A program made the translations under genes and the position numbers. This document shows positions 1-25,933 of a stretch of 25,933 nt of DNA, in pieces. The notes beneath the pieces are model-generated. The model was not told the origin of the DNA, ran no database searches, and saw nothing but the letters and a program-made list of their open reading frames with translations. Source of the DNA: an uncultured bacterium (GTDB taxonomy: Bacteria; Lernaellota; Lernaellaia; Lernaellales; Lernaellaceae); NCBI GenBank assembly GCA_964534375.1, contig CAZHPN010000073.1, forward strand, positions 1 to 25,933, in the 5' to 3' direction. Positions within the stretch are counted from its first letter, which is position 1, and each line of letters starts with the position of its first letter.

Positions 1-2
1 CA

Positions 3-48
3 GGAAATTTCGGCGGGAGCCGAAATTTCCGGGGAGAGGTCTGCGCGA
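3..48 (-). repeat. Copy 1 (partial) of dispersed double-hairpin element family
   Basis: Perfect 12-bp stem GGAAATTTCGGC/GCCGAAATTTCC (3-30) followed by GGGGAGAGGTCTGCGCGA. Its reverse complement matches 12461-12501 and 17994-18014. Confidence 0.8.
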
Positions 49-191
49 CCAACAATGAGCGCAATTCTGCGCCATTTGAAACATCGCGGCTCTTAATCCT
101 AAAGCCTATGCCGCCACCGGGAGGGGCGGCCGAGCGGCTCATCAGCACGCAGTCCGGGTCACGTAGATACGCCTGAACCAAAAAGTATAGA

Positions 192-236
192 TCCCATCGG
201 TCCCATACGTCCCATGTTTCCCATAACTCCCATCGC
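192..236. repeat. 9-bp tandem repeat (TCCCATnnn)x5
   Basis: tcccatcgg tcccatacg tcccatgtt tcccataac tcccatcgc read directly. Confidence 0.85.
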
Positions 237-304
237 GTCGAATGACGAGTGACCTCGAACAAGGGGCGCCGACCGGCACTGAGCGGCGAAGGCCGCTCAC
301 ACCG

Positions 305-407
305 GCCCCTCTCCGCGTCGGGGAGGGGCGGAAAATTTCGGAACCCGAAATTTTCAGGGGTCGGCGCGACGAGTCGCGCATCGAGCCGGTATTCATGCGA
401 GAGGCTC
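305..407 (-). repeat. Copy 2 of dispersed double-hairpin element, with one TIR-like end
   Basis: Reverse complement reads GAGCCTCTCGCATGAATACCGGCTCGAT...GACCCCTGAAAATTTCGGGTTCCGAAATTTTCCGCCCCTCCCCGACGCGGAGAGGGGC, collinear with 12421-12527. Confidence 0.8.
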
Positions 408-447
408 GACACGACGCGCCAGAATCCCGTGACGATCGTTCCGGCCG

Positions 448-483
448 ATCCTGTCCATCGCCATCATCCTGTCCATCCTGTTA
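448..483. repeat. 9-bp tandem repeat, ATCCTGTCC-like x4
   Basis: atcctgtcc atcgccatc atcctgtcc atcctgtta, immediately downstream of the minus-strand operon. Confidence 0.65.
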
Positions 484-506
484 AAATGATGCCCTAAAAT
501 TTCACC

Positions 507-938
507 TCAAAACGGCGCGCCCAGCCGCCGCACAACCTCGCCCAAACCGAAGCTCGCCGCGTTGGCGATGTACGACGCCGCCACCGCCGGCCAGAACGGA
601 ATCGGCCGCGCCAGCAGAAAGAACGTCACCGCTTCCAAGATGCCCACAAGCAACTCGCCGGAGATGACGTAGATCGTCCACGGGCGCATCGTCAGCACGA
701 ACATCGGGCAGATCGCGGCGAACCACGTCGCCGCCGTCAACGCTCGCCACGCGCCGCGGGCGACGCCCGGCCAGACGAACCACAGCAGCGGATGCGTGTA
801 CGCCGTGCCGGCCAAGCTGCACAGCGCGCCGCGTCGAATCGAAACCCAGCGCATCGACAGCAAGACCCAGAACGGCATCTCCACCGCAAAGCTGAAGAGA
901 TACGACAAAAACCAGCGCGTCGTGTGCGAAATCGGCAA
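507..938 (-). CDS. Small integral membrane protein (143 aa), last gene of the DUF2339 operon
   Basis: Several hydrophobic segments. TTG start preceded by GAAGGGGGA, 12 nt after the stop of the upstream gene. Confidence 0.75.
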   Translation of the reverse strand: MPISHTTRWFLSYLFSFAVEMPFWVLLSMRWVSIRRGALCSLAGTAYTHPLLWFVWPGVARGAWRALTAATWFAAICPMFVLTMRPWTIYVISGELLVGILEAVTFFLLARPIPFWPAVAASYIANAASFGLGEVVRRLGAPF

Positions 939-950
939 TCCCCCTTCGCC

Positions 951-2261
951 CTATGGCGACGGCATGTTTTTGGCGGCGCGCAGTTGGCGCCACACGAGCC
1001 ACGCCATGCCCGCCCCGACGGCCAGCAACGCCGCCCATAGCCAACCCGCGTAGCGCTCGCTCCACGGCTGCTCGGCGGGCGCCTTGTGGTGCGCCGGGTT
1101 CGCGGCGATCGCGCCCGCCGCGGCCGGTTGCACGCCGGCTTTGCGCAGGTCGCCGACGAAGCGCGCCAGGTCGTAGGTCGGCGCCGTCGCCGCGTCGTTG
1201 CCGAAGTACAGGTTGCACGCGCGGCCCGGTTCGGCCTGGAATTGCAGGGCGACGGGTTCGCGAAACAACAGCACGCCGCCGATCGTCAGCGGTTTGTCGT
1301 TCTCGTTGTCGATGCGAAGCTGAAACAGCCGCTCGTTCGCGCCGTGCAGATGAACGGCCAGCGATTCGTCGTCTGCCAGTCGATAAATCAAATCGCCGCC
1401 GAGCGGCGTCCACGGCACGTCTTCTTCCTTGTCGAACCCCGCGCCGTCCTCGCGGGTGACGCGCACGGTGCGTTTCTCGCTGTCGCGGGCGAAGATCGTC
1501 ACGCGGCGCCAGAAGTTCGGATCGGCGACCGCCAGCTTGATCGTGCCGAGCCGCTCATTCCGCCCGCCCGCGTCGATCGCGACGACCGTTTGCGTCTTGT
1601 CCTCGGCGATGCTGTTTTTCACCGGCGATACCAAGATTTCCGGCGGGGCTGCCGCGGTTCGGCGCAGCGTCGCCGCCTCACGGATTTCGAGGCGCGCCGG
1701 GTCGTCGGCCCCGTTGAAAACCGTGACGCGCAAATAACGAAAATCGTTGCGCGGCAGGTCGACGCGCTTGACCTCGAAGCCGCCGGCGCCCGCGGCGCGG
1801 TACAGCAGCGCGCCGCTGCGCACGATTTTCCACGTCTTGCCGTCGTCGCCGCCCTCGACGCGCACGCGCCGGCGGAAATCGACGCCGGCCGTGTCGACTT
1901 CGATTTCCTCCTTGAAAATCTTCTCGCCGAAATCGGCGACGACCGCGCTTTCTTTGTTGGGCGCGTACGTGCGGTCGAACAACGTCGCCGCGATTTTCTC
2001 CGTCGCGATCCGCCGCCCGCGCTGCACGACCACGTACGGGATTTCCGCGCCGGTGGCGGCGTCGGCGAGGCGCAGATCGGCCAGATCGCCGCGTGCGGCG
2101 TCGAGGATCGCCGGCGGCAGCTCGGCTTCGCGCAGGCCCGACCCGGCGCCGGCGACGGTCACCGGGGCCAGGCTCGACCAATTCGCCCACGGTTGCTCGG
2201 CCGCGAGGCAGGCCGCCGCGATCGCCAGAACGGCGAGAAAAACCAGCGCCGCGGATTTCAT
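951..2261 (-). CDS. DUF3999-like exported, C-terminally membrane-anchored protein (436 aa)
   Basis: Start MKSAALVFLAVLAIAAACLAAE (signal peptide) overlaps the upstream stop as ATGA at 2258-2261. Motifs DLADLRL..G.EIPY, VRVEGGDDGKTW and LYFGN..A.APTYDL; C-terminal TM helix; typical neighbour of DUF2339. Confidence 0.8.
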   Translation of the reverse strand: MKSAALVFLAVLAIAAACLAAEQPWANWSSLAPVTVAGAGSGLREAELPPAILDAARGDLADLRLADAATGAEIPYVVVQRGRRIATEKIAATLFDRTYAPNKESAVVADFGEKIFKEEIEVDTAGVDFRRRVRVEGGDDGKTWKIVRSGALLYRAAGAGGFEVKRVDLPRNDFRYLRVTVFNGADDPARLEIREAATLRRTAAAPPEILVSPVKNSIAEDKTQTVVAIDAGGRNERLGTIKLAVADPNFWRRVTIFARDSEKRTVRVTREDGAGFDKEEDVPWTPLGGDLIYRLADDESLAVHLHGANERLFQLRIDNENDKPLTIGGVLLFREPVALQFQAEPGRACNLYFGNDAATAPTYDLARFVGDLRKAGVQPAAAGAIAANPAHHKAPAEQPWSERYAGWLWAALLAVGAGMAWLVWRQLRAAKNMPSP

Positions 2262-4624
2262 GACGGCGTCCCTCCCGCGGCCTGCAACCGCTTTTCCGCC
2301 AATTGGTAAACGAACGCCGCGCCGATCATCAGCGCGCCCACGCCGAAAAACGCCCCGATCCGATACAACGGCGACAGGCCGCTCATGTCCACCAGCACCA
2401 GTTTGGCCAGCGTCACGCCGAGCAAGCCGAGCGCCGCCAGGCGCGCCGGCCGCAGCCGCCGCCAGAAGCCGATGACGAGCGTCGCCAGGGCGTACAGACC
2501 CCACGTCACCGTCAACAGCGCCTGCCCCAGCGACCAACCGCTGCGCCGGGCTTCCGTCACCTGTTTCGCATACCGGTGGACTTCGAAACTGAGCGCCACC
2601 AGCAGCAAGAACGCCAGCAGCGCGACGACCGCTTGCGTCAACGCACGTTCACTGCCGCCGATCGCCGCCGACGCGCGCCGGGCCAGGAGCGGATAAACGG
2701 TCAACGCGCCGAGGGCGACCAGTTGCGCCGCGAAGCGCAGGTTGAGGAAGATGGCGTAATCCGCCGGCTGCGTTTCGAAGTAATCCGCGAAGGCGAACGC
2801 CCAGCCGACCAGCCAGAAAACGAAGCCGGCGGCGCGCAAATCCGGCAAGCGGCTGCGGAAGCCTTCGCGGAAATAGGCCGCGGCGCCGAGCGACCAGATC
2901 GCGACGGCCGCCGGAATCGTATAGGGCGGCGAAGCCGTCTTCGCCAGCGCCAACCAGTAGTGCAGAAACTGCATGATCTCGCCGCTCACGATGACCAGCA
3001 GCGTCAGCCCGCCGGCGATCGACGCGGCTTCGCGCGCAACGATGTCCCAATGCGCGCCGTCGTCGCTTTGCAAACGGAAGTGCAGCGCCGCATACGCAAA
3101 GGCCGACAGCGGCACGACGACCGCCCCGCCGAAGGAAACATTCAGGAACAAGCGGAAAAATTCGTTGTGCAACGGCCAATTCACGGCGAACAGGCGAATG
3201 ATCGCGGTCGCCAGCACGGCCAGACCGCCGAGGCGCGCCGGGAGGTAACGGAACCGGTAGCCCAGGTAACAAAGCGCCGGCGCTTCGATCGCCCACGCCA
3301 GCATGACGCCGTGCACCTGCAATTCGAGCGGCGCGGCCATGGTGACGAAGATGACGGCCAACGCGATGAACCCGAACAACGATTTCGCGTCCGCCACGGA
3401 GCGTCGGGTCACGGAGCCGAGGGCGATGTAGCACGCGGCCATGAACAACGCGACGAATCCGAGCACCCAGCCGTACGCCGCGTGCAACATCTCGTAGGCG
3501 AACGCAAACCAGACGACGGCGTTGGCCATCGCCAGCAGAAAGCGCTCGATGGGGATCGGCGTCTTCCGCCGCAGGTGGTAGACGAACGGCAACGGCAGAA
3601 AAATCAGGAAGAACACGGCCAGCCACGGCAGCGTCGCCCAAAGCTGATCGACGTGGTAGAAGCGCGCGTGCCACTCGCCGAAGAGGAGCGCCGTGCCGGC
3701 AAAGGCCAGCACGTCGAGCGCGCGCCACTTGCGGAAAAACGCCACGCCGAACACCGCGAGGTCGAGCAAGGTCAGGTAGCCGCAGAGGGCGTCGCGCGCG
3801 TTCTCGCCGGTCGAGACGAAGATCGGCGTCAGGATGCCGCCGAGCAGCGCCAGAAAGGCCATCGGCAGCGCATCGTGCAAAACGGCGAGCGCCATGCCGA
3901 GCGCGGCGACGACGATGAACGAGGCGATCGCCAGCGCCCGCGGAATCAGGCTGTAAAAGCTGTACGCGGAAAAAATCGACAGGAACAACACGGCGAGCCC
4001 GAGGCCGACGAGCCCCTCGCCGAGCGTCGCCATGACTTTGCGGATCAGGCGGTCGCCGGCGAAGATCACCGCGAGGCCGCCGGCCAAACCCAGCAGGACG
4101 CGCGCGGTCGGACCGACCCAGCCGCTGTCAAAGGCATATTTGATGAAAAACGCCGTCGCCAAAAACAAGACGATCGCGCCCGCGTAGGTCAGCCAGCGCT
4201 TGCCGATCGCGGTTTCCCAGTCGATCGGCGGCGCGGGCGCGGCCGGCGGCGCACCCGGCGCGGTGGTCGGCCGCGCACTCGGCGCGGTGGTCGGCGGCGC
4301 GGGCGCCGCGGCCGGCGCGCTCGGGGCGATCGTCGCCGGCGGCGGGGGCGGCAGCGGGCTGACCCACACTCGTTCCGGTGCAGCCGCCGCCGGAACCGTG
4401 GCCGTCGCGACCGGCGCCGGACCCGGCGATGGCGCGGCCGGCGAGAAAATGCCCCGTTCGATTCGCTCGAGCCGCGACTCGATTTCCCGCAGCCGGCGGT
4501 CGGTCTCCTGTTGCGTCTTCCCGCCTTTTGCCGAACGGAAATAGGCGACGATTCCGAGAATCATTCCGCCGAGAAAGAAGGGTCCCGCGAGCAACGCCAA
4601 GAACAGATCGAAGATCTCGCTCAT
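2258..4624 (-). CDS. DUF2339 family multi-pass membrane protein (788 aa)
   Basis: N-terminal TM, coiled segment and Pro/Ala linker, then WETAIGKRWLTYAGAIVLFLA..FFIKYAFDSGWVGP..R and C-terminal KLVLVDMSGL..LYRIGAF. Start chosen at MSEIFDL. Confidence 0.88.
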   Translation of the reverse strand: MSEIFDLFLALLAGPFFLGGMILGIVAYFRSAKGGKTQQETDRRLREIESRLERIERGIFSPAAPSPGPAPVATATVPAAAAPERVWVSPLPPPPPATIAPSAPAAAPAPPTTAPSARPTTAPGAPPAAPAPPIDWETAIGKRWLTYAGAIVLFLATAFFIKYAFDSGWVGPTARVLLGLAGGLAVIFAGDRLIRKVMATLGEGLVGLGLAVLFLSIFSAYSFYSLIPRALAIASFIVVAALGMALAVLHDALPMAFLALLGGILTPIFVSTGENARDALCGYLTLLDLAVFGVAFFRKWRALDVLAFAGTALLFGEWHARFYHVDQLWATLPWLAVFFLIFLPLPFVYHLRRKTPIPIERFLLAMANAVVWFAFAYEMLHAAYGWVLGFVALFMAACYIALGSVTRRSVADAKSLFGFIALAVIFVTMAAPLELQVHGVMLAWAIEAPALCYLGYRFRYLPARLGGLAVLATAIIRLFAVNWPLHNEFFRLFLNVSFGGAVVVPLSAFAYAALHFRLQSDDGAHWDIVAREAASIAGGLTLLVIVSGEIMQFLHYWLALAKTASPPYTIPAAVAIWSLGAAAYFREGFRSRLPDLRAAGFVFWLVGWAFAFADYFETQPADYAIFLNLRFAAQLVALGALTVYPLLARRASAAIGGSERALTQAVVALLAFLLLVALSFEVHRYAKQVTEARRSGWSLGQALLTVTWGLYALATLVIGFWRRLRPARLAALGLLGVTLAKLVLVDMSGLSPLYRIGAFFGVGALMIGAAFVYQLAEKRLQAAGGTPS

Positions 4625-4787
4625 TATTGGCCGCCTCTCGGAGTTTCGTTCAACATAGCCGATTTTCGCGGACGAAAGCCAGCCACGGGCGGCGTCGCAT
4701 TGCGATTTGCGTGGTGTCTCAGTTTGGAAAGTAGCGCGGCGAGTCGGCAAAAATGCAGTTGACGCGTTTGGTTTGCCTGTGGCATGC

Positions 4788-4841
4788 TCACGCCCGTTTT
4801 CCCGCGCGGAATTAACCGCGCGGGGGCCAAAGGGGGCGTGA
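4788..4841. other. Nested inverted repeat / hairpin in divergent intergenic region
   Basis: TCACGCCC...GGGCGTGA outer arms enclose CCCGCGCGG-aattaa-CCGCGCGGG. Confidence 0.5.
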
Positions 4842-4985
4842 TGAAGTTTCTTGCCCGTGTTGAGTTAAACACGGGCCAGCCCAGCGTCGGGCGGAAAATC
4901 GACGCGGTAGCGGCGGAGGAACAGTTCCTCGGCCTTTTGTTTTCGGTGATCGATTGGCAGATGTAGAAACGAAAGGAGCGCTACA

Positions 4986-5330
4986 ATGGACGAACTGGAA
5001 AAGAAGGAAAACACGATATGGAAGAAAATCAACGCAGTTAGCAACGGGACCGGCGGATTTGCCCGGGCTAATAGCGTTGACGAGACACAAAGTTGGCTCG
5101 GTCGGATCAAGAATAGGTTGCTCCGCTTCATCGCGGCGCGCTGGCGCGGTCTTGTCTGCGGCGGTATCGCCTTTGTGGCGATGATCCTGATTTTCGGGCC
5201 CGCCGGTTTTGCATTCGGTGGAACCGCGTATCACGTTGGCTGGTTGCTGTACGGTTTCGTTAGCATGTTGATTGGCGATTGGGTCGGACTCAGATGGCCC
5301 TCTGAATTAGCGCCGGCCTCAGCAGCATAG
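4986..5330 (+). CDS. Small hypothetical membrane protein (114 aa, 2 C-terminal TM helices)
   Basis: RBS AAGGAG upstream of the ATG, charged N-terminus, two hydrophobic segments, followed by a clear terminator. Confidence 0.7.
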   Translation: MDELEKKENTIWKKINAVSNGTGGFARANSVDETQSWLGRIKNRLLRFIAARWRGLVCGGIAFVAMILIFGPAGFAFGGTAYHVGWLLYGFVSMLIGDWVGLRWPSELAPASAA

Positions 5331-5348
5331 TACCCGTAAGATGAGATG

Positions 5349-5383
5349 AGCCCCGCCGCCGACCGTGGCGGGGCTTTTTTTTT
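5349..5383 (+). terminator. Rho-independent terminator
   Basis: AGCCCCGCC...GGCGGGGCT stem followed by a T run, 18 nt after the 4986-5330 stop. Confidence 0.85.
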
Positions 5384-5587
5384 GCCCGTTCAAACTGACC
5401 CAATACCCGGCCGTTGACGGGGCTTCCGGGGTGCGAATAGGCTGTAACGCATGTCCTCGGAAACTAAACACGAACCGACGAAGGCGGCATATTGGAGTCG
5501 CTTTCGATCCGTTCTTGCGCTTGCCGCTCGCAATCGGCAAACTTCTGACGCAGCCATGATGCGGATCCGGGCGCACTGTTTTTTCAG

Positions 5588-6292
5588 CTACTCACCGTGT
5601 TCGCCGCCTTGCCCCTCGTCCGCCGCTTCTTGATCGGTTGGCGATGGCGGGCCAGGGAGGCGAAGAGGTATCTGACCAGATTGTGGAACTTCTGCCAGCT
5701 TTCCGGCATCATCACGCCCAGGCGCTTGTCCGCTTCCTCCGGTTTCTTCATTTTCAGACGGCTCCGGTTGCTCGTCCCGATTCTTGAGATCCAATTCGCC
5801 CTGTTGTGCTGCCGGTTTGGCTATAATCAGTCCGTTCACCTTGGTGTCGCCCGATTTCTTCAACATATGGTCATTGTCAAACGTATGCAATTTGCTCACG
5901 CCAAGATGGATCGCCGTTGCGATATGGATTGCGTCTGGCGTTGGTAATCCAGGATCATAGTTTTTCTGTTTCCTTTTCCCCTTCTTTGGATAAGCAATGC
6001 GAAGATCGTGGGCGCGACGACAAATTCGGCTATCCGGGGCGACGACGGCAATCTTTCCATTTAACAGAAATTTGTTAAATAAGGCTTTGTTGGCGTCCGA
6101 CAAATCTGTGTCGAACACCTCGACCCTTGTTATCGTCGAGGTGACGATGTTGGACTCATCGGCCATAAATTCGCCGACCGCTTTCTGCAAGCCCCAGTTT
6201 TCTGTTGGATCGGCCCTCTGTTCGCCCGTCAACCAAGCAATGAATACATTGGAATCCCAATAGTATACGGGCCTGGGTTTATTCCCACTCAT
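5588..6292 (-). CDS. PIN-domain ribonuclease (VapC-like toxin), 234 aa with low-complexity C-terminal tail
   Basis: All four PIN acidic motifs: YYWDSNVFIAW, STITRVEV, TPDAIHIATA, LHTFDND. Start MSGNKP overlaps the upstream gene by 14 nt. Confidence 0.88.
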   Translation of the reverse strand: MSGNKPRPVYYWDSNVFIAWLTGEQRADPTENWGLQKAVGEFMADESNIVTSTITRVEVFDTDLSDANKALFNKFLLNGKIAVVAPDSRICRRAHDLRIAYPKKGKRKQKNYDPGLPTPDAIHIATAIHLGVSKLHTFDNDHMLKKSGDTKVNGLIIAKPAAQQGELDLKNRDEQPEPSENEETGGSGQAPGRDDAGKLAEVPQSGQIPLRLPGPPSPTDQEAADEGQGGEHGE

Positions 6293-7103
6293 CGCGCAAT
6301 CTCCGAACCGCCTTTTCTGCCTCGACGCCCTTCGTTGCATTAGGCGCTATGGCGTGTAAATCGGCCAAAGACGGAAGTTCGTCGTCCGTCGGATGAACTT
6401 CAATGTCGTCAAGGTCTACCAGATGAGGGTATGGATCGCCAGCTTTATAGTGAAGCGTCCCGAAGACAGTAACATAGCGGTCGAGCCCCGTTCGCACCTT
6501 GGAACGCATTTCATCCTTGAAGACGCACGTGACACGCCGCGGCCCAGCTATCGGGGAAAGCCAAATCTGCCTCGTTTCATCGTGAAAATTTGCCTTATCC
6601 ATCTTCCCAGATATGGAACCAATCTCCACTTCCTCTTTCGGCGCTATTTCTGCGGTCGGTTGAACGGTTTTGTCAACAATTACCTGGTTATCGTCAGCGC
6701 AAAACTCAAGCCGGCGAATCTTGTCGTGGTCAACCGGCCGTACAATATCTTCGTAAAGTTTTCGTCGCTTGCCCAGTCCTTCGAGGTTCGTTCCGGTTCT
6801 GAAGTGACGAATTCCCTCACAGACGCGCTGGTAAATCTTCGCTTCGATCACTGGGTCTTGGGACGCGGCGTTGCGCCTAACGCTAACGGTATACGGGCTG
6901 TCGTGCGTAATATCTACGATTTCGTAATCGCCGAGCGCCTGCCCTTCGGCGCTTACTTCCTTGTCTTCCGCAACCAGAGCGGCCTTAATGGCGGTCAGTT
7001 CCGCCGCAAAAACAGTTATAGAAACGCGCCGACAATCGTCATGTTGGCCGGCGAGAGATATCTTGAGCGTCGGATTTTTCCGTTCTTCAGTCTGGTTTGG
7101 CAT
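6279..7103 (-). CDS. Uncharacterised 274-aa protein, putative large antitoxin (OB-fold-like region plus VapB-like C-terminal tail)
   Basis: RBS AGAAAGGG before MPNQTEE. Beta-rich segment GSISGKM...VTCVF...YVTVFGTLHY and tail LPSLADL...AEKAVRRLRDEWE. Overlaps the PIN gene. Function is inferred. Confidence 0.7.
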   Translation of the reverse strand: MPNQTEERKNPTLKISLAGQHDDCRRVSITVFAAELTAIKAALVAEDKEVSAEGQALGDYEIVDITHDSPYTVSVRRNAASQDPVIEAKIYQRVCEGIRHFRTGTNLEGLGKRRKLYEDIVRPVDHDKIRRLEFCADDNQVIVDKTVQPTAEIAPKEEVEIGSISGKMDKANFHDETRQIWLSPIAGPRRVTCVFKDEMRSKVRTGLDRYVTVFGTLHYKAGDPYPHLVDLDDIEVHPTDDELPSLADLHAIAPNATKGVEAEKAVRRLRDEWE

Positions 7104-7528
7104 AACCAGACCCTTTCTCTTGGCTACGCCACGTGCATGAGTGTCGGCAAAGCAACCGCTTCCCCTCGATCTTTTGGATTCCTTCAGCGCTCCGTGCGCC
7201 ATCGCTAACACTCTGAGTATTATACTTGTGATGGAAATTCGCAAGGTGCAGGGAAACGTGCTTACCGGACAGATGCTGGTGGGTGCCGCCGAGCCTCCGC
7301 TTCCTGTTGCGGAAGGCGTCGTCAACGGTGTTTGTCCTCGCCAAGCGGACCGTTTCTTCGTCGGTTCGCGCATGTTCTTCTTGTGATTGGTTTTCGGCGC
7401 CGTGAGATGCGACGTCCCGACCGAACTTGTTGTTGAGTTTCGATTCGTCGGTGTCGGGGTGCGCGCCGGGCACGACGTGCGACCTGATGCCGCCGCAGGC
7501 GGCGGTGCGAAGTCGCTCGTGCAACCCG

Positions 7529-7605
7529 GTGCCTAGTCGTCCGGTTTTTTTAATACTTTTTTTTCCCTTAAGGAAATTACAGGCAAACCCTGCAAAACAT
7601 GGCAC
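7529..7605. other. Candidate replication-origin-like AT-rich segment downstream of primase
   Basis: AT-rich core (7545-7578) containing CCTTAAGG, flanked by short inverted motifs GTGCC/GGCAC and GGTTT/AAACC. Confidence 0.35.
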
Positions 7606-7626
7606 GGTTCCCATGCGGACCTCCGT

Positions 7627-9816
7627 TTACCGACTTGGTTTCAGTTCCAAACCGAGCCGAACAACCCCTGTATTTTTGCGCTCTTTGCGGAATCCGCGCT
7701 CTTCGAGACAACGGCCAAAAGCCGTTTCGGTCATGGGGTGTCGGACGCCGGTTTTTTGGGCATGTACAGTGTAGGCTTCGAACAAGGATCTGGCCGGCGC
7801 CCGGCAATCGGGGCCGCGGTCGCAGCATTCGTTGAGGAATTCCGCCAGCCGATCGGACTCTTCGCGAAACTCGCCGGTCGCCGAATTCACGGTCGCCGTC
7901 GCGGGCAAGCCGTCATGCTGCCAGAGCAGGCAGCCTTCGAGCAGCCAGTTCAGGATGCCCGGCCGTTCGGCGTGCAGCTTTTCGATCAGCCGCTTGTCGC
8001 GCTCGGCTTCGGGAATGGTGACGTTGAACGGCACCAGGCGCAGCCGCCGCCAGAGGCCGTTATCCTGGCCGGAGACCAGCGGCTTGTGATTCGTCGCCAT
8101 GACGATCTTGTGCGTCGGCATGAAGGTCCAGAAGTTTTCGTGCATGCGCCGCGCGCTGATCTCGTCGCCGCCGGTCAACTGCTTGACCAGCGATTCGGAA
8201 AGGCGGTCGCCGCGTTCGATTTCCGTCGCGACGGCGAGCCGCCGGCGGTACAGGTCGGCCGTCGCGGTCGGGTGCGCGTCGTTGTGCCGGTCCAGCAGCA
8301 TCCCGGGCGCCGTTTGCAGGCCGTAGCCGCCGAGCACGCCCTTGACCGTTTCGAGCAGCACCGTTTTGCCGTTCGCGCCCGTGCCGTAAAAGATCGTCAA
8401 CACGTGCTCGCGAACATCGCCGGTCAGGCAATAGCCGAAAAAGCGCTGCACATAGTCGATCAACGCCGCGTCGCCCGCGAAGATGCGCTCCAGAAACGTT
8501 CGCCAGAGGTCGCAACGCGCGGCCGGGTCGTAGGCGACGCCGGCGAGCTGCGTCAGCCGCCGGGCCGGATCGTGCGGCGACAATTCGCCGGTGCGCAGAT
8601 CCAAAATGCCGTTCTGCAGGTTCAGCAGCATCGGCTCCGGTTCGAGGTCCGCCGGGCTGAATTGCATGTCTTTTTCGGCTTCCGCGGCCCGCACCATGGC
8701 GTCGATGCGGTGCACGTTCTCCGAGCGTGTGGCGTGCTTCCGCAGGGCGGCCCGCTGCTCCTCCGTCGCGGCGTCCTGGGTCTCGGCGTCGATCCGGCGC
8801 GTCGTCTGCTTCGCCATCGCGCGCACGCGGATCGCTTGCTCGTCGCGCGCCCAGCGCCGCCCGTCCCACGCATACCAGGTGCGCCAAACCGGAATGCAGC
8901 GGGCTTCGTGCCGATGCTGATTGGCGAACCGTTCGCCGTTGCCGATGTCGGTCAGCGGCGACGTGACCGGCGCCGGCGCCGGCGCGGCCAGCGGCGTCGC
9001 CGCGTCGAGCGCGGCCTGCCACGCGGCGGCGAAACCCGCGGGGCCGGTTTTCTTCAGCAGATCGTTCGGGTCTTTGACGCCGTCGAGCTGCACGAGCCGC
9101 GCCTCGCCCGTCCAGCGGCCGGAGTGAATGACCCGCGCGGCGTCCTCCGCAAATTGCGCGCCGGCGGCGTCGGGCTCCTGCACGACGTAAACGCGGGCGA
9201 TGCCGCGCAGCAGTTCCGGCGAGAGCTTTTTCGCCATCGTCGCGCCGGGGAAGCCGAGCGCCGGGCAGCCGACATGCCAGAGCGTCCAGCAATCGCTCTC
9301 GCCCTCGACCAGGACGAGCGAGCCGGCCGCGCGGGCGGCGTCGAGCCGGTCGAGGCCGTACGGAATCAGCCCCTTGCCGGGGCCCCACGAACTGCCGTCG
9401 CCCGCCTTGAGCGCGCGGCGGCGCCGCTCGCGGAAGGTTTTGCCGCTTTCGTCGCGATACGGAATGATGACGCCGTGGTGCGCGTCGTCCCACAGCCCCA
9501 GCGAGCGCAGAAAATCCGCCGGCAGGCATTTGTCCTGCGCGAGCGCGGCGACGGTCAGCGGCGGGCCGGCCGGCGTTCTGCGCCGCCACTTCTCGCGCGC
9601 CGGCGCCGGAAACAGATCCTTCATCGACAGGCTCAGCGCCGCGACGATGTCCGGCGCCGCGCACCCGGCGAAACATTTCAACAGAATGCGGCCGTCGCCG
9701 CCCTCGCACACCGACAGCGACGCTTGCCGATCGTCGTGCGCGGGGCAACGGGCGTGCCACCCGTGGCTGTTTTTTCGCGGCGAATCCAAACGGGTCAGGA
9801 ATTCGGAGACGTGCAT
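7627..9816 (-). CDS. Phage/plasmid P4-family primase-helicase (Zn finger + TOPRIM + D5_N + SF3 helicase), 729 aa
   Basis: CPAHDD...CFAGC zinc finger; LVEGESD and EPD TOPRIM; TDIGNGERF and WYAWDGRRW D5_N; Walker A GTGANGKT; KQLTGGD.I.AR, TNHKP and WRRL. RBS AAAAGGAG. Confidence 0.93.
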   Translation of the reverse strand: MHVSEFLTRLDSPRKNSHGWHARCPAHDDRQASLSVCEGGDGRILLKCFAGCAAPDIVAALSLSMKDLFPAPAREKWRRRTPAGPPLTVAALAQDKCLPADFLRSLGLWDDAHHGVIIPYRDESGKTFRERRRRALKAGDGSSWGPGKGLIPYGLDRLDAARAAGSLVLVEGESDCWTLWHVGCPALGFPGATMAKKLSPELLRGIARVYVVQEPDAAGAQFAEDAARVIHSGRWTGEARLVQLDGVKDPNDLLKKTGPAGFAAAWQAALDAATPLAAPAPAPVTSPLTDIGNGERFANQHRHEARCIPVWRTWYAWDGRRWARDEQAIRVRAMAKQTTRRIDAETQDAATEEQRAALRKHATRSENVHRIDAMVRAAEAEKDMQFSPADLEPEPMLLNLQNGILDLRTGELSPHDPARRLTQLAGVAYDPAARCDLWRTFLERIFAGDAALIDYVQRFFGYCLTGDVREHVLTIFYGTGANGKTVLLETVKGVLGGYGLQTAPGMLLDRHNDAHPTATADLYRRRLAVATEIERGDRLSESLVKQLTGGDEISARRMHENFWTFMPTHKIVMATNHKPLVSGQDNGLWRRLRLVPFNVTIPEAERDKRLIEKLHAERPGILNWLLEGCLLWQHDGLPATATVNSATGEFREESDRLAEFLNECCDRGPDCRAPARSLFEAYTVHAQKTGVRHPMTETAFGRCLEERGFRKERKNTGVVRLGLELKPSR

Positions 9817-9954
9817 CGGTCGCTCCTTTTGTTAAAGCTCACGCAACGGTCGGAAGATACTGGTCCGTGTCTTCCGTTGCGGCCCCCAGCCGCGCTTGAA
9901 CGAAAAATTCAGGCTGCCCGATTCGATTTGCGCACTTGGCCAAGCGATAATTAC

Positions 9955-9983
9955 ATTTTGCCAAATGACTGAACAAAAGTCAA
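9955..9983 (-). promoter_or_regulatory. Putative sigma70 promoter of primase gene with overlapping palindrome
   Basis: Minus strand TTGACT-N17-CAAAAT. TGACT-N7-AGTCA inverted repeat (9966-9982) overlaps the -35 box. Confidence 0.5.
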
Positions 9984-10224
9984 CACTTTTTATGGCGATC
10001 GTCCAATTATTTTTCTCACTCGTCCAACTTCTTGATAATACTGTGCTTTTTCATGCCTTTCGCCGCGATAAGAAAGGCGGGCGTTGACGCGCGTTCGGCG
10101 AGTTTGCGGCAGTGAACGGCGGTTTTGCGGCTAGGCATCGGGGCGCAACCAAAGGTTTTTTTGCCACAGTACAGAGACCATTATTCCTGGTACAATTGCC
10201 GCGATTTTTTCAGCGGGGGCACTC

Positions 10225-12414
10225 ATGAAAAGGCGGCTCGGCGATCGCTTGCGCATCGGCGCGTTGGTTTCCATTTGCGCCCTGCTTCTGACCGCCGCGT
10301 GCGGCGCCGGCAAATCCACCGGCGCGTCGACGCCGGTTGGGCCGGGCGACGACGACGGCAGCCCGTCCGTGGACATTGACGCCGTGGCATTGGTTTTGCC
10401 GGCCGGCGTCGCGCCGGCCGTGCGCCTCGCCGCGGAGGACGCGGCGGCGTTGCTGGGCCAGATCGACGGCCTGACCGCCGGCCTGGTCGAGAAAATCGCG
10501 ACCGACGGCCGGACGTTCAACATCGCCGTGGTCGGCCCGGGCGTCGCCGCAGCGGTCTTCTCCGCCGCCGAACTGGCCGAGATGCCGGCGGAGTCGTTCC
10601 GCTTGCGGGCGGCCGGCGCGACGACGCTCGCCGTCGCCGGGGCCGACGCGCGCGGCCAGCAGTACGGCCTGTACGACGCGCTCGAGCGCCTGGGTTTCCG
10701 CTTTTTCCATCCGGAGCAGACGTACACGCCGCCGGCCTTCGACGCGAGCGGGCTGGCGAACCTCGATGTCTACGAAAAGCCGGATTGGGGCCGCCGCGGC
10801 TTCCACGTGCACACGATGCACCCGATCGAGGCGTCGGAATTCGTGCTCGTTCCCTCGCCGCAGCACCAGGTCTGGGCGCAGCATTTGATCGACTGGCTGG
10901 CGCGCAACAAGCAAAACTATTGGCAATTCGAGCTGCTGCGGACGGTCGATTACCAAAAGACCGCGCCCTATTTCACCACGCTCGTGAATTACGCGCATTC
11001 GCGGGGGGTCGACGCCGGCGTCGTCGTCACCTGGGTTTTCCAGCAGCAAAAGGCCTGGAAACTCATGCCCGCGACCGACGCCGAAAACAAGCCGGCGTTG
11101 GAAAAGAGCCTGGCCCAGATCATGCAGGTGGCGTGGGACCACATCAATCTGGAAATGGGCACGACGGAATTCACCTCGGTCAACGACAAGCTGCAAGTGG
11201 CGTGGATGAACGACACGGTCGCCTATCTCGCCGCGAATTATCCGAACACGACCGCGTCGGTGAAGGTCCATTGCTCGACGGGCCAGACCGCGCCGGACTA
11301 CGGCAACATCAATTTCAATTACCTGGCGCAGTTCGCGGATAAGCGCATGGGCATTTACCCGCACTCGGTGATGTACTACGGGCTGCAAGGCCCGGCGCCG
11401 GTCTACGGCAACCAGAACCTCGACGGGCTGTATCGCTGGACGCTGTCGATGATCGACGGCGTGCGGAAGGTTTACTACTACCCGGAGACGGCGTATTGGG
11501 TCACCTTCGACATCGACGTGCCGCTGTTTCTGCCGCTCTACATCTACAGTCGCGCCGCCGACATCGCGCTGCTGCGCGACAAGGGCCTCGACGGCCAGGT
11601 CGATTTCACCTCGGGCCACGAGTGGGGTTATTGGCTGTCGGATTGGGCCGTCGCGCGGCTCGTGTGGAATTCGGAGCAGCAATGGACCGACGTCCTCGAT
11701 TCGTTCGCCGCGATTTTCGGCGACCAGGGGCCGACGCTGTCGGCGATCGTGCGCGACCTGGCGCTGACCGAACAGAAATGGCTCATCAACGAGCAACTCG
11801 CGAGCTACCTGGCGGGCGAAGACACGTGGGACGAGCTGGGTTGGTGGCTCGGCGAAGCCACGTACCCGAAACCGGTGTTCTTCGCCGAACTGTACGGCTG
11901 GAACGAAGCGCAGGTCCAGGCCTTCCAGAACAGCGTCATCGCCAATCTCGACGGCCTGGAGGCGGATTTCGCGTCGCTGCTGACGCGCATCCAGAACGCG
12001 GGCGCCGGCATCCCGGCCGCCGCGCAACCCTGGTATCAGGAACTCGTCGATAGCTTCCACGTCAACCAACTGCGCGCCGCCCATCTCCATGCCCTCTGGG
12101 CCGGCGCCGCCGTCCGCCGCCTGAACGAACTCGGGGTCGCGCCCGACGGCGAGGCCGAGGCGCAGGAATGGTTCGCGCAGGCGAAAGCGCTCACCACGCA
12201 ATATCAGGCGACCGTCCAAGCGCGCGAGGCGCACTACCGCTATCCGTTGTTCTACTCGACCGGCTGGCAGCGCAGCGTGACCGCCTACGACTACCGTTAT
12301 CTCTATCAGGTCTCGAACGCGTACTGGTTCAAACGCGCCGAAGCGCAGGCGATCGACAAAAATTTCAATCCGTTTCTGATGAACCTCCTCGACCCGATTT
12401 GGTTTTTCTTCTAG
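10225..12414 (+). CDS. Predicted lipoprotein, glycoside-hydrolase-like (GH20/GH67-type N-terminal domain plus putative TIM barrel), paralog 1
   Basis: Lipobox-like LLTAAC; ESFRL...VAGADARG..YG.YD.LERLGFRFFHP; RRGFHVHTMHPIE; strong GC3 codon bias. Confidence 0.75.
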   Translation: MKRRLGDRLRIGALVSICALLLTAACGAGKSTGASTPVGPGDDDGSPSVDIDAVALVLPAGVAPAVRLAAEDAAALLGQIDGLTAGLVEKIATDGRTFNIAVVGPGVAAAVFSAAELAEMPAESFRLRAAGATTLAVAGADARGQQYGLYDALERLGFRFFHPEQTYTPPAFDASGLANLDVYEKPDWGRRGFHVHTMHPIEASEFVLVPSPQHQVWAQHLIDWLARNKQNYWQFELLRTVDYQKTAPYFTTLVNYAHSRGVDAGVVVTWVFQQQKAWKLMPATDAENKPALEKSLAQIMQVAWDHINLEMGTTEFTSVNDKLQVAWMNDTVAYLAANYPNTTASVKVHCSTGQTAPDYGNINFNYLAQFADKRMGIYPHSVMYYGLQGPAPVYGNQNLDGLYRWTLSMIDGVRKVYYYPETAYWVTFDIDVPLFLPLYIYSRAADIALLRDKGLDGQVDFTSGHEWGYWLSDWAVARLVWNSEQQWTDVLDSFAAIFGDQGPTLSAIVRDLALTEQKWLINEQLASYLAGEDTWDELGWWLGEATYPKPVFFAELYGWNEAQVQAFQNSVIANLDGLEADFASLLTRIQNAGAGIPAAAQPWYQELVDSFHVNQLRAAHLHALWAGAAVRRLNELGVAPDGEAEAQEWFAQAKALTTQYQATVQAREAHYRYPLFYSTGWQRSVTAYDYRYLYQVSNAYWFKRAEAQAIDKNFNPFLMNLLDPIWFFF

Positions 12415-12420
12415 GGACGT

Positions 12421-12616
12421 GAGCCTCTTGCAACAATACAGGTGCAAAAAGCGGCGTCACGCGCGGACCTCTCCCCGGAAATTTCGGTTCCCGAAATTTC
12501 CCGCCCCTCCCCGACGCAGGGAGGGGCCTGCCGGGCGCCGCATTGACACGCGGACCAGCGTTGAAGAAAAGATGCCTCGTCCGCAATTATCGAGCTGCCA
12601 TTTTTGCAAGAGGCTC
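12421..12616 (+). mobile_element. MITE-like element, complete copy 3 (196 bp, 17-bp TIR)
   Basis: GAGCCTCTTGCAACAAT (12421-12437) versus ATTTTTGCAAGAGGCTC (12600-12616), 16/17 complementary. Two internal hairpins at 12477-12501 and 12503-12527. No clean target duplication. Confidence 0.75.
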
Positions 12617-12623
12617 TCGTGAC

Positions 12624-14780
12624 ATGAAAAAACGACTCGGCGATCGCCCGCGGTCCGCGGCGCTGGTTTTGTTTCTGGCGCTCCTGGCGGCCTTCATCCG
12701 CGGGGGCGCGAACGACGCGCGCGGCGCGACGGGGGCGGCGTTGATGAAAGCGTTGATCGTGCTGCCCGGCGATGCGGAACCGTCGGTGCGGCTGGCCGCC
12801 GCAGACGCCGTGGCTCTGTTGAAACAGATCCCGGGCTTCGAGGCGGCCGTCGGCGCCGCGATCGTCGACGACGGCGCAACCTTCAACATTGCGCTCGCCG
12901 GCCCCGGCGTCGCGGCCGGCGCCTTCACCGCTCAGGAAACGGCGAACCTGCCGCCGGAGTCGTTCCGTTTGCGCCAAATGAGCGACCGCGTCGTCGCGAT
13001 CGCCGGCGCCGACGCGCGCGGCCGGCAATACGCGATCTATGACATTCTCGAACGCCTCGGCTTCCGTTTTTTCCACCCCGAGCAAAGCTATGTTCCGCCG
13101 GCGGACAGCATCGCGTGGCCGAAAGGGCTCGACGTTTTTGAGAAGCCGGACTGGGGCCGCCGCGGCTTTCATTTCCACACCATGCACCCGATCGAAGCGT
13201 CCGAGTTTCTGCTCGTGCCGTCCGCGCAGCACAAAATCTGGGCCAAGCATTTGATCGACTGGCTGGCGCGCAACAAGCAAAATTATTGGCAATTCGAGTT
13301 GCTGCGCACCGTGGATTACGAAAAGGCCGCGCCGTATTTCACGGAATTGGTCGAATATTCGCACGCGCGCCAGGTCGACGCCGGCGTCGTCGTGACCTGG
13401 GTTTTCCAGCAACAAAAGGCCTGGAAACTTTTGCCGAACGCGCTGGCCGACCACAAAGACGCGCTGCACGCGGCCCTCGCGCGAATCATGCGCGTGCCGT
13501 GGGACCACCTCAATCTGGAAATGGGCGGCACCGAATTTACGTCGGTCAGCGACAAGCGGCAGGTCGCGTGGATGAACGAGACCGTCGCCTGGCTGGCCGC
13601 GAATCACCCGCTGACCACGGCGTCGGTCAAGGTGCATTGCTCGACCGGCCAGGCCGCGCGGCACTACGGCGGCATCAACTTCAACTACCTCGCGCAGTTC
13701 GCCGACAAACGCATGGGCATCTATCCGCACACGGTCATGTACTACGCGCTCGACGGTCCGGCGCCGGTCTACGACAATAAGGATTTCGCGGCGCTCTACC
13801 GCTGGACGCTGTCGATGATCGACGGCGAACGCAAGGTCTATTACTATCCCGAAACCGCCTATTGGTGCTCGTTCGATATCGTCGTGCCGCTGTTCCTGCC
13901 GCTGTACATCCGCAACCGCGGGAGCGACATCGCGCTGCTCGCCGACAAAAAGCTCGACGGCCACGTCACGTTCACCTCGGGCCACGAGTGGGCGTATTGG
14001 CTTTCCGATTGGACGGTCGCGCGCCTGACCTGGAACTCGCGCCGCTCGTGGACCGACGCGCTCGACGATTTCGCAAAAATTTTCGGCGCCGCCGGCCCGG
14101 GAATGTCCGCGGCGGTGCGCGATCTGGCGCAGTCGCAGCAGCACTGGCTGATCGACCGCAATCTCGCCACATATTTGGCCGGCGAGGACACCTGGAACGA
14201 AATCGGCTACTTCTTCGGCAAGACGACACAGCAGCGGCCGGTCATGTTCTCCGAGCTCTACCGCATGAACGCGGGCCAGGTGCGGGCGCTGCAAAGCGGG
14301 GTGATCGCCGACTTGGCCGCCGCCGCCGCGGAATTCGCGGCGCTGCGCCGCCGGGTCGAGGCGCTGGCTTCGCGCGCGCCCGCCGCTGCGGCCGCTTGGC
14401 TGGCCGAATTGAGCGACTGTTTTCGCATCGACGAACTCAACGCGACGCACGCGCACTTGTTGTGGGCCGGCGCGGCGGCGCGGCGTTTGCACGAACTGGG
14501 CGAGAACCCCGACGGCGAGACGACGGCCCAGGCGTATTTTGCGCAGGCGCAGGAAATCACGCGGCAGTTCGTGGCGACCGTGCACGCCCGCGAAACGCAT
14601 TATCGCTACCCGCTGTTCTACTCGACCGGCCGGAACCGGAGCGTCACGTCGTACAAATTTCGTTACCTGTATCAGGCCTCGACGGGGTACTGGCTGCGGC
14701 GCTACGAGAAGCAGGCGATCGACAAAAACTTCCATCCGTTCCTGATGAATCTGATTGATCCGATCTGGTTTTTCTTCTAA
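12624..14780 (+). CDS. Exported glycoside-hydrolase-like protein, paralog 2 (718 aa)
   Basis: Collinear with 10225-12414 over its full length (shared HLIDWLARNKQNYWQFELLRTVDY, FTSGHEW, DPIWFFF). Starts MKKRLGDR; signal peptide has no lipobox Cys. Confidence 0.78.
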   Translation: MKKRLGDRPRSAALVLFLALLAAFIRGGANDARGATGAALMKALIVLPGDAEPSVRLAAADAVALLKQIPGFEAAVGAAIVDDGATFNIALAGPGVAAGAFTAQETANLPPESFRLRQMSDRVVAIAGADARGRQYAIYDILERLGFRFFHPEQSYVPPADSIAWPKGLDVFEKPDWGRRGFHFHTMHPIEASEFLLVPSAQHKIWAKHLIDWLARNKQNYWQFELLRTVDYEKAAPYFTELVEYSHARQVDAGVVVTWVFQQQKAWKLLPNALADHKDALHAALARIMRVPWDHLNLEMGGTEFTSVSDKRQVAWMNETVAWLAANHPLTTASVKVHCSTGQAARHYGGINFNYLAQFADKRMGIYPHTVMYYALDGPAPVYDNKDFAALYRWTLSMIDGERKVYYYPETAYWCSFDIVVPLFLPLYIRNRGSDIALLADKKLDGHVTFTSGHEWAYWLSDWTVARLTWNSRRSWTDALDDFAKIFGAAGPGMSAAVRDLAQSQQHWLIDRNLATYLAGEDTWNEIGYFFGKTTQQRPVMFSELYRMNAGQVRALQSGVIADLAAAAAEFAALRRRVEALASRAPAAAAAWLAELSDCFRIDELNATHAHLLWAGAAARRLHELGENPDGETTAQAYFAQAQEITRQFVATVHARETHYRYPLFYSTGRNRSVTSYKFRYLYQASTGYWLRRYEKQAIDKNFHPFLMNLIDPIWFFF

Positions 14781-14801
14781 TAATATCAAGGGGGGTCAAC
14801 C

Positions 14802-15980
14802 ATGAGCGACAAAGAAACGACGGTCCAAGCCGCGGGCAGCGACGATTACCGCCCCGGCCTCGAGGGCGTGGTGGCGTCGCGGTCGAGCATTTCCTTCGTC
14901 GACGGCGCGAACGGCGTGCTGGAGTACCGCGGCATCAACATCCGCGACCTGGTCGACCACAGCACGTTCGAGGAAACGGTCTACCTGCTGCTCTACAACC
15001 ACTTGCCGACGCAGCGCGAACTGGCGCAGTTCACGACGTTGATGTCCAAGCAGCGGATCCTGCCGTACGCGGTGCGCGAAGCGATCAACAACTTTCCGGT
15101 GACGATGCACCCGATGATCGCGCTGCAGGCGGGCATCACCCTGCTCGCCGGCGACGACTATTCGTTCGACGAGGTCGGCAACCAGATCCACAATATCCGC
15201 CGCGCCGTGTCGCTGATCGCCAAGGCGCCGTCGATCATCGCCGCGTTCGAACGGCGCCGCCACGGCGAGGAGCCGCTGCCGGCCGTCTCGAAATTCAACC
15301 ACGCCGAGAACTTTCTGTTCATGATGAACGGCGAGCGGCCGCATCCGGAGGAAGCGGGCGTGTTCGACAAGATGCTGATCATGCACGCCGACCACTCGAC
15401 CAACGCCTCGACCTTCGCCTGCCGCGTCATCGGCTCGACGCTGGGCAATCTGTATTCGTCCGTGTCCGGCGCGGTCGGCGCGCTGTCCGGTCCGCTGCAC
15501 GGCGGCGCCAACGAGCGCGTGTTGCGCATGCTGTTCTCGGTCGGCTCGCCGGAGAACGTCGAGACCTTCGTCGACGAGATGATGGCCGCCGGCAACAAGA
15601 TCATGGGCATCGGCCATCGCATTTACAAAGTGAAAGATCCGCGCGCCGAACTGCTGCAGGCGATGATCCCGCGCCTGCTCGCGTTGAAGGGCGGCGCCGA
15701 GATGCAGAACCTGTTCGACACCGCGGTGCGGCTGGAGGAGACGGTCAACGCCCGGCTGTCGCACAAGAAGCTGTATCCGAACGTCGATTTCTACTCCGGC
15801 ATCGCGCTGGAAATGCTGAAAATCCCGATGGACCTCTTCACGCCGATGTTCGCCATGTCGCGCATCTCCGGCTGGTGCGCGCACTGGGTCGAGCAGGTCA
15901 GCGCCAACCGCCTGTTCCGCCCGAAGCAGGAATACATCGGCGATCACAACCGGCCGTACGTGCCGATCGATCGGAGATAG
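14802..15980 (+). CDS. gltA: Citrate synthase (short, type I-like)
   Basis: PGLEGVV, LEYRG, HADHSTNASTF, GPLHGGANE, GIGHRIYK.KDPRA, PNVDFYSG; catalytic His/His/Asp present. Confidence 0.95.
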   Translation: MSDKETTVQAAGSDDYRPGLEGVVASRSSISFVDGANGVLEYRGINIRDLVDHSTFEETVYLLLYNHLPTQRELAQFTTLMSKQRILPYAVREAINNFPVTMHPMIALQAGITLLAGDDYSFDEVGNQIHNIRRAVSLIAKAPSIIAAFERRRHGEEPLPAVSKFNHAENFLFMMNGERPHPEEAGVFDKMLIMHADHSTNASTFACRVIGSTLGNLYSSVSGAVGALSGPLHGGANERVLRMLFSVGSPENVETFVDEMMAAGNKIMGIGHRIYKVKDPRAELLQAMIPRLLALKGGAEMQNLFDTAVRLEETVNARLSHKKLYPNVDFYSGIALEMLKIPMDLFTPMFAMSRISGWCAHWVEQVSANRLFRPKQEYIGDHNRPYVPIDRR

Positions 15981-15984
15981 CGCG

Positions 15985-17250
15985 ATGCCGCCCCGCTTCG
16001 ACAAACTCACGCCGCCCGCCGGCGAGTTGATCGCCTTCGGCCCCGACGGCATCGTGACGCCGGATCGCCCCATCATCCCGTTCATCAAAGGCGACGGCAT
16101 CGGCCCCGAAATTTGGACCGCGACCAGCCAGGTCGCCGACGCCGCGATCGCCCGCGCCTACGGCGGCCGGCGGCGCATCGCCTGGTTCGAAATCTTCGCC
16201 GGCCTCTCCGCCGCGCCGCTGTACGGCCCGGACGACGTGATGCCGAACGACGCCTACGAGGCCATCCGCTGGTGCAAGGTCGCGATCAAGGGCCCGCTGG
16301 CGACGCCCGTCAGCGGCGGCATTCGCTCGTGCAACGTCGCCTTCCGTCAAACGCTCGATCTCTACGCGAACGTGCGGCCCGTGCGCTATCTGCCCGGCCT
16401 GCCCTCGCCGCTCAAACAGCCCGAGAAGGTCGACCTCGTGATTTTTCGCGAGAACACCGAAGACGTGTACGCCGGCGTCGAGTGGGCCGCGAATTCGCCC
16501 GAAGCGCAGGAGTTGATCGCGCTGATCAACCGCAAGTGGCGCGCCAAGGCGCCGCTGCCGGACGACGCGGCGATCGGCATCAAGCCGATGACCAAACGCG
16601 CCTGCCAGCGGCTCGTGCGGCGCGCGATCGCCTTCGCGCTGGCGCAGGGTTATCCGTCGGTGACGCTCGTGCACAAGGGCAACATCATGAAGTTCACCGA
16701 GGGCGGCTTCGTGAAATGGGGCTACGAACTGGCTAATGAAGAGTTCGGCGACGCCGTGATGACGAAGAAGGAAGTCGAAGAGAAATATTTCGGCAAAACG
16801 CCGCCGGGAAAAGTCGTCGTCAAAGACCGCATCGCCGACGCGATGTTCCAGGATTTGATCCTGCACCCCGACGAGCACGCGGTGATCGCGGCGACGAATC
16901 TCAACGGCGATTACCTGTCCGACGCCGCCGCGGCGCTGGTCGGCGGGCTGGGCTTCGCCGCCGGCGCCAACCTCGGCGACGGCTTGGCGCTCTTCGAAGC
17001 CGTGCACGGCGCGGCGCCCGACATCGCCTGCCAGAACGTCGCCAACCCGAGTTCGCTGATGCTGACCGCGATCGAACTGCTGCGGCACGTCGGCTGGTCC
17101 GAGGCCGCCGACTTGATCTTCCACGCGCTCAAAACGGTCGTCGGCCGCAATTGGGTGACCGCCGACGTGGCGTGTTTTTTACCCAACACCGTGCCGCTCT
17201 CGTGCACGGAATTCACCGAGGCGGTGCTCGGCGAGATTGGGAAAGAGTAA
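15985..17250 (+). CDS. icd: Isocitrate dehydrogenase, homodimeric type, probably NAD+-dependent
   Basis: PIIPFIKGDGIGPEI, KGPLATP..GGIRS.N, FRENTEDVYAGVEW, VHKGNIMKFTEG, NLNGDYLSD, EAVHGAAPDIA. Starts 4 nt after the gltA stop. Confidence 0.95.
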   Translation: MPPRFDKLTPPAGELIAFGPDGIVTPDRPIIPFIKGDGIGPEIWTATSQVADAAIARAYGGRRRIAWFEIFAGLSAAPLYGPDDVMPNDAYEAIRWCKVAIKGPLATPVSGGIRSCNVAFRQTLDLYANVRPVRYLPGLPSPLKQPEKVDLVIFRENTEDVYAGVEWAANSPEAQELIALINRKWRAKAPLPDDAAIGIKPMTKRACQRLVRRAIAFALAQGYPSVTLVHKGNIMKFTEGGFVKWGYELANEEFGDAVMTKKEVEEKYFGKTPPGKVVVKDRIADAMFQDLILHPDEHAVIAATNLNGDYLSDAAAALVGGLGFAAGANLGDGLALFEAVHGAAPDIACQNVANPSSLMLTAIELLRHVGWSEAADLIFHALKTVVGRNWVTADVACFLPNTVPLSCTEFTEAVLGEIGKE

Positions 17251-17251
17251 A

Positions 17252-17510
17252 CGGGATTCGGGAGTCGGGGCCCGGGGTCCGGGATCCGGGTTCCGGGGTC
17301 CGGGATTCGGGATTCGGCGGGCGGGATTCGGGAGACGGGATTCGGGATTCGGGAGCCGGGGGCCGGGGTCCGGGTTCCGGGGTCCGGGATTCGGGAGACG
17401 GCGGGAGGGATTCGGGGGGCGGCCGTCCGTATTCTGACTACTGACTTCTGACTTCCGTCTTCTGACTACTGACTACTGACTCCTGACTACTGACTACTGA
17501 CTACTGACTA
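17252..17510. repeat. Composite 7-bp tandem array: 24 x CGGGATT-like, 2 transition units, 11 x CTGACTA-like
   Basis: Units counted from the sequence: 17252-17419 and 17434-17510; 259 bp = 37 x 7 in unbroken phase. Confidence 0.92.
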
Positions 17511-17534
17511 CTTCCTCCTGCTTGAGGTTTTCGC

Positions 17535-17930
17535 ATGACGATCTGCATTCCGATCGAAAAAGACGACGGGCTCGACAGCGCCGTCTCGAACCATTTCGGT
17601 TCGGCGCCGTTTTTCCTCCTGGTCGATGTCGAAACGCTCGCCTGCCGCGCCGTGCCGAACGCCACGCGGCAACCGGGCCGCGGCGGACAAATTGTCGCGC
17701 TCCTCGCCGCCGAAAAAGTGAATGCGGTCCTGGTCGGCGGCATCGGCGCGGGCGCGCTCGGCAAACTCACTGCCAAAGGGATCCGCGTTTTCCAGACGCC
17801 GTTCGCCGGCGTCAAGGAAACGTTGGCGGCGTTCAAGAACGGCCAGTTGCCGCGCGCGGAGGCGTCGCACGCCCACAGCGGCGACGACCCGCGCCGCCGC
17901 GGGCCGACGACTCCGCGCATTGTGAATTAG
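17535..17930 (+). CDS. NifB/NifX family (dinitrogenase FeMo-cofactor-binding-like) protein
   Basis: ICIP......S.VS.HFG.APFFLLVD, V.AVLVGGIG.GA...L...GI.VF; RBS GAGG. Confidence 0.88.
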   Translation: MTICIPIEKDDGLDSAVSNHFGSAPFFLLVDVETLACRAVPNATRQPGRGGQIVALLAAEKVNAVLVGGIGAGALGKLTAKGIRVFQTPFAGVKETLAAFKNGQLPRAEASHAHSGDDPRRRGPTTPRIVN

Positions 17931-17955
17931 TTTTTTTCCGACCGGTCGACAGATT

Positions 17956-18075
17956 GAGCCTCTTAGAAAAATGGCAGTTCGATAATCGGCATTTCGCGCA
18001 GACCTCTCCCCCGGCCACGCACCGCGTGGCCGCGCCCCTCCCCGCCCCCTCGACTCTGCTCAGGGGCAGGCTCTG
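17956..18075 (+). mobile_element. Copy 4 of MITE-like element, right end lost
   Basis: Begins GAGCCTCTTAGAAAAATGGCAGTTCGATAAT, matching the reverse complement of 12586-12616. Continues GACCTCTCCCCC-GGCCACGC/GCGTGGCC hairpin-GCCCCTCCCC, then runs directly into a TPR gene remnant. Confidence 0.72.
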
Positions 18076-18080
18076 GCCCT

Positions 18081-18304
18081 ACCTCGGCCGGCGCGAGGAG
18101 GCGCTGGCGGTAGTGCGCGAGGCCGTGGAGTCATTGAGCCCGTATTTCCCCCAGATTCCGCAGGCGTTCGGGCTCTGGATGACGGCGATGGTTTTGAAAT
18201 ATCTGCAATGCTGCCAAGCGTGCTCGGTTGCGCCGGACGGCGAATCGCTCGGGCCGGTTGCGGCGAAATTGGAGGAATTGGAGCGGGAACGCAGTGAACA
18301 GTGA
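18081..18304 (+). pseudogene. Orphan 3' fragment (last half-TPR plus C-terminal cap) of a paralog of the downstream ATPase-TPR gene
   Basis: LGRREEALAVVREAVESLSPYFPQIPQAFGLWM...PDGESLGPVAAKL...SEQ* aligns codon-for-codon with 21616-21831. No start codon or RBS of its own. Confidence 0.88.
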
Positions 18305-18552
18305 ACGAGCAGGTGGCTATGACCGGCTTCGGCCCGATTTTGGCAAAATACGTTATTTTTGACGTACGTTGATTTTGACGTATATCGATGTGGATTGTAC
18401 GAACCTCGCCCCTTCCGTCTAATCTGTGGATTGCCCCAACTAACCCAGCCTAGGCCAACGGCCCACGTCCTGTTTGACAACCGCGCGGCAAAATGATGAA
18501 CTTCCGTTGGATTTTCTAGAAGACCGTTTGCCAGGGCGTTTGGGGCGAGAAT

Positions 18553-21500
18553 ATGGTCGAGCCAGTCACCGCCGTCACCACCGCAACTGCTTTCTTTGCC
18601 AAATTGCTTCCGGGCGCCGTGGTGCGCATCGCCGGCGACGCAATCGGGAAGGCGCTCGATAAGAGCAAGCTGGAACGAGCGGGGAAAGACGCGCGAGACT
18701 GGCTGGAACGCCAAGGCGAGGCGAAGAAATATTGGGCGGTTCTCGAAGGGCTGAAGCCGGAGGCCTGGGAATCGTTCCGGCAGGCCGTCGATCATTTCGC
18801 CGAGGACTTGCGCGGCCATTATTTGCAAAATGAAATACGGACGATTTTTTCGCACCTTTCCCTTTATTCTCAGACTCCCGTCGACGACGAGACAGCGGCC
18901 CGGCTCGCGGACCTTTTTTACGAAGCGATCTTGCGGGCGTTTCTGGCTTCGGGCGTCAACCGCGTCGCATTCCTGGCGGAGCGATTGTTGGCCGACCTCG
19001 ACGTATCGCGGCTACAAGCGGCGATAAAAGAAAGTTCCAGACCGCTCGATTACCTTGTCGATTACACGATTCTGTTGCGGCGTCCGTATTGGCCGTTGCC
19101 GTTCGGCCGGCGAGGGGTCGCGGAGTTATTGATTGCCAATTACGGCATCGCGCCGTTTTGGGGCCGGCGTGCGGAAATCGATGATTTGCTGGCGTGGTGC
19201 AACGGCGGGGACAATCTGCGAATCCGCGTTTACACGGCGCCCGGCGGCGAAGGCAAAACGCGGTTGTTTGCGGAATTGTGTGCGGAAGTCGAAAAGCGCT
19301 CGCCGGAGTGGCTGTGCGGTTTCTTGCGGGTGGGTCAAATGGCAGGCCACGAAGCCGCGCTGGCGAGATTGCTCGACCTCGGCCGGCCGTTGCTGCTCGG
19401 CGTCGATTACGCCGCGGCGAAGACCAAGGAACTGCTGACGCTGGCGCCTTATCTCCAAGCGGCGCGCGGCAAGGTTCGACTCGTTCTTCTGGAGAGGCCC
19501 GGCGGCACATGGTGGGATGATTTGTGCTGCCAGGGCGTCGAAGCGGAAAACTTTTTCAGCAAAGGCGTGCAAAAATCCCTGGAGCCTTTGGGCGCCAACG
19601 AAGGCGAACGGCAGGAAATTTTCAAGAAGGCGCAGGAACAATTTGCTCGGTTCAGTCCCAAGGACGCGAAACCAACCACGCCGCCGGATTTGCGCCACGA
19701 CGATTACAAAAACGTGCTTTTCATTCACGTCGCGGCCCTGCTGTCGGCCCACGGCGACCGGGCCATGAGCGCGGACGACTCGTTGAAAAGGTTGCTCAAA
19801 CACGAAGAAGCCTGGTGGCTGAACAACGCACGGCAATTCTCCCTGCCCGAAAAGGCGCCGACGCTGCGCAAAGCGGCGGCGCTGGGCACATTGGTTGGCG
19901 GGGTCAAAAAGAAATCCGAAGCCCTGCCGCTCTTGAAAAAAATCGAGGCGCTGGCGCATCGGAACGTCGAAGACTTATCGAACTTGTGCCGCGCACTCGG
20001 CGGTTCGCCGGATGGCGATCGAGAATTTTTGCCCGCCTTGCGCCCCGACCGGCTGGGCGAAGCGTTGGTCGAGAAAGTGTTTGCCGAGGGCCAAACGGTT
20101 CGGGATGAGTTGATAAACGCTGCATTTGACGAGGAAAAGCTTGCGGGCGCGGCGAACGCGTTGGTGGTTTTGAGCCGAATTGCCGGGCGAAAAGCCGATT
20201 GCGGAACCTGGATTGATCGGGCCGTGGAACTGCTACCAAAGGCGACCGGTGTTGCGGTTCTGGCAATACACACGGCGGTTGAATTTGACGTGGCCGACCG
20301 CGTTGCGGCTGCGTTCGAAGAGACAAAACCAATGGCAGCGGCCAGGATGATTCACGATCTGTTGCCGGTGGAAAGCGTCAATCTGCGCCATTTTTCAGCG
20401 GTTATTACGGAATTAGCTTTGGAACTTGCGCGCCGAAAATCCCCACGCGATGAGGAATGCCTGACAGAGATCGCAGGTTTTGCCAACAACCTGAGCAATA
20501 GGTATTCCAACCTCGGCCGGCGCGACGAGGCGCTGGCGGCGGCGCGCGAGGCGGTCGACGTCTATAGGGATCTCGCGGCAAGAAACCGCGACGTCTTTTG
20601 CCCCGATCTCGCCATGTCGCTAAACAACTTGGGCACGACCTATGCCTATCTCGGCTGGCGCGAGGAGGCGCTGGCGGCGGCGCGCGAGGCGGCAGACTTT
20701 TATCGGGAACTCGCGGCAAAAAACCCCGACTCCTTCCGCCCTTATCTCGGCGCTTCGCTCAGCAACCTCGGTTCGATTTATTCCGGCGTCGGCCGGTACG
20801 ACGAGGCACTGGCGGCAGCCCGGGAGGGGGTGGAGATTCGGCGAGAACTCGCGGCGGAAAAGCCAGACGCCTTCCGCCCCGCTCTCGCGATGTCGCTCAA
20901 CAACCTGGGCCGTAGGTATTCCGAACTCGGCCGGCGCCAGGAAGCGCTGGCGGCGGCGCGCGAGGCGGTGAAGGTTTGGCGGGAACTCGCGGTGAAAAAC
21001 CCCGACGCTTTTCGCCCTTATCTAGGTGGTTCGCTCAACAATCTGGGCACGATGTATTCCGAACTCGGCCATCGCGGGGAGGCGCTGGCGGCGGCACGCG
21101 AGGCGGCCGACGTTTATCGGGAACTCGCGGGGAAAAACCCCGACGCCTTTCGCCCTGATCTGGCTGGTTCGCTCAACAACCTCGGCGTGATGTATTCCAA
21201 CCTCGGCCGGCGCGAGGAGGCGCTGGCGGCGGTGCGCGAGGCGGTGGATATTCAGCGGGAACTCGCGGCAAAAAAACCCGAGGCCTTTCGCCCCGCTCTC
21301 GCGGAGTCGCTCAACAACCTGGGCAGTATTTGTTCCGACCTCGGCCGTCGCGAGGAGGCGCTGGCGGCGGCGCGCGAGGCGGTGAAGATTCGACGGGAAC
21401 TCGCGGCGCAAAACCCCGAGGCCTTTCGCCCCGCTCTCGCGGAGTCGCTCAACAACCTGGGCAGTATTTGTTCCGGCCTCGGGCGGCGCGAGGAGGCGCT

Positions 21501-21831
21501 GGCGGCAGCGCACGAGGCGGTCGACGTTTATCGGGAACTCGCGGGGAAAAACCCCGACGCCTTTCGCCCTGATCTCGCTGCTTCACTCAACAACCTGGGC
21601 AACAGCTATTCCGCCCTCGGCCGGCGGGAAGAGGCGCTGGCGGCAGTGCGCGAGGCTGTGGAATCGTTAAGACCGCATTTTTTGCAGATTCCCCGGGCGT
21701 TTGGGCAATGGATGACGTCGATAATTCAGAATTATCTGCAATACTGCGAAACATGCGGGGTTGAGCCGGACGGCGAGTTGCTCGGACCGATTGTGGCGAA
21801 ATTGGCCGAAACAGTGAACAGTGAACAGTGA
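18553..21831 (+). CDS. STAND/NLR-like P-loop ATPase with C-terminal TPR array (1092 aa)
   Basis: FWGRRAEIDDL..W, Walker A APGGEGKT, Walker B LLLGVDYA, VRLVLLER, LRPDRLGE; 8 full and 1 partial 46-aa TPR units. Confidence 0.88.
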   Translation: MVEPVTAVTTATAFFAKLLPGAVVRIAGDAIGKALDKSKLERAGKDARDWLERQGEAKKYWAVLEGLKPEAWESFRQAVDHFAEDLRGHYLQNEIRTIFSHLSLYSQTPVDDETAARLADLFYEAILRAFLASGVNRVAFLAERLLADLDVSRLQAAIKESSRPLDYLVDYTILLRRPYWPLPFGRRGVAELLIANYGIAPFWGRRAEIDDLLAWCNGGDNLRIRVYTAPGGEGKTRLFAELCAEVEKRSPEWLCGFLRVGQMAGHEAALARLLDLGRPLLLGVDYAAAKTKELLTLAPYLQAARGKVRLVLLERPGGTWWDDLCCQGVEAENFFSKGVQKSLEPLGANEGERQEIFKKAQEQFARFSPKDAKPTTPPDLRHDDYKNVLFIHVAALLSAHGDRAMSADDSLKRLLKHEEAWWLNNARQFSLPEKAPTLRKAAALGTLVGGVKKKSEALPLLKKIEALAHRNVEDLSNLCRALGGSPDGDREFLPALRPDRLGEALVEKVFAEGQTVRDELINAAFDEEKLAGAANALVVLSRIAGRKADCGTWIDRAVELLPKATGVAVLAIHTAVEFDVADRVAAAFEETKPMAAARMIHDLLPVESVNLRHFSAVITELALELARRKSPRDEECLTEIAGFANNLSNRYSNLGRRDEALAAAREAVDVYRDLAARNRDVFCPDLAMSLNNLGTTYAYLGWREEALAAAREAADFYRELAAKNPDSFRPYLGASLSNLGSIYSGVGRYDEALAAAREGVEIRRELAAEKPDAFRPALAMSLNNLGRRYSELGRRQEALAAAREAVKVWRELAVKNPDAFRPYLGGSLNNLGTMYSELGHRGEALAAAREAADVYRELAGKNPDAFRPDLAGSLNNLGVMYSNLGRREEALAAVREAVDIQRELAAKKPEAFRPALAESLNNLGSICSDLGRREEALAAAREAVKIRRELAAQNPEAFRPALAESLNNLGSICSGLGRREEALAAAHEAVDVYRELAGKNPDAFRPDLAASLNNLGNSYSALGRREEALAAVREAVESLRPHFLQIPRAFGQWMTSIIQNYLQYCETCGVEPDGELLGPIVAKLAETVNSEQ
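20485..21660 (+). repeat. 138-bp intragenic tandem repeats encoding 46-aa TPR units
   Basis: NNL/SNL codons recur exactly every 138 bp from 20485 to 21589. Confidence 0.92.
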
Positions 21832-21844
21832 ACAGCGAACAGTG
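21810..21844. repeat. 7-bp tandem repeat (AACAGTG)x5 containing the gene's stop codon
   Basis: aacagtg x3, aacagcg, aacagtg; TGA at 21829-21831 lies inside the array. Confidence 0.85.
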
Positions 21845-21949
21845 GTCGGCCGGCCTGTTTCGAATCCTTGCCCCTTGCCTCCTGCGCCTTTAGGTGAGGG
21901 CCGATCGGCCGCGATTGCGCGCGGAGCCCGGCGGGACGAATATTGATCG

Positions 21950-22330
21950 ATGAGCAAACGATTATTCCGCATTTTGGCGATCGTCGGCCTTGTGACATCC
22001 GCGGCGGTAAATGCGGCGACGATTTTGGATCTCGGCGTGAAGCCCACGATGGAGAATTTCGCTTTTCTGCACGTGGGCGTCTTTGTTGTTTTTTTTCCGG
22101 CCTTGGCGTTTCACCCGCGCAAGAAGGCATCCGGCTGGGCGATATCGGTTGACGATCCGGAGGCCGGAGCGCCCCGGTGGATGAAGGTCGTTGGGGCCGT
22201 TTTCGCCGCGTACGCGGGGGGCAATTTTTTGCTGTTGATGGCGAGCGGTTGGAAGCCGGCGGACGTTGACGTCGTGCGGATGTTTTCGGCGGGGGGAAAC
22301 CAGGGACAGTCACGAATGGCACTAAGATAA
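21950..22330 (+). CDS. Small membrane protein (3 TM), probably C-terminally truncated by repeat/MITE insertion
   Basis: Three hydrophobic segments. The last ~13 codons and the stop are encoded by the palindromic target and the left MITE TIR. Confidence 0.65.
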   Translation: MSKRLFRILAIVGLVTSAAVNAATILDLGVKPTMENFAFLHVGVFVVFFPALAFHPRKKASGWAISVDDPEAGAPRWMKVVGAVFAAYAGGNFLLLMASGWKPADVDVVRMFSAGGNQGQSRMALR

Positions 22331-22564
22331 GAAATATTCGTAATGATTCTGTGCGGTTACAGTCTACGGTCCGACCGCGCAAATTATCGACGCGCGACAG
22401 CGTTGCCGGCACGATTCAGCGAAATTGGCCGGAAAAGTCCGGTCGGTGAAACATGGCGACTGAACCACGGAAATCCCGCAGTCATTGCACCAGAACGGGA
22501 GACGGAATAAGCCCTTGTTATCGCGGAGAAATTTCTTATCTTAGTGCGATTCGAGTGCGATTCG
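22313..22564. mobile_element. MITE (252 bp) with 23-bp TIRs and 9-bp target-site duplication
   Basis: CGAATGGCACTAAGATAAGAAAT (22313-22335) versus ATTTCTTATCTTAGTGCGATTCG (22531-22553), 22/23 complementary. Terminal 11 bp duplicated (22554-22564). GGACAGTCA flanks both sides (22304-22312, 22565-22573). No transposase ORF. Confidence 0.88.
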
Positions 22565-22699
22565 GGACAGTCACCCGTTTTCGCCGGTTTTCCGCCACCG
22601 GCCTTCGGGACGCGGGCGCGGCCGGCTATTCAACGCGGCCTCCAAAAAGCCGAAAAGGCTGTCAGGAAACCGGGGATCAATCCCCGTCTTGGCGCCGGC

Positions 22700-22766
22700 G
22701 CCCCCGCCTTCGCCTGGCTTCCCGACTTCGCCCCGACTTCGCCAAGGCTACGTCGGGCTACGTCGC
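22700..22766. repeat. Nested REP-like palindrome downstream of thiolase
   Basis: CCGCCTTCGCC..CCGACTTCGCC CCGACTTCGCC AAGGCTACGTCGG GCTACGTCG: duplicated arms around an imperfect hairpin. Confidence 0.5.
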
Positions 22767-22775
22767 GTCGCCGCC

Positions 22776-24086
22776 TCAATTCGCGCGTTCGAGCACCGTC
22801 GCGTTGCCGCAGCCGCCGGCGCCGCATGCGGCGATCACGCCGAATTGCGCATCTTCGCGGATCATGCGGTTGACGCAGGTGGTCAGCAGCCGGCCGCCGG
22901 TCGCGCCGAACGGATGGCCGAGCGACAGCGAGCCGCCGTGCGCGTTCAGTTTGTCCGGGTCGATCTCGCCGAACGCCGCGTCGCGGCCGAATTTCTCGCG
23001 CGCGAAAGTCGGGCTCGCCAGCAGTTGCAGCACGGCGAGCGCCTGCACCGCGAACGCCTCGTGAATTTCGAAAACGCCGACGTCGGGCAGCGCCAGCCCC
23101 GCGCGGTCGAGCGCGGTCGGAATCGCATACGCCGGGCCGAGCAGCAGTTCCTCGAGCGGATCGGTGCCCGCATACGCATACGAACGAATGAACGCCTTGG
23201 GTTTGAGGCCCAGCGCCGCGGCGCGCTCCTCGCTCATCAGCAGCACGGCCGAGGCGCCGTCGGTGAAGAAGCTCGCGTTGCCCGCCGTGACCGACCCGTA
23301 ATTCGGGTCGAACGCCGGCCGCAATTTGGCCATTTTTTCGACGGTCGTGTCGCCGCGCACGCCGTTGTCGCGCGCGACCGGCTGGTATTTCGGCGGCGGC
23401 GCCACCGCCAGCACTTCCTCGGCGAACAGGCCCTGTTCGAACGCCGCCGCGGCGCGCCGGTGCGAACGCACGGCGAACTCATCCTGCGCGGCGCGCGAAA
23501 TCCCGAGCCGTTTCGCCAGCCGCTCGCCGGTCTCGCCCATCGACAAACCGGTCGAGTTCTCCATGACCGTGAACATGTCGGGCGCGAAATCGGCCGGGCG
23601 CACGTCTTTGTACAGGTTGAACTTGTCTCGCCACGTCCGGGCCTTTTGCGCGACCATGAACTTGCGGCGCATCTTTTTCCCGTAGCGGATCGGCACGTCG
23701 CTGAGCGTCTCGCAGCCGCCGGCGACGCCGGCGTCGGCATAGCCGCGGGCGATCTGGTCGGCGACGGCGGTGATCGCTTGGTTGGCCGAAATGCACGCCA
23801 CCGACACCGTGTGGCAACGCGTCGATGCCGGCAGGCCGGCGCCGAGGCAGACCTCGCGCGCGACGTTCGCCATCATCGGGTCGGGAATCACGACGCCGTA
23901 CGTCAATTCCTGAATCAGCCGCGGATCGACGCCCGTCTTGTTCATCAACCCGGCCACGGCGTACCGGCCGAGGTCGTACGCCTTCAGTTCGCTGAAATCC
24001 GTGCCGGCCCGCAGGAACGGCGTGCGCACGCCGTCGATCACCGCGACCCGCCGGCCGTTCGTTCCGCCGTTGTTCGATGTGGTCAT
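22776..24086 (-). CDS. fadI: Acetyl-CoA C-acyltransferase (thiolase), FadI/HADHB-like (436 aa)
   Basis: IDGVRTPF, NVAREV, VACISAN (Cys), TAGNAS..TDGASAV, HEAFA, GGSLSLGHPFGATG (His), AACGAGG (Cys); RBS GAGG. Confidence 0.88.
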   Translation of the reverse strand: MTTSNNGGTNGRRVAVIDGVRTPFLRAGTDFSELKAYDLGRYAVAGLMNKTGVDPRLIQELTYGVVIPDPMMANVAREVCLGAGLPASTRCHTVSVACISANQAITAVADQIARGYADAGVAGGCETLSDVPIRYGKKMRRKFMVAQKARTWRDKFNLYKDVRPADFAPDMFTVMENSTGLSMGETGERLAKRLGISRAAQDEFAVRSHRRAAAAFEQGLFAEEVLAVAPPPKYQPVARDNGVRGDTTVEKMAKLRPAFDPNYGSVTAGNASFFTDGASAVLLMSEERAAALGLKPKAFIRSYAYAGTDPLEELLLGPAYAIPTALDRAGLALPDVGVFEIHEAFAVQALAVLQLLASPTFAREKFGRDAAFGEIDPDKLNAHGGSLSLGHPFGATGGRLLTTCVNRMIREDAQFGVIAACGAGGCGNATVLERAN

Positions 24087-24290
24087 GTTGCCGCCTCGCA
24101 AATTCGTCAATCGAGCGAGCGCGGGGCGAAGTTCGCCCGCGCCGCTTTGAATGTCTCCCTGGATGGTAAGTCGCGCCAAGGGAACGTTAACATCAAAATG
24201 AAGCGCCACGCAAACGCGCCCATTTCTGCGGCCGGTGCGCCGGTTCGCAAACTTGACGCGTGCGTCGAAGACATAGGTCCTATAAAACCG

Positions 24291-24385
24291 GAATGAAGAA
24301 TGTTGAATGGCGAATGGCGAATGGCGAATTTCCAGCGACGTCGGCGTTTCTGCATTCGCCATTCGCCATTCGCCATTCCCCATTT
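24291..24385. repeat. Inverted 7-mer arrays (GAATGGC)n / (GCCATTC)n forming a 25-bp perfect stem
   Basis: 24305-24329 is the exact reverse complement of 24354-24378, with a 24-nt loop. Confidence 0.9.
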
Positions 24386-24460
24386 GTCCGAGGAATGAGT
24401 TCGCAAAAATCGATCAACGGCCGCCCCTTTTCGCGGCCTCGGCAACTCCACCGACGCCCC

Positions 24461-24489
24461 TTGAATCAGCCGCGCAAGAGCACTATGTT
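24461..24489 (+). promoter_or_regulatory. Putative sigma70 promoter
   Basis: TTGAAT-N17-TATGTT upstream of the OMP gene. Confidence 0.4.
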
Positions 24490-24605
24490 CCTGCGCAAGT
24501 TCGCGACCGCAAAAAGTGCGACAGCCTCGGGGGAGGACGCCAACCGCACGGCGTTCGCCCGCGTCGAGTCGCTGGCCGCGGCCGGATCCGAGGAGCCGGG
24601 GCGGA

Positions 24606-25493
24606 ATGAGCAAACGACGGCGTTATTTTGGATGCCTGCTGACAGTCGTTCTGCCGCTGGCCGCGATGTGCCTGCTGACCGCGGCGCCGGCGTGGGCGCT
24701 GGGCCGCAGCTATTTCACCGAAGATGAAATCGTCGCCTTGCGGGAGTCGTTTCGCTATCGCTTCGAAGGCGCGCTGACCTTCGAGTATTTGACGCCGAAC
24801 CGCGTGCTCGGCAACTGGGAAAGCGGCTACCTGGCGTTTTACGGCAAGGTCGTGCCGCAATTGACGCTGTACGCGCAGGCGACCGGCTTTTCGCGCCCGC
24901 GCAACGAACTGGATCCCGCCAGCCGCGCCTTCCTTGGCACGGTCGGCGCCGCGATCAACCCGACCGAAAACCTCACGATCAACGCGGCGGGCTCGTTCGG
25001 TACGAACTCGCTGTACCTGCCGCGCGACCGCGCCGATCTGTCGCTGGCCATTCGCATTCCGGTCTCGGAAAACTTCACCTGCGCCATCGACCCGGGCGGC
25101 TATTACTCGAAATATTTCCCCGGCGACGAGGCCTACGGCGCGTTCCTGGGGCCGTCGTTTTTCGTTTATTACTGGAATTTCGGCTACCAGTTCATCTACA
25201 GCCGCAGCACGCCGAAAAACCTCACCGCGTTGGCGCAACTCGTGTTTTTCGGGTACGACGTCGACGGCTGGCACGACACCGAAGTGTCCGTCTCGTTCGG
25301 CGACTACAACTTCTTGTCGAATTATCTCGCGAATCCGCAGCAGGTGCGGCCCGAGCACTACCTCGACGCCCGCATCAACCACCGGCAGTGGATCGGCGTC
25401 GATTGGGGCCTCGTCGCCGAATTCGGCTACTTCGTGCTGTTCAAGGAAATCAGCAAATGGGCTCTGACGCTCGGCGCGTTTTACGAGTTTTAA
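24606..25493 (+). CDS. Outer-membrane beta-barrel protein, YaiO-like (295 aa)
   Basis: Signal peptide MSKRRR...APAWA, aromatic-rich amphipathic strands, C-terminal beta-signal LGAFYEF; RBS GAGGAG. YaiO assignment is tentative. Confidence 0.72.
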   Translation: MSKRRRYFGCLLTVVLPLAAMCLLTAAPAWALGRSYFTEDEIVALRESFRYRFEGALTFEYLTPNRVLGNWESGYLAFYGKVVPQLTLYAQATGFSRPRNELDPASRAFLGTVGAAINPTENLTINAAGSFGTNSLYLPRDRADLSLAIRIPVSENFTCAIDPGGYYSKYFPGDEAYGAFLGPSFFVYYWNFGYQFIYSRSTPKNLTALAQLVFFGYDVDGWHDTEVSVSFGDYNFLSNYLANPQQVRPEHYLDARINHRQWIGVDWGLVAEFGYFVLFKEISKWALTLGAFYEF

Positions 25494-25542
25494 CCGGCTC
25501 GCGGCGGACCCGCCCCGCGACCCGCAACCGACGGAGGCGACG

Positions 25543-25800
25543 ATGGAAAACCACACGATTCTGGGCGTGCACATCACCGACCGGGTCAAACGGGCCAAGG
25601 ACGTGCAACTGCTCTTCACCGAATTCGGCTGCAACATCAAAACCCGGCTGGGCCTGCACCACGTCGAGGGCGACGCCTGTTCGCCCAACGGCCTGATCCT
25701 GCTCGAACTGACCGGCGCCGCGGCGCAACAAGCGGCGTTCGCGGCGAAACTCGCGCAGATCGAAGGCGTGCAGGTGCAGCAGATGGTGTTCACGCATTGA
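25543..25800 (+). CDS. Small ACT-like protein related to TM1266 / iron-only hydrogenase system regulator family
   Basis: ILGVHITDR...A..VQ.L.TEFGCNIKTRLGLH, GLILLEL, L.QIEGV.V; RBS GGAGG. Confidence 0.8.
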   Translation: MENHTILGVHITDRVKRAKDVQLLFTEFGCNIKTRLGLHHVEGDACSPNGLILLELTGAAAQQAAFAAKLAQIEGVQVQQMVFTH

Positions 25801-25878
25801 GAAGTTGCGCGTGAATCTCGCGTCTTGCACGCGCTGGAATTGGCGCGGGGCCCATTGCCACGCGGCGTTTTCCGCATC

Positions 25879-25933
25879 GACCTCTCCCCCGGCCACGCCC
25901 GGCGTGGCCGCGCCCCTCCCCGACGCAGGGAGG
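25879..25933 (+). repeat. Copy 5 of double-hairpin element (runs off window end)
   Basis: GACCTCTCCCCC-GGCCACGC/GCGTGGCC-GCGCCCCTCCCCGACGCAGGGAGG, matching 18001-18043 and 12503-12524. Confidence 0.82.

Follow-up and report, generated by a model that had tools for sequence, protein, structure and literature searches.

A conserved gene pair of a predicted large antitoxin and a PIN nuclease, with the antitoxin tail recurring alone in phage genes

We analysed a window of 25,933 nucleotides, positions 1 to 25,933 of contig CAZHPN010000073.1, in the assembly of an uncultured Lernaellaceae bacterium (GCA_964534375.1). Within it lies a cassette of two minus-strand genes, here gene A and gene B, whose open reading frames and overlap, as given in a preliminary description of the DNA, were confirmed, the overlap measuring 14 nt (Table 1). 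The same overlap is the commonest in homologous complete pairs (26 of 46), with 11 nt in 11 of 46. The drop in base composition relative to the surroundings also held, with a cassette GC of 0.525 against a genome mean of 0.642 and equally low values in 0.5% of 3961 genome windows of the same length. Gene A and the PIN type of gene B are each present in a single copy in this genome. RNA contigs of three metatranscriptome studies span both genes and two bridge their junction; as these are assembled contigs, strand, level and a single transcript cannot be read from them. Missing RNA cover over the neighbouring primase and the flanks was not used for ranking genes, because those runs were found with the cassette. 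Neither a sigma-70 promoter nor a tRNA was found in the DNA under study.

Table 1 Features of the cassette and its immediate neighbours, in positions of the window.
Feature	Positions	Strand	Basis or remark
Gene A, predicted large antitoxin, 274 aa (N-domain, OB fold and conserved tail)	6279..7103	-	ORF, family search, alignment, AF2 model
A residues 13-144, N-terminal alpha/beta domain	6672..7067	-	AF2 secondary structure; remote link via homologues to N-part of PDC-M32A
A residues 156-240, OB fold	6384..6638	-	Near-invariant G162, G166, N172, H174, P184, C193, F195, G215; fold search
A residues 243-274, conserved tail, predicted cover of PIN active site	6282..6377	-	Alignment, co-fold; segment occurring alone in phage genes
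Gene B, PIN/VapC-like predicted RNase, 234 aa	5588..6292	-	PF01850 E 7e-13; D13, E58, D120, D139; start overlaps gene A end by 14 nt
Basic insertion of gene B, residues 102-110	5963..5989	-	Not conserved in family
Low-complexity C-terminal extension of gene B	5591..5797	-	Not conserved
P4-family primase-helicase neighbour (context only)	7627..9816	-	TIGR01613, D5_N
Degenerate C-terminal third of IS1595 transposase	7138..7488	-	PF12762 E 2e-5; local profile positions 209-319, E 1e-17

Several plus-strand features accompany the cassette in the window. Converging on it is a 114-aa ORF (4986-5330) with a hydrophobic C-terminal half and no Pfam match, which is followed by a strong hairpin (5348-5376) and lies under RNA contigs in three runs. 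Further along are a tandem paralogous pair of ~730-745 aa each (10225-12414 and 12543-14780) and a STAND-type NTPase of 1092 aa that is rich in TPR repeats (18553-21831; its nSTAND_NTPase5 match is weak), just upstream of which a fragment (~18150-18304) is similar to the C-terminus of the NTPase.

Gene A had no family match in Pfam, NCBIfam, PADLOC or PHROGs and no match in a PDB sequence search; the C-terminal end of its protein reads AEKAVRRLRDEWE. A full HMMER search gathered 916 cluster representatives (50% identity) at E ≤ 0.001, and most of the matches listed (150 of 916) are ~270 aa long and 25-35% identical to gene A. Conservation across 135 aligned members is concentrated in an S-P motif of the N-domain, the OB residues listed in Table 1 and the tail, in which G251, P254 and R270 are conserved at 90% or more. 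The model of gene A was confident (pLDDT 91, pTM 0.65), and fold searches bore out the OB-like domain that the preliminary description had proposed, with Z up to 9.1 against MCM, SSB and RPA over ~75-85 aligned residues (rmsd 2.7-4.3) and a further resemblance to lysyl-tRNA synthetase (E 7e-4). The likeness is one of shared fold and does not imply function; OB folds serve roles other than sensing too. Lists from the whole-model searches were filled by the OB domain and gave no fold assignment for the N-domain, for which a single-sequence model was poor (pLDDT 42). Whole-length structural matches to gene A were found among phage proteins in BFVD, one of them labelled DUF6575 (E 2e-10). The name DUF6575 appears in the description of a validated E. 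coli system, according to the available part of the source (PMC9519451); the term was not found in those of its supplements that were searched, and none of 301 genomes and none of 14 controls matched the family.

The intact four-acid site described earlier for gene B proved to be a property of its family, as all four acids, together with S52 and H123, are invariant in 47 aligned PINs. The nearest solved PIN is 7by2 (E 6e-4), and gene B belongs to a distinct subfamily with the start motif YWD..F.AW. A basic insertion and a low-complexity tail, to which the preliminary description had also drawn attention, are present in gene B, but neither extends to its relatives: the basic loop counts 15 residues, 6 of them K/R, whereas the family medians are 7.5 residues and 2 K/R, and family PINs are 156-306 aa long, with a median of 173, against 234 aa here. 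Both were rejected as functional family features, being specific to this copy.

Coupling of the two genes, previously asserted for this locus, is general in the family. Among 94 non-redundant loci for which 200 bp or more of downstream DNA was available, 91 have a PIN gene after A (65 of 65 tail-selected loci, 17 of 20 profile-selected loci and 9 of 9 further viral or phage records), where some of the PINs counted are frameshifted or cut. Tail-pattern loci were drawn from genome, metagenome and viral collections, and whole-profile loci from genome samples with no selection on the tail (2 of 17, 8 of 401 and 15 of 401 genomes, the last tally including one unpublished genome); the 24 profile-selected loci were reduced to 20 by dropping two duplicates and two not matched by a tail-less profile. 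The three loci without a PIN call comprise one with a VapC-like ORF (L109), one with an out-of-frame PIN-like start (L094) and the sole locus with a different partner, a DUF6932 gene upstream (L096). There, a distant tail-less A homologue comes after the DUF6932/PDC-M63A gene and not before a PIN (L096:608-1998). With a PIN-start pattern in viral contigs, A was upstream of all 5 whole PINs (5/5). Where distant A homologues have other tails, their partners are PINs of the classical VapC type.

Of 24 long loci, 6 had an RM or defence-type gene no farther than ~3.3 kb away, a raw count with no baseline. Neighbours of homologous cassettes include a Schlafen/AlbA_2 gene (L058:7352-8599), a type III RM system (L025:6315-10768), a GmrSD-like gene (L061:3758-5554) and a SoFic gene (L044:694-1896). 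Directly after the PIN, three loci carry ORFs of 50-60 aa (L012:7275-7451, L041:5746-5910, L088:612-773), which we take to resemble the kind known from IS1595 right ends.

Binding of the A tail in the groove of the PIN domain, envisaged in the preliminary description, was assessed by co-folding PIN residues 1-165 with A residues 230-274 in three runs using our own alignments. The ipSAE was 0.77 (0.75-0.79), compared to 0.00 for the best control. In a benchmark, 116 of 157 solved pairs reached the score mark, as did 2 of 215 mismatched pairs, figures that apply only roughly here because our own alignments were used. Runs shared at least 97% of contacts, with partner pLDDT of at least 73, and placed tail residues 243-274 against PIN residues 13-24, 58, 117-120 and 137-142, which correspond to the active site, including all four catalytic acids, and the conserved F.AW helix. 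By this prediction, the final 30 residues of A block the PIN active site like a plug. Resemblance to solved VapBC complexes may have shaped the co-fold, but the conserved tail had no sequence match in the PDB.

The pair shares with VapBC the order of antitoxin then PIN with an overlap and a PIN domain with four conserved catalytic acids; a C-terminal peptide lying on the active site, as in VapBC, is predicted by the co-fold. It differs in the partner. VapB antitoxins are small, with RHH, AbrB, Phd or HTH DNA-binding heads, whereas the partner here is ~270 aa and has, in place of such a head, an N-domain and an OB fold; no Pfam match to an RHH, AbrB, Phd or HTH-type head was found in the 135 family members, and neither a helix-turn-helix nor a ribbon-helix-helix head was seen in the gene A model. 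Novelty, which had been left as a question, was assessed against catalogued systems and the literature: no PADLOC-DB 2.0 (2023) system has profiles matching both gene A and gene B, and no description of the A-PIN pair or of grafted antitoxin tails was found in the open-access texts searched. The A-PIN pair is real and widespread, and is probably a variant, apparently undescribed, of PIN toxin-antitoxin modules.

PDC-M32, a PADLOC defence candidate from the PDC set (10.1101/2024.01.29.577857), resembles the cassette in having a small overlapping downstream partner. Over its first ~255 residues, PDC-M32A bears a remote similarity to the N-domain and OB fold of the gene A family: PDC-M32A is matched by 6 of 135 members (best E 4e-6), and the distant homologue L108 matches its positions 4-254 (E 1.5e-6). 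Gene A itself (P0001) had no PDC-M32A match, and direct profile comparison was weak (probability 5%). PDC-M32A differs in ending in a different domain of ~110 aa, and PDC-M32B in having no Pfam match, PIN included; its profile was matched by 0 of 47 PINs at E 0.01. That C-terminal domain of PDC-M32A also occurs by itself as the middle gene of three-gene sets (L156:1109-2499, L157:1067-2571, L158:452-2293, L160:554-1860), which we take to resemble chaperone-antitoxin-ADP-ribosyltransferase (CmdTAC-like) layouts. Such a layout would place the N-domain and OB scaffold in the sensor position; PADLOC gave no CmdTAC match for these sets.

DS-3 and DS-5 (DefensePredictor) and HEC-03 are validated PIN defence systems that share a PIN RNase effector with the A-B pair, and DS-5 and HEC-03 likewise have two genes. 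As far as the available parts of the sources go (PMC13092281, PMC10440598, PMC12429752), DS-3 differs as a single split PIN, HEC-03 in having an ABC ATPase as partner, and DS-5, which is set apart by description, in a partner made of DUF5830 and an AcrIF4-like domain (PMC13092281). No match to DUF5830 was found in the 135 gene A family members. The available part of the same source describes DS-5 as a PIN and partner that defend without being a toxin-antitoxin pair (PMC13092281). Two further sources, jointly and in the parts available (PMC11825919, PMC11618068), present CmdTAC as a toxin-antitoxin system triggered by phage through an added sensor, and DarTG1/AdfN as a case in which an orphan phage antitoxin acts as counter-defence. 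The A-B pair differs from CmdTAC in its PIN toxin and in a putative sensor fused to the antitoxin, and from AdfN, which is a whole enzyme, in that the putative antidote is a 30-residue peptide grafted on unrelated proteins.

The preliminary description had drawn on the nearby P4-type primase as an argument for defence, which was not supported in that form. Gene A is separated from the primase by an IS1595 transposase remnant, overlooked there, and the window has no recognised integrase ORF. The argument is weak because cassette homologues often travel as IS1595 cargo and in prophages. With the remnant intervening and no integrase recognised, P4-satellite membership was rejected as the main explanation. 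Stretches ~80% identical to the primase occur on three other contigs (C181, C224, C371), and the cassette was absent from both of the two inspected.

Of 70 loci with 500 bp of room, 23 had an IS1595 transposase immediately upstream, with Pfam confirmation for two. Among 15 loci examined for terminal inverted repeats, five had transposase, A and PIN enclosed by them (L005, L026, L028, L033, L061). These five relatives share the layout of IS1595 transporter elements, a transposase and then passenger genes inside terminal inverted repeats; in this window, by contrast, only a decayed third of the transposase remains, and no terminal inverted repeat pair was found around it. The remnant is likely the vehicle that brought the cassette into this genome, and the best reading of the cassette is former IS1595 cargo that came to lie beside the primase by chance. 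In two loci (L076:295-1077, L130:1089-2075), an in-frame fusion joins the N-part of an IS1595 transposase to the C-part of A and is followed by the PIN gene or its start. The whole cassette was also found on nine IMG/VR viral contigs and in Pseudomonas phage vB_PaeS_AV001, right after the repressor, while plasmids gave no family match and only two chance-level rows at E 6-9.

The tail of A also occurs alone. It was found with no intact PIN in the available DNA in nine phage or phage-like loci (L020, L021, L022, L085, L086, L089, L120, L138, L166), of which L120 is a weak match (E ~0.01); L090 was left out of this count because of a contig edge, and chance pattern matches (13 of 20, 2 of 5, 4 of 10 and 4 of 6) were set aside. 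In 8 of the 9, the tail and another gene form an in-frame fusion. In L021, the tail makes up the end of a GH25 endolysin whose gene is flanked by terminase and portal genes, and the tail's GC is 0.35 compared to flanks near 0.6; in L022, it forms a 41-codon ORF among phage tail genes. Small ORFs on viral contigs carry it in L020, L120, L138 and L166, and in L085, L086 and L089 it is inside ORFs near RusA, replication-initiator and Cro-like genes. Both L020 and L022 keep the first PIN codons in the overlapping frame, and their DNA was therefore captured from the cassette junction. L085 and L086 share a graft of 37 codons, 12 identical, 18 with synonymous and 7 with non-synonymous changes. The segment grafted in phages coincides with the predicted PIN-binding segment.

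Searching proteins of 16-154 aa with a tail profile gave 52 matches among 501 candidates, of which 25 are fragments of A and 27 carry the tail only, at the C-terminus in 22 of the 27. No two of these 27 carriers align at E 0.001, and 5 match PHROG families; endolysin, HNH-type and other phage-family proteins are among the carriers of the tail. Genomic context is visible for three of the 27 (L020, L166 and L090, the last at a contig edge). As a control, we used OB-domain patterns, which reach 70 of 135 family members compared to 63 of 135 for the first three tail patterns. OB patterns returned 4 true viral contigs, all with whole cassettes, and tail patterns returned 10, of which 6 were tail-only (Fisher p 0.07, not significant). 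The tail-only excess over this control, which covers the viral contigs alone, is suggestive.

Grafting of the tail onto unrelated phage genes indirectly suggests an anti-phage toxin-antitoxin system with a stolen phage antidote. The reading we favour, with reasonable rather than high confidence, is that the cassette is a conserved, mobile two-gene module that works as a type II toxin-antitoxin-style anti-phage system, from which phages escape with a captured tail. Within it, neutralisation of B by A is highly probable, and an anti-phage role of the pair is likely. In the uninfected cell, A would be made together with B and would neutralise it. Upon infection, the N-domain and OB fold may bind a phage cue, either single-stranded nucleic acid or a phage protein, or may lose stability, such that the tail would come off the PIN. 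The freed PIN would then abort the infection by cutting RNA, which by analogy with VapC would be tRNA or rRNA, and some phages could escape by expressing their captured copy of the tail as an antidote.

The frequent upstream transposases, the five cassettes enclosed by inverted repeats and the modest number of defence neighbours would also fit an ordinary addiction or stabilising module on IS1595 elements and prophages, in which the N-domain and OB fold autoregulate or stabilise the antitoxin, phage is not sensed, and the grafts either shield temperate phages against competing selfish elements or amount to neutral debris. We consider this rather unlikely, given that nearly all grafts are in frame, synonymous changes dominate between L085 and L086, the gene A model has no HTH or RHH head, and the family was found on no plasmid record. 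That the tail-only proteins are miniature antitoxins of PIN genes of their own, or products of a DNA-capture hot spot with no bearing on defence, would be compatible with a visible context for no more than three of the 27 small proteins and with the control comparison; it is nonetheless improbable, since no intact PIN comes after the tail in the nine loci with downstream DNA available and the carriers include endolysin, HNH-type and other phage-family proteins.

A further alternative is that the PIN does no harm by itself and needs A as its activator or essential cofactor, with the tail only docking the two proteins. DS-5, as described in the available part of its source, offers a precedent (PMC13092281), and pairing with PINs persists in distant homologues whose tails differ. 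However, the predicted contact covers all four catalytic acids, as an inhibitor's would, and gene order and overlap are those of type II toxin-antitoxin operons, and we regard this alternative as very unlikely. A more tentative extension of the anti-phage reading, plausible but held with some doubt, is that the N-domain and OB fold form a so far unrecognised, reusable scaffold that senses phage and takes interchangeable neutralising tails to control different toxins (this PIN subfamily, classical VapC and PDC-M32B), and that the tail, repeatedly captured by phages and present even on an endolysin, represents a widespread new class of minimal anti-defence peptides. If this were true, screening phage genes for orphan antitoxin tails would offer a general route to finding defence systems.

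The A-PIN cassette defines an unannotated putative PIN toxin-antitoxin family that is widespread across many phyla, and the copy in a sequenced temperate Pseudomonas phage makes it directly testable. Repeated in-frame grafting of the 30 residues predicted to be inhibitory would be the trace left by an arms race; it would yield a minimal antidote peptide, would show counter-defence genes arising by capture from the host system, and would offer a "guilt-by-theft" screen for defence systems.
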